Below are positions 1 through 64,000 of a stretch of 64,000 bases of DNA, piece after piece. How positions within the stretch are numbered: the first letter of the stretch is position 1; every line of letters begins with the position of its first letter. Below the pieces are notes generated by a model. It was not told the DNA's origin. It saw only the letters and a program-made list of their open reading frames with translations, and made no database searches. The stretch covers positions 1,629-65,628 of the forward strand of contig JAGORL010000002.1 of NCBI GenBank assembly GCA_018062825.1, in the 5' to 3' direction. The DNA comes from Patescibacteria group bacterium (GTDB taxonomy: Bacteria > Patescibacteriota > Patescibacteriia > UBA9934). A program made the position numbers and the translations under genes.

Positions 1-145
1 TACCATCGCCCACGACAACAAGCGGCGCGTCGTGATACCGAGCGAGCATGATGCCCTTGAACAGACGACCGTACCAAATCTCCTCATTGCCAGCGGCGTT
101 CTTGTAGTGTGGTGCCGCCGGAACCACGATAACCTTGCGTGACAC
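1..145 (-). CDS. partial CDS (N-terminal part only; gene continues beyond window start), unknown function
   Basis: Minus-strand frame reads (GTG)SRKVIVVPAAPHYKNAAGNEEIWYGRLFKGIMLARYHDAPLVVVGDG... and stays open to the window edge. The GTG start at 145 is preceded by AGGAG. Confidence 0.4.
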   Translation of the reverse strand, partial: MSRKVIVVPAAPHYKNAAGNEEIWYGRLFKGIMLARYHDAPLVVVGDG

Positions 146-200
146 GAGAGTCTCCTGAAGTGAAGTGAGGGATCTTGAGGCCCGCATGTCGACATACGAG

Positions 201-308
201 CCAAAACCCCCCACCTCACCTCCGGCCCCAACGTAGTCCGGCTCTGCCGGACGAAGTGGACCTACTCCCTATCCCCTAACCCCTATACCCTATTCCCTAA
301 TCCCTCCC
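201..308 (-). repeat. composite intergenic repeat: conserved hairpin module (227-269) plus C-rich CCCTAA/CCCTAT tract (264-308), G-rich on the sense strand
   Basis: A related copy lies at 38243-38348. The hairpin arm GTCCGGCTCTGCCGGAC differs from GTCCTCAAGGAC in the second copy but keeps its pairing. The 13-mer CCGGCTCTGCCGG recurs at 24594-24606. Confidence 0.6.
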
Positions 309-1074
309 ACATCGCATCAAAGATCATTTCTTGCGTTGACGAAATTGCCTCGTCATCAATCACCGCCCCAAACAACCTGCCATCACTCCCAGCGGAAATG
401 TAGGCCGTCTTCTTGCCGTACATCAGAATGTACGCCGACGAACTTGCACTCGTTGAAAGCCAACGTCGTTCATCAAGGCCATGCTCCGCTCCCCCTGGCC
501 CAATTGCAATCGCCCGTACATGCACCTTGCGTTTTACACGCAAAGCCGTGTAATTCGGCCACGCTTGAGCAATGAGTTCACGAACTTCGGCAGACGAGTA
601 CACGCGATACACGCGCTCAGGCAACAATTCGGCAGTCGAAAGTACATCGTTTAAGATGTCACGAATACCAGCATCGCCTTCGTAGTAGCGCACCGCCGCT
701 CTATGCATCGCAGAGCCGGAAAGTGCTCGCAGCGCCGGAATTGCCGTATCGATCGCTAGTTGCGCCTCTTTAAGCGCCATCTCTTTACGAATGGCGAGTG
801 TACGCAGCTTCTGAGGATCTTCCGCTGTAAAGTACCGATGCGACTTAGCATCAACGTAACTCACCACCCCGGAATCAAGCAGGCGCTTTAAAGCGTCATA
901 CGTCGTACCACGGTTGTAGCCAACCTCCTCAGCGATTCGACGCAGTGGAGCGCTTCCTAGCCGCAACAGGGCAACGTAGATGGCTAAATCCTTCTCAGTT
1001 AAACCAAGAAGGGTTAACGACTGCTTGGAAACTATAGGTGTGGACGACATAGTATGACAAAAATATTCCGACAC
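283..1074 (-). CDS. TrmB-family transcriptional regulator
   Basis: N-terminal winged HTH (LTEKDLAIYVALLRLGSAPLRRIAEEVGYNRGTTYDALKRLLDSGVV) with a C-terminal TrmB-like domain. The last codons GNRV-stop are encoded by the G-rich repeat. Confidence 0.7.
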   Translation of the reverse strand: MSEYFCHTMSSTPIVSKQSLTLLGLTEKDLAIYVALLRLGSAPLRRIAEEVGYNRGTTYDALKRLLDSGVVSYVDAKSHRYFTAEDPQKLRTLAIRKEMALKEAQLAIDTAIPALRALSGSAMHRAAVRYYEGDAGIRDILNDVLSTAELLPERVYRVYSSAEVRELIAQAWPNYTALRVKRKVHVRAIAIGPGGAEHGLDERRWLSTSASSSAYILMYGKKTAYISAGSDGRLFGAVIDDEAISSTQEMIFDAMWEGLGNRV

Positions 1075-1189
1075 TTCAGTGAATATGTCAAAAGTACCCT
1101 TATTTCATTAGCTAAAACGAATAGTTATTTTGTCTGGATTCAGCCGGCATTTTAGTAAGCATCAGCCAAAATCTCTATACCGGCTAAAA

Positions 1190-1218
1190 TTGACGTCCTT
1201 TTTTGAAAAAGCTATCAT
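1190..1218 (+). promoter_or_regulatory. sigma70-like promoter for tRNA-Gln (TTGACG-17nt-TATCAT)
   Basis: Read directly; the -10 element ends 11 nt before the tRNA 5' end. Confidence 0.5.
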
Positions 1219-1229
1219 GTCGGCGCCGA

Positions 1230-1303
1230 TCCGAGATCGTCTAACGGCAGGACAGAGGACTCTGAATCCTCTAATCATGGTTCGAATCCATGTCTCGGAA
1301 CCA
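1230..1303 (+). tRNA. tRNA-Gln (anticodon CUG)
   Basis: Manual cloverleaf: acceptor TCCGAGA/TCTCGGA, anticodon stem GAGGA/TCCTC, loop CTCTGAA, T-arm CATGG-TTCGAAT-CCATG, discriminator A, CCA encoded. Confidence 0.85.
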
Positions 1304-1307
1304 AAAT

Positions 1308-1335
1308 AAGACCACCTTCGGGTGGTCTTATTTTG
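1308..1335 (+). terminator. rho-independent terminator (AAGACCACC-TTCG-GGTGGTCTT + ATTTTG)
   Basis: Perfect 9-bp stem with a tetraloop and a U-tract immediately after the tRNA. Confidence 0.8.
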
Positions 1336-1473
1336 TCCTGAGCATGACATCATTCGTCATGCGAAGGACCCGTCACGACCTGTTCCTACAAGACCGGGAC
1401 AGGGGGTGACCAAGAAAACCCTCCTCCCTTCATTGGGTGGCGGGTTTTCGATTTATTGGATAAAATTTAGAAT

Positions 1474-2202
1474 ATGCTCCCAGTTCCGGAAGAATCTCGT
1501 GAAAAAGTCTATTGCCTTGAGGACCCGAGATGGTTTGCACCTATTAATGTCATTTCGCATTACAGTAGCCATCTCGATTCCTTGCCGCGCGAACAGAAGA
1601 AAACCAAAGCTTTTCGTAAAGCATATGAACTGTTTCTTGGTGCGATTATGCTGTTGGGCATTCAAGAAGTAGAGAATGACGTGTACTGGATACAGCCAGT
1701 TTCAGATGAGGAGCAATCTCCAGATGTTCGCACCGGTCGACAAGTACCAGTGAATAACGGTCACGCCCCAGATTTTGAAAGGCAGGATATCGAGGTTGTT
1801 GCATTCATTCCTAAACCTGGCGAGAATCTATCCGAATTTCTTCAACGTACAAAACTGTCTGGAAACAAATCCTACGACTCGAAAACAACCATCTTGTGTC
1901 ACATCCAGACAGGCTCACCCGTTCCGAAAATCACTATTACAGATGAGTTAAGAAAAACAAAAGCTGTTTGCCCGGTTCTTGTATTGGGTCGCACTCACCC
2001 GACGGACCATCAATATCTCTTACTTCAAGTATCCCCAAATTATAAAATTATTGCTCAATACGATGCTAAGGCATTATTGTTAAAACAGGCTCATCAAGGA
2101 TCACTAAACCTTCGGCGAGGTTCAAAACCAGATAATGAGCATCGTCCGAACGATAAGCACTATCCCTTTGAATCCATGGGTTTCACATGTTCTTTGATTT
2201 AG
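1474..2202 (+). CDS. hypothetical protein (AT-rich island)
   Basis: 242-aa ORF in the tRNA-adjacent AT-rich segment; no recognisable motif. Confidence 0.45.
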   Translation: MLPVPEESREKVYCLEDPRWFAPINVISHYSSHLDSLPREQKKTKAFRKAYELFLGAIMLLGIQEVENDVYWIQPVSDEEQSPDVRTGRQVPVNNGHAPDFERQDIEVVAFIPKPGENLSEFLQRTKLSGNKSYDSKTTILCHIQTGSPVPKITITDELRKTKAVCPVLVLGRTHPTDHQYLLLQVSPNYKIIAQYDAKALLLKQAHQGSLNLRRGSKPDNEHRPNDKHYPFESMGFTCSLI

Positions 2203-2215
2203 AAGATAGTACATT

Positions 2216-2956
2216 ATGAGCAATCAACGCCCCAAGATTTCAGACCCCATCCGTCGAAAAATCCGCCAACGTTGCGGCTTTGGTTGTGTATTGTGTGGCT
2301 ACCCTCTCTACGAGTATGACCATATCGAGGGCTGGGCGAATGTTAAGCGGCATCAGGAAGAAGACATCACTCTTTTATGTGTAACGCATCATACTGAGGT
2401 TACTCATAAACTATTGTCACGAGAGGCGGTGAAGGCAGCAAATAAGGATCCATATAATCATCGTCAGGGAGTGAGTAAGCCCTATTTTTTGAATTATGCT
2501 GGGGGCGATCTAGAGACGGAGATTGGTGGAAATATATTTCAGGCCGCAGTCCCGCTCATAATCGAGGATCAACCGATCATCGGATATCAGTCGGATGGAG
2601 AAAACCTCTTACTCTATGTAAAATTATTTGATAAAGACGGAAATCTTGTATTGGACATAGATGCGAACGAGCTCGTTTACTCAATTGACCGGTGGGATAT
2701 AGAGTTGGTTGCTAATCAGCTAACTATACGTGCAGATAAGGGTAAATTCTTAGTTCGAATGCGATTTATCGTGCCTCATAAACTCTACATTGATAGGGGT
2801 ATTATCCAGTATAAAAATCGGTCAGTGTTTATTCAAGATCAGCAGATGACTGTGGATAATGCTGCCATCTTGAGCGGCAGTCGTATTACAGCACCGGTAG
2901 GAATTGCGATTGGTACCTATACGCGTCCGTTCTCATGCGCTATTAGGATCAATTAA
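2216..2956 (+). CDS. HNH endonuclease-domain protein with unknown C-terminal domain
   Basis: N-terminal CGFGCVLCGYPLYEYDHIEGWANVKRHQEEDITLLCVTHHTEV fits the HNH pattern C-x-x-C ... DH ... N ... H-H. The stop TAA is followed by a G-rich tract. Confidence 0.65.
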   Translation: MSNQRPKISDPIRRKIRQRCGFGCVLCGYPLYEYDHIEGWANVKRHQEEDITLLCVTHHTEVTHKLLSREAVKAANKDPYNHRQGVSKPYFLNYAGGDLETEIGGNIFQAAVPLIIEDQPIIGYQSDGENLLLYVKLFDKDGNLVLDIDANELVYSIDRWDIELVANQLTIRADKGKFLVRMRFIVPHKLYIDRGIIQYKNRSVFIQDQQMTVDNAAILSGSRITAPVGIAIGTYTRPFSCAIRIN

Positions 2957-3103
2957 AGGGGGAACAGGGTTTAGGGGCATATAGAAAGGGGTCCCAAAGC
3001 CTCCCCAAAGGCTCAGTCCGTGACCGGGCCATAGAAAACAAGATAAAAATCAAAAACTGACTTTTCTTTTGTTCTTATAAGTATATGATATGTTGGAATC
3101 TAT

Positions 3104-3277
3104 ATGAAAAAATGTATTAAATGCGGACATGCTGAGATGCACACATCAGAACCAATCAGAATTCAAATCAACAGTGAATCAAATCCTTCAAAATTCTTAG
3201 ATATCAATAGATGCAATACTGAAGACTGTGAATGCATTTTAACGCTACAAGAAAAAAGAGACCTCGAAATTGATTAG
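3104..3277 (+). CDS. small zinc-ribbon protein (57 aa), hypothetical
   Basis: MKKCIKCGHAEMHTSEPIRIQINSESNPSKFLDINRCNTEDCECILTLQEKRDLEID, found by manual translation; it is below the ORF-track length cutoff. Confidence 0.3.
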   Translation: MKKCIKCGHAEMHTSEPIRIQINSESNPSKFLDINRCNTEDCECILTLQEKRDLEID

Positions 3278-3307
3278 GAAAATTTACTAAAATCACAACT
3301 AATATAT

Positions 3308-3709
3308 ATGGGATTCTGGATGAACTTTAGAAAAAAAATGTTATGCGAAACATTTTTTTCATCCTACTGCTCAAGAAAGGCTCACTACCCGATGGAAGAC
3401 GAAAATCAATGGTTGAAAGCAGCTATTGAGGAAATATTAACAGATTTTGTTAATCATGATCTCAAAATGATGCCTGAGTTGCTAAATCAAAATGCAGAAT
3501 CAATTTTAAGTCGGATAAAAAACACAGACCCTTACCGACAGGCAATAATTGAACTCTGGAGTTCCTATAAATTTAGTAAACAAATAAGTAAAAATGACTT
3601 TAGTCAAATGTTTAATAACTTTTACGAAAGCGAAAAAGAAATCGAACCACATTACTCAAAGGCCTATATTAAGTATAAAAATAAATTCCCTAAACTGATT
3701 AACTCTTAA
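3308..3709 (+). CDS. hypothetical protein (AT-rich island)
   Basis: 133-aa ORF. The true start may be the internal Met (MEDENQ...). Confidence 0.4.
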   Translation: MGFWMNFRKKMLCETFFSSYCSRKAHYPMEDENQWLKAAIEEILTDFVNHDLKMMPELLNQNAESILSRIKNTDPYRQAIIELWSSYKFSKQISKNDFSQMFNNFYESEKEIEPHYSKAYIKYKNKFPKLINS

Positions 3710-3763
3710 AGTATTGCATTGATCTCTCAGCAGCATGCAATGTAAAGAGGCAACATGCACAAG

Positions 3764-3779
3764 CCCCCCCCTTTTTTTT
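3764..3779. repeat. adjacent homopolymers C8 then T8 between convergent genes
   Basis: AAGCCCCCCCCTTTTTTTTA read directly. Confidence 0.9.
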
Positions 3780-3780
3780 A

Positions 3781-4329
3781 TCACATCTCCTCCCTCTTAA
3801 TCTTATCAACGAGCGCATCAGGCTCAAGGCGAACCTTGAACGAGTCACTCAACAAAGTGTCATACGTGGTGTGATGTGGTCGGACGGTTTTCTCAAGAGC
3901 AACTCCCTGCCCTTCTAGCTGCAAAGCAAAATCATCAAGTGAACCAGTTAGCGGATAGATCTCGATATGATCAAAACCACTGACCTGGCTGCCATCAGGC
4001 TTTTGATCGGACAATTCTAAGTACCAAATATCACCGAGCTCCGTCGCAATTGGAGTCGTAAATTTAACGATCGCAATACGGCGCGCTGAAATGATCGACT
4101 GATACACAAAATCACTGTGGTAATCAAAGAAAGCTCGCAGCTCTTCATACTCTTCCTGACTCCCACACTTATAACAGATATGGTCGGCGCGAGCGGCTGG
4201 CTGAGTTTTCGCTACCCAGGCATTGAAGAGATCAAGCTCTTTCTGGGCGGCTAAAAAGAATTCGTTGAGATTTTTATACATACAAGGCTCAAAGCACCAT
4301 AGCATGAGGTAAAAACAATGAGTACTCAA
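3781..4329 (-). CDS. hypothetical protein
   Basis: 182-aa ORF. Segments FDHIEIYPLTGSLDD / GQGVAL faintly resemble a VOC/glyoxalase-like fold, with low confidence. The true start is probably an internal Met. Confidence 0.45.
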   Translation of the reverse strand: MSTHCFYLMLWCFEPCMYKNLNEFFLAAQKELDLFNAWVAKTQPAARADHICYKCGSQEEYEELRAFFDYHSDFVYQSIISARRIAIVKFTTPIATELGDIWYLELSDQKPDGSQVSGFDHIEIYPLTGSLDDFALQLEGQGVALEKTVRPHHTTYDTLLSDSFKVRLEPDALVDKIKREEM

Positions 4330-4397
4330 GCAGTGGAAAAGACCTGTCGTTTACTTGGCGTTTAAGTGCTATATTTTGCACTAAAATAAAACATCCT

Positions 4398-5699
4398 GTG
4401 GCTACCGAACAACCCCCAAAAACCCCAACAAAACCAACGATCAAACTCACGAAAGAACTTCGAGAACTCTTAGAGGTCTTAGAAAACACTTCAGAGAACG
4501 TTTTCCTAAGCGGTAAAGCCGGCACCGGAAAATCAACTTTCTTGAGATACTTTCGATCGATCACCAAAAAGAATGTAGTCGTCCTGGCGCCAACTGGCAT
4601 TGCCGCCGTTGGGATTCAAGGGCAAACAATTCACTCCTTTTTTAAATTTGGCATTGATACCACGCTCAATGATGTGGAGCCGGTTGCAAAAAGCGCTATC
4701 TATAAAAAGATTGATCTCCTGGTTATTGATGAAATCTCCATGGTGCGCTCGGATCTTTTTGATTGCATGGAAAAGTTCATGCGCTTAAATGGCAGAGAGA
4801 AGCACCTCCCCTTTGGTGGCGTGCAGCTACTTGTAATTGGAGACTTACATCAACTGCCACCGGTCGTAAAAAGAAATGGTGAAGAGAACATTTTTACCGA
4901 ACTCTACGAAGGGCCGCATTTCTTTGACGCCATGTCATACCGCAGTGCCGAATTTAAAAAGATGGAACTTACCCACGTTTTTCGTCAAAATCAAAAACAC
5001 TTCATCGAGGCGCTTGATGCGATTCGGATCAACAAGTACACCGCCAAGCACCTAAAGCTCATTAACGATCGAGTAGCTAAAAATAACGATCACGAGCTTG
5101 ATTTCACTATCTCAATTGTTACTACCAACAAAACCGCGGATGAGATCAACAAGAAAAAACTAGAAAGTTTGAGTACCAAAAAGAAGGTGTACAAAGGCGC
5201 TATTCAAGGCAAGTTCAAAGAAACACTCCCAACCGATGAAAGCCTTGAACTCAAATGCGGTTCGCAAGTCATGCTCATTAAAAACGACCCAGAGGGCCGC
5301 TTTGTAAATGGCGATATCGGTAAAGTGAAATCACTGACCGATAGTGAAGTAGAGGTTATTTTCGAAAGCGGCAAGTGCGTGAGCGTGAGTTCAGAAACCT
5401 GGAACAATATCAATTTCAAACTTGATTCCGCCAAAAGAAAGATTGAAACCGAAACCGTCGGATCATTCACACAAATTCCGATCAAACTCGCCTGGGCGAT
5501 CACCATTCACAAAGCTCAGGGCAAAACCTTTGATAAAGTACATATTGATATGGGCCGCGGCGCCTTTGATTCAGGGCAGACATACGTTGCTCTGAGTCGA
5601 GCACGAACACTCGAAGGTATAACATTAAAGCAACCAATTTATCCGAGAGATATTTATACAAATTCTAGAGTCGATGCTTTTATGAGCAATGACCGTTAG
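4398..5699 (+). CDS. Pif1/RecD-family ATP-dependent DNA helicase
   Basis: Walker A LSGKAGTGKST, FGGVQLLVIGDLHQLPPV, AITIHKAQGKTFDKV, YVALSRAR. Confidence 0.8.
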   Translation: MATEQPPKTPTKPTIKLTKELRELLEVLENTSENVFLSGKAGTGKSTFLRYFRSITKKNVVVLAPTGIAAVGIQGQTIHSFFKFGIDTTLNDVEPVAKSAIYKKIDLLVIDEISMVRSDLFDCMEKFMRLNGREKHLPFGGVQLLVIGDLHQLPPVVKRNGEENIFTELYEGPHFFDAMSYRSAEFKKMELTHVFRQNQKHFIEALDAIRINKYTAKHLKLINDRVAKNNDHELDFTISIVTTNKTADEINKKKLESLSTKKKVYKGAIQGKFKETLPTDESLELKCGSQVMLIKNDPEGRFVNGDIGKVKSLTDSEVEVIFESGKCVSVSSETWNNINFKLDSAKRKIETETVGSFTQIPIKLAWAITIHKAQGKTFDKVHIDMGRGAFDSGQTYVALSRARTLEGITLKQPIYPRDIYTNSRVDAFMSNDR

Positions 5700-6333
5700 C
5701 ACTATGGAAAAATCATACGGAAATATTGCCGCCGCTCTTATCTTCAACGGCGCCATGGTCGCACTTTTCATGCAAGCACTCTTAAGGCCAGAGGCTAATG
5801 CCGAATGGATCTTTCGAGGAGCATTTCTCATCTTCATCTTTGAGTTCTTAGCGATCTTTGCCCAACTCTGGCCTATTAAGCTCGTAGATGAATGGAAAAA
5901 GTCTGATGCTATTAAGAAAACCGGCGTCGTAGTGCAGGGCGTTATTATCTCCCTCTTTATTCTTGGCTTCACCTTTGGCTTTAGTTACCTTGCAGGCAAC
6001 GTAGCCGCCGGTGGCTACTTTGTGATCTCAATGATCGCTAAGTACGTAAGTCATGCAAAAAACGGCATGGACATGAAAGCGACCTATGCCGGTATTTTAA
6101 TCTTCATGGGAACTCTCATGGCAGTCTCGTTCACCTCCCCGGTGTGGCCAGCCATCTTTCCGTTCCCAGAGTCGGTACTCGCACAAAAAATCGACGGTTC
6201 AAGCGGTATGTTTGTCGATGCCCCGCAAGTGCAACTTGTCTGGGGAGCCCTCTACTTCCTCGGTCTCACGATGTACGAACTTAAGAAACCCATCATCGAC
6301 GCCTGGTTTACGAAGTATCAAGTAAAGAAGTAA
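5689..6333 (+). CDS. hypothetical multi-pass membrane protein
   Basis: Several hydrophobic segments. It overlaps the end of the helicase gene, so the two are probably co-transcribed; the start may be at 5704. Confidence 0.5.
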   Translation: MTVSTMEKSYGNIAAALIFNGAMVALFMQALLRPEANAEWIFRGAFLIFIFEFLAIFAQLWPIKLVDEWKKSDAIKKTGVVVQGVIISLFILGFTFGFSYLAGNVAAGGYFVISMIAKYVSHAKNGMDMKATYAGILIFMGTLMAVSFTSPVWPAIFPFPESVLAQKIDGSSGMFVDAPQVQLVWGALYFLGLTMYELKKPIIDAWFTKYQVKK

Positions 6334-6365
6334 GAAAAAATCCCGCTAGCAGGCGGGATTTTTCT
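6334..6365. terminator. bidirectional rho-independent terminator (AAAAAATCCCGC-TAGCA-GCGGGATTTTT)
   Basis: Sits between convergent genes. Confidence 0.8.
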
Positions 6366-6395
6366 ATAACGCACCAAAATCACGAACTCTTCGCA

Positions 6396-8048
6396 CTACA
6401 CAACATTTCCTCCAAAAGCCCCCAAAAGCGCATCGACCGTATTTTCTACCTGTTCACGCTTTTGAAGTACCACCTCAAGGTGAACCGGGCGCATCACAAT
6501 CGTCTCAATGCCCGCACATACCATAAGAGACGTTTTATTATCCTTGAACTTCTCAGCGTGAATAGCGTACGGAACCTCCAAGATAATACGACCTCCGGAA
6601 ACATCCGCAACCGTTGCTGTCTTCATAAGAAGCGAAACAGCCACGCTCTTCTCAGCAACAACACTAATACAGCGCCCCCACTTATCCTTAACGTCATCAA
6701 GCGTAAGCGCAGGTAGTTCAGCGCCATCAGCCGAACTAACGACAGGCTGCCTTGGCGAGCTCTCTTCTACCAGCTTGGAGCCATTTGGCGCACTTGGCGG
6801 CAAGACGGCTCTATTGGTCGGCTTTGCAAATGACGGCATCGGGGCACGCGCAGGAGCGGCGGGAGCAGCTACAGCGGCTGGCGCAGGCTGCGGCGCACGA
6901 ACAACTGGAGCCACAACAGGTGCCGACGGTGTTGCAATAGGAGCAACTGCTGCAACCGGAACGACTGGATAACAAAACCGTACAAAAGCAATCTCAAGCG
7001 GCGCTTGCGGCAAATTACCAAGCGTGGACCTAAAACGCGCCTCTAAAACAAGATCGAGGAGCGATCCAATCTCAGCCGGTTTCAAAGCCTTACTCGCCTC
7101 AGTTTGCGAGCGTCCAAGTTCAGGATCAGCGGATAAAGACGCTTGATCGCCAAGAGAAATATAAAGGGTGTCACGCACCGCCTCCGCAAGTTCATCCGCT
7201 AAATGCTTACAATTACCACCAGATTCCGTGAACGCCAAAAGCTCATTCATCGCTCCATACGCCTCGCGCTTACTTAAAGCTCGCAAGATACCAGCGATCG
7301 TTCGGGCCGCACTTTGCGGTAACAACAAAGAGGCTGTGCTCATGCCAATATGCTGCTCACCGAGTGCTAACAGCTGACCAAATAAACTCTCCGCATCACG
7401 CAAACAACCCTCAGAGCTCTTCGCAATTGCGGCAGTAACGTCATCATCCACCGTCACCGCTTCAGAAGCAGCAATCTTCTGCAAGCGCTTCATGATCTCA
7501 ACCTCTGGAATACGACGAAAATCAAAACGCTGACAACGAGAAAGGATGGTAGCCGGAATTTTATGCAATTCCGTAGTCGCTAAAATAAAAACGGCATGCT
7601 TTGGCGGCTCCTCGAGTGTTTTCAAAAGGGCATTAAACGACGACGTTGATAGCATGTGTACCTCGTCGATGATGAAGACCTTGAATTTAGCGGTGGTTGG
7701 AGCAAACCGTACGTTCTCGATGATATTTTCACGAACATTATCAACACCGGTCTGCGAAGCGGCATCAACCTCCAAAATATCCATCGCTCGACCCTCCTGA
7801 AAGGCCACACACTGCGCACAAGCGCCACAAGGCTCAAACTCCCCCTGCCCCTTACCCTCACACTGCACTGACTTAGCCAAAAGTCGGGCGATCGTGGTTT
7901 TACCCACACCGCGCGGGCCAGCAAAAAGATAGGCCTGGGCGGTTTTTCCCGAGGCAATTTGATTAGTAACTGTACGAATAACATGCTCTTGTTCGCTAAC
8001 ATCAGCGAAACGTTGAGGTCGGTATTTTCGGTAGAGTGCTTCAGCCAT
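6396..8048 (-). CDS. dnaX: DNA polymerase III subunit gamma/tau
   Basis: YRPQRFADV, GPRGVGKTT, Zn-module CxxC..C, DEVHML, and a Pro/Ala-rich linker. Confidence 0.9.
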   Translation of the reverse strand: MAEALYRKYRPQRFADVSEQEHVIRTVTNQIASGKTAQAYLFAGPRGVGKTTIARLLAKSVQCEGKGQGEFEPCGACAQCVAFQEGRAMDILEVDAASQTGVDNVRENIIENVRFAPTTAKFKVFIIDEVHMLSTSSFNALLKTLEEPPKHAVFILATTELHKIPATILSRCQRFDFRRIPEVEIMKRLQKIAASEAVTVDDDVTAAIAKSSEGCLRDAESLFGQLLALGEQHIGMSTASLLLPQSAARTIAGILRALSKREAYGAMNELLAFTESGGNCKHLADELAEAVRDTLYISLGDQASLSADPELGRSQTEASKALKPAEIGSLLDLVLEARFRSTLGNLPQAPLEIAFVRFCYPVVPVAAVAPIATPSAPVVAPVVRAPQPAPAAVAAPAAPARAPMPSFAKPTNRAVLPPSAPNGSKLVEESSPRQPVVSSADGAELPALTLDDVKDKWGRCISVVAEKSVAVSLLMKTATVADVSGGRIILEVPYAIHAEKFKDNKTSLMVCAGIETIVMRPVHLEVVLQKREQVENTVDALLGAFGGNVV

Positions 8049-8103
8049 ATGGAAGGAGTGTAAAACATACGGCGGAATGGCGGAAGGGTAAAGGTGGGAA
8101 GGT

Positions 8104-8460
8104 TTAATGCTTGAAAATCTTTGAATAGCTAGCGATCATGCGTGATAATTTTCGTGAATCATCGAGGCCTTTAGTAAAAGTATCCTGAGAAAAATAACCC
8201 AAATCAAAACCTGCATAAAATAACGAACGAACTTCACCACACGAACCTTTTGCAATCAGTAAATAATTAGCCATGGTTTTAGTTGAATGCGATTCATGAC
8301 CTTCCGCTATATTGTTCATCACCGACAAAGAAGCACGACGCATTTGAGAACGAAAATCACGATCAATGACACTTTTTGTAGAGGAATAAACAAAAGTAAC
8401 AAGCTGCCTAGCCTCTTGCCAGATACGCAAATCTTCGAATGTCTTATATGCCTTATCCAT
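8104..8460 (-). CDS. four-helix-bundle protein (23S rRNA intervening-sequence protein family; Avd-like)
   Basis: 118 aa; RIWQEARQLVTFVY ... MNNIAEGHE ... GSCGEVRSL is characteristic of the TIGR02436-type family. Confidence 0.8.
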   Translation of the reverse strand: MDKAYKTFEDLRIWQEARQLVTFVYSSTKSVIDRDFRSQMRRASLSVMNNIAEGHESHSTKTMANYLLIAKGSCGEVRSLFYAGFDLGYFSQDTFTKGLDDSRKLSRMIASYSKIFKH

Positions 8461-8470
8461 ATCACTAACG

Positions 8471-8547
8471 ACCCCTTCTTGCCCTCCACCTTCACCCCTC
8501 CTCCCTTCACCCTTCCGCCCTTCCTCCTTTCCACCCTTCCGCCCCCA
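8471..8547 (-). repeat. G-rich (sense-strand) purine repeat tract, GGCGGAAGGG / GGAAAGG units
   Basis: Minus strand reads GGGGGCGGAAGGGTGGAAAGGAGGAAGGGCGGAAGGGTGAAGGGAGGAGGGGTGAAGG. It starts at the TAG stop of the upstream ATPase gene. Confidence 0.6.
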
Positions 8548-11088
8548 CTACCCCATCGGCGGCTTCACCGGTGGAGCCACTGGACGTGCCTTGTTCATAC
8601 CCGAACGCTCCATAATGTCTCGCTCTACGATCGATTTATCCTGACCGTACTGCAAACGAGAGATCTCCTTAAGAGCATCACCAACCCGGCGGTTACCTTT
8701 CTCAATCGGAATCGCCTTCATGGTAAACGGCTTAGCCTGGGCGTTCTCAATGATCATCTTCACGTTCCAGGTGTACATGTCGGTATTCATGAGGTCATAG
8801 CCGCTAAAAGTTGGAGCAAACACCTTCTCGAGTGTTTCAACATCTTCCGGACCAACACGCGCCACAAACATGTTTCCAACGTTACCCAAAACTGCATCAC
8901 GGATCTCACTCTTCCCATCTTTCACAAGCTGACCCATGTACTGGTGCGCCAAAATCATGTTCAAACGATACTTACGCGCCTCAGACAAAATCGTGGCAAT
9001 ACTTGGGGTAATAAAGTTCTGGAACTCGTCGATATACAGGTAAAAGTCATGGCGTTCACTCTCTGGAATATCAGCACGTGAAAAGGCTGCCATCTGCAAC
9101 TTAGCCACAAGAATCAAACCAAGAAGCGAAGCATTCACTTCACCGGTCTTACCCTTAGAAAGATTAACGAGCAAAATCTGCTTCTTATCCATGATTTCAC
9201 GGAAATTGAAAGCACTCTTTTGCTGACCAATAATGTTACGCATCATCTCGTTCTCCACGAAGCGACCAACCTTAGAAACCAAGTAACCCATCATTTCACT
9301 CTTATGGTAGTCGCTCGTTTTAGCCATCTCATCCTCCCAGAACGATCGAACAACCGGATCCTTTACCTTGGAAACCCATTCCTTCTGGAAAGCTTCATCA
9401 GCAATCATGCGTGGAATTTCTACAATCGTTCCTGGATTCTGCACATCAGCCATCAAGGTCAACATGTAGTTACGCATGTTGTGTTCAAACATCGGACCGA
9501 TCATTTCCGGTGGGAACAACATGTAGAAAATGCTAATCATTTCCTGCACCACGAAATCGCGCATCTCATCATTTGGTGATTCAAGCATGTTCAAACCCAT
9601 CGGACGCTCAAGGTCTGACGGATTGAAGTAAACAACGTCATCAATACGATTCTTTGGAATGAGCTCAAGAACGCCGTCAGCCAAATCTCCGTGCGGATCA
9701 ATAATACAAACACCTTTGCCGTTTCGAATATCCTGTACGGCCATGTTCTTAATAAACTCCGATTTACCGGAACCCGTTTTACCAATGATGTACATGTGAC
9801 GTCGGCGGTCACTATCTGTCATGTGAATATCAGTACGCACACCCCGATACTCGTTATAACCAACGAGGAGCCCTTCTTTAGGAATGTTTGTTGGAGCAGG
9901 CTGAGTACGCGCAAGCATCCAGCGAATGTTTGGTGTTTCAGTACTAGCAAGCGGCAAGTGCCACAAACTCGCTAACTCTTCAGTGTTAGCGATCAAACGG
10001 TGGCTGTCATCAAACAAGCGGAAAATAAACTCATCAATAATCTTACGCTTAGTGCGAGGAATGCTCTTTTCAAACGAATTGCCGTATTCGTAAATACTGT
10101 ACTGAGAAAAAGCCTGCAAAACGTTACCAAGATACGCTTGAGCCATGTCTGCGGTCTGCGCGGAAGCAACAATGCGAATATTCACCTCAAGCGCTGCCTT
10201 AGTCATCTTGTTCTCAATGCCCTCAAGCATCTTTGTTTCAGCAGCAGACAACCGGCGCTCTCGGCGTTTTGCAGCCTGCTTCTCAATATCTTCCTTAGAA
10301 GACATCCAGCCAGCTTTGGTAGCCCCCGTTTTCGCCTCCTCAAGTGTCATGCCCGCCTGCATGTTGCGCACGATCTTTGAACCAAATGCTCGCCAATCAC
10401 TTGCGGCCGGACGCACCAAAAACTGCACCGCTACGCCATCGGTCTCAAGCACTTTTGATAGTGCATTAGTAAGCGCGTTAACCGGATCACCCTCAATCTC
10501 TTTAAAGGTTTTAATCGGGAAAGCATTTTCACGCTTAAACTTCACGTGACCAGCCACGGTAACGCCGGTTGGTGAAAAAATATTGTAATCAACGATCTCC
10601 TCAAGGTAGGCATCGCTCCATTGTGCATGAAGTTGCTGTTCAAAAAATTCCTGATGCTTCTTCGGAACCGTAACGTAAAACGTAACCAACTTCTCATGTG
10701 CAACAAGTTCAAAAGCAAAAACATCATTCCTGCCTTTAAGCCAAGCATTAAAACCCTTCTCAGGCTTCAAGCCGCCAATCGCGGCATAGAGCGTTTCTGC
10801 AATAGCGATCTTCTCTTTAATAGTTGCCGGCGTATCATTTTGCCGCGCCTCGTCCTGATTTTTATAACGAGGAATAGTCACACGCAACGTCACCTGGGCA
10901 TTCTCACCACCTTTAGCACGCGCCGAACGCATAGCCCGAGCTCGCCAATAGAAAACAAAACCAACCAAGCATCCGACCACCGCCAAAACCGCAGCTAGGA
11001 AAAGAAAAAGGAGCGCTATTGGATCAAGACCAGCGCCGACCGTTGTTTCAAGATCCGTTCCTCCAAGGATTTGCAACATAATCACCAT
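8548..11088 (-). CDS. membrane-anchored FtsK/HerA/TraD(VirD4)-superfamily P-loop ATPase (DUF87/TraG-D_C-like)
   Basis: N-terminal TM segment; Walker A YIIGKTGSGKSEF; Walker B FYLYIDEFQNF; RKYRLNMILAHQYMGQL ... VLGNVGN motif typical of TrwB/TraD coupling-protein ATPases. Confidence 0.7.
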   Translation of the reverse strand: MVIMLQILGGTDLETTVGAGLDPIALLFLFLAAVLAVVGCLVGFVFYWRARAMRSARAKGGENAQVTLRVTIPRYKNQDEARQNDTPATIKEKIAIAETLYAAIGGLKPEKGFNAWLKGRNDVFAFELVAHEKLVTFYVTVPKKHQEFFEQQLHAQWSDAYLEEIVDYNIFSPTGVTVAGHVKFKRENAFPIKTFKEIEGDPVNALTNALSKVLETDGVAVQFLVRPAASDWRAFGSKIVRNMQAGMTLEEAKTGATKAGWMSSKEDIEKQAAKRRERRLSAAETKMLEGIENKMTKAALEVNIRIVASAQTADMAQAYLGNVLQAFSQYSIYEYGNSFEKSIPRTKRKIIDEFIFRLFDDSHRLIANTEELASLWHLPLASTETPNIRWMLARTQPAPTNIPKEGLLVGYNEYRGVRTDIHMTDSDRRRHMYIIGKTGSGKSEFIKNMAVQDIRNGKGVCIIDPHGDLADGVLELIPKNRIDDVVYFNPSDLERPMGLNMLESPNDEMRDFVVQEMISIFYMLFPPEMIGPMFEHNMRNYMLTLMADVQNPGTIVEIPRMIADEAFQKEWVSKVKDPVVRSFWEDEMAKTSDYHKSEMMGYLVSKVGRFVENEMMRNIIGQQKSAFNFREIMDKKQILLVNLSKGKTGEVNASLLGLILVAKLQMAAFSRADIPESERHDFYLYIDEFQNFITPSIATILSEARKYRLNMILAHQYMGQLVKDGKSEIRDAVLGNVGNMFVARVGPEDVETLEKVFAPTFSGYDLMNTDMYTWNVKMIIENAQAKPFTMKAIPIEKGNRRVGDALKEISRLQYGQDKSIVERDIMERSGMNKARPVAPPVKPPMG

Positions 11089-11579
11089 TATTCACGTACT
11101 TTGAGCACGCTATCTGTAATAATTTTTGCCTCTTGCGTCAAAAACTCCCGAGTCACCTTTGGAACAAGCTTGAGCCAACCTTCAACAAGATCAAGAACGG
11201 TGCCTTCAGAAAGACGACCGCTGGCAATCATGGCGCGAATCTTCACCGCGATCTCTTCCCCGCGCTTTCGAAAAGCTGGCTTAACGCCATCCGGGATCTG
11301 AACGTAGAGATTTTTCAAGCGAGCAGACAAGGCCTCCTCAACATGCGAGAGGAGTTCATCTTTTGCTCGTGGTACTTCTCGTGCTGCCTGAAGCGCCGCG
11401 GCACGTGCCTCGGAAACCGCTGCTGGATCTGCCTCCATCTGCACCGGAGCCTGTTCGGGAGCAGCTATCTCAGGGGAGTATTCCGCCTGCGGAATCTCCC
11501 GCTCTGACACAGTAGTCAAATCTAAAACCTCCGCGCCAAGCAGATTTGGGGCTTCACCCGTCGTCTCACGATCGCTCAT
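11088..11579 (-). CDS. hypothetical protein (acidic N-terminus, helical C-terminus), translationally coupled to the ATPase
   Basis: Stop overlaps the ATPase start (ATGA). An extended -10 (TGTTACAAT) lies upstream. Confidence 0.5.
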   Translation of the reverse strand: MSDRETTGEAPNLLGAEVLDLTTVSEREIPQAEYSPEIAAPEQAPVQMEADPAAVSEARAAALQAAREVPRAKDELLSHVEEALSARLKNLYVQIPDGVKPAFRKRGEEIAVKIRAMIASGRLSEGTVLDLVEGWLKLVPKVTREFLTQEAKIITDSVLKVRE

Positions 11580-11600
11580 ATAGGCATATTGTAACAGATA

Positions 11601-11634
11601 AACAAAAGAGCACGGACGTCAGGTCGCGTGCTCT
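11601..11634 (-). terminator. rho-independent terminator of cysS (AGAGCACG ... CGTGCTCT + TTTTG)
   Basis: 8-bp stem followed by a U-tract on the minus strand. Confidence 0.75.
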
Positions 11635-11649
11635 TTCTCACACTATCCC

Positions 11650-13038
11650 CTATACCCTATTCCCTTCCTTCACCCTCTGCCCCTCAGCTGTATCCTCAAC
11701 CACAAACCCAAGTTCGGCAATTGCATCACGCAATCTATCTGAAGCTGAAAAATCTTTGTTAGATCGAGCGGCGGCACGTTCATCAAGTAGTGCCTGCACA
11801 CTTGGCGGCACAAGTACCGGTCGCGCGACCACGTCATCAAGCGTCAAACCAAGCACTTCATCAAAAGCCAAAAGAGTAGCGGCTTTAGTCGAACTAACAA
11901 CATTTGCGTCACTAACAAGCTCCCACAAGACCGCCAAAGCCCCTGGCGTATCAAGGTCATCGCTAACGCGTGCCATAAAGCGATCAACGTACCCAGTATC
12001 AGGAGTACTTGGCTTTTCAAGCGTACGAGCAAGATCGATCAAGCGATTTAGTGCTTGATGAGAAGCGCCAAGCGCTTCAAACGTAAAGTTCTGCGGGGTT
12101 CGGTAATGCGCCTGCAAAATAAAGTAACGGAAATCGAACGGGGAAAAACCCTTAGCTTCAAGATCATCAAGAGAGTACGTATTTCCAAGCGATTTACTCA
12201 TCTTGCCGCCATCAACCAGTAAAAACTCATTGTGCATCCAAAGGTTTGCCTCCAAAACTCCACGAGCACCAAGGGTTTGCGCCAACTCATTCTCATGATG
12301 CACCGCAATGTGATCAATGCCACCCGTATGAATATCAAAAGGAACGCCTAAATACTTCTCCCCCATGGCTGAACACTCAATATGCCAACCCGGAAAACCC
12401 TTACCCCATGGCGACTCCCACTCCATATGACGCTTCTCGCCAGCCGGTGAAAACTTCCACAAGGCAAAGTCAGCGGCACTACGCTTACCATCGGTCTCAA
12501 CACGAGCTCCCCCTTCTTTCTCCTCCATCTTCTGCCCAGAAAGCTGGCCGTACTCCGGCAGCTTGGCAACATCAAAATAAATGCCGTCATCCGTGCGGTA
12601 CGTAAAACCATTCTTCTGAAGCTCTTCAACCATGGCAATCTGCTCAGCAATATGATCAGTAGCCTTAGGAATAACGGTTGGCATCAGATTGTTCACTCGA
12701 CGAATATCGGCAAGAAAAAGTTTAGTGTATTCGTCAGCAATATCCCACGCCGTTTTACCCTTCTTCTTGGAAGCAACCTCAAGCTTATCCTCGCCGCTTG
12801 ATGCGTCATCAGTTAAATGACCAACATCCGTAATATTCATGACCGCCGTCACCGCAAAACCATTCTTTTCTAGTGTACGTCGTAAAAGGTCAGCAAAAAT
12901 AAATGATCGCAAATTTCCGATGGAAGCTCGATCGTAAACCGTTGGTCCACAAGAATACATTCCGACCTTGCCCGGTACCTGAGGAGTAAAAATCTCTTTT
13001 TTGCGACCAAGGGTATTGAAAAATGCGATGACATGCAT
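11650..13038 (-). CDS. cysS: cysteine--tRNA ligase
   Basis: YSCGPTVYD, HIGH-like and KMSKS motifs. Start set at the internal Met (MHVIAFFNTLGRKKEIF). The C-terminal GNRV-stop is encoded by the G-rich repeat. Confidence 0.85.
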   Translation of the reverse strand: MHVIAFFNTLGRKKEIFTPQVPGKVGMYSCGPTVYDRASIGNLRSFIFADLLRRTLEKNGFAVTAVMNITDVGHLTDDASSGEDKLEVASKKKGKTAWDIADEYTKLFLADIRRVNNLMPTVIPKATDHIAEQIAMVEELQKNGFTYRTDDGIYFDVAKLPEYGQLSGQKMEEKEGGARVETDGKRSAADFALWKFSPAGEKRHMEWESPWGKGFPGWHIECSAMGEKYLGVPFDIHTGGIDHIAVHHENELAQTLGARGVLEANLWMHNEFLLVDGGKMSKSLGNTYSLDDLEAKGFSPFDFRYFILQAHYRTPQNFTFEALGASHQALNRLIDLARTLEKPSTPDTGYVDRFMARVSDDLDTPGALAVLWELVSDANVVSSTKAATLLAFDEVLGLTLDDVVARPVLVPPSVQALLDERAAARSNKDFSASDRLRDAIAELGFVVEDTAEGQRVKEGNRV

Positions 13039-13088
13039 AGATGTCAGCACAGTAACAGGGGCAACACACTTCATCAAATTCCCTGCCC

Positions 13089-13131
13089 ACAAAAAGAAGA
13101 CCCACCCTCGCCGTTTGGCAAAAGGTGGGTC
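13089..13131 (-). terminator. terminator of GC-rich cassette a1 (GACCCACC ... GGTGGGTC + UUCUUUUUG)
   Basis: Read directly. Confidence 0.6.
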
Positions 13132-13140
13132 GCGCGGTCA

Positions 13141-13704
13141 TCACCACGTGATGCCCACAGAAGCACCCTGGTACTCGGTACCCGTATCCACCCGCCAGCG
13201 AGGGATATCATCCCCCTCAGCGAAGGGCGAGAAGTCGATCCCGCGCTCAGTGCCACCCTGGAGTCCGAAAGCCAGATGCATCGGGAACACGACCACGGTC
13301 GTGACCACACGCTGCTGACCCGCAAACATCACCGGGCGACCAATGAGGTGAAACGGTGAGACACCGAGGTCGCTCGCGGCCACAACGAGCACGCGCGAGA
13401 ACTCCGGAAACGCCGCCGCTACGGCATTAACCGAAACTCCCTGAACGCTGTCCCGCTTCAAGTAGCGCGGCACCTCCACATCCGCCCCCACTGAGCAGTG
13501 AGGACCCTTGAGACGCATGCGACGCTCGACAAACGACCGCCTCACAACGCTCAGAACCGACCACTGCGGCACGAGCACCTGGTTCAAGGGAACGAACAAC
13601 CCATCAGCCTCCTTGCCGAGACCGGCGTAGAGAAAACGACGTCCAAACTCCTGGTGCAGGAGCACGTGCCCGAACAAGAAACCTTCTTGACCATCGTCGC
13701 TCAT
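13141..13704 (-). CDS. hypothetical protein, GC-rich cassette a1
   Basis: Start at MSDDGQEGF preceded by CTTGGAGGTG. The strongly GC-rich segment yields spurious antisense ORFs. Confidence 0.5.
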   Translation of the reverse strand: MSDDGQEGFLFGHVLLHQEFGRRFLYAGLGKEADGLFVPLNQVLVPQWSVLSVVRRSFVERRMRLKGPHCSVGADVEVPRYLKRDSVQGVSVNAVAAAFPEFSRVLVVAASDLGVSPFHLIGRPVMFAGQQRVVTTVVVFPMHLAFGLQGGTERGIDFSPFAEGDDIPRWRVDTGTEYQGASVGITW

Positions 13705-13745
13705 CTCACCTCCAAGGCGACAAGGTAGCGTAACAAAAAACACAA
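13705..13745 (-). promoter_or_regulatory. conserved cassette leader, copy a1 (CGCTACCTTG ... CTTGGAGGTG-ATG)
   Basis: Shared with leaders at 14447-14510, 20870-20898 and 45758-45813. Confidence 0.45.
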
Positions 13746-13792
13746 CAAAAAGCAAACAAAAGACTCGCCGCCCCTTCCGCAGCCGCGGAAGG
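13745..13792 (-). terminator. terminator of cassette a2 (CCTTCCGC-GGCT-GCGGAAGG + U-rich)
   Basis: 8-bp stem followed by a long T-rich run on the minus strand. Confidence 0.55.
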
Positions 13793-13810
13793 TAACGACG
13801 AGCCAGCGCC

Positions 13811-14446
13811 TCACCCGGACACGAACCGATCAACGACATCGGGTCCCTCCACGTGCCTCAGGAAGAGCGGATGAACCTGTTCGTTACGGTCGTACTGGGG
13901 CACCACAACGAACTTGCGAGTACCATCACCGTTTGCGCCCCACAGGTACAAACCGGCCTTGCGCTCCCCGTGATCACGTTCCACCTTGCGGTCGAACACG
14001 ATCGCGAAGCACTTGAGCACGTAGCGAACGCTGTGCGGATCACGCTCGAGGCGCACCAGCCGACCAAGTGACGAGAGCGGAAAGCGCGGCTCGCGCAGTA
14101 CGCCACGCAGAAGGTCGCGTCCCGTCGGCGTTGCCGCATCAAGGAAGCGTCGCCAGATATGCACGTAGGCTTCGTCATCACGCGGCAAAGCCACGATCTC
14201 GAAGCTCTGGAAAGGCTGCTCCACGCCGTTGATGGCAAAGTAGCTGCCACCGGCATCGATGAAACACTCCCGATCCGGATAGCCCGGCAAGGCTGCCGCC
14301 CGAAAGCGATCAATGCCATGCTCGGTACCCACCCGGGTGACAAAGGCCGCCACCACAGAACCACTCTCTTCCCCACGACCGTACACGACGATCGCGCTTG
14401 CTGCCGGGGCCTCACGGCCACGAGAGCTAGGCCGACTTTGACCCAT
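13811..14446 (-). CDS. hypothetical protein, GC-rich cassette a2
   Basis: Start at MGQSRPSS with RBS GGAGGGG. The alternative-frame ORF 13858-14421 has an implausible composition. Confidence 0.5.
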   Translation of the reverse strand: MGQSRPSSRGREAPAASAIVVYGRGEESGSVVAAFVTRVGTEHGIDRFRAAALPGYPDRECFIDAGGSYFAINGVEQPFQSFEIVALPRDDEAYVHIWRRFLDAATPTGRDLLRGVLREPRFPLSSLGRLVRLERDPHSVRYVLKCFAIVFDRKVERDHGERKAGLYLWGANGDGTRKFVVVPQYDRNEQVHPLFLRHVEGPDVVDRFVSG

Positions 14447-14510
14447 GACCCCTCCAGTCCTCGGGATGAATTCCCGCGCCAAGGTTAGATGAAAAATGAC
14501 AAAAACGCAA
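14447..14510 (-). promoter_or_regulatory. conserved cassette leader, copy a2 (TTGCGT-17-TAACCT; CTAACCTTGGC; ACTGGAGGGG-ATG)
   Basis: Aligned by eye with three other copies. Confidence 0.45.
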
Positions 14511-14520
14511 GGTCTTGACC

Positions 14521-15573
14521 CTATCCCTCCTTAAGGCCCAACTCCTCAAGTGCCGTTTTTTGCTGCTTACTCAACTTGGTAGGCGTTACAACCTGTACAA
14601 CCACGATTTGATCACCTCGATTACGACCATGTGGCACACCCTTACCCTTTAAGCGCAATTCGTCACCGGCTTGCGTGCCAGCAGGGATCTTCATCTCAAC
14701 CGGGCCATCTACCGTATCAATACGCACGGTGTCACCAAGAGCAGCCTGAGTAAAACCAATCTTTAACTTGGTAAAGATGGTTACGCCATTACGCGTAAAC
14801 CGTGGGTCCGGCGTCACGTTCACATCAATATATAAGTCACCCGTGTCGCCACGCACACCGATACTGTCGCCTTCACCTCGTACGCGCAAGCGAGTGTCAT
14901 CCTCAATACCAGCCGGAATATCCACCCGTACAGTTTTCTTACCCTGCACCGTACCCTCGCCGTGACACGTTGAACAAAACTTTTCAGGCTTCTCACCACG
15001 TCCTTGGCAATCATCACACGCTGCTCGCACCTGCATAGCCCCAAGCATAGTGCGCTGCACCTTGATCACATAACCGTTACCTTTACAGGTGGTACAAGCC
15101 GCCATCTTGGAACCAGGCTCCGCCGTTGTACCAGCACAACGATCACAAGTATTTGATCGATTGATAACGATCTCTTTGCTCACGCCAAAAATCGCGTCAT
15201 GAAATGAGAGCGTAACGTGAACACCAAGATCAGAGCCTCGTTCACGGCGCGTACGACCACCTCCACCCATGCCGAACATATTGCCAAAAATATCTCCCAA
15301 GTCTTCAAAACCAGCTGCTCCGCCAAATTGCGAAAAATCAAAGCCACCAGGGAATCCCCCGGCGCCTGCATCAGCTGAACCAAATTGGTCGTACCGTTGG
15401 CGCTTTTCAGGGTCACCAAGCGCCTGGTACGCCTCATTGATCTCTTTAAACTTATCGGCGTTACCACCCTTATCAGGGTGGTGTTCATGCGCAAGCTTTC
15501 GAAAAGCACGCTTAATCTCATCAGCTGAAGCCGACTTCGAAACGCCTAAAATGCTGTAATAATCTTTCGCCAC
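14521..15573 (-). CDS. dnaJ: molecular chaperone DnaJ
   Basis: J-domain with HPD; G/F region; four CxxCxGxG zinc-finger repeats. Confidence 0.9.
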
Positions 15574-15578
15574 AGAAT

Positions 15579-15803
15579 TTATTCATCAGCCTCACCGGCA
15601 CCACAATCTTCACAGTCGTCACAACAACGATCAGTATCAGACTCTTCATCGCAACAATCACAACTTTCACCACAGCTCACCTTTCCGCCATTCCCCCCTT
15701 CCGCCATTCCGCCTTTCTTCACAGGCATAGCGCAAACGCCATCATGACAGGTGGCCTTTGGTGCTTCTTTCTTTGCCCCAAACACTGACGAAAGCCATGA
15801 CAT
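15579..15803 (-). CDS. Cys/Asp-rich microprotein (74 aa), hypothetical
   Basis: [74 protein letters not shown]. It lies 5 nt upstream of dnaJ. The middle part is encoded by a GGCGGAAGGG-type repeat. Confidence 0.45.
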
Positions 15804-15806
15804 AGA

Positions 15807-15995
15807 CTATTTCTCATTAATAACCTCACCCGAAACATCAACCACCGAGGTGCCGTTCTTGCTCTTCTGTTTCACCTTTGATGACGTTCTACGCCACAAC
15901 AGAGCAACTAAGGGGACAATAACAAGTGTTATTGCTCCCCAAATAAGTTGCGCATAGTGCCCTGCTTTCTTTAATCGTAAAAGGAGGGACCACAT
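15807..15995 (-). CDS. small single-TM membrane protein (62 aa), hypothetical
   Basis: One hydrophobic helix then a basic tail; tightly packed between its neighbours. Confidence 0.35.
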   Translation of the reverse strand: MWSLLLRLKKAGHYAQLIWGAITLVIVPLVALLWRRTSSKVKQKSKNGTSVVDVSGEVINEK

Positions 15996-16000
15996 AGTAC

Positions 16001-16384
16001 TTAGGCTTGTTTCTTAGCGTCGGCAGCACTCCAAGAACACAAACGCATTGGTTCGCCACCATCAAAACGTGCCCACATGATGTACTCGCCGTTGCCAGCA
16101 ATTGGCACTCCAGGAATACGCATCACAATCTGTGCTCCAGGGCCCTTGATCACGCCCTTATAGAGATTGCCCTTCTCAACAAGCACCTTATCAGCATTTG
16201 TCATGTAAAGCTCAATCTCATGCTCTGGCGACAAACCTTCAAAACGCGTAGCAAAGAATCCGCGCAAAGCCTTGGGAGCACCAACGGCAAAGTTTGTTCG
16301 ATCAAACACATTCACAAACGTGTGCAAACCATTGACCGACAACGTCGCGAGCTCACAGAACAGTGCGTATTCTTTGGTAATCAT
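16001..16384 (-). CDS. hypothetical protein (127 aa) immediately downstream of dnaK
   Basis: ORF with plausible composition in an operon position. Confidence 0.5.
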   Translation of the reverse strand: MITKEYALFCELATLSVNGLHTFVNVFDRTNFAVGAPKALRGFFATRFEGLSPEHEIELYMTNADKVLVEKGNLYKGVIKGPGAQIVMRIPGVPIAGNGEYIMWARFDGGEPMRLCSWSAADAKKQA

Positions 16385-16410
16385 AAGATAATAGACGTCG
16401 AGTGAATAAA

Positions 16411-18312
16411 TTAGCTCTTCGCATCTGCGTCACCCGCATCCTTGAACTCAGCATCCTTTGGTTCAGCAGCAGCGTCAGGGGTGGCGCCAGGAGGAGGAGT
16501 TTGCTCGCCCTGCGTTGCCTGATACATCTTAGTGCCAATAGCCTGCGCATCCTTAGATAGTTCGTCGACCGCATTCTTCAAAGACTCGAGATCATCACCG
16601 TCCTTCAAGTCCTTGACGCGCTTCATCTTCTCTTCAAGATTCGTCTTTTCAGCGTCTGAAATCTTATCTTTGTGTTCGCTCATCATCTTCTCAACGGTGT
16701 ACACGGTTGTATCAGCAATATTACGAGCCTCAACCGACTCCTGCTTCTTCTTATCTTCCTCAGCATGCGTTTCGGCATCAGCCTTCATCTTCTCAATATC
16801 TTCCTTAGAAAGACCGGAGCTAGAAGTGATGGTGATGTTCTGCGTCTTGTTCGTTGCTTTATCAGTAGCTACAACCTTCAAGATACCGTTCGCATCAATG
16901 TCGAAAGTAACCTCAACCTGTGGAACGCCACGTGGTGCCGGTGGAATACCGGTCAGATCAAACTGACCAAGAAGCTTGTTGTCATTGAACATGGCGCGCT
17001 CTCCTTGGGCAACACGAATGGTAACGGCTGGCTGATTGTCAGTGGCCGTTGAGAATGTCTGTGACTTACTCGTTGGAATAGTGGTGTTACGCTCAATCAC
17101 CTTAGTAAAGACGCCACCCATCGTTTCAATACCAAGAGAAAGTGGGGCAACGTCCAAAAGCAAGATGTCCTTAACGTCGCCTTGCAAAACACCAGCCTGT
17201 ACCGCCGCACCGATTGCTACCACTTCATCCGGGTTCACGGTGACGTTTGGCTTCTTGCCAAAGAAATCTTCAACCTGCTTGAGAACAAGCGGCATGCGGG
17301 TCATACCACCAACCATCACAATCTCACCAATCTCTTGCGCGGTCATCTTGGCGTCACTAAGCGCCTTCTTAACCGGACCAAGTGTCTGAGCAACAAGTGG
17401 TGAAACAAGCTCCTCAAGCTTAGCGCGGGTAAGGGTCATCACTAAGTGCTTTGGACCTTCAGCGCCAGAAGTAATGAATGGCTGATTGATCTCAGTCTGT
17501 TGTGCTGTTGAAAGTTCGATCTTAGCGCGTTCAGCCGCATCCTTAATACGCTGCATAGCAAGCGGGTCGCCAGAGAGATCAACACCCTCCAACTTCTTAA
17601 ACTCCTCCAAGATGTAACGCATGATGGTCAAATCAAAGTCATCACCACCAAGGTGCGTATCACCGTTTGTGGCAAGCACCTCAACCGTACCCTCGGAAAC
17701 ATCAAGAACGGAAACATCAAATGTTCCACCACCCAAATCGTAAACCACAATCTTCTGACCAACCTTCTTATCAAAGCCGTACGCCAAAGCCGCAGCCGTT
17801 GGCTCGTTGATAATACGCATGACCTGCAAGCCAGCAATTTCACCAGCATCCTTAGTTGCTTGGCGCTGGGCGTCGTCAAAGTACGCAGGAACAGTGATAA
17901 CGGCCTGAGTGATCTTTTCACCAAGCTTCTCTTCCGCATCAGCCTTCAGCTTCTGCAACACCATAGCCGCAACTTCCTGTGGCGTGTGCTCTTTATCACC
18001 CATCTTTACCGCCACACCTTCACCGCGAGCAACGATCTCAAACGGCATGAGTTTAATGTCACGCTGTACCTCTTCATCCTGAAAACGGCGACCAATCAAA
18101 CGCTTCACGGAGTAAAGCGTGCTCTTAGGATTAGTAACGGCCTGTCGTTTTGCTGGAACACCAACCACACGCTCCCCCGCCTTGGTTGTGGCAACCATGG
18201 ACGGCGTGGTGCGCATACCTTCCTTATTTTCTAAAACCTTAGGCTGGCCACCTTCAAGAACGGCCATGCAGGAGTTTGTTGTACCAAGATCGATTCCAAG
18301 AATTTTTGCCAT
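16411..18312 (-). CDS. dnaK: molecular chaperone DnaK (Hsp70)
   Basis: [16 protein letters not shown], full-length Hsp70. Confidence 0.95.
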
Positions 18313-18320
18313 ACTTATTT

Positions 18321-18872
18321 TTATACTTTCGCAGGAAACTGATAGATAAATTTTAACAACATCTCAACAAAGTGAATGATTTTTTCAGCCTCGTCCCTAG
18401 TGCGACTTTGGATTTCATGATTAGCGTCATTGCCAAGCTGTCTTATTGCATCGACCCAGTCACGACTACCTGGTGGAGTATAGTGATTCTCTACAAGCCA
18501 ATTCACATATTCCGCGAATTTCAGACCTTTATCTGCACCTTGCGACACAGCGACATTCATTAATACTTTGCGCATACACATAACTGAAGCCGTATAAGCA
18601 CTTACAGAAAAAGACTTTCTTCCTTCCGTGTATATTCCAAGAACATCAGTCGGCAAATCGCTTACATCATTGCCATACGCAACTCCTGGATATTGAACCC
18701 CTTCGCCAGAAAAATAAGTCGGATGATTACAAGCGTGACAAATGTATATACTCGCATGTGGGCTAGATGCATGAGAGCCTACAAAATATCCAACATTTGA
18801 TGCCAAAGGATTATGACAATACCCACAGGTATATGATCGAGACTTAATTATATGAGTCTGTATCCAAGCCAT
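18321..18872 (-). CDS. zinc-ribbon + DUF4145-domain protein
   Basis: N-terminal CGYC ... CHAC ribbon. The C-terminus ([18 protein letters not shown] ... [15 protein letters not shown] ... [17 protein letters not shown]) matches the DUF4145 pattern (IR..GN.AAH ... LL..LY). Confidence 0.7.
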
Positions 18873-18873
18873 A

Positions 18874-19422
18874 TTACTCGCTTACCACAACCTTCGACGG
18901 ACGAATGACTAAGTCACCAAGTTTCCAACCACGCACAATCTCTTCAAGAACAACGCCAGGCTCTTTACCGTCCTCCTTACGAGAACTCGCTGACTCATGA
19001 AGCATCGGATCAAACTTGGCGCCAACGGCCACAATCGGTTCAACGCCAAGGACCTTTAAGGCTTCAGCAAACTGACGATCAATGTGCCCGATCCCTTGAA
19101 ACCACACATCAAACTTTTTCTTAGCGTCGTCTGTGAGTCCACTAACGTCCGGCACATGCTGCAAAACGTAGCCAAAGTTATCAACGACCGGGAGCAATTC
19201 TTCAGCAAGTGAGAGTTGCGCGCGACGACGATCCTCGACCCGACGCTCTGACATCTGCTTTTGAATATTCTCGTAATCAGCAAGCGCACGCTTCCAGCCA
19301 GCTAAGTATTCATCACACTTTGCTTGCAAGTCAGAGGCAGGCGCCGCGGATGCCGTTTCTGGCGCTCCTTCTGGAGTAGGTTGATCATTATTTACTGTCG
19401 TGTCCTTTTGTTCTTCATCCAT
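18874..19422 (-). CDS. grpE: nucleotide exchange factor GrpE
   Basis: Conserved GrpE core ([12 protein letters not shown] ... [18 protein letters not shown]). Confidence 0.9.
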
Positions 19423-20152
19423 AGGTTAGAGCTTGAGGTTCAATAAGACGTTTGGCGTGCATGAGAAGCGCGGCGTTATGCGCATAATCCATACGCATCG
19501 GCCCAACAATGCCCATCACACCTCTACCACCGTCTGGCAACGTATGCCCGATAACAACCGAGGCGAGCGCCGGACCAAACGGACTGTCACTCCCTAAAAT
19601 GATCTGCACATCCTCACGCGTAGTTTTAGCCATGCCGCGCAAGGTGGCATCAAGCTTCTCAAGTGAGTCAGCGAGCGCGAGGCGCGCCTGTACCTCTTGA
19701 AAGTCCGGCTTACGCAAAAGGTTAGCGATGCCGACCGTTTCACTCCACGGCCGAGTAGTAGCAAGCATAACTGCGTCTCCGGAGGCCTGCGCAAGCGCAA
19801 GACCGATTTCATGCATGCGCTCTTCAGAACTTTTCTGCCGAGGCTGAATTCTGAGCGTCACCCGGATCTGCACCGCCGGACGTGCCGGCTTAGTAGCTGT
19901 ACCGGTTGCGGGACCTACATAGGAAGCAATGTAATGCTTGTAGGCCTTCTCAGTTGGCACACGGCCAGCCGAGGTATGTGGCTGCGCAATGTACCCAGCC
20001 TCCTCAAGGGCTGCCATGTCATTACGAACCGTGGCGGGCGAGCAATCAAGATCAGCCCGTTCACAGACCTGTTTGGAACTCACAGGCTCGGCGGTACGCA
20101 CGTACTCGTCCACGATGCACTTGAGAATTCGTTCTCGTCTGGAATCCATCAT
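19415..20152 (-). CDS. hrcA: heat-inducible transcription repressor HrcA
   Basis: N-terminal wHTH ([21 protein letters not shown]) with an HrcA C-terminal domain; operon context. Confidence 0.9.
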
Positions 20153-20161
20153 AAAAGGATA

Positions 20162-20188
20162 TTAGCACTCGGTATTATAGACTGCTAA
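20162..20188. promoter_or_regulatory. CIRCE operator (TTAGCACTC-N9-GACTGCTAA)
   Basis: One mismatch to the consensus inverted repeat; directly upstream of hrcA. Confidence 0.8.
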
Positions 20189-20201
20189 ATCGGAACGTCA
20201 A
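20174..20201 (-). promoter_or_regulatory. sigma70-like promoter of hrcA operon (TTGACG-17-TATAAT), -10 inside CIRCE spacer
   Basis: Read on the minus strand. Confidence 0.6.
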
Positions 20202-20204
20202 GTG

Positions 20205-20244
20205 TATAAAAAGAGGCCCCGTGAAGCGCGTGCTTCACAGGGCC
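20205..20244 (-). terminator. terminator of GC-rich cassette b (13-bp stem with 1 mismatch + UCUUUUUAU)
   Basis: GGCCCTGTGAAGC-ACGC-GCTTCACGGGGCC on the minus strand. Confidence 0.6.
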
Positions 20245-20251
20245 TTGAGGG

Positions 20252-20869
20252 CTACCGCACAACCGAGACCGTGAGAGCGATCTCGTTGTTGCAGGGGCGT
20301 GGCATCCCCAGACCGACGTAGCTACTAGCGTCGAAGGAGATCGCCGCCCCGCCTTCGAAGATGAAGAGTGCTCGTTGCCCAGCCTCGATCTCGCCAGAAG
20401 TCGGTGGGCACTCCAGGCTCCTGGCCTCGTAGTCGAACCACTCCAGAGTCGCGGTTCGACCACGCAATCGGATGCGCGGGCCGTCGATCTGAGTGACGAG
20501 GACACGTTGATCGTCGTGCGCTACGAAGCGCGGGATAACCATGTGCGCCCCTCGGCGCATGATGTAGGTGATGCCGATGCCGTGGAAGTCCTCCGGCTTC
20601 GGCAGGTGAATCACCCGCTGCTTGGGAACCGCGAGCTCGAGCACGAGCTCGTACTGCACACCGGAAGACGTACGCCTTCCTTGCCGCTGTCGGCGACGCT
20701 GAGAACGAACCTCCTTGCCCTGGGCAGACTCTCCGTCGATCACCCGGACACGGAAGCTGATGATCCGGTGGATCATCGCCAGTTGATCATAGGCCCCGCA
20801 CCGTGCGTAAGGCCCCTCCTTGCTGTTGCTCGACCCTGTGGAATCACGGGTCGCTGGCATGCCACACAT
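20252..20869 (-). CDS. hypothetical protein, GC-rich cassette b
   Basis: Start MCGMPATRD preceded by ACTGGAGGG; no recognisable domain. Confidence 0.5.
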   Translation of the reverse strand: MCGMPATRDSTGSSNSKEGPYARCGAYDQLAMIHRIISFRVRVIDGESAQGKEVRSQRRRQRQGRRTSSGVQYELVLELAVPKQRVIHLPKPEDFHGIGITYIMRRGAHMVIPRFVAHDDQRVLVTQIDGPRIRLRGRTATLEWFDYEARSLECPPTSGEIEAGQRALFIFEGGAAISFDASSYVGLGMPRPCNNEIALTVSVVR

Positions 20870-20898
20870 TGGCCCTCCAGTAAGGCCAAGGTTAGCGG
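20870..20898 (-). promoter_or_regulatory. conserved cassette leader, copy b (TTGCGC-17-TAACCT; CGCTAACCTTGGCC; ACTGGAGGG-ATG)
   Basis: Aligned by eye with the other copies. Confidence 0.45.
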
Positions 20899-20931
20899 AA
20901 AAACAAAAAGAGCGCAAGACCGCGCTCTTTC
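20898..20931 (-). terminator. terminator of PP2C gene (AAAGAGCGC-GGTCTT-GCGCTCTTT + UUGUUUUU)
   Basis: Read directly. Confidence 0.75.
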
Positions 20932-20935
20932 TAAC

Positions 20936-22768
20936 TTAACTCGCTTTTTGAAAGGCTTGAACCGCAGCTTTTTTAGCAGCCGCGACATCAGTTACTGTAG
21001 ATTCTTGAGCCTTTTGGCGCTGTAATTCAACAATATACGCCATCTGCTCTCTATTAAGGCTTGGGTGCGGCTTAGACCAGCGCCCTTTAGGGTCAAGTGT
21101 GCCGGAATCCACTAAATGCTGCCGCCACTGCTCCCAAGTATCAGCCTCATCTTCAGCATTGTTCTTTTCACCAACTTCCACCTCATTACCAAGCGCCTCA
21201 ATATTGGCCTCATCGAGCTCTTCAAGCTCCTCAGGTAAAGCTGAGGCGCGCATACGCTCAACGGACACCTGACCAACCGGAACGTCACGTCTTAGCGCCT
21301 CTTGCAGCTTACTTGCGGCCAACGAAGAATCCCCCGCCCGAGAACGGCGCTTACGAACCGCTGCTCCAACAACAGCGGACGTATCATCCGGCTTACTACG
21401 ATCATTTTTCTCATCCTTTTCAATACTCACCGCCAGTTCTTGAAGTAGGCTCTCAGCAAGAAGTGGATTGCCTTCGCTCTTCTGCATCACTTCCTCCATC
21501 TGCTTGCGAGTAGCGTTGTCATGAACGCCATCTGAAGTAATAACAAACCGCTGGCCAGGCTCAAGATCGACCCACAAAATATCAGAATTCTTTGGATTCT
21601 CTGGATCAAATTTTAAATCTTCTATTTTAGATGTACCAGAACCTATCGCTTCAGTAATAACGTTTCGCTTACCGACAAATTCTTTCTGCCGCTCAGTGAG
21701 TGCATTGTAATCAGTGTACTGATCAAGCGCGTCTAAATCTTCTGGGGTAAGTTTCGTTGGTAATTCAATAGCTCTGTTTAAAACCTTAACCAAACGATCC
21801 GCCTTATCAGCGTCAATCTCGCGTTTGGCAGCATCCGTAAGAAAACGGACATCTGACTCTGACAGGCCCCGTGGATCAGCTAAGAATGACGATAGAGCAG
21901 ACTGAATTTCAGCCGAAGAAACACTGTCACCCTTACGACCCGCCGCCATCTGCTTTAACTTCTCAAGCCCACTGACTACATCTAGATCAAGCGGCACATC
22001 ACGAAATGTCTCATTCTCTGCCCGCAACCGATTATCGTCCTCGGTCAGCGTCACAAGTGACCCATCTTCATTTTCAAGATAGACACGACTGTCACCTATG
22101 CTCGTGTAATACAAACGCATCTTGCCGTCAGGCATTTCAACGAGCTTGGCAAGTGAAAGCGTAGTACATGCCCCACGATACTCTGGATTAACTTTTTGAA
22201 TTTTCTCAACTGCTTCATTGGAGTCTCGAACACTCTCCTGCATGGCCTTAGCCACGGCTTCATTAATCCAATCTTCATCCCCCTCAGAAAGCTGGGACGC
22301 CTTCTCAAGAACAGCATCAAGCTTCTCACCCATGCGATCAGCAACCACGCGACTCGTAATCTCAGAGGCAATGGCGCCGTGACCCGAGGACACGCCATCC
22401 ATCACCGCATACAAACCACGTTCTGGATCGTTGATCTTGCGATCATCACAACGGTTCTTGGGCTTCTCTAAAGTTTTCTCACCAATAACGCGGCGTTCAA
22501 AACCCTTCACTTCATCAACACCAACGTTCACAATGTCACGAGCCGCAACCTCTGGCGGTAGCACAGCCTCAATATCTTTAGCAGCTTGCTCCCACTCCCC
22601 CTCCTTCCAAAGCTTCTCCATCTTGGCCTTTTGCGCAACAACCCAATCCTTCGGTTTCTCGACCGGCTTTACCTGCTCAACCTTAACAGTCGGCTGAGGT
22701 GCCTGCTCTTTTTTTGGCGCTCCGTAGCCCATCATGCCACGAGCTCGTTCCATCATTGATCCGATCAT
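20936..22768 (-). CDS. PP2C-family Ser/Thr phosphatase domain protein with long N- and C-terminal extensions
   Basis: GLYAVMDGVSSGHG, GACTTLSLA, IGDSRVYL, ITSDGVHD. Confidence 0.75.
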   Translation of the reverse strand: MIGSMMERARGMMGYGAPKKEQAPQPTVKVEQVKPVEKPKDWVVAQKAKMEKLWKEGEWEQAAKDIEAVLPPEVAARDIVNVGVDEVKGFERRVIGEKTLEKPKNRCDDRKINDPERGLYAVMDGVSSGHGAIASEITSRVVADRMGEKLDAVLEKASQLSEGDEDWINEAVAKAMQESVRDSNEAVEKIQKVNPEYRGACTTLSLAKLVEMPDGKMRLYYTSIGDSRVYLENEDGSLVTLTEDDNRLRAENETFRDVPLDLDVVSGLEKLKQMAAGRKGDSVSSAEIQSALSSFLADPRGLSESDVRFLTDAAKREIDADKADRLVKVLNRAIELPTKLTPEDLDALDQYTDYNALTERQKEFVGKRNVITEAIGSGTSKIEDLKFDPENPKNSDILWVDLEPGQRFVITSDGVHDNATRKQMEEVMQKSEGNPLLAESLLQELAVSIEKDEKNDRSKPDDTSAVVGAAVRKRRSRAGDSSLAASKLQEALRRDVPVGQVSVERMRASALPEELEELDEANIEALGNEVEVGEKNNAEDEADTWEQWRQHLVDSGTLDPKGRWSKPHPSLNREQMAYIVELQRQKAQESTVTDVAAAKKAAVQAFQKAS

Positions 22769-22774
22769 AAGTGG

Positions 22775-24457
22775 TTATTCGAAATCGTGAATACGATCCA
22801 TGTAGGCAATCTCATCTTTAGCGAGCGTACCCCAAGATGTCTTTGTCGTCTTTTTCTTCTTCAACAGATTAGCGAAATGCTCGCCGCCAAGCATGCTCGG
22901 CACAATCACGAACGTTGCCCCAAGTGCATAACAACGTGCAGCGTCACTTGATGACTTCACGGTCATGATGGCGGAACCTGCATAGTGATGTGCTGACAGA
23001 TAATCCATGATGTCATCATTCACCTGCATATCAGGCACAGTGGAGATAACCATCTTTGCCTTATCGGTTTTGATAAAGTGGAGCACATCTTCGCTGCCAA
23101 CGTCACCATACATACAAGGAATGCCGCGTGCCGCTAAAAGCTCAATAACTGCCGGATTGTAATCCACAACCAAATAGTGCTTCGTAATCGCCTGAATTTC
23201 CGGCAAAATACGCGCGCCCATCCGATCATAACCAAACAAAATGATTTGCGGAGTAACTGCATGCCTCGCCTCTTTATCAAGTCCCTTGCTACGCAAAAAC
23301 GGCAAAAACTTGGCAGCAAAATCAAAGATACGTTCGTTGTATGAAATGAGGTAGGAGGAACCGGCGATCGTTGCGAGTCCAACAACGGTTGCAAGCGGCA
23401 TAGCGCTTGGAGCGATCAAACCGGCAGCAACACCACCAGCAATTAAAATAAATGAGAACTCGCTAATCTGGGCCACTGTAGTACCGACCAAAAAGCCAGT
23501 ACGGGCGTGGTACCCCATGAAGCGCATGATAAGTAAGACCAAGAGCGGATTACCAATAAGGATAAATAGGCTGAAGATAACGCTCGGAACAAGCAGTGCG
23601 CCAAAATCTCCGCCCGCCAAATGCGTACCAAGAACAATAAAGAAAATAACCAAGAAGAAATCACGAAGCACACGCACCTTGGCCTCAATCTCATGCTGAA
23701 AGCCACTACCTGCTAACGTGATACCAGCCATAAGCGCTCCTATCTCAATACCAAACCCAAGAAGTAAAAGCGCTGATGAAATAGCAAAACACCAAGCGAT
23801 CGCCATCAAGAACAAAAGCTCGGTTGAACGAGCGGCAAATCTAAACAGGTGCGGCACAATGAACTTCCCAAGAAATGCCAACGAGACAACGGCGATAAGC
23901 GCCTTACCAAAAGAAACCGTAAGAATGTTGGACCACGTACCGCCGTCTTGCATGGCTGCAAGCAAAAGCAACAAGACCATGGCGAGTAAATCCTGAACGA
24001 GCAGCATGCCAACCGCTACCCGACCATATAAACGATCAATATCTTCTTTGTCAGAAAGCATCTTCACGATGATAATCGTGGAAGAAAAGGCAAACGCCGT
24101 GGACAAAAAGAGCGCCGTCACCGGATCAAACCCCAACCCCACACCAATGAGCCAACCAACAGCTGTTGTAAACGCTACCTGGCCAAACCCGAGCATGAGC
24201 GCCACACGCCCAACCTCGGCAATGTTGCGCCAGTTTAAATTAAGACCAACGATAAAAAGCAGAAACGCGATACCGATCGAGGACATGGTTTCAAAGAGCT
24301 CCATGCTCTGCGCAAAGCCAAGCGTGCCAGGGCCAACGATCATGCCGGTAACAATATAGGCAATAATAAGTGGCTGCCTCAGCTTAAAAGCCAAGAGCGA
24401 CAGTAACCCGGCAATCATGATGACAACCGCAATTTCAAGAAAGAGTTCATTGAACAT
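22775..24457 (-). CDS. CPA2-family cation:proton antiporter with RCK/TrkA domains (Kef-like)
   Basis: Multi-TM Na+/H+ exchanger region plus TrkA-N (ILFGYDRMGARI ... VVDYNP) and a C-terminal RCK. Start set at MFNELFLEIAVV. Confidence 0.8.
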   Translation of the reverse strand: MFNELFLEIAVVIMIAGLLSLLAFKLRQPLIIAYIVTGMIVGPGTLGFAQSMELFETMSSIGIAFLLFIVGLNLNWRNIAEVGRVALMLGFGQVAFTTAVGWLIGVGLGFDPVTALFLSTAFAFSSTIIIVKMLSDKEDIDRLYGRVAVGMLLVQDLLAMVLLLLLAAMQDGGTWSNILTVSFGKALIAVVSLAFLGKFIVPHLFRFAARSTELLFLMAIAWCFAISSALLLLGFGIEIGALMAGITLAGSGFQHEIEAKVRVLRDFFLVIFFIVLGTHLAGGDFGALLVPSVIFSLFILIGNPLLVLLIMRFMGYHARTGFLVGTTVAQISEFSFILIAGGVAAGLIAPSAMPLATVVGLATIAGSSYLISYNERIFDFAAKFLPFLRSKGLDKEARHAVTPQIILFGYDRMGARILPEIQAITKHYLVVDYNPAVIELLAARGIPCMYGDVGSEDVLHFIKTDKAKMVISTVPDMQVNDDIMDYLSAHHYAGSAIMTVKSSSDAARCYALGATFVIVPSMLGGEHFANLLKKKKTTKTSWGTLAKDEIAYMDRIHDFE

Positions 24458-24565
24458 AACAATGCAGCAAGTATAACAAGAATTTTCGATGCACCGCGTG
24501 ATAATGAACAATCACCTCCGAGCTTTGACGGCACAAAAAAGCTCTGCTATTCTATCGTTCGTCAG

Positions 24566-24871
24566 AAATACGGCCTTATCGTCTAGCGGCTATCCGGCAA
24601 AGCCGGACCCGGCTCTGCCGGGGGACGTCATATGTACATCGTCTATATACTTTCGTCCGAAAGCAATAATCGCTGGTACATTGGAATGACTGCAGACATT
24701 AAGGTTCGTTTAGGTGAACACAATGCAGGTCGCGTGCGCTCCACAAAGCCATATGTTCCGTATCGCATTATTTATACGGAAACATATCCAGACAAAACAA
24801 CTGCGCGGAAAAGAGAGATTCAGATTAAAAAATCTGGATTAATCCGCAAGCAGTTAAAAGACAGGATTACC
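24566..24871 (+). mobile_element. 306-bp GIY-YIG mini-element inserted at the 5' end of tRNA-Glu, bounded by 26-bp direct repeats (24566-24591 and 24872-24897)
   Basis: The repeat AATACGGCCTTATCGTCTAGCGGCTA covers the first 21 nt of the tRNA. Two tandem hairpins (TCCGGCAAAGCCGGA, CCCGGCTCTGCCGGG) precede the ORF. Confidence 0.45.
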
Positions 24872-24898
24872 AATACGGCCTTATCGTCTAGCGGCTAG
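24632..24898 (+). CDS. GIY-YIG nuclease family protein (small, YhbQ/UPF0213-like)
   Basis: MYIVYIL ... WYIGMT ... R ... EHN ... motif set. The stop codon TAG lies inside the D-arm of tRNA-Glu. Confidence 0.8.
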   Translation: MYIVYILSSESNNRWYIGMTADIKVRLGEHNAGRVRSTKPYVPYRIIYTETYPDKTTARKREIQIKKSGLIRKQLKDRITNTALSSSG

Positions 24899-24951
24899 GA
24901 CGGCACCCTCTCACGGTGCAGACCCGGGTTCGATTCCCGGTAAGGTCACCA
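24877..24951 (+). tRNA. tRNA-Glu (anticodon CUC)
   Basis: Acceptor GGCCTTA/TAAGGTC (one G-U), anticodon stem GCACC/GGTGC, loop CTCTCAC, T-arm CCGGG-TTCGATT-CCCGG, CCA encoded. Confidence 0.85.
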
Positions 24952-24983
24952 AAAAACCACTTCAGCCATGAAGTGGTTTTTTG
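24952..24983. terminator. bidirectional terminator (AAAAAACCACTTC-AGCCAT-GAAGTGGTTTTTT)
   Basis: Read directly. Confidence 0.8.
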
Positions 24984-25003
24984 TTATCTCGTATTATGAA
25001 GTG

Positions 25004-25570
25004 CTACTCGAACCGCAACGTCTCAAGAATCCACTCTGCAAAATATGAATCGGAACCTATCGAAGAAAAGTGATACGCACGAGCCGAATCACGAGGGTCT
25101 ACGATGTACCACGTATGACTAGGGTTCATGTCGGTAACAAAAAAATGAATTGTCGGAATATCACGGATCATCTCGGTTCGATAATATGACTCGTCCTGCA
25201 GGGTAAAAATAGAAGAATTCTCAGGTGGATCGATGAAGCCATGACGACCAGCCACAAGATCCTCAAGCGAGGTCCCCTCTGGAATATCCACGGTCTCAAT
25301 ACTTAAAGTCGGAAAACTCTTGAAATCACGGTAAGTCAAATTATTCTCATGCCAAATATCACCTTCAAACAAGACAAACGACGGATCAGGAAGATCAAGA
25401 ATGACACCATGTGTGCGAACCGTGAGATCAATCTCTTGCTGAGGCTTTGCAACCTCTTCACGAATCTCCCGGAGCATCATGGTTTGATTACCAAGCATGA
25501 CAATGATGATCGCAATGATAGCAAGTTGAAAGCTGATGATAACAAGATGAGATTTTTTCATATTATTCAA
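25004..25570 (-). CDS. hypothetical membrane-anchored protein
   Basis: N-terminal TM segment followed by a 160-aa soluble part. Confidence 0.45.
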   Translation of the reverse strand: MNNMKKSHLVIISFQLAIIAIIIVMLGNQTMMLREIREEVAKPQQEIDLTVRTHGVILDLPDPSFVLFEGDIWHENNLTYRDFKSFPTLSIETVDIPEGTSLEDLVAGRHGFIDPPENSSIFTLQDESYYRTEMIRDIPTIHFFVTDMNPSHTWYIVDPRDSARAYHFSSIGSDSYFAEWILETLRFE

Positions 25571-26849
25571 GCCACTGTGGTTCTTGGCGGACTAAAAGAT
25601 CAGCAGCCCGTAGTGGTTCAGCCATAACATCTTTCACCACCTTTTCCATACGCTGCGACTGCGAACCCTTAACATACACCACATCTCCTTTTTCAAGGTT
25701 GGCATCGAGGTATCGACCGGCATCTTCCGCAGAAGCAAACCATTCCATCTTGTCACGCGCCATGCCAGCGGCCTCGGCTTCCTCCATGGCGTAACGCATC
25801 TCAGGACCAACAAAAAGCGCAACGTCTGCTGTTTCCGCAACCTTACGACCAACCGCACGGTGCTCGGCCTCGCTCATACCACCAAGTTCCGCCATATCAC
25901 CAAGAACAGCCACATGACGATCCCATTCCTCACCAGGCGTAAACATCTTGAGCGTCTCAAGGCCAGCAATCATGCTCGCTGGAGCGGCATTGTAGCTATC
26001 ATCAAGAATGAGCGAGCCTTTAATGCCCGCTAGTGGACGCAACCGACCAGCCACCGCCGTAAAGCCTTCACTGATAGCAGTAGCCGCATCAGCAAGTGGC
26101 ACACGGTAATAAGACGCAACTGCAATGCCAGCAACCGCTGAACGAACAAGCGCTTCACCTACGCAGTTTTTCAACTCAACAACAACTTCATCATCTGGCG
26201 TTTTGACAGTAAAACGAGTAACAGCAAACACTTCACCAATATCAAAGCTCTCTTCTTTTGGAGTAACAAGTTCAAGATCGGTGGCGTAAACATCACCCTC
26301 CCCCACACCAAAGGTCATGACTTGCGCTTCATAGCGACCACGCATCAGCTTTACGAATTGATCATTCGCATTCAAAAGCACCAAACCACCTTTCTCAACC
26401 TTATCGCCAAGTGAAGCCTTCTCTTCAATGAGCGCTTCAAAGTTTGGATAGTTGCCAACATGTACAGAAGAGATCGCTGTAATAACCGCCACATTCGGGC
26501 AGGCAATCGCAGACAGGTAAGCTAAATCTCCAGGGCGATCAGCGCCGTACTCTAAAACAAGATACGCCGGCAAGCCTTTAATCTTCTTAGCTCGCCAAAT
26601 GAGCTTCAACCATTCCCAGGCATTCTTCCCAGGACTCTTCTCCCCCAAGATAGCAAGTGGTACGCCGATTTCATTATTGTAATTCTTATACGGCGTACGA
26701 ACGGTATGCGTGGAGCCAAGAGCAAGCGCGATAGCAGTCCGGGTTGAAGTCTTGCCGACTGAACCGGTAACCGCCACCACCTGCGGCTTATAACGGGCAA
26801 CAAGACCGTGAGCGATCTTGCCAAGCTTACGAGTGACGAGTGCTTTCAT
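25563..26849 (-). CDS. murF: UDP-MurNAc-tripeptide--D-Ala-D-Ala ligase
   Basis: Mur ligase P-loop VTGSVGKTST and a C-terminal KGSQSQRMEKVV. Start trimmed to MKALV to avoid overlapping the PBP gene. Confidence 0.85.
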   Translation of the reverse strand: MKALVTRKLGKIAHGLVARYKPQVVAVTGSVGKTSTRTAIALALGSTHTVRTPYKNYNNEIGVPLAILGEKSPGKNAWEWLKLIWRAKKIKGLPAYLVLEYGADRPGDLAYLSAIACPNVAVITAISSVHVGNYPNFEALIEEKASLGDKVEKGGLVLLNANDQFVKLMRGRYEAQVMTFGVGEGDVYATDLELVTPKEESFDIGEVFAVTRFTVKTPDDEVVVELKNCVGEALVRSAVAGIAVASYYRVPLADAATAISEGFTAVAGRLRPLAGIKGSLILDDSYNAAPASMIAGLETLKMFTPGEEWDRHVAVLGDMAELGGMSEAEHRAVGRKVAETADVALFVGPEMRYAMEEAEAAGMARDKMEWFASAEDAGRYLDANLEKGDVVYVKGSQSQRMEKVVKDVMAEPLRAADLLVRQEPQWLE

Positions 26850-26865
26850 ACAGGTATATTGTACC

Positions 26866-28872
26866 TTATTCAGTTCTATTTGGCGGAACGTTATAGTAGG
26901 ACAATAAGAACTCAGCAATTTCTCCAAAAAGCGGTGCAGCCGTGCTCTCAGCGTAAATAACTCCGTTCTTCGGATTCTCGATCTTCACAACCATGGCAAA
27001 AGCCGGATCTTCAATCGGACCGTAGCCAGCAAAGGAACCGTTAAACTCATTTTTAGAATACACACCATTACGCGCAATCTGCGCCGTACCGGTTTTTCCC
27101 GCAATGTAATACCCAGGAACAGCTGCTTTCTGTCCATGACCGTACTCAACAACCGATACCATCATGCCGCCAATCTTAGCAGCGGTGTCTTTACTCACCA
27201 CCTGACGTAATTCACGCGGACGCGTTTCTTCAATAGTGCCATCAGGATACTTCTTCTGTGCAACAATATATGGCTGCATGAGGACGCCGTCATTAGCAAG
27301 CGCTGCATACGCGGCCGCCATCTGCATGGGTGTAGTGGTAATACCCTGTCCGAATGAAGCAGTTGCCGGATACACCTCCGAACTCTTCCAAAGCGAAGCA
27401 ATGGTGCCAGCCGCCTCGGTATTAAGCTCAATGCCGGTAATCTCACCAAAGCCAAAACGCTCAATTGCGTCACGCATGGTGTCTCGACCCATCTTACGCA
27501 TGATCCAAATCATTCCCGTGTTAATTGAATCCTCAAGAACTTGAATCATCGAGACCGTGCCGTACACCTTTTCGTCAGCATTGCGAATAGTAAAGTCATC
27601 AATCTCAACCGAACCTGGATCAGTAAAAGTTGTCTCTGGTGTAATCACCCCAACGTCAAGCGCCGCCGCGAGAACAAGCGGCTTGAAAATAGATCCCGGC
27701 TCATACGGAGTAAAGATCACGTCGTTGTTATAAACACGCGCATCATCAACGTTGCCATAATCTGAAGAAGCGAAGTCTGGCCAATTGCACATTGCAATCA
27801 CCGCCCCTGTTTCAGGCGCCAAAATAACAAGCGCCCCACTGTCAGCCTCAAACTCCTCAACCTTATTGCGAAGCATGCCGCAAGCCACCACCTGCACTGT
27901 GCGATCAATGGTCAAAAGTAAATCTCCGCCATCAATAGCAGGCGTGAAGTCAGAATCCCCTACACCAATAAAACGACCGGAAACATCCTTACGAAAAGCG
28001 AGCGAACCCGGAACGCCGGCTAAGAAATCTTCAAAATATCCTTCAAGGCCATAATAGCCTCGTGGGTTATCTTCTGCATCCTTACCTAAGAAACCAATAA
28101 CCTGACCACCAAAGCCAATCTCAGGGTACGACCTCGCGTCTTCAAAAATATACGCAAGCGCTGGCTCGTTCAAAGCCTCAATGAGTTCAATCTTCTCTTG
28201 AGAAACGTTACGAGCAACCGGTTCGTACGGGTCGTCCGTCTTTGCTAAACGCGTAATAAGACGAGCGATCTCATTTGTATTCCAAAGCGCCTCAAGATCA
28301 AGTGACGGCATCTCGGGAAGCGCTGGCGTCTCGGGCGCAATCTCCTCACCAGTAACCGGATCAATCTCAGGCGGTGGTGGTGGATTCTTAGCTAACTCTT
28401 CCGCCTGCTCAATTAAGAAAAGATCACGAGCCTCCTCAGTTAACAAATCTTCAATCGCTTGTGCAGCCTCATACTGACCTGACTCGCGCAATTTGCGAAG
28501 CGTATCCAGACGCTCATACTCCTCCAAACCCTCTAAACCAATAATTCGAGCAAGCGTTAAACCAAGCACGACCGGATCGGTTACCTTGCGCGGATCAGCG
28601 TACACAAAAGCACGCGGAGCAACAGTTGCTACCGGGTACCACGTGTCATCGCCGCGATCGGTGACGTACACACTTCCCCGACGCGGCACAAGCGTTTCAT
28701 ACAACTCGTGCTGCGTTTCAGCGAGTGCATTATACGTTTTTGCTTCAAAGATCTGGAGCGAGATCAAACGAGCAATGATCACACACGCAGAAATTAAAAG
28801 TATGACCCGCAAAAATCGTAAGCGAGTCATACCTCCCCAATCCTGCGTCCTCCGCTCGGCCGAAACGGCCAT
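26866..28872 (-). CDS. penicillin-binding protein (PBP2/FtsI-type transpeptidase)
   Basis: N-terminal TM, SIFKP (SxxK), SIN, KTGTAQ. Confidence 0.85.
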   Translation of the reverse strand: MAVSAERRTQDWGGMTRLRFLRVILLISACVIIARLISLQIFEAKTYNALAETQHELYETLVPRRGSVYVTDRGDDTWYPVATVAPRAFVYADPRKVTDPVVLGLTLARIIGLEGLEEYERLDTLRKLRESGQYEAAQAIEDLLTEEARDLFLIEQAEELAKNPPPPPEIDPVTGEEIAPETPALPEMPSLDLEALWNTNEIARLITRLAKTDDPYEPVARNVSQEKIELIEALNEPALAYIFEDARSYPEIGFGGQVIGFLGKDAEDNPRGYYGLEGYFEDFLAGVPGSLAFRKDVSGRFIGVGDSDFTPAIDGGDLLLTIDRTVQVVACGMLRNKVEEFEADSGALVILAPETGAVIAMCNWPDFASSDYGNVDDARVYNNDVIFTPYEPGSIFKPLVLAAALDVGVITPETTFTDPGSVEIDDFTIRNADEKVYGTVSMIQVLEDSINTGMIWIMRKMGRDTMRDAIERFGFGEITGIELNTEAAGTIASLWKSSEVYPATASFGQGITTTPMQMAAAYAALANDGVLMQPYIVAQKKYPDGTIEETRPRELRQVVSKDTAAKIGGMMVSVVEYGHGQKAAVPGYYIAGKTGTAQIARNGVYSKNEFNGSFAGYGPIEDPAFAMVVKIENPKNGVIYAESTAAPLFGEIAEFLLSYYNVPPNRTE

Positions 28873-28883
28873 AGGTCAAAACG

Positions 28884-29312
28884 TTAGGCGCCTTGAAGCT
28901 CCTCTTCCGTAATCTGTGCGCCGTAGGCAAAGCTCAAGTCACCGGTTGACTCATCCTCCATGATACGGATAATTTTACCCGTTGGACCCTCATAGTCCTT
29001 AAACGACAAAATCGTTCCGCCATCCTCTTCTAGGATAGTCGCTTTCGCTTCATATGAGAATTCATGGTCCTCGCCGCTATACACAACAGTATCATCTTCT
29101 GGCTCAAGCTCTTCTTCAAGATCCTCAAACAACCAGACCTCTTCTCCTTCAGGGTCAATAGAAAGCCACATGCCTTCAATACCACGAATCCAAAAGACAC
29201 TTTCACCGGTATCAAGGGTAACTTCATCAACGCCACGAGGGCTAAAAGTCATGTCACGAACAACGATAGGCTCGTCGTTTTTAAGGAGTTCTAATGCTTC
29301 TGGGATGTTCAT
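28884..29312 (-). CDS. hypothetical acidic protein
   Basis: 142-aa ORF; no motif. Confidence 0.45.
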   Translation of the reverse strand: MNIPEALELLKNDEPIVVRDMTFSPRGVDEVTLDTGESVFWIRGIEGMWLSIDPEGEEVWLFEDLEEELEPEDDTVVYSGEDHEFSYEAKATILEEDGGTILSFKDYEGPTGKIIRIMEDESTGDLSFAYGAQITEEELQGA

Positions 29313-29449
29313 AAGTATTTCAAGTACGACAACAAGTATACAAACCTAATGTTTTACGCAAGCCCGGCTTGTCCACAGCGGAACAAAAGGCGCAGATTAA
29401 AGAGTTTGGAGTATAAAGGAAAGTGAAGATAATGAATAGGTGGCCAAGC

Positions 29450-29482
29450 GTTAATAAATGGCCAAAATGAAAAGGGGCTGCG
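29450..29482 (-). terminator. terminator of nrdA (imperfect GGGTGCTGTGG ... CCGCAGCCCC stem + UUUUCAUUUU)
   Basis: Preceded on the minus strand by an A-rich TTAAAG repeat tract (29483-29530). Confidence 0.55.
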
Positions 29483-29544
29483 GAATATGCCACAGCACCC
29501 TCTTTCTTTAACACTTTTAACTTTAATACTTTAACCCAACAATC

Positions 29545-31452
29545 CTACTGACAAACCGCACACTCTTCCGTGGAGACATCTCGCTTCTGAGATTCCATAG
29601 AGATGCTGTCAGCTTGGATTGGCGCTGAAGAGCGGAAGTAGTAAAGAGACTTCAGACCAAGCTTCCAAGCAAGCAAGTGAACCTCATGCATGTACTTTCC
29701 AGAAACCGGCGTCTGGAAGAAGAGGTTAAGCGACTGCGCTTGATCAATATACGGCTGACGATCAGCAGCTTGCTGAACAAGTTCGCGCATGTTCATCTCG
29801 TAACCGGTACGGAAGATCGCCTTTTCCTCTACAGTAAGGAATTCCAAATTCATAACACTGCCCTTATCAGCGATCACCTTTTTCCAAACATCGGAAGTAT
29901 TCTGTCCCTTTGTTTCCAAGAATGCTTCCAGGTGACGATTCTTTACAAGGAAGCTACCAGAAAGTGTCTTTTGCAAGTACGCATTTCCAGCAATTGGCTC
30001 AATAGCTGGCGTTGCCTCACCACACAAGAACGCTGTTGAAGCCGTTGGCTGAATAGAAGTGACGTAGCTATTACGCTGCGTACCGCCATCAAGCGGCAAA
30101 CCACGCTCTTCACCAAGCTTCACACTTGCCTTGCGCGCTGCCTCACCAAACTTAGTAAAGATTGCCTTGTTAATGTTGCGTGCTTGCAAACTCTCAAATG
30201 GCACACCCTTACTCATGAGGTAACCGTGATAACCCATGGTACCAAAACCGATGGAGCGTTCGCTCTTCACCGAGAAGATCGCTTTTTTGTACTCCTTCGG
30301 ATCAGCCATGTCGAGGAAGGTCTCGAGGTTGTTATCAAGACCCTTTACCGCTGCATAACAAATGTCATCGATCTGATCAGAAAACTCATCCCAACGCTCA
30401 AGGTTGATAGAAGCCAAGCAGCACACTGCCGTACGATCGTTATCGGTTGGCAAAACAATCTCCGTACACAAATTAGACTGACGAACCTGCAAACCTTTCT
30501 CTTTGTGATGCGGAGGAATGAACTTATTTACTGTATCAATGAACAAAAGATACGGCTCACCACTTTCAGCGCGCATGGAAAGAATCTTGCGCCACATGGT
30601 AACGGCATCAAGCTCCTTGGTGACCTTCTTGAAGTGTGGATCGATCAATTGGTACGTAGTGCCCTTCTCAACCGCTTCCATGAAGGCATCCGTAATAGTG
30701 ATACCAATGTTGATATTCAAAGTCTTACGATCTTGATCGCCACCGGTTGGCTTACGAACTTCCAAGAAGTCCTCAATATCTGGGTGATCAATACGCAAGT
30801 AGGCCGCTGCCGCACCACGACGAACACCATTACGAGCAATCGCGATCGTTTCCGAATCCATGATCTTCAAAAACGGAATAACGCCGGAAGACTTCAAGCC
30901 GGAAGAGATAAGCGGCGCATCCATACCGCGCAACTGCGACCAATCAGTACCGATACCACCACCGTACTTAGCAAGAAAAGCATTCTCACGGAAAACATCA
31001 AAGATACCACCAAGATCGTCTGGAACGGTGTTCAGGAAGCATGAAATCGGCAAACCCTTCTTGGTACCAATGTTCATGAGTGTTGGCGATGACGGCAAGA
31101 ACCAGTTCTTACTCATGATGTCATACAGGTACTGGGCATGCTGCTTGTCACCACGCGCCATACCGATCGCAATGCGCGCAAAAAACATCTGCGGATCCTC
31201 AATCACCTGACCAGCAACGTTACGCAAGGCATAACGATCACGGAAGTTCTCAAGGCCAAAGTAGGTAAAGTTGGTATTACGCTCTGGGGCAAGAACCAAA
31301 GACTGCTGAGCCTCTTTGTATTCCTGCATGTAATACTCAGAATCCCAACTGCCTTTGCCAGCTGTGCTCGCTAAAATTTCACCAAGTAAGATATTGCGCG
31401 CCGCCAAGAGATCGTTAGCACTCAAAGCGTCGATAACTGATGCGTAATCCAT
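29545..31452 (-). CDS. nrdA: ribonucleoside-diphosphate reductase alpha subunit (class I)
   Basis: Large-subunit core with a C-terminal CAVCQ redox pair. Confidence 0.9.
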   Translation of the reverse strand: MDYASVIDALSANDLLAARNILLGEILASTAGKGSWDSEYYMQEYKEAQQSLVLAPERNTNFTYFGLENFRDRYALRNVAGQVIEDPQMFFARIAIGMARGDKQHAQYLYDIMSKNWFLPSSPTLMNIGTKKGLPISCFLNTVPDDLGGIFDVFRENAFLAKYGGGIGTDWSQLRGMDAPLISSGLKSSGVIPFLKIMDSETIAIARNGVRRGAAAAYLRIDHPDIEDFLEVRKPTGGDQDRKTLNINIGITITDAFMEAVEKGTTYQLIDPHFKKVTKELDAVTMWRKILSMRAESGEPYLLFIDTVNKFIPPHHKEKGLQVRQSNLCTEIVLPTDNDRTAVCCLASINLERWDEFSDQIDDICYAAVKGLDNNLETFLDMADPKEYKKAIFSVKSERSIGFGTMGYHGYLMSKGVPFESLQARNINKAIFTKFGEAARKASVKLGEERGLPLDGGTQRNSYVTSIQPTASTAFLCGEATPAIEPIAGNAYLQKTLSGSFLVKNRHLEAFLETKGQNTSDVWKKVIADKGSVMNLEFLTVEEKAIFRTGYEMNMRELVQQAADRQPYIDQAQSLNLFFQTPVSGKYMHEVHLLAWKLGLKSLYYFRSSAPIQADSISMESQKRDVSTEECAVCQ

Positions 31453-31503
31453 AGCAGATGTACTCCTCTTTAATCTTTTAACTTTAATCTTTGCTCTGAA
31501 ACC
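31453..31503 (-). repeat. A-rich GATTAAAG repeat spacer between nrdB and nrdA, ending in RBS AGGAG
   Basis: Minus strand reads AAGATTAAAGTTAAAAGATTAAAGAGGAGTACATCTGCT-ATG. Confidence 0.5.
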
Positions 31504-32499
31504 TTAGGTCCAATCCTCAAGCACCGAACCCTTTGAATACTCCGTGGCACGCGCTTCAAAGAAGTTTGCATGCTCCTTAGCGTTCACCATGACATCAAGC
31601 CATTCAAGTGGATTGGTAACGTTGTACATGGCATCAAGCCCCAGGTCATGCAACCGGCGATCAGCAATGTAACGGATGTACTGCTTCACTTGCTCAGGCT
31701 GCAAACCAGGAACCGCACCCTTTGAGAAACAGGTATCAATGAAGGCATCCTCAAGTTTCACCATGTCGTTACAAGCCGCGTACAGCGTATTTTGAAACTC
31801 CTTGGTCCAGAGGTAACGATTCTCAGCGATCAAGTCACGGAAGAGGTGACAAACGCCCTTGCTGTGCAGCGATTCATCACGGATGCTCCATGTCACAATC
31901 TGACCTACACCCTTCATCTTTCCCATGCGTGGGAAGTTCATCAAAATGGCGAACGAGGAGAAAAGTGACACGCCCTCCATGAAACCTCCAAAGACTGCAA
32001 GGTTCATGGCCAGCTCTTCAACGTTATGTACGTTGAACTGCTGAACGTAATCGTACTTTGCCCTCATGGATTCATACTCCAGGAAAGCTGAGTATTCCTT
32101 CTCCGGAAGCCCGAGCGAATCATTCAAATAGGAATAGGCCCAAACGTGTATCGATTCCATGGCCGCAAAGGCCGACAGCATCATTTTAATTTCAGGTTTT
32201 GGAAAGGCCGGGATGAGGTGCTGGTTGTAATTATTATTCACCTCAATGTCTCCTTGGGTAAAAAAGCGGAGAATGTTGATGATGAGGTTTGATTCCTCAG
32301 GCGTGAGACGGAATCGATAGTCCGCAATATCACTTTCCATTGGCACCTCAGTTGGCAACCAATGCGCCTGATTTTGCTTCTGAAAATATTCGTAAAAATG
32401 TGGGTACTCAAACGGTCTGTAAAACGATCGGGATTGAAAGAGTGTTGATGGCTTGCCGGCAGCAGTCGAGACCATCTGTTGAATCGATGTTTGGTACAT
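31504..32499 (-). CDS. nrdB: ribonucleoside-diphosphate reductase beta subunit
   Basis: Ferritin-like di-iron protein (MESIHVWAYS ... EGVSLFSSF). Confidence 0.9.
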   Translation of the reverse strand: MYQTSIQQMVSTAAGKPSTLFQSRSFYRPFEYPHFYEYFQKQNQAHWLPTEVPMESDIADYRFRLTPEESNLIINILRFFTQGDIEVNNNYNQHLIPAFPKPEIKMMLSAFAAMESIHVWAYSYLNDSLGLPEKEYSAFLEYESMRAKYDYVQQFNVHNVEELAMNLAVFGGFMEGVSLFSSFAILMNFPRMGKMKGVGQIVTWSIRDESLHSKGVCHLFRDLIAENRYLWTKEFQNTLYAACNDMVKLEDAFIDTCFSKGAVPGLQPEQVKQYIRYIADRRLHDLGLDAMYNVTNPLEWLDVMVNAKEHANFFEARATEYSKGSVLEDWT

Positions 32500-32530
32500 A
32501 GAAAATCAAGAGTAATCAGTCACTCGTCTT

Positions 32531-32569
32531 AAAAATGACACAAAAAGAATCCCGAAGGTGGGATTCTTT
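32531..32569 (-). promoter_or_regulatory. terminator-like hairpin in nrdB 5' leader (AAAGAATCCC-ACCTTC-GGGATTCTTT + UUUUGUGUCAUUUUU), possible attenuator
   Basis: It sits between the candidate promoter/NrdR boxes and the nrdB start. Confidence 0.4.
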
Positions 32570-32593
32570 CCCTGCCCCCTCCATCGACGATAG

Positions 32594-32641
32594 ACACAAC
32601 ATCTTGTGTCTCGCCAGGGCATGATACCACTAGGGATAGTG
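32594..32641 (-). promoter_or_regulatory. two candidate NrdR boxes (ACACAACATCTTGTGT perfect palindrome, and CACTAGGGATAGTG) about 33 bp apart, overlapping a TATCAT -10
   Basis: Palindrome architecture and spacing resemble NrdR operators upstream of nrd operons. Confidence 0.5.
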
Positions 32642-32729
32642 TTTCCTAGTTCAGAATGTGGATAAGGAAAATACGTCGCACAAGTTCGCCAAGGATTGGC
32701 TGTCGCGTCGCAAAATGGAATTGGAGCGA

Positions 32730-33308
32730 TTAAAAACCGAGCGTGAAATTGACCGCGGTTGCCGCTTGTTGAGGGGCAACATTGATCTCAACGGCGTGGC
32801 GTTCACCGCGCTTGTCATCGTACAAAATAAACCCGTTTTTCAAGGCAAATTCGTACACCTCTTTCGTGACCTTTACGTCTTGCAAACAATACTCACGAAT
32901 CGCTTCAATATTACCCTCTTTCCACCAAGCTACCGCCTGCAAGCCGTGAGCACTCTTTTCAGTGCCGATCGTCGCCTTGGCAACGTCATCAAGCTTAATG
33001 CGATACCCCAGTGATTTGTTAATAAGCGCCAAAAGATCGAGCTGCGGCAACTGCAAAAGGTCTCCAGCGTAATAATTATTCAAAACCGGCATATCAAAGC
33101 CGATAGTGTTGTAACCGATAATACGTCCGCTCTTTTCCAAACGAGCAAACAACTTTGGCAGATCAGCCTCTAAAAATGACTCGTAGGTATCGGTTTCATA
33201 AAAGTAACAACCAACCAAAGAAACTTTCAATTTATCCGTAAAAAAGCCACCAACCTCATCAAAGGTATTCTGGGTTTCAATGTCTAAAACAACGTCGGTA
33301 TTGGTCAT
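32730..33308 (-). CDS. DEDDh-family 3'-5' exonuclease (DnaQ/RNase T-like)
   Basis: VLDIETQ (Exo I), H-x4-D near the C-terminus (YCLQDV). Start set at the internal Met. Confidence 0.65.
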   Translation of the reverse strand: MTNTDVVLDIETQNTFDEVGGFFTDKLKVSLVGCYFYETDTYESFLEADLPKLFARLEKSGRIIGYNTIGFDMPVLNNYYAGDLLQLPQLDLLALINKSLGYRIKLDDVAKATIGTEKSAHGLQAVAWWKEGNIEAIREYCLQDVKVTKEVYEFALKNGFILYDDKRGERHAVEINVAPQQAATAVNFTLGF

Positions 33309-33387
33309 AGCGCATGCAGTGTAACGAAACGAAACCGAATAAGAAAGTACGCATGTGGCCAACATCTCTCACCAAAAACTAGGAGAA

Positions 33388-34809
33388 CTATTCGCGAACA
33401 ATGCTCAAAATCTCTGAATACGTCGGGTAAGCCCGAGTTACATCCTGAAGTTCACTCATCGTAATACCAAAGCGCATGGCAAGCGCTACTTCATGCATCA
33501 CCTCCCCTGCTCGCTCACCAAGCATGTGGCCACCAAGAATAAGGTCACTCTTGGCGTCCACAATGATCTTACACATGCCCGTAGTGGCGCCATCAGTCAG
33601 CGCCCTACCAAGCGAGGCAACACTCGCCTTAAATACCTTAATCTTTTTCTTTTTCAAAACTGCTTGCTCGGCCGTAATACCAACTGAAGCAAATTCAGGA
33701 TCACAAAATGTAACGCCTGGCGTAATCGAATGATCAATCTTTCGTAGGCGACGTGGCTTAGAAACATTCGCCGCATTCCAGCCTGCAATCCAACCGCCCC
33801 GGTGAGCAACATGCGTAAACTGCAAACCACCAGCTGCGTCTCCTGCAAAGAAAACATGCTTAGCCTTAGAACGCTGAAAATCATCAAGCGCTTGGCCGGT
33901 ATAAATATCCTCCAAAGAAAGACCTAGTCGATCAAGACCAAGGCCGTTCACACTTGGTCGCCGGCCGGCAGCCACAAGCACATGATCGGTAGCAAGCATC
34001 TGGCGTGGCTTACGGCCAACCTGATACGTAAGATTGATAGTTCTGCCATCAGCCACCGCTGACAACACCGTTGATTTTGTAATAATGCGAACACCACGCT
34101 TACGAAGCTCCTCGCTTGCTAAAAGTGCGAGCTCTTCATCAGCACGAGACAAAATACGGTCACTACGTTGCAAAATAGTCACCGGCACCCCTAAACCAGA
34201 AAAATAGGTGGCGTATTCAACGCCCACCGGACCCGCGCCAATAATAACAAGGGAGCGCGGCAACGTTTGTAAGCGAGCAATATCGCGATGCGTCCAATAC
34301 GGCACCGTTTCGAGCCCAGCAATCGGTGGCAAAACCTCTTCAGAACCGGTCGCAATCACAAAGGCCTGAGCTTGTAGCTTAGTACCATGTGCTACCGCTT
34401 CATACTCTTCCAAAAAATGACCCCTACCAGAAACAACACGCACCCCAAGTGACTTCACAAGCGCCGGTAAACGCTTACCACTACCAGTTAACAAATGTAC
34501 AACCGCATCACGACGCGCAGCAATCGCCCCAAAGTCCGCAGTAATGCCGCGCGAACGAATACCAAAGCGCCCAGCATGTAATTGCAAATCACGAAACACT
34601 TTCACCGACTTCAAACCAGCCTTTGACGGCACGCAACTCCACCATGGGCACTCACCTCCCAAACGATCCTCTTCAATGATGGCGATCTTCTGCGCCCCTG
34701 CTGCTGCCGCGCCTTCAGCGGCCGCAATACCAGCGCTACCACCACCAAAAATAACGACGTCATACGCCGTAGCATCCAAACGAGTACGTGGGGTGCGTGC
34801 TGATGCCAT
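33388..34809 (-). CDS. FAD-dependent pyridine nucleotide-disulfide oxidoreductase (class I; Lpd/MerA-like)
   Basis: GGGSAG FAD site, redox pair GGECPWWSCVPSK, C-terminal dimerisation motif AYPTYSE. Confidence 0.8.
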   Translation of the reverse strand: MASARTPRTRLDATAYDVVIFGGGSAGIAAAEGAAAAGAQKIAIIEEDRLGGECPWWSCVPSKAGLKSVKVFRDLQLHAGRFGIRSRGITADFGAIAARRDAVVHLLTGSGKRLPALVKSLGVRVVSGRGHFLEEYEAVAHGTKLQAQAFVIATGSEEVLPPIAGLETVPYWTHRDIARLQTLPRSLVIIGAGPVGVEYATYFSGLGVPVTILQRSDRILSRADEELALLASEELRKRGVRIITKSTVLSAVADGRTINLTYQVGRKPRQMLATDHVLVAAGRRPSVNGLGLDRLGLSLEDIYTGQALDDFQRSKAKHVFFAGDAAGGLQFTHVAHRGGWIAGWNAANVSKPRRLRKIDHSITPGVTFCDPEFASVGITAEQAVLKKKKIKVFKASVASLGRALTDGATTGMCKIIVDAKSDLILGGHMLGERAGEVMHEVALAMRFGITMSELQDVTRAYPTYSEILSIVRE

Positions 34810-34816
34810 ACCTCCT

Positions 34817-35800
34817 CTACGGCTTCATAATCTCACGGGCCGCTTCAAGTAAGCGGTCGTCTCCTGACTCGTGCAAATAATACCACCATTCAACACCCCA
34901 GAAGAGAATTTCCGACGCGCCCGTCTGGCGAGCAAAAGTCACATGCTCACGCAAGCGAGTCTCAGTAAAATGAAGGTAGCCCGTAACAGGGTCCGGTGGC
35001 CACTCACCAACAGGAATCCACGGCTCAGCCTGAAGCTCGGAAATGCTCACTTGAGCAAACGCCGCAATCGCTAAACGCTGCGTACGATACCAAAGAGGCG
35101 TATGGAAAAATGGGATCGGCCCCAAGAGCGCATCCCAGGTATAACGGTATAAACTCACGCCAACCACATCCGCCGGGCCAGCAACCGAGGACCAAAGCTG
35201 CTGTTCACCACTAGCGGTAAGCTGAATCGGTAAATCAGTGAGCTGACGAACAACCGCAATCTCACGCAGCAAAAGTGACGGACTCGGTTCCGGGCAATCA
35301 CCAAACGGGAAAAGCGCTTCATTCTCTACCTGAAAACGTACAATCGCCGGATGATCGCCGTAACGAGAAGTCAGTTGCGTAATATAAGAAATAAGCTGCT
35401 CTTCTCGCTCAAAATCAGACAAGCTGTCAGTCCAGGCTGGCAAGAAACATTCTGGGTACCGCGGCACTTTCTGACCAATCGCTAAAATAATGTCGACATC
35501 GTAATTATATGCAGTGGCCAAAAGGGTATCGATCGAATTAAAAACAAATTGATCATCACTAACTTCAACCTCGTCCCAATACACCGGCAAGCGAACAATT
35601 GAGGGCTGCAGATCAGCTAAAGCCCGCTCAAACGTGCCGTAATCATCTAAGCCAAATGAGCGAGCATGACGCGCCGAATACGTAAAACCATATGACGGTG
35701 CCGGCATGCGTAGCTGCGCTAAAGCAAAAATCGTTACTCCGCAAAGAAGTAGCGCCATTGCGACCAAAAGTGTGATTGTGCGTCCTCCTCGCACAGACAA
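34817..35800 (-). CDS. membrane-anchored TIM-barrel glycoside hydrolase (GH5/GH113-like)
   Basis: N-terminal TM; VENEALFPFGDC contains the NEP catalytic-acid signature. Confidence 0.55.
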   Translation of the reverse strand: MSVRGGRTITLLVAMALLLCGVTIFALAQLRMPAPSYGFTYSARHARSFGLDDYGTFERALADLQPSIVRLPVYWDEVEVSDDQFVFNSIDTLLATAYNYDVDIILAIGQKVPRYPECFLPAWTDSLSDFEREEQLISYITQLTSRYGDHPAIVRFQVENEALFPFGDCPEPSPSLLLREIAVVRQLTDLPIQLTASGEQQLWSSVAGPADVVGVSLYRYTWDALLGPIPFFHTPLWYRTQRLAIAAFAQVSISELQAEPWIPVGEWPPDPVTGYLHFTETRLREHVTFARQTGASEILFWGVEWWYYLHESGDDRLLEAAREIMKP

Positions 35801-35806
35801 TGTAGA

Positions 35807-37378
35807 TTAAATCTCTTCCTTCTTCTGACGAATGAAACTCAGCCACCCTTCCGCTAGTTCAATAATAACCTTCACCGGTGCTTCAACAATAAAGTCAAAG
35901 AAATAAATGAAAACGTTAATATCAGCGATCTTCAAGCTAAGCCACTGACCAGCGCGTACAATTGGCAAAAGCAAAATATCAAACGCCGTACCTATCCAAC
36001 CTGACCTACTATCGGACACCACGATATCACGCGTACTCCAACGAATACGGATACCAAAGAAAGCAACGAGCGATAAGAAGAATAGGAACAAACTGATAGA
36101 AAGCCAGTGGAAACCGACTTGGCTTAAAGCAAAAGCGATCGCTCCGTACACACCTAAGAAAAGCACGGTGTACATAGCCGCAAACAACGACTGCCAACGA
36201 CTACGCTTCTCATGCTTCACGCGCGTATGCAAAAGCGGATGATCCTCTTCTTTCCAAAGCGCTGATAATGCCTCGGCATAATTCTGCGCATTGTCCTCCT
36301 TAGGAATCGAAACCGTAAGACTAATTAACGCCAAGAAAATCGGTGGGAAAAAGATATTAACCGCCAGTGGCTGCCACGGAATATGATCTTCAAATAAAAG
36401 ATCATACGGAACCTCCATGATAATCGCCACCAACATCTTGGTCAGGAACAGAAAAACGATCGAACGAGTAACGGTTCTACGCAAACGCTTAGAAAAATTG
36501 ATCGTACGCGCCTCGAGCGCCTTGTGACCAGCCTTCATGAAGGTAGCAGCGCCGTCAGTACGCAAATCAATGTCTGGATCAGATAAAATATCTCCAATTA
36601 CTCGGTAGACACCGGTCTTACGACGCACAAGTCGCATTAAACGATCCGTAAACGGATGCGCAATCTCCCCATCAATGGCCCGAACAATAGTTAAAAAGTT
36701 GGCCTCAACCTCAGCCTGCAAATCCGGACGCGACGGCTTGCCGCCCCAATCAGGGTAATACAACGTTAAAACCTTATAGCGTAAAATTGCTGGATTGCTC
36801 TTTAACAGCATCTTATGAATGGCGATGTACAATCGTAAATCACGCTCTTCTTCAGAAACAGGAAGTGCCGGATCCCAATCAATGCGCTTCTTAGTCTCTT
36901 CATACATGTAACTCACCAAGTGCTCCTCAGCAACTGCTGGCGCAAGCACCGCCTCAACCTCCGTAGCAATAACATCCAGTAACCACTTAATTAAATATTC
37001 CCGATCCTGCGGGTGACGTTCCGCAATAGCAAAAAGTGGCTCGTACTTTCCAATGATCGCCGCCAAGCGCTCGCCAAGGGAAATGGGAATGGTTTTATTT
37101 GGTAAATACCTTGCCCACACCAGTTCTTTTAAAAGATCTCCTGCAAAAGAAGAAAGCGGCGCATCAACACCAAGGTAACGCTTGAGCATGCGCGAAATAG
37201 CATTGCGGCGCAAAAGATGCTCTTCTTGATAATCAAAACTGTTACGAACACGCTCATACAAAACAGCTGCCGTACTTGTTGGCACGCTAACCTCAATCAT
37301 CTCTTCTGTTGATTCGGAAGAAAATGGGTCATGCGGCAAACGAATGTGCTTAGCCAGCTGAATTAAACGTTCGGACAT
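35807..37378 (-). CDS. hypothetical integral membrane protein
   Basis: 523 aa; C-terminal half with multiple TM helices. Confidence 0.45.
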   Translation of the reverse strand: MSERLIQLAKHIRLPHDPFSSESTEEMIEVSVPTSTAAVLYERVRNSFDYQEEHLLRRNAISRMLKRYLGVDAPLSSFAGDLLKELVWARYLPNKTIPISLGERLAAIIGKYEPLFAIAERHPQDREYLIKWLLDVIATEVEAVLAPAVAEEHLVSYMYEETKKRIDWDPALPVSEEERDLRLYIAIHKMLLKSNPAILRYKVLTLYYPDWGGKPSRPDLQAEVEANFLTIVRAIDGEIAHPFTDRLMRLVRRKTGVYRVIGDILSDPDIDLRTDGAATFMKAGHKALEARTINFSKRLRRTVTRSIVFLFLTKMLVAIIMEVPYDLLFEDHIPWQPLAVNIFFPPIFLALISLTVSIPKEDNAQNYAEALSALWKEEDHPLLHTRVKHEKRSRWQSLFAAMYTVLFLGVYGAIAFALSQVGFHWLSISLFLFFLSLVAFFGIRIRWSTRDIVVSDSRSGWIGTAFDILLLPIVRAGQWLSLKIADINVFIYFFDFIVEAPVKVIIELAEGWLSFIRQKKEEI

Positions 37379-37385
37379 AGAAATA

Positions 37386-38138
37386 CTAGAAGAGGATGCG
37401 TTCCTTGGACTTACTAACGATCATAAACGCCTCCTGCGCGGTATCAACAAGGATCGGTAATCGAATATCCTCCTTATCAATCGTAGCGTACTTCTCGTAC
37501 AACGTCTCCTCAATCCAAACAAGTACCGGCGTCCAGTAATCCTTGCCAACGAGCACAACCGGCATGGATTCAGACTTTTTCGTTTGAATAAGGGTTAAAA
37601 TCTCGAAAAGTTCATCGAGCGTACCATAACCACCCGGAAAAAACACGTAGGCCTGAGCCGCCGCCGCCAACATCACTTTACGCGTAAAAAAGTAATAAAA
37701 AGCCCGCGCATGAGTAACGTATGGATTAATACGCTGTTCACGCGGCAACTGAATGTTTAAACCAACCGAAGTACCACCTGCCTCAAAGGCTCCTTTATTG
37801 GCCGCCTCCATAATACCCGGGCCTCCCCCGGTCACAACGGTAAAACCTTTCGTTGCTAAAAGTGTACCGAGTCTTTCTGCCTCTTGATACCAATGACTAC
37901 CCGGTGACAAACGAGCTGAACCAAAAACAGAAACTTCTTTGGTTGTGGTAGCGATAAACTGAAAGCCCTCAACAAACTCCGCCATAATGCGGAACACACG
38001 CCACGTCATATCCGACGTGCGTGGAGGGCGAGCACCCATGCGACACATCGCCTTTTCTTCATCGGTGAGCGGAATACGAGCAACCGTATCAAGGTGCTGT
38101 GAACTATTGCCCGATTTTCCACTCGAAAAGAAATCCAT
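37386..38138 (-). CDS. LOG-family protein (cytokinin riboside 5'-monophosphate phosphoribohydrolase-like)
   Basis: GGGPGIMEA and PGGYGTLDELFE. Start set at MDFFSSGK because a terminator hairpin lies inside the longer ORF. Confidence 0.8.
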   Translation of the reverse strand: MDFFSSGKSGNSSQHLDTVARIPLTDEEKAMCRMGARPPRTSDMTWRVFRIMAEFVEGFQFIATTTKEVSVFGSARLSPGSHWYQEAERLGTLLATKGFTVVTGGGPGIMEAANKGAFEAGGTSVGLNIQLPREQRINPYVTHARAFYYFFTRKVMLAAAAQAYVFFPGGYGTLDELFEILTLIQTKKSESMPVVLVGKDYWTPVLVWIEETLYEKYATIDKEDIRLPILVDTAQEAFMIVSKSKERILF

Positions 38139-38213
38139 ACGCTGTATATTGTAACAGATGAGAGGTGAGGATTCGGAGTTCGAGGTTCGGGGTTTTGAAC
38201 ATGTTAAATAAAA

Positions 38214-38242
38214 GCACCCGACTTTCATCGAGTGCTTTTTTT
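38214..38242 (-). terminator. terminator-like hairpin (GCACCCGA-CTTTCA-TCGAGTGC, 1 mismatch) with T-runs on both sides
   Basis: Follows the ugd gene and the repeat element on the minus strand. Confidence 0.55.
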
Positions 38243-38348
38243 AAACTCCCAACTCACCAGCCCCAACGTAGTCCTCAAGGACGAAGTGGAGCTACTCCCA
38301 ACTCTTAACTCTTAACTTTAATCTTTTCACTTTACTCTTTAATCTCCA
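38243..38348 (-). repeat. composite intergenic repeat, copy B: A-rich GATTAAAG/GTTAAGAG tract + conserved hairpin module (38261-38299)
   Basis: Minus strand reads GGAGATTAAAGAGTAAAGTGAAAAGATTAAAGTTAAGAGTTAAGAGTTGGGAGTAGCTCCACTTCGTCCTTGAGGACTACGTTGGGGCTGGTGAG. An inverted partial copy lies at 38162-38197. Confidence 0.6.
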
Positions 38349-39572
38349 CTACGGCCTTGCATCCACAAACGGGATACGAGAAGCGCTTGGATCACGAAGT
38401 TCTGCAAAGTCTGGCCAGTCCGTAGCAATAACAGCTACCTGGGCACTTTGGAGCGCCTCAGGAATACTCTCTACAAAAACTACGCTTGGATACAACGTGG
38501 TCAAACGCGTAGCTGGCGCTGGATCATACACGCGCACCAAAGCTCCGCGCCGAAGCAACTCTTCCATAAGAAAAATCGCTGGTGATTCACGCACGTCATC
38601 GGTTCCCGCCTTAAACGCCAAACCAAACTGAGCCACCACAACGCCAGCAAGAGATCCGCCAGCAGCTTGAGCAATCTTGTCTGCGTAATACGAAATACGA
38701 TCAGCGTTAACGCTATAGGCAGCGCTCAGAATACTCGTTGGCGCCGAAGCCTCTACCGAAAACCGCTGAAGCGCCCGAACATCTTTTGGAAAGCAACCAC
38801 CACCCCAGCCAAGACCGTATCGCAGAAACTTCTTGCCGATACGATCGTCAAAACCCAGTGACTGCAAAACCGCCGCCGGATTTGCACCAACCGCCTCGGC
38901 AATGCGTGAAAGCTCATTCGCGTAACTCACCTTCACCGCTAAAAATGCATTCGCAGCATATTTACTCATCTCAGCAGAAGCGCAATCAAGCGCCACATAC
39001 GGCGTACCGCTCTCAATCCAAAAGGCATACACCTGACGTAGTAACGCATGGTCCTGTTCATTCAAAGCACCAACCACAATCCGACTCGGCTCACGAGCAT
39101 CACGTAACGCGGTTGATTCTGCTAAGAACTCAGGATTAGTCGCTACCGCATACCCGCCAAGCTGCGCCGACAAAGCTGCAGCAGTACCAGGGGGCGTCGT
39201 TGACTTCACAACAAGGAGCGCATTCTGCGGCAACCTTGCTACACTCCACAAAGCAGCTGACTCAAGAATCGAAAGATCAGCCGAGCCATCCTCGCCAGAT
39301 GGCGTTGGTACACACAAAAATGCTACCTGTGCAGTAAGCGCACCAACACCCTCAGGAACATCATCAAGCGCCGCGAATTGCAACCTACCTGTAGCAAGCG
39401 CCGTCTGCAGCGCCTCAGTAAAACCTGGCTCATGAAACGGCACCTCACCTCGTTGAAACGAAGCGACGCGTTCAATGTTGTTGTCAAAAGCAATAACACT
39501 ATGACCGGCTTCAACAAGCACTACTGCCATAACCGCTCCCACCCAACCCGCACCAACAACTGCAATGTCCAT
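38349..39572 (-). CDS. UDP-glucose/GDP-mannose dehydrogenase family nucleotide-sugar dehydrogenase
   Basis: N-terminal GAGWVG Rossmann fold, catalytic GGGCFPKD. Start set at MDIAVVGAG. Confidence 0.8.
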   Translation of the reverse strand: MDIAVVGAGWVGAVMAVVLVEAGHSVIAFDNNIERVASFQRGEVPFHEPGFTEALQTALATGRLQFAALDDVPEGVGALTAQVAFLCVPTPSGEDGSADLSILESAALWSVARLPQNALLVVKSTTPPGTAAALSAQLGGYAVATNPEFLAESTALRDAREPSRIVVGALNEQDHALLRQVYAFWIESGTPYVALDCASAEMSKYAANAFLAVKVSYANELSRIAEAVGANPAAVLQSLGFDDRIGKKFLRYGLGWGGGCFPKDVRALQRFSVEASAPTSILSAAYSVNADRISYYADKIAQAAGGSLAGVVVAQFGLAFKAGTDDVRESPAIFLMEELLRRGALVRVYDPAPATRLTTLYPSVVFVESIPEALQSAQVAVIATDWPDFAELRDPSASRIPFVDARP

Positions 39573-39579
39573 ACCCTTT

Positions 39580-40167
39580 CTAGTTGCTAAATCGTCCTTC
39601 AGCGATACGATCACCAGACGGAGCAGAATTACCATCACGCGGCTCACGCATGATCACAACGCTCACATACGTATGCGGATCAGCAATCCCGTTCGCTGGA
39701 TTTGCAATAAAATCCAAAACCCAACTGCCATCAGCGCGTACAACAAGTTCACCCATATCACGCACATCAGCCAAACCATCTTTCAATAACCACACTTCAT
39801 ATGAAGCCTGCGTGGCATCAAGTGCCGGCAAATACGCAAGCACGCTAAAACGGGCCTCGCCACGTTCAAACACCCGCGTTACCCGACCGGTATCTTGACC
39901 ATCAAATGTTGAAAGAAGAGTAGCCTCATCACGCAACACCTCTCCCTCTTTTAACGTTAAAATCGGATTTTCAACCGCTAGCGTTGCCACTGGCACAACA
40001 GCTTGCGCTTCTAAGTCTCTAGCAGCCTGACGTTCTCGAGCCTGCGCACGAAAAGTCGAAACCCCGTAAAAGAACACCGCACCCGCAGCAATACACAACA
40101 AAACTATGGCCATTGGGCCTAAAACAGGTCGTTTCTTAGTGTATCGTCGGCGGGCGCGCCAGCTCAT
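39580..40167 (-). CDS. hypothetical membrane-anchored protein
   Basis: Basic N-terminus, one TM, 150-aa extracytoplasmic part. Confidence 0.45.
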   Translation of the reverse strand: MSWRARRRYTKKRPVLGPMAIVLLCIAAGAVFFYGVSTFRAQARERQAARDLEAQAVVPVATLAVENPILTLKEGEVLRDEATLLSTFDGQDTGRVTRVFERGEARFSVLAYLPALDATQASYEVWLLKDGLADVRDMGELVVRADGSWVLDFIANPANGIADPHTYVSVVIMREPRDGNSAPSGDRIAEGRFSN

Positions 40168-41309
40168 ACTCGGGTAACGGCTAAAGCAATGTCTTCAGCA
40201 GGATTATACTCGAGAATCGATGGAATGATGAGTTCAGCCGTTGGATTTTTTACAGCGCTAGCGAGCGCCACAGCTGCCGCGATCTTAATGGTCGGCGTAA
40301 GTTTCACTCCCTTTTTACGCAAGAGTCCAGCAAAAATACCCGGATACACAAGCACATTATTCACTTGATTGGCAAAGTCGGATCGACCAGTAGCAATCAC
40401 CTCTGCCCCCGCCGCCTTGGCCTCATCCGGCATGATCTCTGGCGTTGGATTAGCAAGCGCAAAAACAATTGATCGTGGCGCCATGGAACGAACCATGTCC
40501 TGGGTAATAACCCCTGGCTTACTCACCCCAACAACTACATCAGCTCCCTGCATAGCGTCCGCAAGCGTACCAAGCTTACCTTGCGCATTAATACGTTTAG
40601 CAAGGGCATCCTTCTGCGGGTTCATACCATCTCGACCAAGAGCAATCATGCCCTTGGAATCAAGCACGGTCATGCGTGTCACTCCCGCATCAAGCAAAAG
40701 TTCCGCAATAGCATGACCAGCAGCACCAGCACCATTAATAACAACTGCGATATCCTCCATACGCTTTTCAACTACCTTCAAAGCGTTGTACAGCGCACCA
40801 AGAGTAACAATCGCAGTTGCATGCTGATCGTCATGCATCACCGGAATTGATAATTCTTCAGACAAACGTCGTTCGATCTCAAAACAGGCAGGTGCCGCAA
40901 TGTCCTCAAGGTGAATGCCACCAAACGTTGGCGAGATCATTTTCACCGCTCGGATAATCTCTTCCGGATCTTTACTCGCAAGTACAATCGGTACGCCATC
41001 AATCCCGGCGTATTTTTTATAAAGGACCGCTTTACCTTCCATAACCGGCAGTGCAGCCAGCGGGCCAATATCACCAAGACCAAGAACCGAGGTGCCATCG
41101 CTCACAATAGCGACAGCGTTACCCTTCATGGTGAGCTCATACGCCTGCGCTGGATCCTGAGCAATCACGCGGCACGGTTCAGCAACGCCAGGAGTATAGG
41201 CGATCGATAAATCGTCCTTCGTTTCTAAAGGCAAACGTGAAGTAACTGCAAATTTCCCTCGGGCAGCACGGTGTGCCGCTAGTGACAGTTCGTTATAGTT
41301 CGAAGACAT
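40164..41309 (-). CDS. NAD(P)-dependent malic enzyme
   Basis: [31 protein letters not shown]. Confidence 0.85.
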
Positions 41310-41378
41310 AAGTGAAAACAGGTGAATAAGAAACTACACTTATGACTTCCGAATTACAACATAGGACAGAAAAAATAA

Positions 41379-41432
41379 TGGAGATTAAAGATTAGAGTGG
41401 AAAGTGGAAAGAGTAAAGGAAAAACGTGGGGA
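41379..41432 (+). repeat. purine-rich GGAGATTAAAGATTAGAGTGGAAAGTGGAAAGAGTAAAGG tract (plus-strand orientation)
   Basis: Same repeat family as 38300-38348, but in the opposite orientation relative to the flanking genes. Confidence 0.45.
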
Positions 41433-41436
41433 CAAC

Positions 41437-43587
41437 CTATAGCTCATCAATATCGCGCAAGAAAGAGCCAGGAGAAGCCCGTTTTGGCGTTGATTGCTCA
41501 CCAAGATCGTTCAAAACAATCGTCGGCTCATCGTCGTCTGAAAAACGGGCTGAACGACCTGACTTTGGAGCTGCGTACTTATTCGCATAATACGAACTTG
41601 CGCCACCGCCGAAACGTGGAGCTGCCCGCAGCTTGATTGTCTCGATCGCGTCCTTGGGAATCTCATCCAAAAACGGTGACGGCTGACGCAACTCCAAGTG
41701 GTCAAAACCGCTCGTGATTGGATACGTCAAAAAGAGCTTGCGGCGTGCCCGTGTGGCTGCCACGTAAAACAAACGTCGCTCCTCTTCCATGCCAGCCTCA
41801 TCATACGAACGCTGACTTGGAAATGCGCCTTCGGCAAGATTGAGCACAAAGACCGTGTTCCACTCAAGTCCTTTTGCCTGATGAATCGTAGATAAAATAA
41901 CGCGCGAAGTTTCAGTTTGCTGGGGTGGCTTTTCCGGGTCAGAGAGCCCGCCGGCTTCACCAGTAAGCGTTACCGCATCTAAAAATGCCCCAAGCTCATC
42001 ATACTGATCGGCAAAAAGACCAAACTGCTCCAAGTCCTCTAAACGCTCACGAGAATTCTGATATTCAGACTCCAAATATTCTTTATACGTTTCACTTCCT
42101 GCAAAGCGCCGTAGTGCCTCACCAGGGCTTGTCGCGCGCGCCATGACGCCAATGATCTTTGCTGCCCGCTGCCAACCAGCCTGCGCCTTAGCGCCAAGCT
42201 TTGGCATCATCTGACTTGCCTGTTCTGCGCTATCACACATCGCCGCTTGATTAGCGACTTTGGCCGCCGTCGCTAAACCAAAACCATCCTGAATCTGCAG
42301 CGCCCGCATCCAAGCCATCTCATCTTTCACGTTACGCAAAACTCGCAAATGCGCCAGCGCGTCTTTAACGTGCGCACGCTCAAAAAACTTCAAACCACCC
42401 CGATACTCGTAAGGAATATTGCGCTTCATGAGTTCAAACTCGAGCGCCTGCGAATGAAAAGCGGCGCGGAAAAGTACCGCAATATTCTCCATGCGCTCCC
42501 CCTCGTTAATAAGTTGCAACATCTGCTCAGCAACAAATTGCGCCTCCTGCTGTTGATCAGCAGCCGGCACTACATTCGGCTTTTCTCCTGAACGTGAAGC
42601 AGCAACTAATTCTTTTTCAAACTGATCGCCATTATTCGCAATAACCGCATTTGCTACAGCTAAAATCTCTGGCGTTGAGCGATAGTTAACAACGAGTCGC
42701 TGCATGACCGCCTCCGGAAAACGCTTTGGAAAATCCAAAATATTACGAATCTCCGCCGCACGGAAGGAATAAATACTCTGGGCGTCATCACCAACAACCG
42801 TCAGATTCTTGTGGGCCTCAGCAAGCTTGTACACGATCTCTGCCTGAATCGCATTCGTATCCTGATACTCATCAACAAAGATGTACTCAAAACGATTGCT
42901 AAGCGCACTGCATACTTCCGGATGCGTTTCTAGAAGCTTCAACCACTCATTTAAGAGGTCATCAAAGTCCATCGTCTTCTGCCGAAGCTTATGATCTTGG
43001 TATGTACGAGCGATGCGGATAATCTCTTCTTCAAACGCGGTAAAAGTAGAGGCTCGACGTTCGATAGCTTGCGGAAGTGAAATACGCGCATTTGTCGCAA
43101 ACGAAATAATACCTTTGAGCACGTTTGCACTCGGGAAACGCTTCCCGCGAGCATCTTGCACCTCATCTTTAATGCAAAGCTTCATTAGGTCCGTTGAATC
43201 CTCATCATCCATGATAGAAAAGTCTCTGCCGTATTCCGTACGATCTCCATACATTCTCAGTATGCGGTTCGCAATACTGTGAAATGTTCCACTCCATAAA
43301 CCCTGCGGATACACTTTCAAAAGCGCTTCAACACGCGTGGCCATCTCTTTGGCCGCCTTGTTCGTAAACGTCAAAAGGAGCATCCGATCAGGTTGCACGC
43401 CATGTTCCAAGAGCCAAGCAACGCGATAAGTAACAGTGCGCGTTTTGCCGCTACCAGCGCCCGCTAACACGAGTACAGGGCCACCAGGATGCTCAACAAC
43501 CGCTAACTGTTCCTCATTAAGCTCCGCTTTATAATCGATCTTTAAATCAGGACTCCCCTGCGCGCCAGTCAAGATAAATTCCTTCAT
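41437..43587 (-). CDS. UvrD/PcrA/Rep-family ATP-dependent DNA helicase
   Basis: LAGAGSGKTRT, TFTNKAA, VDEYQDTN, full set of helicase motifs. Confidence 0.9.
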   Translation of the reverse strand: MKEFILTGAQGSPDLKIDYKAELNEEQLAVVEHPGGPVLVLAGAGSGKTRTVTYRVAWLLEHGVQPDRMLLLTFTNKAAKEMATRVEALLKVYPQGLWSGTFHSIANRILRMYGDRTEYGRDFSIMDDEDSTDLMKLCIKDEVQDARGKRFPSANVLKGIISFATNARISLPQAIERRASTFTAFEEEIIRIARTYQDHKLRQKTMDFDDLLNEWLKLLETHPEVCSALSNRFEYIFVDEYQDTNAIQAEIVYKLAEAHKNLTVVGDDAQSIYSFRAAEIRNILDFPKRFPEAVMQRLVVNYRSTPEILAVANAVIANNGDQFEKELVAASRSGEKPNVVPAADQQQEAQFVAEQMLQLINEGERMENIAVLFRAAFHSQALEFELMKRNIPYEYRGGLKFFERAHVKDALAHLRVLRNVKDEMAWMRALQIQDGFGLATAAKVANQAAMCDSAEQASQMMPKLGAKAQAGWQRAAKIIGVMARATSPGEALRRFAGSETYKEYLESEYQNSRERLEDLEQFGLFADQYDELGAFLDAVTLTGEAGGLSDPEKPPQQTETSRVILSTIHQAKGLEWNTVFVLNLAEGAFPSQRSYDEAGMEEERRLFYVAATRARRKLFLTYPITSGFDHLELRQPSPFLDEIPKDAIETIKLRAAPRFGGGASSYYANKYAAPKSGRSARFSDDDEPTIVLNDLGEQSTPKRASPGSFLRDIDEL

Positions 43588-43657
43588 ATCGAGAATGAGT
43601 TTAGCACTCCAAGGATAAAATCAAAAACAGCCCTGGTGACAAGGCTGTTTTACAAAA

Positions 43658-44527
43658 CTATTGATTGAACACGACATTAGCCTCGTACTCCTGCCCTGAC
43701 TCATTAGCTTCGATTGTAAGACGGGCTCGATCCCCAGTTGGCAGCAAGAAATCAATACCTGAAGCCGTGGTTACGATGTTAGAAAACAGCGGTGTCGTCA
43801 TCTGGCCGTCAACATCAATACATGGCACCCGTTTTGCAATCGGAAGTGCAAAAACGAGTGGCACCACCTGCGTCGAGATCGATGAACTTAATACAACTCC
43901 TGACACCTCCGCTGTCGCGCCTTGCTCTTGTGAACATTCCTCCGTCACATATAAATCAACCGTATCGTGCGCAGGATAAAGAATCGCGTTGAATTTTATC
44001 TTCTCTAAGCCCCAACCCCTCTCAGAACGCATCCTTAGGACATCGAATCCCGATTGATCAAATGCAATTTCAAGATATTCGCCCACCTCTGGAGCACCAT
44101 TCCACATTGAAAATGTATGCGAACCATCTTCATTTTTTACAAAACCAAAAACTTTTCTAATCGGACTCAATGCAACAGTATAAACAACCTCCTCTTCACC
44201 GTTTTGAATATTTTTACGATTAAGTTGATATAAATATCCCCCATCATTCTCAACTACCTCGTCAGAAAAGAAAAATTCACCAATACTATATTCGAGACCT
44301 CGAATCTCATTCTCAACATTCAAGATAGCGTTCTCTTGCTTAAGAATTTCGTTTTCAATGCCGACGGCATGCATCCTCTCGCCCATAGCGCCCAAGCTCT
44401 CACGAAGATAGATAGTTACAAAAATCAAAACAAGTACCGCAGCAGCTGTCGACAAAAAAGCTAATAACAAAGCAACAGACACCCCGAGCAAACCGTTGCT
44501 CTTCTTTACCACTTTTTTGTTCGCCAT
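43658..44527 (-). CDS. hypothetical membrane-anchored protein with coiled-coil segment
   Basis: 289-aa ORF. Confidence 0.45.
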   Translation of the reverse strand: MANKKVVKKSNGLLGVSVALLLAFLSTAAAVLVLIFVTIYLRESLGAMGERMHAVGIENEILKQENAILNVENEIRGLEYSIGEFFFSDEVVENDGGYLYQLNRKNIQNGEEEVVYTVALSPIRKVFGFVKNEDGSHTFSMWNGAPEVGEYLEIAFDQSGFDVLRMRSERGWGLEKIKFNAILYPAHDTVDLYVTEECSQEQGATAEVSGVVLSSSISTQVVPLVFALPIAKRVPCIDVDGQMTTPLFSNIVTTASGIDFLLPTGDRARLTIEANESGQEYEANVVFNQ

Positions 44528-44542
44528 ATTATCAACGAGTAT

Positions 44543-44582
44543 AACAGAAAACGACCCCCGCTCCAGGTGAGCTAGGGGTCGT
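44543..44582 (-). terminator. terminator of GC-rich cassette c (ACGACCCC ... GGGGTCGT + UUUUCUGUU)
   Basis: Read directly. Confidence 0.6.
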
Positions 44583-44590
44583 GAGTGGGT

Positions 44591-45757
44591 TTACGCCGCC
44601 GCGATGATCGGCTTCACCGCGTTGTAGACCGCCTTGGCGTTCAGACCAGGCCGAGCGAGCTCGCCCTGGAGAACCATGAACTGACCGCGCATGCCAGGCA
44701 GAACCGGGCGCTCGAAGTCGTCGTCCGTGAGGTCGGTCGAACCAAGCGCGTAGGCGATGTCGCCGGCAGTCGCGATCGCGTTGCGGCGATCGATGTCAGA
44801 GAGCGGCTGATCACGCTCCTTCGCGACCGAGGCGACGGTGAGCACTTCGTCGAGACTCTCGCGGATGGCGAGGATCTCGAGCGAACGACGCACCTTGTCG
44901 ACGTGCACGAACGCCGTGATGAGATCACCGGTCTTGATCGCCTCGATGGCGATCTTGAGGTCGATCACGTCACGCACGAACGAGCGGCGGCCGTCCGGAG
45001 CGATCACGATCGCGTTCAGGATGGCGACCTGCGCCTCGAACTGCTGCACGTAGTAGCTCTGGGTCTTGAGCTTCTCCGGCTCACGGCGCCAGCGCAGGAA
45101 CGCCTGCGTGACCCGCATGAGCTCCGAGCGTACTCCATCGAGCTGATCGCGGATGGCGAGCAGCACACGGGCGCGGACGTCGATGAACGCCCCGATCCGC
45201 CGCATGTTGCCCTTGCGAGTCGCGAGACGGTGCTCCGCCGACCAGATGATCGGCAGCCGAGACATCGGGTTCACCCGCTTGATCGAATCCTTCGGAAGCG
45301 CCGCCCGACCGGTCTGGTCGCGCGCGTACATCTTCGATTCGTCACGGAAGTGCGGGTGCTTGGCGTAGAAGTCCTCCATCTGCCGCCGCACCATGTTCTG
45401 TTCGTCGATCGGCAGGCGCTGCAGATCGACGAACACCGAGTACCCCCACGCGAGGGTGCCGAGCCACGCCTTGATCTGCGTCTCCTCGTCCTCGTAGCTG
45501 TTCGGCACGTGCCGGGCAACCGCGCGGATCGCCGAGTACAGACCATCGTTGTACGTGGAGAAGGCGCCGCTCTCCTGGTTGTAGAGGAGCACAGCACCCT
45601 TCTTGATCTCCCCCGCCGCCACCGCGGCAATGAGCACACGCCCCGGCAGGGGCTCCTTCACGGCGAGGGCCACATCGCCCTCCTTGACCGTGATCTTTCG
45701 CTCGACGATCTGCCCGTTTCCGGGGATTCGACCGTCAGTACCAGTACGCACGTCCAT
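44591..45757 (-). CDS. hypothetical protein (388 aa, largely helical), GC-rich cassette c
   Basis: Minus-strand frame has a protein-like composition. The plus-strand 395-aa ORF is an R/D/L/H-rich antisense artefact. Confidence 0.5.
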   Translation of the reverse strand: MDVRTGTDGRIPGNGQIVERKITVKEGDVALAVKEPLPGRVLIAAVAAGEIKKGAVLLYNQESGAFSTYNDGLYSAIRAVARHVPNSYEDEETQIKAWLGTLAWGYSVFVDLQRLPIDEQNMVRRQMEDFYAKHPHFRDESKMYARDQTGRAALPKDSIKRVNPMSRLPIIWSAEHRLATRKGNMRRIGAFIDVRARVLLAIRDQLDGVRSELMRVTQAFLRWRREPEKLKTQSYYVQQFEAQVAILNAIVIAPDGRRSFVRDVIDLKIAIEAIKTGDLITAFVHVDKVRRSLEILAIRESLDEVLTVASVAKERDQPLSDIDRRNAIATAGDIAYALGSTDLTDDDFERPVLPGMRGQFMVLQGELARPGLNAKAVYNAVKPIIAAA

Positions 45758-45813
45758 GCCACCTCCAAGTGATTGGCGGCTGAAAGGTTAGCGAAATTTT
45801 AGAACTTTGTCAA
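45758..45813 (-). promoter_or_regulatory. conserved cassette leader, copy c (TTGACA-17-TAACCT; TCGCTAACCTTTC; CACTTGGAGGTGGC-ATG)
   Basis: Aligned by eye with the other copies. Confidence 0.45.
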
Positions 45814-45816
45814 CGT

Positions 45817-45841
45817 AAAAGACCGCCTAGGCGGTCTTTTA
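45817..45841. terminator. bidirectional terminator (AAAAGACCGCC-TA-GGCGGTCTTTT)
   Basis: Follows mltG on the minus strand. Confidence 0.75.
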
Positions 45842-45848
45842 CATCTTC

Positions 45849-46877
45849 TTAATCAAGATACTGTCGATTATCAATGTGCTCATCAAACGTCTCGGCGTAA
45901 TACACCTTACCAAGCGGATCCGTTAAAAAGTAAAAATACGGGTTTTCCGCCGGATCAAATACGGCTCGTAAAGCATTCATACCGGGGTTACTAATCGGCC
46001 CAGGTGGCAAACCCGCATTCTGATACGTGTTGTACGGGCTATTAAGTCGTGTTTCTTCAAGGGTGATGGATGGATCTTTACCGCCCGTCACATAATTCAC
46101 CGTAGAATCAGCCTGAAGCGCCATCCCGATCTCAATACGCTTCAAAAAGATATCAGCAACGTCACGCATCTCGTCAGAGCTACGCACTTCCCGCTCAACG
46201 ATAGAAGCAAGTGTAATCGCCTCATGAAGCGTCATCCCGGCAGCATCCCCCTTAGGCTCACCAAGCGCCTCAATGCGACGCTCCATGGTATCGATCATGA
46301 TACCAACAACGTCCTCAGCCTGAGCGGTCACAAAAAACCGATACGTATCAGGGAAAAGGTAGCCCTCAAGATCAACATTCTCCGGTTTATCAGCCCGAAC
46401 AACAAGTGGATGATCCTCATACGCTGAAGTCATGCCAGTAGCAACCTCCCACTCCTCCACTGAAATAGTCGGGATTTTTTCACGCACCACTTCACCAATT
46501 TGAGCAATGGTATAGCCTTCCGGAATCGTAACGCTTACCTCAGCAACGGCACCGGACGGATACATAAGCGCTCCCAAGATATCTGCATAGCGATCACCAG
46601 GAACAAACCAGGTAGTACCCGCTTTAACATCATCTGCAAGGCCAGCAAAACCAGCGGTCATCCGAAACCAAAAGGCGTTCGCAATATATCCCTCCTCATG
46701 CAAGCGCTTAGCAACGCTACGAATAGATTCACCGGAGTCAACAGTAAACGAAACCTCAACCGCATCCTTAGCTGGCTGCTGCCACTTATAGCGATAAAAT
46801 TGCTGCAAAGAAACACCAATGAGTACGGCGCTACAAAGAAGTATCAAGGTAAACAGCTGTCCAAGGCGGCGGAGCAT
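45849..46877 (-). CDS. mltG: endolytic murein transglycosylase MltG (YceG-like)
   Basis: N-terminal TM; LEGYLFPDTY, LASIVEREV, LQADSTVNYV. Confidence 0.85.
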   Translation of the reverse strand: MLRRLGQLFTLILLCSAVLIGVSLQQFYRYKWQQPAKDAVEVSFTVDSGESIRSVAKRLHEEGYIANAFWFRMTAGFAGLADDVKAGTTWFVPGDRYADILGALMYPSGAVAEVSVTIPEGYTIAQIGEVVREKIPTISVEEWEVATGMTSAYEDHPLVVRADKPENVDLEGYLFPDTYRFFVTAQAEDVVGIMIDTMERRIEALGEPKGDAAGMTLHEAITLASIVEREVRSSDEMRDVADIFLKRIEIGMALQADSTVNYVTGGKDPSITLEETRLNSPYNTYQNAGLPPGPISNPGMNALRAVFDPAENPYFYFLTDPLGKVYYAETFDEHIDNRQYLD

Positions 46878-46883
46878 AGTCGT

Positions 46884-47624
46884 TTATCGTTTACGTAAAT
46901 AATCTTCTACGCGAGCAAGTCGTTCATGCGTCCCTGAATCAAACCATGGCTCTGTTGCCGCGTAAAAACCAAGCGGCAAACCACTTGCAGACAACGCCGG
47001 CCAAACATGCGTTTCATTTGAAATTGGCATAGCGTCTGGCACCACGTCCCGGACACGCTTTGTCATCACGTACCAACCGGAAGATACATACACCGTATCA
47101 GCAAGCGCCCGTAATGGCTCGGCATCCTTACGATCAACGTAAGAAACAAGTCGCGTGTGATCACCATTTGGCGCAAGAAGCTCATAGTTAATCGCCGTCT
47201 CGCTCGGAATGCCAATCGCCGCAATCGTTGCTGCTGCCCCAGTCTCTTTATGGCGAGCAAGAAAAGCGGGAACATCAATCCAAAAAAGATTATCAGCGTT
47301 CAGAACCATGAAATCATCAGCAAGATCATCCCAATCAATGAGCTTAGTCCAGCCACCGGTTCCCATCGGTTCCGGTTCATGCAAATACGAAAGCTGCATG
47401 CCAAGCGCTGCTCCATCCCCGAGCGCTTCTTCAATCATGTGACCAAGATGCGCAACCGATAACGCAACCCGCGTAATACCAGCGTCGCGCAGGTGCTCAA
47501 GGACGTATAAAATCATCGCTCTCCCAAGAACGGGCACAAGCGGCTTTGGGAGATTGTCGGTAAGTGGTGCAAGGCGAGTTCCCTTACCACCAGCGAGCAC
47601 AACTGCCTGAATCGGGGTCGACAT
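46884..47624 (-). CDS. sugar-phosphate nucleotidyltransferase (NTP_transferase family)
   Basis: AVVLAGGKGTRLAPLT. Confidence 0.75.
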   Translation of the reverse strand: MSTPIQAVVLAGGKGTRLAPLTDNLPKPLVPVLGRAMILYVLEHLRDAGITRVALSVAHLGHMIEEALGDGAALGMQLSYLHEPEPMGTGGWTKLIDWDDLADDFMVLNADNLFWIDVPAFLARHKETGAAATIAAIGIPSETAINYELLAPNGDHTRLVSYVDRKDAEPLRALADTVYVSSGWYVMTKRVRDVVPDAMPISNETHVWPALSASGLPLGFYAATEPWFDSGTHERLARVEDYLRKR

Positions 47625-47637
47625 ATGAGAAAACCTA

Positions 47638-48150
47638 TCACCCAAGAATGAAAACGTACAGTGCGCTAATAACGGTCCCTAAAAAGAAACCAGCAATGAT
47701 ATCAAAGAGGAAATGAACACCGATAAAAACTCGTGACAAACTAATAAGAATCGCAAAGCTGTAAAGAATAACTCCAGCGACCATCATTACTTCCATTGAT
47801 GGAAAAACTGGCAAGAACGTAAGTGCGGTTGCGGCTGCGAAACTCTCGGTCGCATGACCAGACGGAAACGACGGCGTTTCAACCCACATCTCATACGCTT
47901 TTTTATCATAATGCGGTCGGCGTCGATGAATAACCCACTGCACAGCAATCACCCAAAAATAGGCGATCATGACTGGAAAAATAGCGTGATACCACGTAAG
48001 CCAACCAAGAATGACAAGTGCAAGCGCTGCTATCGGATAAATCCAGATAGCTTGCCCGGCCACAAACAACCAGAAAGGTTGAGTGGTTTTAGCACTCGCT
48101 CGCATGCTAGCTGATAGCTTTCTATCAATCGCCCCTAATCGTGCTTTCAT
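47638..48150 (-). CDS. PAP2-family phosphatase (undecaprenyl-diphosphatase-like)
   Basis: Multi-TM; PSGH and SR ... G.H ... D motifs. Confidence 0.7.
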   Translation of the reverse strand: MKARLGAIDRKLSASMRASAKTTQPFWLFVAGQAIWIYPIAALALVILGWLTWYHAIFPVMIAYFWVIAVQWVIHRRRPHYDKKAYEMWVETPSFPSGHATESFAAATALTFLPVFPSMEVMMVAGVILYSFAILISLSRVFIGVHFLFDIIAGFFLGTVISALYVFILG

Positions 48151-48884
48151 ATATTTCGCAACTGTTCAGCGGTTTCATCAACAAGATGCACAAGGGCTTT
48201 TCGAACTTCATGGGCTCGAGCAAGCGATTGTTGTGCCTTAGTAGTTGATAGCAAATTCTTCTGAGAGTATGCACACAGATCAACAACCGGACAAGCAAAG
48301 CATGACGGTGAACGCGCGGTGCATATTTCACGACCAAACGGCACCATAGTCTCATTCACAGTCGCCTGCAGCTCTTCCGGAACGATCGCTAGCAAGTCTT
48401 GCTCAATCGCCTCAGGAGTAATCGCCTTCGACCACCCGAGTCGTGTCACAATCCGAGCAACATGCACATCAACCGCCACAGCCGGCTGAGCAAAAACTGT
48501 GGTCAAAACCACGCTTGCTGTTTTTCTGCCAACGCCCGGCAAGCGTATAAGCTCCGCAAGCGTACCCGGCACCCCTCCCCCAAAGTCATGCACGAGCATT
48601 AGGGCCAGCGCCTTAGCATTCTTGGCCTTTTGCCGAAACATCCCAATCGTTGATAGTCGCGCCTCGATAACAGACAAGTCAGCATTCGCTAATATCTGCG
48701 GCGTAGGAAATTCTCGAAAAAAACCTGGCAATAACTTCAACACCTGCTCATCTTTCGTGCGAGCCGAAAACATGACCGCAAGCAAAACAACAAACGGCGA
48801 ACCAACAGCAAGTGCCCCAGGTTCTGGGTACCGATCACGCAAACGCGCCAAAGCCTCTACTATTTGCTTACCATCACCCACCAT
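48147..48884 (-). CDS. nth: endonuclease III
   Basis: HhH-GPD (LPGVGRKTASVVL) and a C-terminal 4Fe-4S cluster C-x6-C-x2-C-x5-C. Confidence 0.85.
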   Translation of the reverse strand: MVGDGKQIVEALARLRDRYPEPGALAVGSPFVVLLAVMFSARTKDEQVLKLLPGFFREFPTPQILANADLSVIEARLSTIGMFRQKAKNAKALALMLVHDFGGGVPGTLAELIRLPGVGRKTASVVLTTVFAQPAVAVDVHVARIVTRLGWSKAITPEAIEQDLLAIVPEELQATVNETMVPFGREICTARSPSCFACPVVDLCAYSQKNLLSTTKAQQSLARAHEVRKALVHLVDETAEQLRNI

Positions 48885-48886
48885 AC

Positions 48887-49684
48887 TTACTCTTGAGCAA
48901 AGGCATGCTCAAGAAAGCACACGTATTCAATCCGCTCATCTACTTCACGAGCTGTACATGATTCAGCGGCATTAAGCTGATACCCAACACGCTGCCCTTT
49001 ATTGAAAGTGTCGATCTCAAGTCGCCACGCATTCCAAGACGGCAGTAGCGCAAACGGCTCGCCCGTTACAAAAAGTTCATACCCGGTATCGATTGCTGAA
49101 ATATAGTACGGCGCCGTCAGGCCACTGATCGCCGGCATAATCCAAGGCTGACTATCACGCCACGCAAAAATCGAAACCTGCTCAAGTGAAGAGCCAAACA
49201 AGAAAGCAACCTTATCGTCATCAGTACAAACGTAGGCAACACCAACCCCCTCAGAAGCCAGCGCCTCAGCATAGGCATCCTCAAATACCGGGCGATCAAT
49301 GCTTGGAATATACTCATCAAAATACTGGGCGATTCGAGGATCAAATGCATCGCTACCTGTTGCAACACCATTCGCGAGCACCTTGTCAGTTAAAAGACTA
49401 CTGACTGGCAGGCAACGATTCGTTGCGCCACTCTTCGTAAGAAAAGCCAGGCGTTGCAAAAGCGGAGTTGGCACAAACGGATCACGCACTATACGACGCT
49501 CCTCATCTTGAACATCACCTACCTCGGAAAGAAGCGCCTGATCAATCACTGGCTCCACCTGCTGGGTCTTAATAAGCTCATGAGCAGCAACCCCAAGTAG
49601 CACCGCTAAAATAACAGTCAAAATAAGTAACGAGATTGTTATACCGGGAAACGAACGCTTAGCTGGCGGCATGGGGTTATACAT
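48887..49684 (-). CDS. hypothetical membrane-anchored protein
   Basis: N-terminal TM followed by a soluble domain. Confidence 0.45.
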   Translation of the reverse strand: MYNPMPPAKRSFPGITISLLILTVILAVLLGVAAHELIKTQQVEPVIDQALLSEVGDVQDEERRIVRDPFVPTPLLQRLAFLTKSGATNRCLPVSSLLTDKVLANGVATGSDAFDPRIAQYFDEYIPSIDRPVFEDAYAEALASEGVGVAYVCTDDDKVAFLFGSSLEQVSIFAWRDSQPWIMPAISGLTAPYYISAIDTGYELFVTGEPFALLPSWNAWRLEIDTFNKGQRVGYQLNAAESCTAREVDERIEYVCFLEHAFAQE

Positions 49685-49688
49685 AGAA

Positions 49689-51266
49689 CTACATCACGCT
49701 CTCTTTCAAAAATCGCTCAGCCTCAGTCAGCGCCTCCTCAAAGGTGTCGATCTTGCCGTCATCACGCAAGCGCTCGATGTGCTGAATAACCTTACCGACC
49801 CACGGACCAGGATTCCCACCCTTCCCAATATCACGAGCAATGCCAAGCACGTCACGTCCTTGAATTAAACTCGTCTTCGCTTCATGGTCAAGAGCAAATT
49901 TTGCAACAATCTCACGCATGCGTTCACCAGGAAGGTATGTAGCGTGATGAACTCCTGGAATAGTACGACCTCGAAAATCAGACTCGCTCGCCGCCAAAAT
50001 TACCTGTGCTCTTGTTGGCGCTACTTTACGCAACAACTTACGCGTAGCATTAGCGTACGACCTTTCAGTCAAATCACCTTTTTCTAATTGACGAAACAAC
50101 ATCCCAGGCTGCAGGTGCGAGGTGGTTACATGAACCGCGGAATCAACAACTGCGCCAGAAAGTGCCAATCGATCAAAAAATACGCGCGCCGGCTCCTCAC
50201 CTTCCGCTTCATGATTCTTAGAAGTAATGCGGCCATTCTCAAACTTGGTTGTTCCTGGTTTGCCAAAATCATGCACAACGGCACCAAACATCACCGCCAT
50301 CTGCTCATCAGTAGTCAAAACATTTTTCTCGCGTTTAATAATCTTCGCTGCGGCATCTGTCACCATAAGCGTATGAATCCACACATCACCCTCTGGGTGC
50401 CATTCAGGCTCCTGTGGGCAATCAATACACGCTGCTAGTTCCGGCAAATGCTTTTCAACAATCCCAAGTTCACGCATGAGTTCCAATCCAACACTTGGCT
50501 TTTCCGATTTCAACAACAACTTCTTCCATTCTTCAGTAACCCGTTCTTTTGAAAGTTCAGCCAAATCACCACGATCAACCATCTCACGCATCAGATCCAT
50601 CGTTTTTTTCTCAACCGTCAAACCAAAACGCGCAGCAAACTGAATTGCTCGATATACACGAAGTGGATCATCTTGAAAGCGCTCTGCATCAGTAACGCGC
50701 AATAGACGATTTGCAATATCCTCAAGACCACCAAAGCCGTTGAATATCTCACCATTGAGTGGATCAAGCGCCAGCGTATTGATAGTAAAATCACGGCGCC
50801 TCGCCGCCTCCCAAACATCAAGGGCCGGATCACTCTGCACCAAAAAACCCTGATGACCTTTACCAACTTTTGACTCACGGCGCGGCACGGAAACATCAAG
50901 CTCACGCCCATCAGCAAGGGGAACTTTCAAAATACCAAAGGCCTGACCAACGCTATTCACTTTGCCATACAAACGTTCAAGAAGCGGTGCAAGCTCCTGG
51001 GTGGCAACGCCATATACCTCAATATCAGCATCTTTAGGCGAAAGACCAAGAGCTAGATCACGAACATACCCACCAACAATAACGGCCTTAGGATCAACAT
51101 CAAATTTCTCTTCTGGTTCAAAATCAGCAATAGCGTCTGCCAAGCGCATCGAGGCCTCAGTACAAAGCGGATCCCGCTCGCGAGCGCGATCTAAAACATC
51201 CTGCGGCAAGCGAACGATCTCGGGACGCGTTTCATTAGGCATATGCTCACGACGCATTTCAGACAT
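49689..51266 (-). CDS. cca: CCA-adding tRNA nucleotidyltransferase (polymerase head + HD domain)
   Basis: GGYVRDLALG ... DADIEV nucleotidyltransferase motif and an HD domain (HDFGK). Confidence 0.8.
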   Translation of the reverse strand: MSEMRREHMPNETRPEIVRLPQDVLDRARERDPLCTEASMRLADAIADFEPEEKFDVDPKAVIVGGYVRDLALGLSPKDADIEVYGVATQELAPLLERLYGKVNSVGQAFGILKVPLADGRELDVSVPRRESKVGKGHQGFLVQSDPALDVWEAARRRDFTINTLALDPLNGEIFNGFGGLEDIANRLLRVTDAERFQDDPLRVYRAIQFAARFGLTVEKKTMDLMREMVDRGDLAELSKERVTEEWKKLLLKSEKPSVGLELMRELGIVEKHLPELAACIDCPQEPEWHPEGDVWIHTLMVTDAAAKIIKREKNVLTTDEQMAVMFGAVVHDFGKPGTTKFENGRITSKNHEAEGEEPARVFFDRLALSGAVVDSAVHVTTSHLQPGMLFRQLEKGDLTERSYANATRKLLRKVAPTRAQVILAASESDFRGRTIPGVHHATYLPGERMREIVAKFALDHEAKTSLIQGRDVLGIARDIGKGGNPGPWVGKVIQHIERLRDDGKIDTFEEALTEAERFLKESVM

Positions 51267-51270
51267 AGGT

Positions 51271-52902
51271 TTACGGTAAGAGTGGTGAACCAGTCATCTC
51301 TGGTGGCTGATCAATATTGAGAAGCGCCAAAAATGTGGGAGCTACATCAGCTAGCATACCAATAGGTGGCAACAGTGAGAGGTCACCATCCGGAACATCA
51401 CCTGAAATTCCCGCCTTGCCCTCAAATTGTTTACCAATGATAAAGAACGGAACAGGATTTGTACTGTGCTCTTTATCAATATCGCCCGTCACGAGGTTCT
51501 TCACCTCTTCAGCGTTACCGTGATCAGCAGTAATGCAAACCACCCCATCTTCAGCAAGTACCGCATTCACGATCTTGCCAACGCATTCATCAATCACCTC
51601 AACAGCCTTCACCGTGGCATCAAAATTTCCTGTATGACCAACCATGTCAGGGTTAGCAAAATTCATGATGATCACATCGTAATTACCCGTTGACACCTCC
51701 TTAACAACGCGCTCAGTGATCTTGTACGCACTCATCTCCGGCACAGTGTCATATGAGGCAACGTGAGGAGACGGGATAAGCGCCCGATCTTCATGCGGGA
51801 ACGGCTCTTCACGGGTTCCGTTAAAAAAGAAGGTAACGTGCGCATACTTCTCCGTCTCTGCAACGTGCAGCTGTACAAGTCCGGCCTTTGAAACAACTTC
51901 AGAAAGCGTGTTCGTTAACTTCTCAGGAGGAAAAGCGACATCAACCGGCAAACTCTTTTCATACTCAGTAAGCGTAACCACATGAACTCCCTGCAAATAC
52001 GTGCGCTCAAACTTATCAAAGTTCGGCACAGCAAAAGCCTGCGTAAGTTCACGCGCGCGATCAGCGCGATAGTTAAAGAAAATAATAGCGTCACCCTCTT
52101 TGACGGTCGCAACCGGCACACCACGCTTTGTTATCACGGTCGGTGGAAACTCTTCGTCGTACACCTCTTTGCCGTACGACTCCTGAAGCGCTGCAATGGC
52201 ATTCTCTGCCGTATGTTCGGCCTTGCCAAGAACAATAGCGTTATACGCTTTCTCAACTCGATCCCAACGGTTATCACGATCCATGGCAAAAAATCGCCCA
52301 GACAAAGAAGCGAGCGTGCCGACACCAAGCTTTTTCAAACGAGCCTCAAGCTCCTCAATAAAACCAACGCCCGAGTTATACAACGTGTCACGACCATCAA
52401 GAATAGCGTGCACCGCCACATCCTTCACACCAAGCGCCTTAATCGCTTCAAGAGTCGCGTAAGCGTGCTCGTTGAAACTATGCACCTTACCTGAAGACAT
52501 GAGGCCAACAAGATGCACCTTGCCTTTAGACTTCTTCACCTGGTCGGCAACGCGTTGAAATGAAGGAATCTGGGCAAACGAACCATCGGCTACCGACTTA
52601 TTAATGCGTGGCAGTGTTTGGTAATACACGCGACCAGCGCCGACCGCCAAGTGACCAACCTCAGAGTTTCCCATTTCACCCCAAGACAAACCAACCTCTT
52701 CACTAGAGGCGCGCAGCGTTACCACCGGATATCGCTCAGTCAACATCTTGAAAACCGGTGTTTGTGCTCGAGTAACTGCATTTCCATCATTATCCGGAGC
52801 TACTCCAAGACCATCAATCATCATGAGTACTGCCGGACGTGGTCGTCCCGCTCGTTCAGAACTTGCCATACGGGTCCAAGTATAACAGGTAAGGAGGAAC
52901 AA
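51271..52902 (-). CDS. gpmI: 2,3-bisphosphoglycerate-independent phosphoglycerate mutase
   Basis: Metalloenzyme domain (MMIDGLG, GNSEVGH) with a full-length iPGM. Confidence 0.9.
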   Translation of the reverse strand: MFLLTCYTWTRMASSERAGRPRPAVLMMIDGLGVAPDNDGNAVTRAQTPVFKMLTERYPVVTLRASSEEVGLSWGEMGNSEVGHLAVGAGRVYYQTLPRINKSVADGSFAQIPSFQRVADQVKKSKGKVHLVGLMSSGKVHSFNEHAYATLEAIKALGVKDVAVHAILDGRDTLYNSGVGFIEELEARLKKLGVGTLASLSGRFFAMDRDNRWDRVEKAYNAIVLGKAEHTAENAIAALQESYGKEVYDEEFPPTVITKRGVPVATVKEGDAIIFFNYRADRARELTQAFAVPNFDKFERTYLQGVHVVTLTEYEKSLPVDVAFPPEKLTNTLSEVVSKAGLVQLHVAETEKYAHVTFFFNGTREEPFPHEDRALIPSPHVASYDTVPEMSAYKITERVVKEVSTGNYDVIIMNFANPDMVGHTGNFDATVKAVEVIDECVGKIVNAVLAEDGVVCITADHGNAEEVKNLVTGDIDKEHSTNPVPFFIIGKQFEGKAGISGDVPDGDLSLLPPIGMLADVAPTFLALLNIDQPPEMTGSPLLP

Positions 52903-52949
52903 AAAAGAGCACGCGGCCTCGGCCGGTGCTCTTTTCTGTATAAAAACGT

Positions 52950-53267
52950 CTAGTCTCTAACTGCGATCTCAAGGCCTGCGTGCGTATCAATGTAGACAAC
53001 ATCCGTAATCTTTACGAGTCCTAGGAACGATTGACGCTCATTAATACTCGCAAGTGATCGCAAGCGAACAATTTCGGCACTCAGCTTATCGTTCTCCATG
53101 CGCAACTCCCGGCTGCGAGATTCAAGATCTCGTAACACAAAGCCGCTCGTGGAAGCCGTATTAACCTGCGCCACGTAAGAAATACCAAGAACAATCGTAA
53201 AGACCCCGAGCATAATCTGCCCTAGTGCGATCATTTTCGTATACTTCTCCTCCTTATACGCGATCAT
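52950..53267 (-). CDS. FtsL-like small membrane/coiled-coil protein
   Basis: One TM followed by a coiled coil; sits downstream of rsmH as in dcw clusters. The start is uncertain. Confidence 0.45.
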   Translation of the reverse strand: MIAYKEEKYTKMIALGQIMLGVFTIVLGISYVAQVNTASTSGFVLRDLESRSRELRMENDKLSAEIVRLRSLASINERQSFLGLVKITDVVYIDTHAGLEIAVRD

Positions 53268-53274
53268 AGCCTCC

Positions 53275-54138
53275 TTATATTTTGGTAGCGATTCGTAGCT
53301 TTGCACTGCGTGAACGCGGATTAGCAACTATCTCTTCACGGGTGGCCGTCATTGGCCGCTTGGTTACAATCGATAGTCCTTTCTCACCTTTCATGAACAA
53401 CTTTACTAACCGATCCTCAAGCGAGTGAAACGTGATGACTACTAATCGACCGCCAGGCTTCAAAAGCGCCACCGCCGAACGAAGTCCACGCTCTACCTCA
53501 CCAAGTTCGTCGTTCACAACGATCCGAAGTGCCTGGAATGTACGAGTTGCCGGATGCGCTTTGCCCACGCGACGCACATGCGCCTCGATAAGTTCAGCGA
53601 GTTCACTGGTGCGAGTAAATTTCTTCACTCGGCGCGCCGTCATGATCGCAACCGCAATCTTCATTGCCCACGGCTCTTCACCGTATTTGCGCAGCATCCA
53701 TGCTAAGTCATCCTTAGACCAACTGTTAACAACCATTGCGGCCGTTAATTCCTGACGGGTGTCGTACCGCATATCAAGCGGCCCATCATGCATGAAGCTA
53801 AATCCTCGTTCAGGATCATCAACGTGCACTGATGAGAAACCAAGATCCATGAGCACGCCATCAAGCGGTGGTACGCCGTATGCTTCCATGCTGGCAAACG
53901 AATCGTTTACCAACCGAACACGATCTCCAAATGGCGCGAGGTGTTCACGAGCAAGCGCCAAATTACGCTCATCTCGATCAAAACCGATCACCATTCCTTG
54001 CGGCGCTGTCTTTTCAAGGATCAAGCCGGCATGGCCTCCAAGGCCAACGGTGCCATCAAGAATCACTGCACCAGGTTGCAGAGCCAAACCCTCCAATACT
54101 TCCGCCGCTAAAACAGGCTTGTGCTCAAATCGCGTCAT
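53275..54138 (-). CDS. rsmH: 16S rRNA (cytosine1402-N4)-methyltransferase
   Basis: HKPVL, DGTVGLGGH, and the 4-nt overlap with mraZ typical of the dcw cluster. Confidence 0.9.
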   Translation of the reverse strand: MTRFEHKPVLAAEVLEGLALQPGAVILDGTVGLGGHAGLILEKTAPQGMVIGFDRDERNLALAREHLAPFGDRVRLVNDSFASMEAYGVPPLDGVLMDLGFSSVHVDDPERGFSFMHDGPLDMRYDTRQELTAAMVVNSWSKDDLAWMLRKYGEEPWAMKIAVAIMTARRVKKFTRTSELAELIEAHVRRVGKAHPATRTFQALRIVVNDELGEVERGLRSAVALLKPGGRLVVITFHSLEDRLVKLFMKGEKGLSIVTKRPMTATREEIVANPRSRSAKLRIATKI

Positions 54139-54566
54139 ATCCCAATGCCTCCTAACTGTTCAGCAATAGCTATCGCATCTGCCTCAGTTTGTAAAGCATA
54201 TGCCTGCCATCGCTCCTTATCCCAAATTTCTAAACGATTCTGAATACCGACGATGACGGCATCTTTTTTGATGCCAGCAAACGTTCTGAGGTATTCCGGA
54301 ATCACGAATCGCCCCTGCTGATCCAAGCCAACATCCATTGCGCCCGCGAGCATAAAGCGCGCAAACGCCCGGCTATTTGCTTGTCCCAAGGGTAAGTTAG
54401 CGATTTTATCTGCCAACTTCCCCCACTCCTCCAAGGAGAGCAGGAACAACGAAGTTTCAAGCCCTCGCGTCACAACCGCCCCACCCGCGAGAGCTGCACG
54501 AAACTTCACTGGGACCGCGATGCGGCCCTTGTCGTCGATGGACAAGTTGTACTCGCCAATGAACAT
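54135..54566 (-). CDS. mraZ: division/cell-wall cluster transcriptional regulator MraZ
   Basis: MFIGEYNLSIDDKGRIAVP and a second copy of the motif (DQQGRFVIP). Start set at MFIGEY. Confidence 0.85.
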   Translation of the reverse strand: MFIGEYNLSIDDKGRIAVPVKFRAALAGGAVVTRGLETSLFLLSLEEWGKLADKIANLPLGQANSRAFARFMLAGAMDVGLDQQGRFVIPEYLRTFAGIKKDAVIVGIQNRLEIWDKERWQAYALQTEADAIAIAEQLGGIGI

Positions 54567-54703
54567 GACGGTTGTGGTTATTCCGCCACGAGCCATTGCC
54601 CCAAACATTGGCAGTGGTTCACGGCGGGGGAAGTATTCCAAAAGGGGGACATTGCGCAGATAACGCAATTCGGGCACCCCCATAAGTGCTTACAGGCATT
54701 CTA

Positions 54704-54732
54704 CTTCCCCACTTCTCCCCACGCAACCCCAC
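54704..54732 (-). promoter_or_regulatory. three direct GTGGGG repeats at 10-bp periodicity (candidate MraZ boxes) within a G-rich mraZ leader
   Basis: Minus strand reads GTGGGGTTGC GTGGGGAGAA GTGGGGAAG. Confidence 0.5.
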
Positions 54733-54800
54733 AAACAACCACTTATACACATCTAATGCCGCCCCTTCCCCCTTTCCGCCTTTCCACCTACACTCTCCAC

Positions 54801-55826
54801 ATGCCTACCTGGTGGCCATTAGTAGTTTTAGGAGGATTCCTGATCACGGCGGTAACCACGCCGCTTTTAGGCATACTTGCTCAAAAAAATGGCCTTCTCG
54901 ATCACCCAGACGGCAAACGCAAACTCCACACCAAACCAGTACCGCTCGTAGGCGGCTACGCTATCGCACTTGGTATTGTCATACCAACGAGCATCATCCT
55001 TTGCGCCAGTGATTACCTGACAAGCGGCGATATCGGACTAAACGAGTACGCAGGTTACGCCGCTGGTGCAAGCATTTTACTTTTTGGAGGCTTCCTAGAC
55101 GACAAGTACAACCTTCGAGCTCGTTATAGCGCCCTCTTTCCAGTAGTAGCCGCGATAGCCGTTGCACTCTTTGGCGTAGGCGTCTCCAAAGTCACCAATC
55201 CACTTGGAGGCGCCTTCATGATCCCAGCCATGATCTCAGCGCTTATTACCTTTGTCTGGGTGCTATGCGTTACCTACACCACCAAACTTCTTGATGGTCT
55301 TGATGGCTTATCAAGTGGCGTCTCGGGCGTCGGTATGCTCGTCATTGCCACGATCGCGCTTTCACCAAGCTTCTTTCAACCCGACGTCGGACTTGTAGCG
55401 CTCATTTGTGCCGCCGCCGTTGGTGGATTCCTGCTCTACAACATCGCACCCGCTCGGGCATATCTTGGTGAAGGCGGGAGCACGCTCCTTGGCTTTACCC
55501 TCGGCGTCCTCTCTGTCATCTCCGGTAGCAAATTCGCCACCTTGCTCATGGTCATCGGCGTTCCCGCGCTCGACGTTGCGTTTGTCATGATCCGTCGCAA
55601 ACTCACCGGCGCACCACTCTTCTCCGGTGATCGCCGTCATTTGCATCATTCACTTATCGATCGCGGCTTTTCACCAACCGCCATCGTCAGCATCTATATT
55701 GGCATCGCTGCTCTCTTTGGCGGCATAAGCGTGTTCCTCCCCAGTATTGCCAAAGTAGTAGCGCTTTTTCTGGTATCGTTAGTAGCAATCGGTTTAACGA
55801 TCTATAGCTCTCGATCACGTGTATGA
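54801..55826 (+). CDS. WecA/TagO/MraY-family (GT4) polyprenyl-phosphate HexNAc-1-phosphate transferase
   Basis: LLDHPDGKRKLH ... PLVGG and the FLDDKYNL DD motif; about 10 TM segments. Start set at MPTWWPL because the longer ORF reads through a C-rich repeat. Confidence 0.75.
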   Translation: MPTWWPLVVLGGFLITAVTTPLLGILAQKNGLLDHPDGKRKLHTKPVPLVGGYAIALGIVIPTSIILCASDYLTSGDIGLNEYAGYAAGASILLFGGFLDDKYNLRARYSALFPVVAAIAVALFGVGVSKVTNPLGGAFMIPAMISALITFVWVLCVTYTTKLLDGLDGLSSGVSGVGMLVIATIALSPSFFQPDVGLVALICAAAVGGFLLYNIAPARAYLGEGGSTLLGFTLGVLSVISGSKFATLLMVIGVPALDVAFVMIRRKLTGAPLFSGDRRHLHHSLIDRGFSPTAIVSIYIGIAALFGGISVFLPSIAKVVALFLVSLVAIGLTIYSSRSRV

Positions 55827-56311
55827 AAGATTCTCCACTAGCCTACTTTCTTGTTGGGATGGCCTGTACCATCGCTATTGTGAACTGGGTAATTGCTCCC
55901 CGGATTACCTCTCTATTTCCCAAACAAGTAGCCAGCTTTGAAGCCGGATCGGTCAAAGTAAATGATACGGATTACGCTGTCCTCATTGCCGAAACCAATC
56001 TCCAGCAGTCCCAAGGCTTATCAGGGCAATCACTAGGTACATTTGAATATGAAGGCATGTATTTCGACTTCGACACCACTGAGGAACGAACCTTCTGGAT
56101 GAAAGACATGCTCTTTGCCCTTGATATCTTCTGGATCCGTGATGGCGTAATCGTAAAGCATGAAGCCAATATTCAAATCCCACAAGAAGGCGAAGAACCA
56201 CGCACTATGGTGTCAGATCCAGAAGCCACCGACGCCGTCCTAGAAATGCCAGCAGGCTCCGCGGAAAGACTAGATATCAACGTAGGCGATACCGTGGTGA
56301 GAAATTTTTAG
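55823..56311 (+). CDS. DUF192-domain protein
   Basis: N-terminal TM; MLFALDIFWIRDGVIV core. The stop TAG is followed by GGGGGTAGGAAG. Confidence 0.6.
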   Translation: MKDSPLAYFLVGMACTIAIVNWVIAPRITSLFPKQVASFEAGSVKVNDTDYAVLIAETNLQQSQGLSGQSLGTFEYEGMYFDFDTTEERTFWMKDMLFALDIFWIRDGVIVKHEANIQIPQEGEEPRTMVSDPEATDAVLEMPAGSAERLDINVGDTVVRNF

Positions 56312-56345
56312 GGGGTAGGAAGTAAAAAGTAGGCACCAGTACAAA

Positions 56346-56375
56346 AAAGCACGCGACCAAAAGTCCGTGCTTTTG
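56346..56375 (+). terminator. terminator (AAGCACG-CGACCAAAAGTC-CGTGCTTTT)
   Basis: Read directly. Confidence 0.6.
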
Positions 56376-56401
56376 ACTTTTTGGCTAAAATTTGCTATAA
56401 T
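56373..56401 (+). promoter_or_regulatory. sigma70 promoter TTGACT-17-TATAAT followed by RBS GGAGGA
   Basis: Near-consensus; drives the 56425 ORF. Confidence 0.65.
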
Positions 56402-56424
56402 AAAGAGGTTGCCTGGAGGACAAG

Positions 56425-56790
56425 ATGACCCTTTTTCTGCTCTTTTTCGCCTGTATCATCCCCCCACAGGAAGATCTCACCACTGCTACGTCACCGGCCG
56501 CCAAGACCAAAGCGGAGCCGACTGCCGAAGTCATCGATCACAAACCCATCGGTAAGATCGCCTGCGCCGAGATGGAGCGCGTCACCTGGAAGGGTGACGT
56601 CTGGCTTACCGGAGGCGATGAACCTACCCTCGCCTACATCGAAGAGGTCGCAGATGGGAAGAAAGTGGCCTGTGCCCTCGCCTGGCCATTTCGCCACCCG
56701 AAGTTCGCGGAGTTCTCCTTCTGCGAGAAGCGAAGCGGGCGTGGCGAATGCATCACCGTGCACCCCGAGCTCGAGACGCTCGACGAATAA
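56425..56790 (+). CDS. putative lipoprotein, hypothetical
   Basis: Signal-like N-terminus ending in FFAC (lipobox-like). Confidence 0.45.
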   Translation: MTLFLLFFACIIPPQEDLTTATSPAAKTKAEPTAEVIDHKPIGKIACAEMERVTWKGDVWLTGGDEPTLAYIEEVADGKKVACALAWPFRHPKFAEFSFCEKRSGRGECITVHPELETLDE

Positions 56791-56803
56791 ACTCTGCAAC
56801 ACA

Positions 56804-56840
56804 AACGCCCGACGGCTATCCGTCGGGCGTTCATCTTTTT
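56804..56840. terminator. bidirectional terminator (AACGCCCGACGG-CTAT-CCGTCGGGCGTT + CATCTTTTT)
   Basis: 12-bp perfect stem. Confidence 0.8.
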
Positions 56841-59463
56841 AACTCGATGATCCAGGAACTACCACATGTACCTGACCACCAGCATCGTACACAATTTTAT
56901 CGCGTCGCTTCACCTGCTGAGTAAGAATCAGATCAGCTACCGCATTCTCTACTCGCTCTTGCATAACACGCCGCAAAGGTCGCGCGCCAAACTTTGGATC
57001 ATAGCCTGCTTCAGCAAGCTCATGAAGCGCGGCGTCGGTAATTTCAAGCACCATGCCCTGCTCTTCAATACGCTTGGCGAGCGACTTGGTCATCAAGTAG
57101 GCAATCGCCACTACATCCTCTCTGGTTAATGGCGTAAAGACGATCAGATCATCAAAGCGATTTAAAAACTCCGGTCGGTACACGTGTCGCAATTCACCAT
57201 TCACAAGCGCCTCCTTTAGCGCCTCAGGTGACGTTCCCTTAACAACTTCATCTTGAATGTAAACAGCGCCCACGTTTGAAGTAGCAATGATGATCGCATT
57301 AGTAAAGTCAACCGTTCTGCCAAACCCGTCAGTCAACCGACCATCATCAAGCACCTGCAAGAAAAGATTAAGCACATCAGGGTGCGCCTTCTCTAACTCA
57401 TCAAGCAAAATAAGGGAGTACGGCGAGCGGCGTACAGCCTCCGTAAGTAGTCCCGCCTGACTATTCCCACCAACAAGCCGCGTTGAAGACGTGGCATCTT
57501 GATACTCGCTCATATCAAAACGCAACATAGCGTTTTCATTCCCAAAGAAAACTTCAGCGGTCGTTTTTGCAAGCTCAGTCTTACCAACACCAGTTGGACC
57601 AAGGAATAAAAACGCCGCAATCGGTCGCTTATCGCTACGCAACTTGGCACGAGCACGCCGAAGCGCCGAAGAGACGGCTTTTACCGCATGCTCCTGACCG
57701 ATAACGCGTGCATGAAGCTGCTCTTCTAAGTGCAGAAGCTTCTGACCTTCATCTTGCGTAACTGTCGTGACGTTTACTTTGGCTTTCTGAGAAACAAGTT
57801 CCGCTACATCCTCTTTCGTGATCCAGGCAAGTTTTTGACCACGCTTCGCTACAAAAAGCGCTACTTCTTTAGCAAGTTCAATCGCGCTCTGCGGCATAGC
57901 AACGTCATGCAAATAGCGTGTAGCAAAATCTACAACCGATGCTACTGCTGCATACGTAAAAATAACTTGGTGCTTGGCTTCGATCGCACCAACCTTTGCT
58001 TCCAAAATACGAATCGCGTCCTGAGCGAGCGGCTCACCAATATCAACACGCGAGAGCGCCGGGCCAAGCACGGAGCGCTCCAGAACATTGGCGTACGCCT
58101 CAGGCGTGGTGGTAGTAATGGCAAACGTATAACCCCGACTAAGCTCTTGCACAAGAACGCTCGCTAAATCAATCGAACCTCCCGCACCAACAAGTTCATG
58201 CACGTTCTCAATCACAATAATCACGTTGCCGGCCCGTGCCGCCTCACGCAGTGCATACAAAAATCGCTCATCAGCACTCCCCTGGCCAGAACTAATGATG
58301 TGCGGAACGGACAATCGCAACAATCGCTTATCAGCAAGTTGCCTTGGAACACGCTCTTCCACCATTAAATCAGCTAAGCCATCAATGAGTGCGCTTTTGC
58401 CACTACCCGGCTGCCCAACTAAAACCACACTCTTTTCACCACCCTCAATAGCACGCAGCATGTTGGCCATCTCCTGATCTCGCCCAACAAGAAGCGCCGT
58501 GCGGCCGTACACCGCTTGGCGAGTAACGTCTTCAGATACCGCATCAAGAAACGGCGTAGCAACAGCTGTCATCGCGCGATCAAGATTGCCCGTTGGTTTA
58601 AAAGCAGCCGCAGCTCTAAAAGCCTTATAGCGAGCGACAAGTTCATCAGAAATATGCAGCCAGGCAATCGCGTGCTCCATGTCACTGGCGGTCACGGCAT
58701 GATCGGCAAAAATCTCTTGTGTAAACTCATCAGCGGCAAAAGATGCCGCAAAAAGATCAAGCGCTGTCACCTGCTTACGACCACCCCGAGCCGCTAATGC
58801 AAACGCTTGCGCCACGAGCGCTCGCCCGGCTTCTGAAAAATGCGCCTCACCCGCCACACCACCCTGCATACGAATAGCAAGCGGATCTTTAAGGTACGAG
58901 CTTGGCAAACCAAGACGCGCTAAAAGCGTCCGAACACTCACGGAGGATAGCGCCGCCGTAATAACATGCTCAGCATTCACCTCCACCGCCTGCGCGGTAT
59001 CTGCAATCACAAGTGCGTCCTCAATAGCTTGCCAAGCATCAGCCGAAAATACCGTTGCAATATCTCGACTGCCCGTAGGCGGCATGCCGACAGTGACAAC
59101 CTCCGGAACCTCCTCATGCTTTGATCGAGCAATAAGCGCATGCTCATCTTCCGGCATTTTTGAAAGATATGCACCAAACAAACCAGACATAACACCAGCT
59201 CCCAAAGCAACAAAGGCTGGATTAGCAGACGTGAAGTAAACATCAATCGGCACAACACCCTGACCTTGATAAAGAGCAAAGTCGACAATAACAGCTCCAA
59301 CGCCAAGAAGCGCGCCAGCGTACGCCAAGGTCCTCAACATGCCGCGGCCACGAATCCTCCCTAAGCGTGACGCAATAGTTGCCGGCGTAATCTCAGGATG
59401 AAAATACCAAAATACTCCTTGGTATTGAACGCCGGTGATGTCTGTTGGCATGGCGGAAATCAT
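56839..59463 (-). CDS. Clp-family AAA+ chaperone (ClpB/ClpC-like) with N-terminal membrane-spanning segment
   Basis: Two AAA modules (GQPGSGKS ...; LFLGPTGVGKTELAKT), sensor and ClpB_D2-small regions. The first ~100 aa contain 2-3 hydrophobic helices. Confidence 0.85.
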   Translation of the reverse strand: MISAMPTDITGVQYQGVFWYFHPEITPATIASRLGRIRGRGMLRTLAYAGALLGVGAVIVDFALYQGQGVVPIDVYFTSANPAFVALGAGVMSGLFGAYLSKMPEDEHALIARSKHEEVPEVVTVGMPPTGSRDIATVFSADAWQAIEDALVIADTAQAVEVNAEHVITAALSSVSVRTLLARLGLPSSYLKDPLAIRMQGGVAGEAHFSEAGRALVAQAFALAARGGRKQVTALDLFAASFAADEFTQEIFADHAVTASDMEHAIAWLHISDELVARYKAFRAAAAFKPTGNLDRAMTAVATPFLDAVSEDVTRQAVYGRTALLVGRDQEMANMLRAIEGGEKSVVLVGQPGSGKSALIDGLADLMVEERVPRQLADKRLLRLSVPHIISSGQGSADERFLYALREAARAGNVIIVIENVHELVGAGGSIDLASVLVQELSRGYTFAITTTTPEAYANVLERSVLGPALSRVDIGEPLAQDAIRILEAKVGAIEAKHQVIFTYAAVASVVDFATRYLHDVAMPQSAIELAKEVALFVAKRGQKLAWITKEDVAELVSQKAKVNVTTVTQDEGQKLLHLEEQLHARVIGQEHAVKAVSSALRRARAKLRSDKRPIAAFLFLGPTGVGKTELAKTTAEVFFGNENAMLRFDMSEYQDATSSTRLVGGNSQAGLLTEAVRRSPYSLILLDELEKAHPDVLNLFLQVLDDGRLTDGFGRTVDFTNAIIIATSNVGAVYIQDEVVKGTSPEALKEALVNGELRHVYRPEFLNRFDDLIVFTPLTREDVVAIAYLMTKSLAKRIEEQGMVLEITDAALHELAEAGYDPKFGARPLRRVMQERVENAVADLILTQQVKRRDKIVYDAGGQVHVVVPGSSS

Positions 59464-59466
59464 AAG

Positions 59467-59856
59467 CTAAACAAACAACAACGAGATCTCAAACACGATC
59501 AAAAGAAAGGCGACCAAAGGTGCCACAACATAGCCGATCAAAACGGCAAACATAAAAACTGACCACAAACAAAGTCCAATGCCTCGGAAGATCAACTGAA
59601 AAACGCGCACCACGAAACTAATAATACGACTCTGCCAGTCATACATGCCGTACATTGGCACAAGAAGATTCTTAAGCCAGACCGATACACCAAATGATCG
59701 AGCGGTAGATTCAATGCTTCCCAGGCAATACAAAGCCATGCGGCGCAAACCACGTGTATACCACCACGGTAAAAAACCCACTACGTCAGCAACAAGTCCG
59801 GTAAATGCTGAAGTCGCTCCAGAAACCATATATGCAAAGTATAGCAGGCTACCCAA
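59467..59856 (-). CDS. small multi-TM membrane protein, hypothetical (co-transcribed upstream of clp)
   Basis: 129 aa with 3-4 hydrophobic segments. Confidence 0.45.
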   Translation of the reverse strand: MGSLLYFAYMVSGATSAFTGLVADVVGFLPWWYTRGLRRMALYCLGSIESTARSFGVSVWLKNLLVPMYGMYDWQSRIISFVVRVFQLIFRGIGLCLWSVFMFAVLIGYVVAPLVAFLLIVFEISLLFV

Positions 59857-59886
59857 AGAATCACCGAAAACGTATAGTGCCGCTAT

Positions 59887-60591
59887 ATGGATATCTTCAT
59901 TGTCTGCGGATACGGCATCCCTGAAAACATGGAAACTGATACCAATTACCTCGTCTACCTTCGTACAGTCTTTAATAAGCTGTACAGCAAAGTAAACCTC
60001 AAACCTGCGGCCATCATTTCATGCGGTGGACCAACCTCAATGAAGGCCCCGTACACCAACACCGAAGCTGCGGTGATCACGCAAGCACTCGTTAAACAAA
60101 CGCAACGAGAAGAGCTGCAAAGCGCCACGAAACTCTGGAAATTCTATGAAGAAGGTACCTCGCTTTCAACGCTTGAGAATCTACTCAATGCTAAAAAGAT
60201 CATAGAAGATCAGCAGCTTTCAGGTAACATAACCATTTTTTGCGAAGCAACACGTGAGCATCGCATTACCGAAACCGCAAAAAAGATCTTCCAAAGGAGC
60301 ATTAATGTTGAACCTATTGATTTTGACACCAGCATTAACCGCTATCTAAATCCTGAACGCATAAAAGAAAAAGAAGAGATCGGTTTGCAAGAATCACTTT
60401 GGACGCTGGAAGACGCAAATCGACTAGCGCTCCACCACGAATTATTTGAGAAGAAGTTCATTTTCTTCAGAAATGAAAAGGAGAAAGGGCTCTCAGAGAC
60501 GGAAATCGTAAAACGCTGGTACGAAAAAATGGATGACATCATAAAAGAAGCGATGCCAGATCATCCGCTTTTCAAAAACAAAACGGGCTAA
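59887..60591 (+). CDS. DUF218/YdcF-like protein
   Basis: IFIVCGYG ... ISCGGPTS pattern. Confidence 0.5.
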   Translation: MDIFIVCGYGIPENMETDTNYLVYLRTVFNKLYSKVNLKPAAIISCGGPTSMKAPYTNTEAAVITQALVKQTQREELQSATKLWKFYEEGTSLSTLENLLNAKKIIEDQQLSGNITIFCEATREHRITETAKKIFQRSINVEPIDFDTSINRYLNPERIKEKEEIGLQESLWTLEDANRLALHHELFEKKFIFFRNEKEKGLSETEIVKRWYEKMDDIIKEAMPDHPLFKNKTG

Positions 60592-60607
60592 GCCCGTTTT
60601 GTTTTTT
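60580..60607. terminator. bidirectional terminator (AAAACGGGC-TAA-GCCCGTTTT + GTTTTTT)
   Basis: Sits between convergent genes. Confidence 0.8.
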
Positions 60608-61565
60608 ATGCCATCGCCTCTAGCGCCTCCATCACGCGCGCAATATCATCGGTGAGAATCGCATCTTTAAGTGCCTTAGCTCTCTCTTGCACGCCCGCAT
60701 TGGTCATTGCGCCAGCATCTCCCAAGTTTGCAATCACTCGATACGCAAGCGGTGACATGATCGCCTTGCGAAGATCACTTTGCGGATACTGCTTATCCCA
60801 AGCCTCGAGCGTGTTCACTAAAAACTCATGTGCCATCTTTGGCTGATGCAAAAGCCCCGCTGACTGCAGTACAAAATACGCCGGATCATAGCCGGTCATG
60901 CCAACACGTGCATACTCACCATCAAGGAGTGCCAAGCGTCCATCCTCAGATCGCATGAGATTAAACGGAACAATGTCGTGATGTTGAAATGAGGCAACTT
61001 CAAAATGCGATTCCCAAATCTCACGTAATCCATCCCGATCACGAACGGTCATCAAGCCTTTGTCTATTGGATTCTGAGCATTTGCAAGCAAACGACCCGC
61101 ATAGAAATCTTTGTTCCAGCCGCTTTCAGCGATCTGCCTAAAATACTTCGGCATGTCTTCCACTGAAATACCACGAATCGCGACGAGCGACTCAACAAGA
61201 GCCTTGATCTCGTCAGACGACAAGGTTGATCGCATACCATCGGGCACCGATTCAGCCAACACCTCTCCCGACACCTTTGCAGAAATAGCCATTGTCCAAC
61301 CATCACGAAGAAGCAGTGTGCTCGCCGGCACAAAAACCTTGTCACCAGGCAGCTTGTCAGACAAAAAAGCATCCGCACGCTGCTGATTCTCAACAAGATC
61401 AATGCCATGCTCGGTACGACGACCAACTTTAATAACAACATCCTCGCCCTCATGCTCAGCAGCATAAACACCACCCTCACCACGACGCTTCATCAAAGAA
61501 ACGTTACGAAATCCTTCACGTGATAACACCTGTTCAGGACCCTGGGGGATTTCACGATTCTCCAT
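60606..61565 (-). CDS. aminoglycoside/choline-kinase-like phosphotransferase family protein
   Basis: Kinase-like fold; HHDIVPFNLM matches the APH catalytic loop (H.D ... N). Confidence 0.6.
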   Translation of the reverse strand: MENREIPQGPEQVLSREGFRNVSLMKRRGEGGVYAAEHEGEDVVIKVGRRTEHGIDLVENQQRADAFLSDKLPGDKVFVPASTLLLRDGWTMAISAKVSGEVLAESVPDGMRSTLSSDEIKALVESLVAIRGISVEDMPKYFRQIAESGWNKDFYAGRLLANAQNPIDKGLMTVRDRDGLREIWESHFEVASFQHHDIVPFNLMRSEDGRLALLDGEYARVGMTGYDPAYFVLQSAGLLHQPKMAHEFLVNTLEAWDKQYPQSDLRKAIMSPLAYRVIANLGDAGAMTNAGVQERAKALKDAILTDDIARVMEALEAMA

Positions 61566-61581
61566 AAAAGATGGTTAAATT

Positions 61582-62709
61582 TTATGATGATAGCACTGCT
61601 CGCAACTCCTCCATTAACCGCAAATAGAATCGCAAGTTTTGCGCAGTTGCAATACGCATACCAAGCGTCTCACCCGTCTTAAATAAGTGACGTAAATACG
61701 CTTTAGAAAAATCGCGAGACAGCGCATTGTCGGCAAATGGATCAATGGCGCTCGTGTCTTTTGTAAAACGCTCATTAGTGATCTGAATTTTCTCGTACAG
61801 CACCTGCGCAATCTCAACATCCGTTGCGCCCGACTGGGCAAGTTCAAGCGCCTTGCGCGTAGCTTGAGCTGGTTCATCCTTCCAAACAAACAACTGACCG
61901 TGTCGAGCATTTCGAGTCGGAAGCACGCAGTCAAACATATCAACGCCAACCGAAACGTAATACACAATCTCTTCGGGCATACCTCCTCCCATGAAATAAC
62001 GCGGTTTATCTTCCGGCAAAATCTCAGCTACCCGCTTAGCAATGCGAAAAGCATCTTCACGCTTCTCGCCAACAGACAGTCCACCGATCGCGTACCCGTC
62101 AAAGCCAATATCAATAAGTCCGCGTGCGGATTCAAGTCGCAAGTCCTCATGCACTCCCCCTTGCACAATACCAAATAACTTACGCTCAACGTTACGCGCT
62201 GCCTTAGAACGAATCGCCCACCGCAGCGATCGCTGCATTGCCTCTTCAGTACGCTCACGTGCGGAATCGCCAGCTGCTACATCATCAAACTGCATCATGA
62301 TGTCAGCGCCAATCGCATCCTGTACATCCATGGAACTCTCCGGCGTTAAACGGACCTCAGCGCCATCAATATGTGATCGAAATGTCACGCCATCTTCATC
62401 AATGGTGCGAATAGCTCCCAAACTAAATACTTGAAAACCACCGCTATCGGTCAACATCGGGCCCTCCCAACGCATCATGGGCTTAATACCACCAACCTCA
62501 CGCAATAATTCTGTACCAGGACGAAGAAGTAAGTGATACGTATTCCCAAGAATAATTTGCGCCCCAAGCTCCTTAACCTCGCTCGCCGTCATGGTCTTAA
62601 TCGCACCAACGGTTGCGATCGGCATAAAAATAGGCGTCTGTACGTCACCGCTTGGAAGCGACAAAATACCACGACGTGCTGCGCCATGTTTTTTAAGGAG
62701 CGTAAACAT
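61582..62709 (-). CDS. tgt: queuine tRNA-ribosyltransferase
   Basis: TPIFMPIATVGA, GGLSVGE, zinc site C-x-C-x2-C ... H. Confidence 0.9.
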   Translation of the reverse strand: MFTLLKKHGAARRGILSLPSGDVQTPIFMPIATVGAIKTMTASEVKELGAQIILGNTYHLLLRPGTELLREVGGIKPMMRWEGPMLTDSGGFQVFSLGAIRTIDEDGVTFRSHIDGAEVRLTPESSMDVQDAIGADIMMQFDDVAAGDSARERTEEAMQRSLRWAIRSKAARNVERKLFGIVQGGVHEDLRLESARGLIDIGFDGYAIGGLSVGEKREDAFRIAKRVAEILPEDKPRYFMGGGMPEEIVYYVSVGVDMFDCVLPTRNARHGQLFVWKDEPAQATRKALELAQSGATDVEIAQVLYEKIQITNERFTKDTSAIDPFADNALSRDFSKAYLRHLFKTGETLGMRIATAQNLRFYLRLMEELRAVLSS

Positions 62710-62711
62710 AC

Positions 62712-63389
62712 CTAACTATCTAAACGAGTTGAACGAGCGTAAAGCGCAATGCTCACTGCCATAGCAACATTCAAACTCTCAAGTGCTGGATCCATTGGAA
62801 TCATCACCGATCCCTGGCCATCAGCAATACGAATGCCCTGGCCTTCACTTCCCGCAATAAGCGCAATTGGCGCCTTTGGCAGTTGCTCAGGAGTAATGGC
62901 ACGATCTTTATACTCAAGTCTGAAAATCGGACGGTGAAGCGCCACTAGCCACTCATGAATATCAGAGCGGCGCACCTCAGCCCACGGTACTTTCACAACG
63001 GCAGCCGCAGATGAACGCACAACTTTAGGATTTGTTGGGTCAGCTGACTCAACAAGAATGACCGAAGCGTTAAATGCCAAAGCAGCACGCAATAGCGTGC
63101 CTACGTTTCCCGGATCTTGAACGCCGTCTAAAATAAGCACTGTATCGCGCGCTGCAATCTGCTCCTTCGTAAAACGAGGAATACGAGCAACCGCCGCTAC
63201 ATCCTGCGGGGATTCTGTTGAAACAACCTCGAAGAAAGCCGGAGTATCCTTCTTCTTAAAAACAAACTCTACATGCGCCTTAGCGTCACGAACGAACTTT
63301 TCACCTTCAATAATGAACAAACCAAGGCGCTCTCGCTCCTTTTTCTTACGTAAATTGAGAAGTAGACGATTTTGGGGCTTCGATAACAT
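62712..63389 (-). CDS. TrmH/SpoU-family RNA 2'-O-methyltransferase (RlmB-like)
   Basis: GVQDPGNVGTLLRAA, LIAGSEGQGI. Start trimmed to MLSKPQ. Confidence 0.8.
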   Translation of the reverse strand: MLSKPQNRLLLNLRKKKERERLGLFIIEGEKFVRDAKAHVEFVFKKKDTPAFFEVVSTESPQDVAAVARIPRFTKEQIAARDTVLILDGVQDPGNVGTLLRAALAFNASVILVESADPTNPKVVRSSAAAVVKVPWAEVRRSDIHEWLVALHRPIFRLEYKDRAITPEQLPKAPIALIAGSEGQGIRIADGQGSVMIPMDPALESLNVAMAVSIALYARSTRLDS

Positions 63390-63399
63390 ATGCGCAACC

Positions 63400-64000
63400 T
63401 TATACCACGAGTGGCAAAGGATGAATACTCCACGGCTGATCCGAGACGGCATCAGCAATTCGGTACGCCCCGTGGGTTGGAGCGTTCGTAAAGCCATTCC
63501 AGGCCATACGAGCCAGAGCTCCCCCCTCTACCCAATCAAATAACCACTCATGAGCATATTTAGGATCAAGGGCATCCGCTCCCGCTCCCACCTGGAATAA
63601 CCATGATCGATTAAATTCTTCCTGACTTCCCACCGGCTCACTCATAATCATCGGAATGCCAAGACCTACATAAAACGAAAGCTCTGACGGCTTTGTCCAA
63701 AGCACATCGGTTTCACCCATAAGCTTAGTGAACCCCTTAAAGTAATCAGCTCGCTTTTCAGAATAGTGAATGCGAATACTTCCCTGCTTGATATAGCGAT
63801 CAAGTCCACGCTTAGTAAGTTCGTTAACAAAGTAGGTATTAATTTCAGGACGTGTTCCTGCGACTAGATTTAAAACAATACGTTTCTTGCCAAGATCTTT
63901 ACTCAAACTCTCAGCAAGAGTGATGCCGATTTCACGCTGAGCACCTGCTCCTCCAACCGCAAATGTTAACGATAACGGCGTAGGCTTCTTGGCGCCAACC
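63400..64000 (-). CDS. partial CDS (C-terminal part), GT28/MGDG-synthase-like glycosyltransferase C-terminal domain; N-terminus beyond window end
   Basis: The frame stays open to the window edge (... TFAVGGAGAQREIGITLAESLSKDLGKK ...). Confidence 0.5.
   Translation of the reverse strand, partial: VGAKKPTPLSLTFAVGGAGAQREIGITLAESLSKDLGKKRIVLNLVAGTRPEINTYFVNELTKRGLDRYIKQGSIRIHYSEKRADYFKGFTKLMGETDVLWTKPSELSFYVGLGIPMIMSEPVGSQEEFNRSWLFQVGAGADALDPKYAHEWLFDWVEGGALARMAWNGFTNAPTHGAYRIADAVSDQPWSIHPLPLVV

What the first reader, a model, noticed from the sequence alone, without database searches (positions are those of the whole stretch)
24566..24951. 306-bp GIY-YIG-only mini-element inserted into the 5' end of tRNA-Glu with 26-bp target duplication; ORF terminates inside the tRNA
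A 26-nt direct repeat, AATACGGCCTTATCGTCTAGCGGCTA, carries the first 21 nt of tRNA-Glu. It flanks a unit made of two tandem hairpins, an RBS, and an 88-aa GIY-YIG (YhbQ-like) ORF. The ORF's last eight codons and its TAG stop lie within the intact downstream tRNA gene. The unit has no integrase or transposase, only the nuclease. That is consistent with a minimal homing-type or otherwise nuclease-mobilised element that targets a tRNA gene while regenerating its 5' end.
Basis: partly seen in the sequence, partly recalled or inferred. Interest (0 to 1): 0.7.

Follow-up and report, generated by a model that had tools for sequence, protein, structure and literature searches.

The report
Mini nuclease cassette inside tRNA-Glu locus
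A 305-base selfish insert, carrying only a tiny DNA-cutting enzyme gene and a GC-rich double hairpin, sits in front of a glutamate tRNA gene in a Patescibacteria genome; it belongs to a widespread family of such inserts at tRNA genes that I could not find described, and shows how small a mobile gene can be.

Summary
An exact 26-nt direct repeat (24567-24592 and 24872-24897) flanks two hairpins and an 88-aa GIY-YIG ORF, and the ORF's stop lies in the D-loop of an intact tRNA-Glu(CTC). A syntenic relative (L124) has the same tRNA and leader but lacks exactly these 305 bp.

The interpretation needs revising in three ways.
- The "two hairpins" are a 30-nt double-hairpin unit. It is dispersed in Patescibacteria genomes, in tRNA remnants and in frame in GyrA, UvrB and other genes.
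- The tRNA sequence resumes after the hairpins (GGACG here, up to nt 42 in relatives). The left repeat is therefore a 5'-half tRNA remnant interrupted by the hairpin unit, not a clean target-site duplication.
- The cassette is one of a large family. Eighteen of 21 related ORFs show the layout tRNA remnant, palindrome, ORF, intact tRNA. The tRNAs include Glu, Gln, Ile, Met, Arg and Lys. Repeats vary from 11 to 94 nt, and some copies are degenerate or have lost the ORF.

The ORFs are under purifying selection. The closest known analogue is phage SegB, a free-standing GIY-YIG homing endonuclease in tRNA clusters.

Best reading: a minimal homing-type selfish cassette. The insertion chemistry is inferred, not shown. 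I rate it a new variant of a known kind.

The parts
24525..24553 (+). Promoter-like site TTGACG-17-TATTCT with a TG extension. This is the native tRNA-Glu promoter, which now lies upstream of the remnant, ORF and tRNA.
   Evidence: Found by the consensus scan. It is conserved in the empty-site relative L124 (alignment A1). No other + strand promoter-like site lies between it and the ORF.
24567..24592 (+). Left direct repeat: native leader AATAC (24567-24571) plus tRNA-Glu nt 1-21 (24572-24592). It is the 5' part of a tRNA remnant.
   Evidence: Exact 26/26 repeat. In L124 this sequence occurs once, as leader plus tRNA 5' end.
24593..24622 (+). 30-nt GC-rich double hairpin TCCGGCaaaGCCGGA-CCCGGCtctGCCGGG, inserted between tRNA nt 21 and 22 of the remnant. 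It is the only copy in the 64-kb window.
   Evidence: Folding. Single copy in the window. The same unit occurs at more than 100 other sites in Patescibacteria MAGs. Stems are kept by compensatory changes in variants: 6 of 12 pairs covary, all cells pair, and 0 of 500 shuffles reach this.
24623..24627 (+). GGACG, the continuation of the tRNA remnant (nt 22-26) after the hairpin unit. The next bases, TCAT, still match 2 of 4 of the tRNA.
   Evidence: Read directly from the sequence. In relatives the matching continuation is longer and matches the local tRNA: L001 13 nt, L094 16 nt, L076 9 nt, L128 12 nt.
24632..24898 (+). 88-aa GIY-YIG nuclease ORF of the UPF0213/YhbQ type, consisting of the catalytic domain only. 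It has no stop codon of its own; the TAG at 24896-24898 is tRNA nt 20-22. A G-rich Shine-Dalgarno-like run (24620-24625) overlaps the 3' arm of hairpin 2.
   Evidence: Pfam PF01541 at 1e-14. PDB 1zg2 at 9e-7. Y5, Y16, G18, R26, H30, E62 and K66 are invariant in 19 relatives. Among clade members dN is 0.12-0.38 with dS saturated.
24872..24897 (+). Right direct repeat: AATAC plus tRNA nt 1-21. It encodes the ORF's last eight codons (NTALSSSG) and is at the same time the leader and 5' end of the functional tRNA.
24877..24951 (+). Intact tRNA-Glu (anticodon CTC).
   Evidence: ARAGORN. Rfam RF00005 at 60.3 bits. It is 75/75 identical to the tRNA at the empty site in L124.
24950..24983 (.). Perfect 15-bp inverted repeat with flanking A and T runs. 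It is a terminator-like hairpin shared by the tRNA unit and the convergent 188-aa gene.
   Evidence: Inverted repeat I2. It is conserved in L124 and L125. The consensus terminator scan did not call it.
24593..24897 (+). The 305 bp that are absent from the syntenic relative L124. The gap can equally be written as 24567-24871.
   Evidence: BLAST and MAFFT alignment of the window against L124.

Best explanation
The locus is a tRNA-Glu(CTC) transcription unit colonised by a minimal, free-standing, homing-endonuclease-like cassette.

What is shown:
- 305 extra bp lie between a 5' remnant of the tRNA gene and a complete copy of the same tRNA. The remnant is leader AATAC plus nt 1-21, then, after a 30-nt double hairpin, nt 22-26.
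- The extra DNA carries the hairpin unit and an 88-aa GIY-YIG gene that encodes only the catalytic domain. This gene has conserved catalytic residues and is under purifying selection.
- The ORF has no stop codon of its own and ends at a TAG formed by tRNA nt 20-22.
- The only promoter-like site upstream on the + strand is the tRNA's own.
- A syntenic relative lacks the 305 bp.
- The same layout recurs in many Patescibacteria at tRNA-Glu (both isoacceptors), Gln, Ile, Met, Arg and Lys genes. Direct-repeat length varies, and some copies are pseudogenised or have lost the ORF.

What is inferred:
- The nuclease breaks tRNA-gene DNA in a loop-coding segment. Phage SegB does this at the T-loop motif.
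- The break is repaired by copying the cassette from a donor, which could be a conspecific allele, a paralogous tRNA-Glu gene or transforming DNA. The recipient's own leader plus nt 1-21 pair with the donor's left remnant and prime copying of the hairpin, the old remnant and the ORF.
- Synthesis then returns to the recipient at or a few bases upstream of tRNA position +1.
- Only products that rebuild a whole tRNA survive. This gives a direct repeat whose right end is fixed at the hairpin site and whose left end varies. It also truncates the ORF's tail so that translation runs into the tRNA.
- The cassette is co-transcribed with the tRNA. RNase P cleavage at tRNA +1 would remove the stop codon, so only unprocessed precursor can yield full-length protein. 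Because hairpin 2 overlaps the Shine-Dalgarno-like run, expression of the potentially toxic nuclease should stay low.
- With time the ORF decays or is deleted between the repeats.
For: Anatomy of the window.

Empty site:
- L124 has an identical tRNA (75/75) and leader, and the alignment gap is exactly 305 bp.

Family:
- Homologues at 65-70% identity (P0002, P0007) show the same architecture upstream of tRNA-Glu(TTC).
- Eighteen of 21 distinct ORF copies in the fetched loci have the layout remnant, palindrome, ORF, tRNA.
- In a protein-based metagenome sample, which is unbiased with respect to the hairpin, about 20 of 80 ORFs have a tRNA directly downstream.
- In that sample 12 of 66 ORFs are flanked by exact repeats of 13-94 nt, against 0 of 57 in the control.

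Life cycle typical of a selfish gene:
- Premature stops occur in L035, L038 and L081.
- L042 keeps only the ORF's 3' tail, and L118 keeps a 5-nt spacer.
- One MAG (Modern_marine.mb.212) has a degenerate cassette at tRNA-Glu(TTC) and ORF-less remnants at tRNA-Glu(CTC).

Movement between tRNA genes:
- The window's ORF (CTC host) groups with L004 (TTC host) rather than with the CTC-hosted L076.

Active protein:
- Y5, Y16, R26, H30 and E62 are invariant.
- dN is 0.12-0.38 with saturated dS.

Asymmetry expected if the left arm comes from the recipient and the post-hairpin piece from the donor:
- Pre-hairpin repeats are 100% identical to the local tRNA (window 26/26; L127 34/34, including 13 nt of leader).
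- Post-hairpin pieces are diverged in the window, L004 and L127 (15/21 in L127).

Element-borne replacement tRNA:
- In L108 the upstream 5' remnant (TCCGGGG) pairs with the downstream 3' remnant (CCCCGGA), whereas the intact middle tRNA-Gln has CTCGGGG/CCCCGAG.

Precedent:
- SegB is a free-standing GIY-YIG endonuclease in phage tRNA clusters.
- It recognises GGTTCRANTCC, cuts tRNA genes including those of its own genome, spreads by homing and drives segmental duplication of tRNA plus segB (PMC2330249; PMC13096335).
- GIY-YIG ORFs in non-intron insertions of CPR rRNA genes are on record (PMC11270868) and were seen here in L104.
Against: - No cleavage activity or target is known for this protein. 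At 88 aa it lacks any DNA-binding domain of the kind that gives SegB or I-TevI their site specificity.
- The intact tRNA copy keeps the presumed target, so self-cleavage must be tolerated or prevented in some unknown way. SegB shows the same paradox.
- The empty site in L124 could be a precise deletion between the 26-nt repeats rather than the ancestral state.
- In several loci (L001, L076, L094, L128, L135, L159) the post-hairpin piece is identical to the local tRNA. This fits local formation or gene conversion better than import with the element.
- Simple homologous homing from a foreign donor would make the right repeat donor-type. Here both repeats, including leader bases, are local. The copy-choice return step was added to explain this and has no direct support.
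- About 45 of the 80 metagenome relatives have no tRNA nearby, so part of the protein family may be ordinary cellular genes.
- One remnant (L129) has no palindrome, so the hairpin is not obligatory.
- Most loci with the 30-mer were retrieved through the 30-mer pattern, which biases that sample.
Confidence: 0.55

Rival explanations
1. A true transposon-like insertion. A 279-bp unit of hairpins plus a stop-less ORF is cut and pasted, or copied, into the D-loop-coding position 21/22 after staggered nicks about 26 nt apart. Fill-in of the overhangs then makes the 26-bp target-site duplication.
For: - Both repeat copies are of local type and include native leader bases: 5 nt here, 13 nt in L127 and 5 nt in L147.
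- In the window's ORF clade the hairpin unit sits exactly at the left junction at 21/22.
- Pre-hairpin repeats are always perfect, whereas post-hairpin pieces can be diverged.
- The variable repeat length recalls the variable duplications made by GIY-YIG-bearing Penelope-like retroelements (my own knowledge).
Against: - tRNA sequence resumes after the hairpin and usually matches the local tRNA, so the duplicated segment spans the hairpin.
- Repeat lengths run from 11 to 94 nt, and the hairpin position in the remnant varies: 8/9, 12/13, 15/16, 21/22, 22/23 and 35/36.
- The unit has no terminal inverted repeats, since both hairpins are at one end.
- No transposase, ligase or reverse transcriptase is encoded. 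Known GIY-YIG endonucleases leave 2-nt 3' overhangs (PMC2330249).
Confidence: 0.12
2. This is not a currently mobile element. An old local partial duplication of the tRNA-Glu 5' region, a cellular UPF0213 gene recruited into the tRNA operon and an unrelated palindromic repeat that later landed in the dead remnant came together in steps. The arrangement is inherited vertically, and gene conversion keeps the repeats identical.
For: - UPF0213/YhbQ proteins are common cellular proteins, and about 45 of 80 relatives are not next to tRNAs.
- The ORF is under purifying selection, as a useful host gene would be.
- Synonymous sites between family members are saturated, so the family is old.
- The 30-mer family independently prefers T-W^S-R sites and tRNA loops, and it is found in many ORF-less tRNA remnants such as L007, L022 and L049.
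- Precise loss between the repeats would produce the L124 state.
Against: - The same three-part layout recurs at nine or more different tRNA species and at both tRNA-Glu isoacceptors, with locus-specific repeats.
- Pseudogenised and ORF-deleted copies are frequent.
- ORF relationships do not follow tRNA type.
- Tandem and nested cassettes occur in L015, L095, L159 and L020.
- Neutral remnants as old as the saturated ORF divergence should have decayed, yet they are perfect.
Confidence: 0.15
3. A two-component nuclease-palindrome system, analogous to RAYT and REPIN. The GIY-YIG protein is the trans-acting enzyme that cuts at, and spreads, the 30-nt double-hairpin units. The hairpin next to the gene is its cis site, and the tRNA remnants are collateral damage at preferred TT^CR (T-loop-like) targets.
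For: - The hairpin unit is almost always within 7-30 nt upstream of the ORF. It was also seen or inferred in at least 5 of 7 protein-retrieved homologues.
- Different ORF lineages carry different palindromes of the same geometry: L128 and L147 variants, the L108 and L015a types, and a 20-mer shared by L135 and L159.
- Stems are invariant or change by compensation while adjacent synonymous sites are saturated.
- Eleven of about 17 MAGs with two or more 30-mers also showed a cassette.
- The insertion preference GTT^C(A/G)A equals the T-loop motif that the GIY-YIG enzyme SegB recognises.
Against: - MAGs with 6-7 copies of the 30-mer (H32-bin145_1, bin.251) showed no cassette in the fetched loci.
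- The window has one 30-mer per 64 kb.
- No mechanism is known by which a GIY-YIG nuclease would insert a 30-nt hairpin.
- The co-variation could simply reflect host lineage.
- The L129 cassette has no palindrome.
- Sampling was truncated and biased.
Confidence: 0.12
4. Site-specific integration by a recombinase supplied in trans, as for tRNA-targeting islands or Xer-dependent elements. On this view the 26-mer is an att core carried by the element.
For: Direct repeats that rebuild a tRNA gene are the hallmark of integrase-mediated insertion into tRNA genes (general knowledge). Folded hairpins are used as recombination sites by integron cassettes and by CTX-type elements (general knowledge).
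Against: - No integrase lies in or beside the unit. The neighbours are a Na+/H+ exchanger and a hypothetical gene.
- Repeat boundaries vary from locus to locus and include non-conserved leader bases.
- The repeat covers the 5' part of the tRNA, not the usual 3' part.
- No circular or free form is known, and viral contigs gave no hits.
Confidence: 0.03
5. A remnant of a group I intron with its homing endonuclease in the tRNA. Such introns are common in Patescibacteria tRNA genes at position 35/36.
For: Group I introns, some carrying endonuclease genes, are frequent in Patescibacteria tRNA genes (PMC13011429). Several cassettes have their palindrome at position 35/36.
Against: - No intron family matched window 24300-25200, even at E = 1.
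- None reached the gathering score in L020 or L135.
- The tRNA downstream is uninterrupted, so nothing needs splicing.
- 279 bp holding a 264-bp ORF leaves no room for a ribozyme core.
- The cited survey reports HNH, LAGLIDADG and PD-(D/E)XK endonucleases in tRNA introns, not GIY-YIG.
Confidence: 0.02

Closest known systems
Phage T4/T6 SegB, a free-standing GIY-YIG homing endonuclease in tRNA gene clusters (PMC2330249; PMC13096335)
   Same: - It is a GIY-YIG nuclease gene lying between tRNA genes, outside any intron.
- It is present or absent among relatives.
- Its target is a conserved tRNA-gene element.
- Its own genome keeps cleavable sites.
- It generates local segmental duplications of tRNA plus endonuclease gene, leaving truncated copies.
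   Different: - SegB is about 220 aa with a C-terminal DNA-binding region (NUMOD3). This protein is 88 aa and is the catalytic domain only.
- SegB is a phage gene. This one is chromosomal, in Patescibacteria.
- SegB has no ORF-tRNA overlap, no borrowed stop codon, no palindromic unit and no 5'-half tRNA remnant as a regular feature.
UPF0213 / YhbQ-type single-domain GIY-YIG proteins (PDB 1zg2 BH0048, 1ywl EF2693)
   Same: They are the best sequence relatives with solved structures, of the same size and with the same single-domain architecture.
   Different: Those are treated as ordinary cellular genes of unknown function. As far as I know, no tRNA association, flanking repeats or pseudogenisation cycle is recorded for them.
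GIY-YIG ORFs in non-intron insertion sequences of CPR rRNA genes (Tsurumaki et al. 2024, PMC11270868)
   Same: They occur in the same phylum and involve the same kind of small GIY-YIG ORF inside a structured-RNA gene without an intron ribozyme. One relative of the window's ORF (L104) sits in the 16S V1 region.
   Different: Those insertions interrupt the rRNA gene. Here the RNA gene is regenerated by duplication of its 5' part. tRNA loci were not described in that work.
Rickettsia palindromic elements and REP/REPIN-RAYT systems (my own knowledge), compared with the 30-nt double hairpin
   Same: These are short, GC-rich palindromic units that are multi-copy and dispersed. Like Rickettsia palindromic elements, the 30-mer is tolerated in frame inside essential protein genes and in RNA genes. 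Like a REPIN, it is a doublet of inverted hairpins lying next to a single protein gene.
   Different: At 30 nt it is much shorter than Rickettsia palindromic elements, which are 100-150 nt. The adjacent gene is a GIY-YIG nuclease, not an HUH/Y1 transposase. The unit shows a strong preference for tRNA-loop-like TT^CR sites.
Integrase-mediated genomic islands and prophages in tRNA genes
   Same: The insertion is flanked by direct repeats of part of a tRNA gene, and an intact tRNA is retained.
   Different: There is no recombinase, and the insert is only 305 bp. The 5' part of the tRNA is duplicated rather than the 3' part, and the repeat boundaries vary.

Membership tests
GIY-YIG nuclease superfamily (Pfam PF01541), UPF0213/YhbQ-like single-domain group | Significant match to the GIY-YIG catalytic-domain profile | tested here: met
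   PF01541 at E 1e-14 and 55 bits against a cutoff of 22.6, covering residues 1-67. A PHROG 'homing endonuclease with GIY-YIG motif' also matches at 5e-4.
GIY-YIG nuclease superfamily (Pfam PF01541), UPF0213/YhbQ-like single-domain group | Conserved catalytic residues: the Tyr of GIY, the Tyr of YIG, Arg, His and Glu | tested here: met
   Y5, Y16, G18, R26, H30 and E62 are invariant in 19 relatives (alignment A2).
GIY-YIG nuclease superfamily (Pfam PF01541), UPF0213/YhbQ-like single-domain group | Single domain of about 90-100 aa without a DNA-binding extension | tested here: met
   The protein is 88 aa. It aligns over residues 3-72 with the 107-aa UPF0213 protein 1zg2. The only other Pfam match, T5orf172 (20.6 bits), overlaps the GIY-YIG domain, so there is no second domain.
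Free-standing homing endonuclease genes (SegB-like) | Gene present in some relatives and absent from others at the same locus | tested here: met
   L124 is syntenic, has an identical tRNA and lacks the 305 bp. Caveat: precise deletion between the repeats would look the same.
Free-standing homing endonuclease genes (SegB-like) | Nuclease domain joined to a sequence-reading DNA-binding domain | tested here: not met
   Only the catalytic domain is present. The NCBIfam 'group I intron endonuclease' model scores 17 bits against a cutoff of 56, over residues 4-32 only.
Free-standing homing endonuclease genes (SegB-like) | Cycle of invasion, degeneration and loss: intact, pseudogenised and deleted copies among relatives | tested here: met
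   Premature stops occur in L035, L038 and L081. L042 and L118 are ORF-less remnants.
Free-standing homing endonuclease genes (SegB-like) | Site-specific cleavage of the allele that lacks the gene, followed by gene conversion | not testable with these tools
   This needs the purified protein and a tRNA-Glu DNA substrate, or a genetic cross.
DNA transposon / insertion sequence with target-site duplication | Encodes, or is bounded by sites for, a transposase, and has terminal inverted repeats | tested here: not met
   The only ORF is the GIY-YIG gene. Both hairpins are at the left end. No inverted repeat joins the two ends.
DNA transposon / insertion sequence with target-site duplication | Target duplication of fixed, short length | tested here: not met
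   Flanking repeats of 11, 13, 21, 22, 24, 26, 34, 81 and 94 nt occur in different family members.
tRNA-targeting integrative element | Tyrosine or serine recombinase in the element | tested here: not met
   There is none in the 305 bp or in the adjacent genes.
Group I intron with homing endonuclease gene in a tRNA | Ribozyme core, and interruption of the tRNA that requires splicing | tested here: not met
   The only Rfam match in 24300-25200 that reaches its family's gathering score is the tRNA; the other matches at E up to 1 are weak and none is an intron. The downstream tRNA is uninterrupted.
REP/REPIN- or RPE-like palindromic repeat (applied to the 30-nt unit) | Short palindromic unit, multi-copy and dispersed, with its structure conserved | tested here: met
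About 106 distinct copies lie in Patescibacteria-type loci. Covariation supports the structure.
REP/REPIN- or RPE-like palindromic repeat (applied to the 30-nt unit) | Cognate HUH (RAYT) transposase | not tested
   Whole genomes could not be searched. The only gene seen repeatedly beside the unit is the GIY-YIG ORF.

The most novel reading that the evidence does not exclude
The small GIY-YIG protein and the double-hairpin unit may form a previously unrecognised two-component mobile system. In it, a catalytic-domain-only nuclease makes breaks at TT^CR sites, such as tRNA loop-coding DNA. The 20-30-nt palindromes, alone or with the nuclease gene, are copied into those breaks. This would explain three things together: the palindromes inside tRNA remnants, their in-frame copies in GyrA, GyrB, UvrB and other essential genes, and the matching of palindrome type to nuclease lineage.
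Probability: 0.15. Interest if true: 0.85.

Novelty: new variant of a known kind. Interest (0 to 1): 0.68.

Why it matters
If the reading is right, this is about the smallest self-contained selfish gene unit known in bacteria: some 280 bp with one 88-aa nuclease domain and no DNA-binding domain, no intron and no recombinase. It survives in tiny, streamlined Patescibacteria genomes by borrowing a tRNA's promoter and stop codon and by leaving an intact copy of the tRNA it lands in.

It would extend the biology of SegB-type endonucleases in tRNA clusters from phages to bacterial chromosomes. It gives a concrete function to test for the widespread UPF0213/YhbQ proteins, whose role is unknown.

It also exposes families of short palindromes that sit inside tRNA remnants and in frame inside essential genes. 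These matter for tRNA and gene annotation in candidate-phyla genomes.

Tried and rejected
Explanations rejected:
- Group I intron. Rfam at E up to 1 over 24300-25200 found only the tRNA above its gathering score, plus weak matches to unrelated RNA families and no intron. L020 and L135 gave no intron at gathering score.
- Integrase or transposase. The neighbours are a Na+/H+ exchanger with a TrkA-N domain and a hypothetical 188-aa protein.
- Second copy of the nuclease gene in the window. tblastn found none.
- Phage origin. The 30-mer pattern gave 0 hits in viral contigs. The PHROG match is weak, at 5e-4.
- Fixed 26-bp target duplication. Rejected after comparison with relatives.

Leads that gave little:
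- The 30-mer hits with 4-5-nt loops in high-GC Actinobacteria look like chance matches in GC-rich DNA and were set aside.
- An alignment of all 19 ORFs was too diverse for the metagenome scan. The scan was repeated with the 7 closest.
- Patterns for the L015a and L108 hairpin types found no further copies in the held loci.
- dN/dS could not be computed for most pairs because dS is saturated.

Literature:
- Four full-text searches found no description of GIY-YIG cassettes at bacterial tRNA genes or of the 30-nt palindrome.
- The Patescibacteria tRNA-intron paper mentions neither tRNA-Glu, GIY-YIG nor hairpins.

Limits of the evidence:
- The 97.7%-identical strain L125 did not give an empty site. 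Its synteny simply ends at the tRNA 3' end.
- Association of 30-mers with the ORF per genome could only be tabulated roughly.
Full report
**1. The observation**

- The 26-mer AATACGGCCTTATCGTCTAGCGGCTA occurs at 24567-24592 and 24872-24897, with 305 nt from start to start. No shuffle of the window gave two matches.
- ARAGORN and Rfam place an intact tRNA-Glu(CTC) at 24877-24951. The repeat is therefore five leader bases plus tRNA nt 1-21.
- Between the repeats lie two adjacent hairpins, each with a 6-bp stem and a 3-nt loop (24593-24622). Folding confirms them.
- An 88-codon ORF follows at 24632-24898. It matches the GIY-YIG catalytic domain (Pfam E 1e-14). Its closest solved relatives are the single-domain UPF0213 proteins 1zg2 and 1ywl.
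- The stop TAG is tRNA nt 20-22.

Small corrections are needed.
- The extra DNA is 305 bp, not 306.
- Six codons plus the stop lie in the tRNA. All eight of the last codons lie in the repeat.
- Directly after the hairpins the tRNA sequence resumes: GGACG is nt 22-26.

A promoter-like TTGACG-17-TATTCT lies upstream of the left repeat. A perfect 15-bp inverted repeat follows the tRNA.

**2. Organism and empty site**

The ORF is 100% identical to an NCBI protein from a 'Patescibacteria group bacterium'. Three contigs from other samples are 100% identical to the window across the locus.

I used the neighbouring 188-aa protein as a handle and found L124.
- It is a relative with 82-85% nucleotide identity and the same neighbours: Mur ligase, the 188-aa homologue, tRNA-Glu(CTC) and the Na+/H+ exchanger.
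- In the alignment its promoter, its leader AGAAATAC and its tRNA (75/75) match the window.
- The only difference is one gap of exactly 305 bp, bounded by the 26-mer, which L124 has once.

The caveat is that slippage between the 26-nt repeats would also produce it. A 97.7%-identical strain (L125) loses synteny exactly at the tRNA's 3' end and is uninformative.

**3. The same architecture elsewhere**

Homologues at 65-70% identity (P0002/L004 and P0007/L001) sit upstream of tRNA-Glu(TTC). Their order is the same: tRNA nt 1-21, the same two hairpins, more tRNA sequence (GGACACGGGCTTT, nt 22-34 in L001), about 10-20 nt, the ORF, and a complete tRNA. Their C-termini (..APSSNG or ..NGPIV) are translations of the tRNA 5' end in two different frames. 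All of them therefore borrow a D-loop TAA or TAG as their stop.

Across the loci held, 18 of 21 distinct ORF copies show this layout.
- The remnant runs from the leader to about nt 30-42 and matches the local tRNA.
- A palindromic unit interrupts it at 8/9, 12/13, 15/16, 21/22, 22/23 or 35/36, in either orientation.

Most of these loci were retrieved through the hairpin pattern, so the sample is biased. I therefore ran a protein-based metagenome scan.
- About 20 of 80 relatives (36-69% identity) have a tRNA directly downstream. The tRNAs are Glu, Lys, Tyr, Ala, Arg, Trp, Ile, Thr and Met.
- Twelve of 66 are flanked by exact repeats of 13-94 nt, against 0 of 57 in a control.
- Eight of the nine with a clear remnant carry a GC-rich palindrome inside it.

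Individual loci add detail.
- L127 has a 34-nt repeat that includes 13 nt of native leader.
- L147 (tRNA-Ile) has a 22-nt repeat, a different 30-nt double hairpin, and then GGTTA, a close parallel to the window.
- L129 (tRNA-Lys) has a remnant without a palindrome.
- About 45 of the 80 have no tRNA nearby, so the wider protein family is not wholly tRNA-bound.

**4. Signs of a selfish life cycle**

- ORFs with premature stops occur in L035, L038 and L081. L042 retains the remnant, the 30-mer and only the last ~26 nt of the ORF. L118 keeps a 5-nt spacer.
- Cassettes occur in tandem or nested in L015 and L095. They also occur as disrupted copy, ORF, intact tRNA, disrupted copy in L020 and L159.
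- In L108 the upstream 5' remnant and the downstream 3' remnant form one acceptor stem (TCCGGGG/CCCCGGA). The intact tRNA-Gln between them has another (CTCGGGG/CCCCGAG). There the functional tRNA came in with the cassette.
- One MAG has a degenerate cassette at tRNA-Glu(TTC) and ORF-less remnants at tRNA-Glu(CTC).
- In a neighbour-joining tree the window's ORF (CTC host) groups with L004 (TTC host) rather than with the CTC-hosted L076. The tree rests on 77 residues and is weak.
- The protein is maintained. Y5, Y16, G18, R26, H30, E62 and K66 are invariant in 19 relatives. Within the window's clade dN is 0.12-0.38 while dS is saturated.

**5. The hairpins are a dispersed repeat**

The hits with 3-nt loops are almost all in Uhrbacteria, Kerfeldbacteria, Parcubacteria and other Patescibacteria MAGs, several with 5-8 copies. 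Viral contigs gave none. The window has one copy in 64 kb.

Of 108 distinct copies with 3-nt loops, two of which are chance hits in Actinobacteria:
- 33 lie in long open frames, nearly always in the two frames that read SGxAGPGxAG or PGxAGSGxAG.
- Examples are in UvrB, GyrA, GyrB, a UvrD-like helicase, RecG, DnaX and GatB.
- Against solved UvrB the unit is a clean 10-residue insertion; against solved GyrA it appears as two 5-residue gaps, about 10 residues in all.
- About a quarter lie within 300 nt of a tRNA, mostly in partial tRNA copies beside an intact one. L007, for example, has an interrupted tRNA-Val, an intact one, and nt 8-76 with the unit in the T-loop.

The flanks show a preference for T(-2) W(-1) ^ S(+1) R(+2) even far from tRNAs. 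Near tRNAs the site is GTT^CAA or GTT^CGA, the T-loop motif.

Variant units keep the two-hairpin geometry through compensatory changes. All cells pair, 6 of 12 pairs covary, and 0 of 500 shuffles reach this. Other palindrome families are also dispersed in these loci, including a 20-mer CCTGCCTGCCGGCAGGCAGG and a TCCGCC-type 30-mer.

**6. What this means for the '26-bp target duplication'**

Three facts argue against a simple target-site duplication.
- The tRNA sequence continues beyond the hairpin and usually matches the local tRNA.
- The hairpin's position in the remnant varies.
- Repeat length varies from 11 to 94 nt.

Three facts argue that the repeats are made locally at each insertion.
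- Both copies are local in type.
- They often include non-conserved leader bases (5 nt here, 13 nt in L127, 5 nt in L147).
- The pre-hairpin part is always perfect. The post-hairpin part is diverged in the window (7 of 12), in L004 and in L127 (15 of 21). At that divergence, 34 of 34 identities would have a probability of about 1e-5.

Synonymous sites are saturated between cassettes, yet the hairpin stems are identical. The hairpin is therefore constrained or is renewed.

**7. Most likely mechanism (inferred)**

I read the unit as a free-standing, minimal homing-type endonuclease cassette. The steps below are inferred, not shown.
- The nuclease breaks tRNA-gene DNA in a loop-coding segment.
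- The recipient's left end (leader plus nt 1-21) pairs with the left remnant of a donor cassette and primes copying of the hairpin, the old remnant and the ORF.
- Synthesis returns to the recipient at or just upstream of tRNA +1.
- Only products that rebuild the whole tRNA survive.

This accounts for several features.
- The right end of the repeat is fixed, at the hairpin site.
- The left end of the repeat varies.
- Both repeat copies are local in type.
- The post-hairpin piece is older.
- The ORF tails are variable and truncated.
- The stop codon is borrowed from the tRNA.

Expression would come from the tRNA promoter. RNase P processing at 24877 would remove the stop codon, and hairpin 2 overlaps the G-rich Shine-Dalgarno-like run. 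Both should keep expression low.

None of this has been tested experimentally. The protein lacks a DNA-binding domain, and the intact tRNA keeps the presumed target.

**8. Comparison with what is known**

The closest system is phage SegB.
- It is a free-standing GIY-YIG endonuclease between tRNA genes.
- It recognises the T-loop motif GGTTCRANTCC and cuts many tRNA genes, including those of its own genome.
- It spreads by homing (PMC2330249).
- It drives recombination-dependent segmental duplication of tRNA plus segB (PMC13096335).

GIY-YIG ORFs in non-intron insertions of CPR rRNA genes have been reported (PMC11270868). L104 is such a case. The survey of tRNA introns in Patescibacteria does not cover this. 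Four literature searches found no description of these cassettes or of the palindrome.

The unit fails the tests for a transposon, an integrase-borne island and a group I intron. The 30-mer resembles REPINs and Rickettsia palindromic elements in behaviour (my own knowledge), but it lies beside a GIY-YIG gene rather than an HUH transposase.

**9. Verdict**

The element-like nature, the empty site and the tRNA regeneration hold up. A clean 26-bp duplication and private hairpins do not.
- It is a new variant of a known kind: a tRNA-associated free-standing GIY-YIG homing-type gene, reduced to a bare catalytic domain, coupled to a palindromic unit and fused to its host tRNA.
- The more radical reading is that nuclease and palindrome form one mobile system. 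It is not excluded, and I give it about 0.15.

Noticed in passing
L071, L024, L112, L083, L117, L088, L060 (30-mer positions as listed): The 30-nt double hairpin sits in frame inside essential housekeeping genes: UvrB, GyrA, GyrB, a UvrD-like helicase, RecG, DnaX and GatB. It adds about 10 residues, SGxAGPGxAG or PGxAGSGxAG. Thirty-three of 108 copies lie in long open frames, almost always in these two benign frames. This recalls Rickettsia palindromic elements.
   Followed up: partly
All 30-mer loci L006-L122; flank statistics: The 30-mer has an orientation-specific insertion preference, T(-2) W(-1) ^ S(+1) R(+2). Near tRNAs the site is GTT^CAA or GTT^CGA, the universal T-loop motif. The phage GIY-YIG enzyme SegB recognises that same motif.
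   Followed up: partly
L135 195-214; L159 1099-1118 and 1571-1590; L044, L117, L119; L147 1154-1183; L014, L078, L115: Other short GC-rich palindrome families are also dispersed in these genomes. They include the 20-mer CCTGCCTGCCGGCAGGCAGG and a TCCGCCnnnGGCGGA-CC(A/C)GCCnnnGGC(T/G)GG type of 30-mer. They turn up in tRNA remnants upstream of other GIY-YIG ORFs.
   Followed up: partly
L104 602-2388 (- strand); ORF at 2284-2048: A 41%-identical GIY-YIG ORF lies inside the 5' (V1) region of a 16S rRNA gene. Its insertion is closed by the inverted pair ccccacacctttt / aaaaggtgtgggg. A 30-mer lies just upstream of the 16S start.
   Followed up: partly
L007 3681-4100: Three tRNA-Val copies lie in a row: a diverged full copy with a 30-mer in the T-loop, an intact copy, and nt 8-76 with a 30-mer in the T-loop. 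In the first copy the sequence left of the 30-mer resembles the intact gene, while the sequence right of it is of another type. This suggests gene conversion up to the palindrome.
   Followed up: partly
L125 4540-4800, compared with window 24946: A strain 97.7% identical to the window over 4.5 kb loses all similarity exactly at the 3' end of tRNA-Glu (CACCA). It continues into two unrelated genes. No tRNA is present and nothing beyond that point matches the 64-kb window. This could be a rearrangement, an island junction or an assembly break at the tRNA.
   Followed up: partly
L135 470-730: The tRNA downstream of this cassette appears to carry an insertion of about 190 nt after its anticodon-loop region. 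A good T-arm and acceptor 3' end follow it. This may be one of the group I introns reported in Patescibacteria tRNAs. Rfam gave no hit at gathering score.
   Followed up: partly
L134 1045-1520: A 94-nt direct repeat flanks a GIY-YIG ORF. It contains a promoter-like TTGACT region, the leader, a tRNA-Arg-like 5' half and the start of a palindrome. No intact tRNA was detected in the 2.6-kb locus.
   Followed up: no
L124 4581-5300: The empty-site relative carries an extra 239-aa gene between the 188-aa homologue and tRNA-Glu. The window lacks this gene.
   Followed up: no
L009, L012, L013, L022, L029 and other loci titled 'uncultured Gammaproteobacteria': Many MAGs labelled 'uncultured Gammaproteobacteria' carry the Patescibacteria-type 30-mer and GIY-YIG/tRNA-Glu cassettes, and L012 encodes P0005. 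The taxonomic labels of these records are probably wrong.
   Followed up: no
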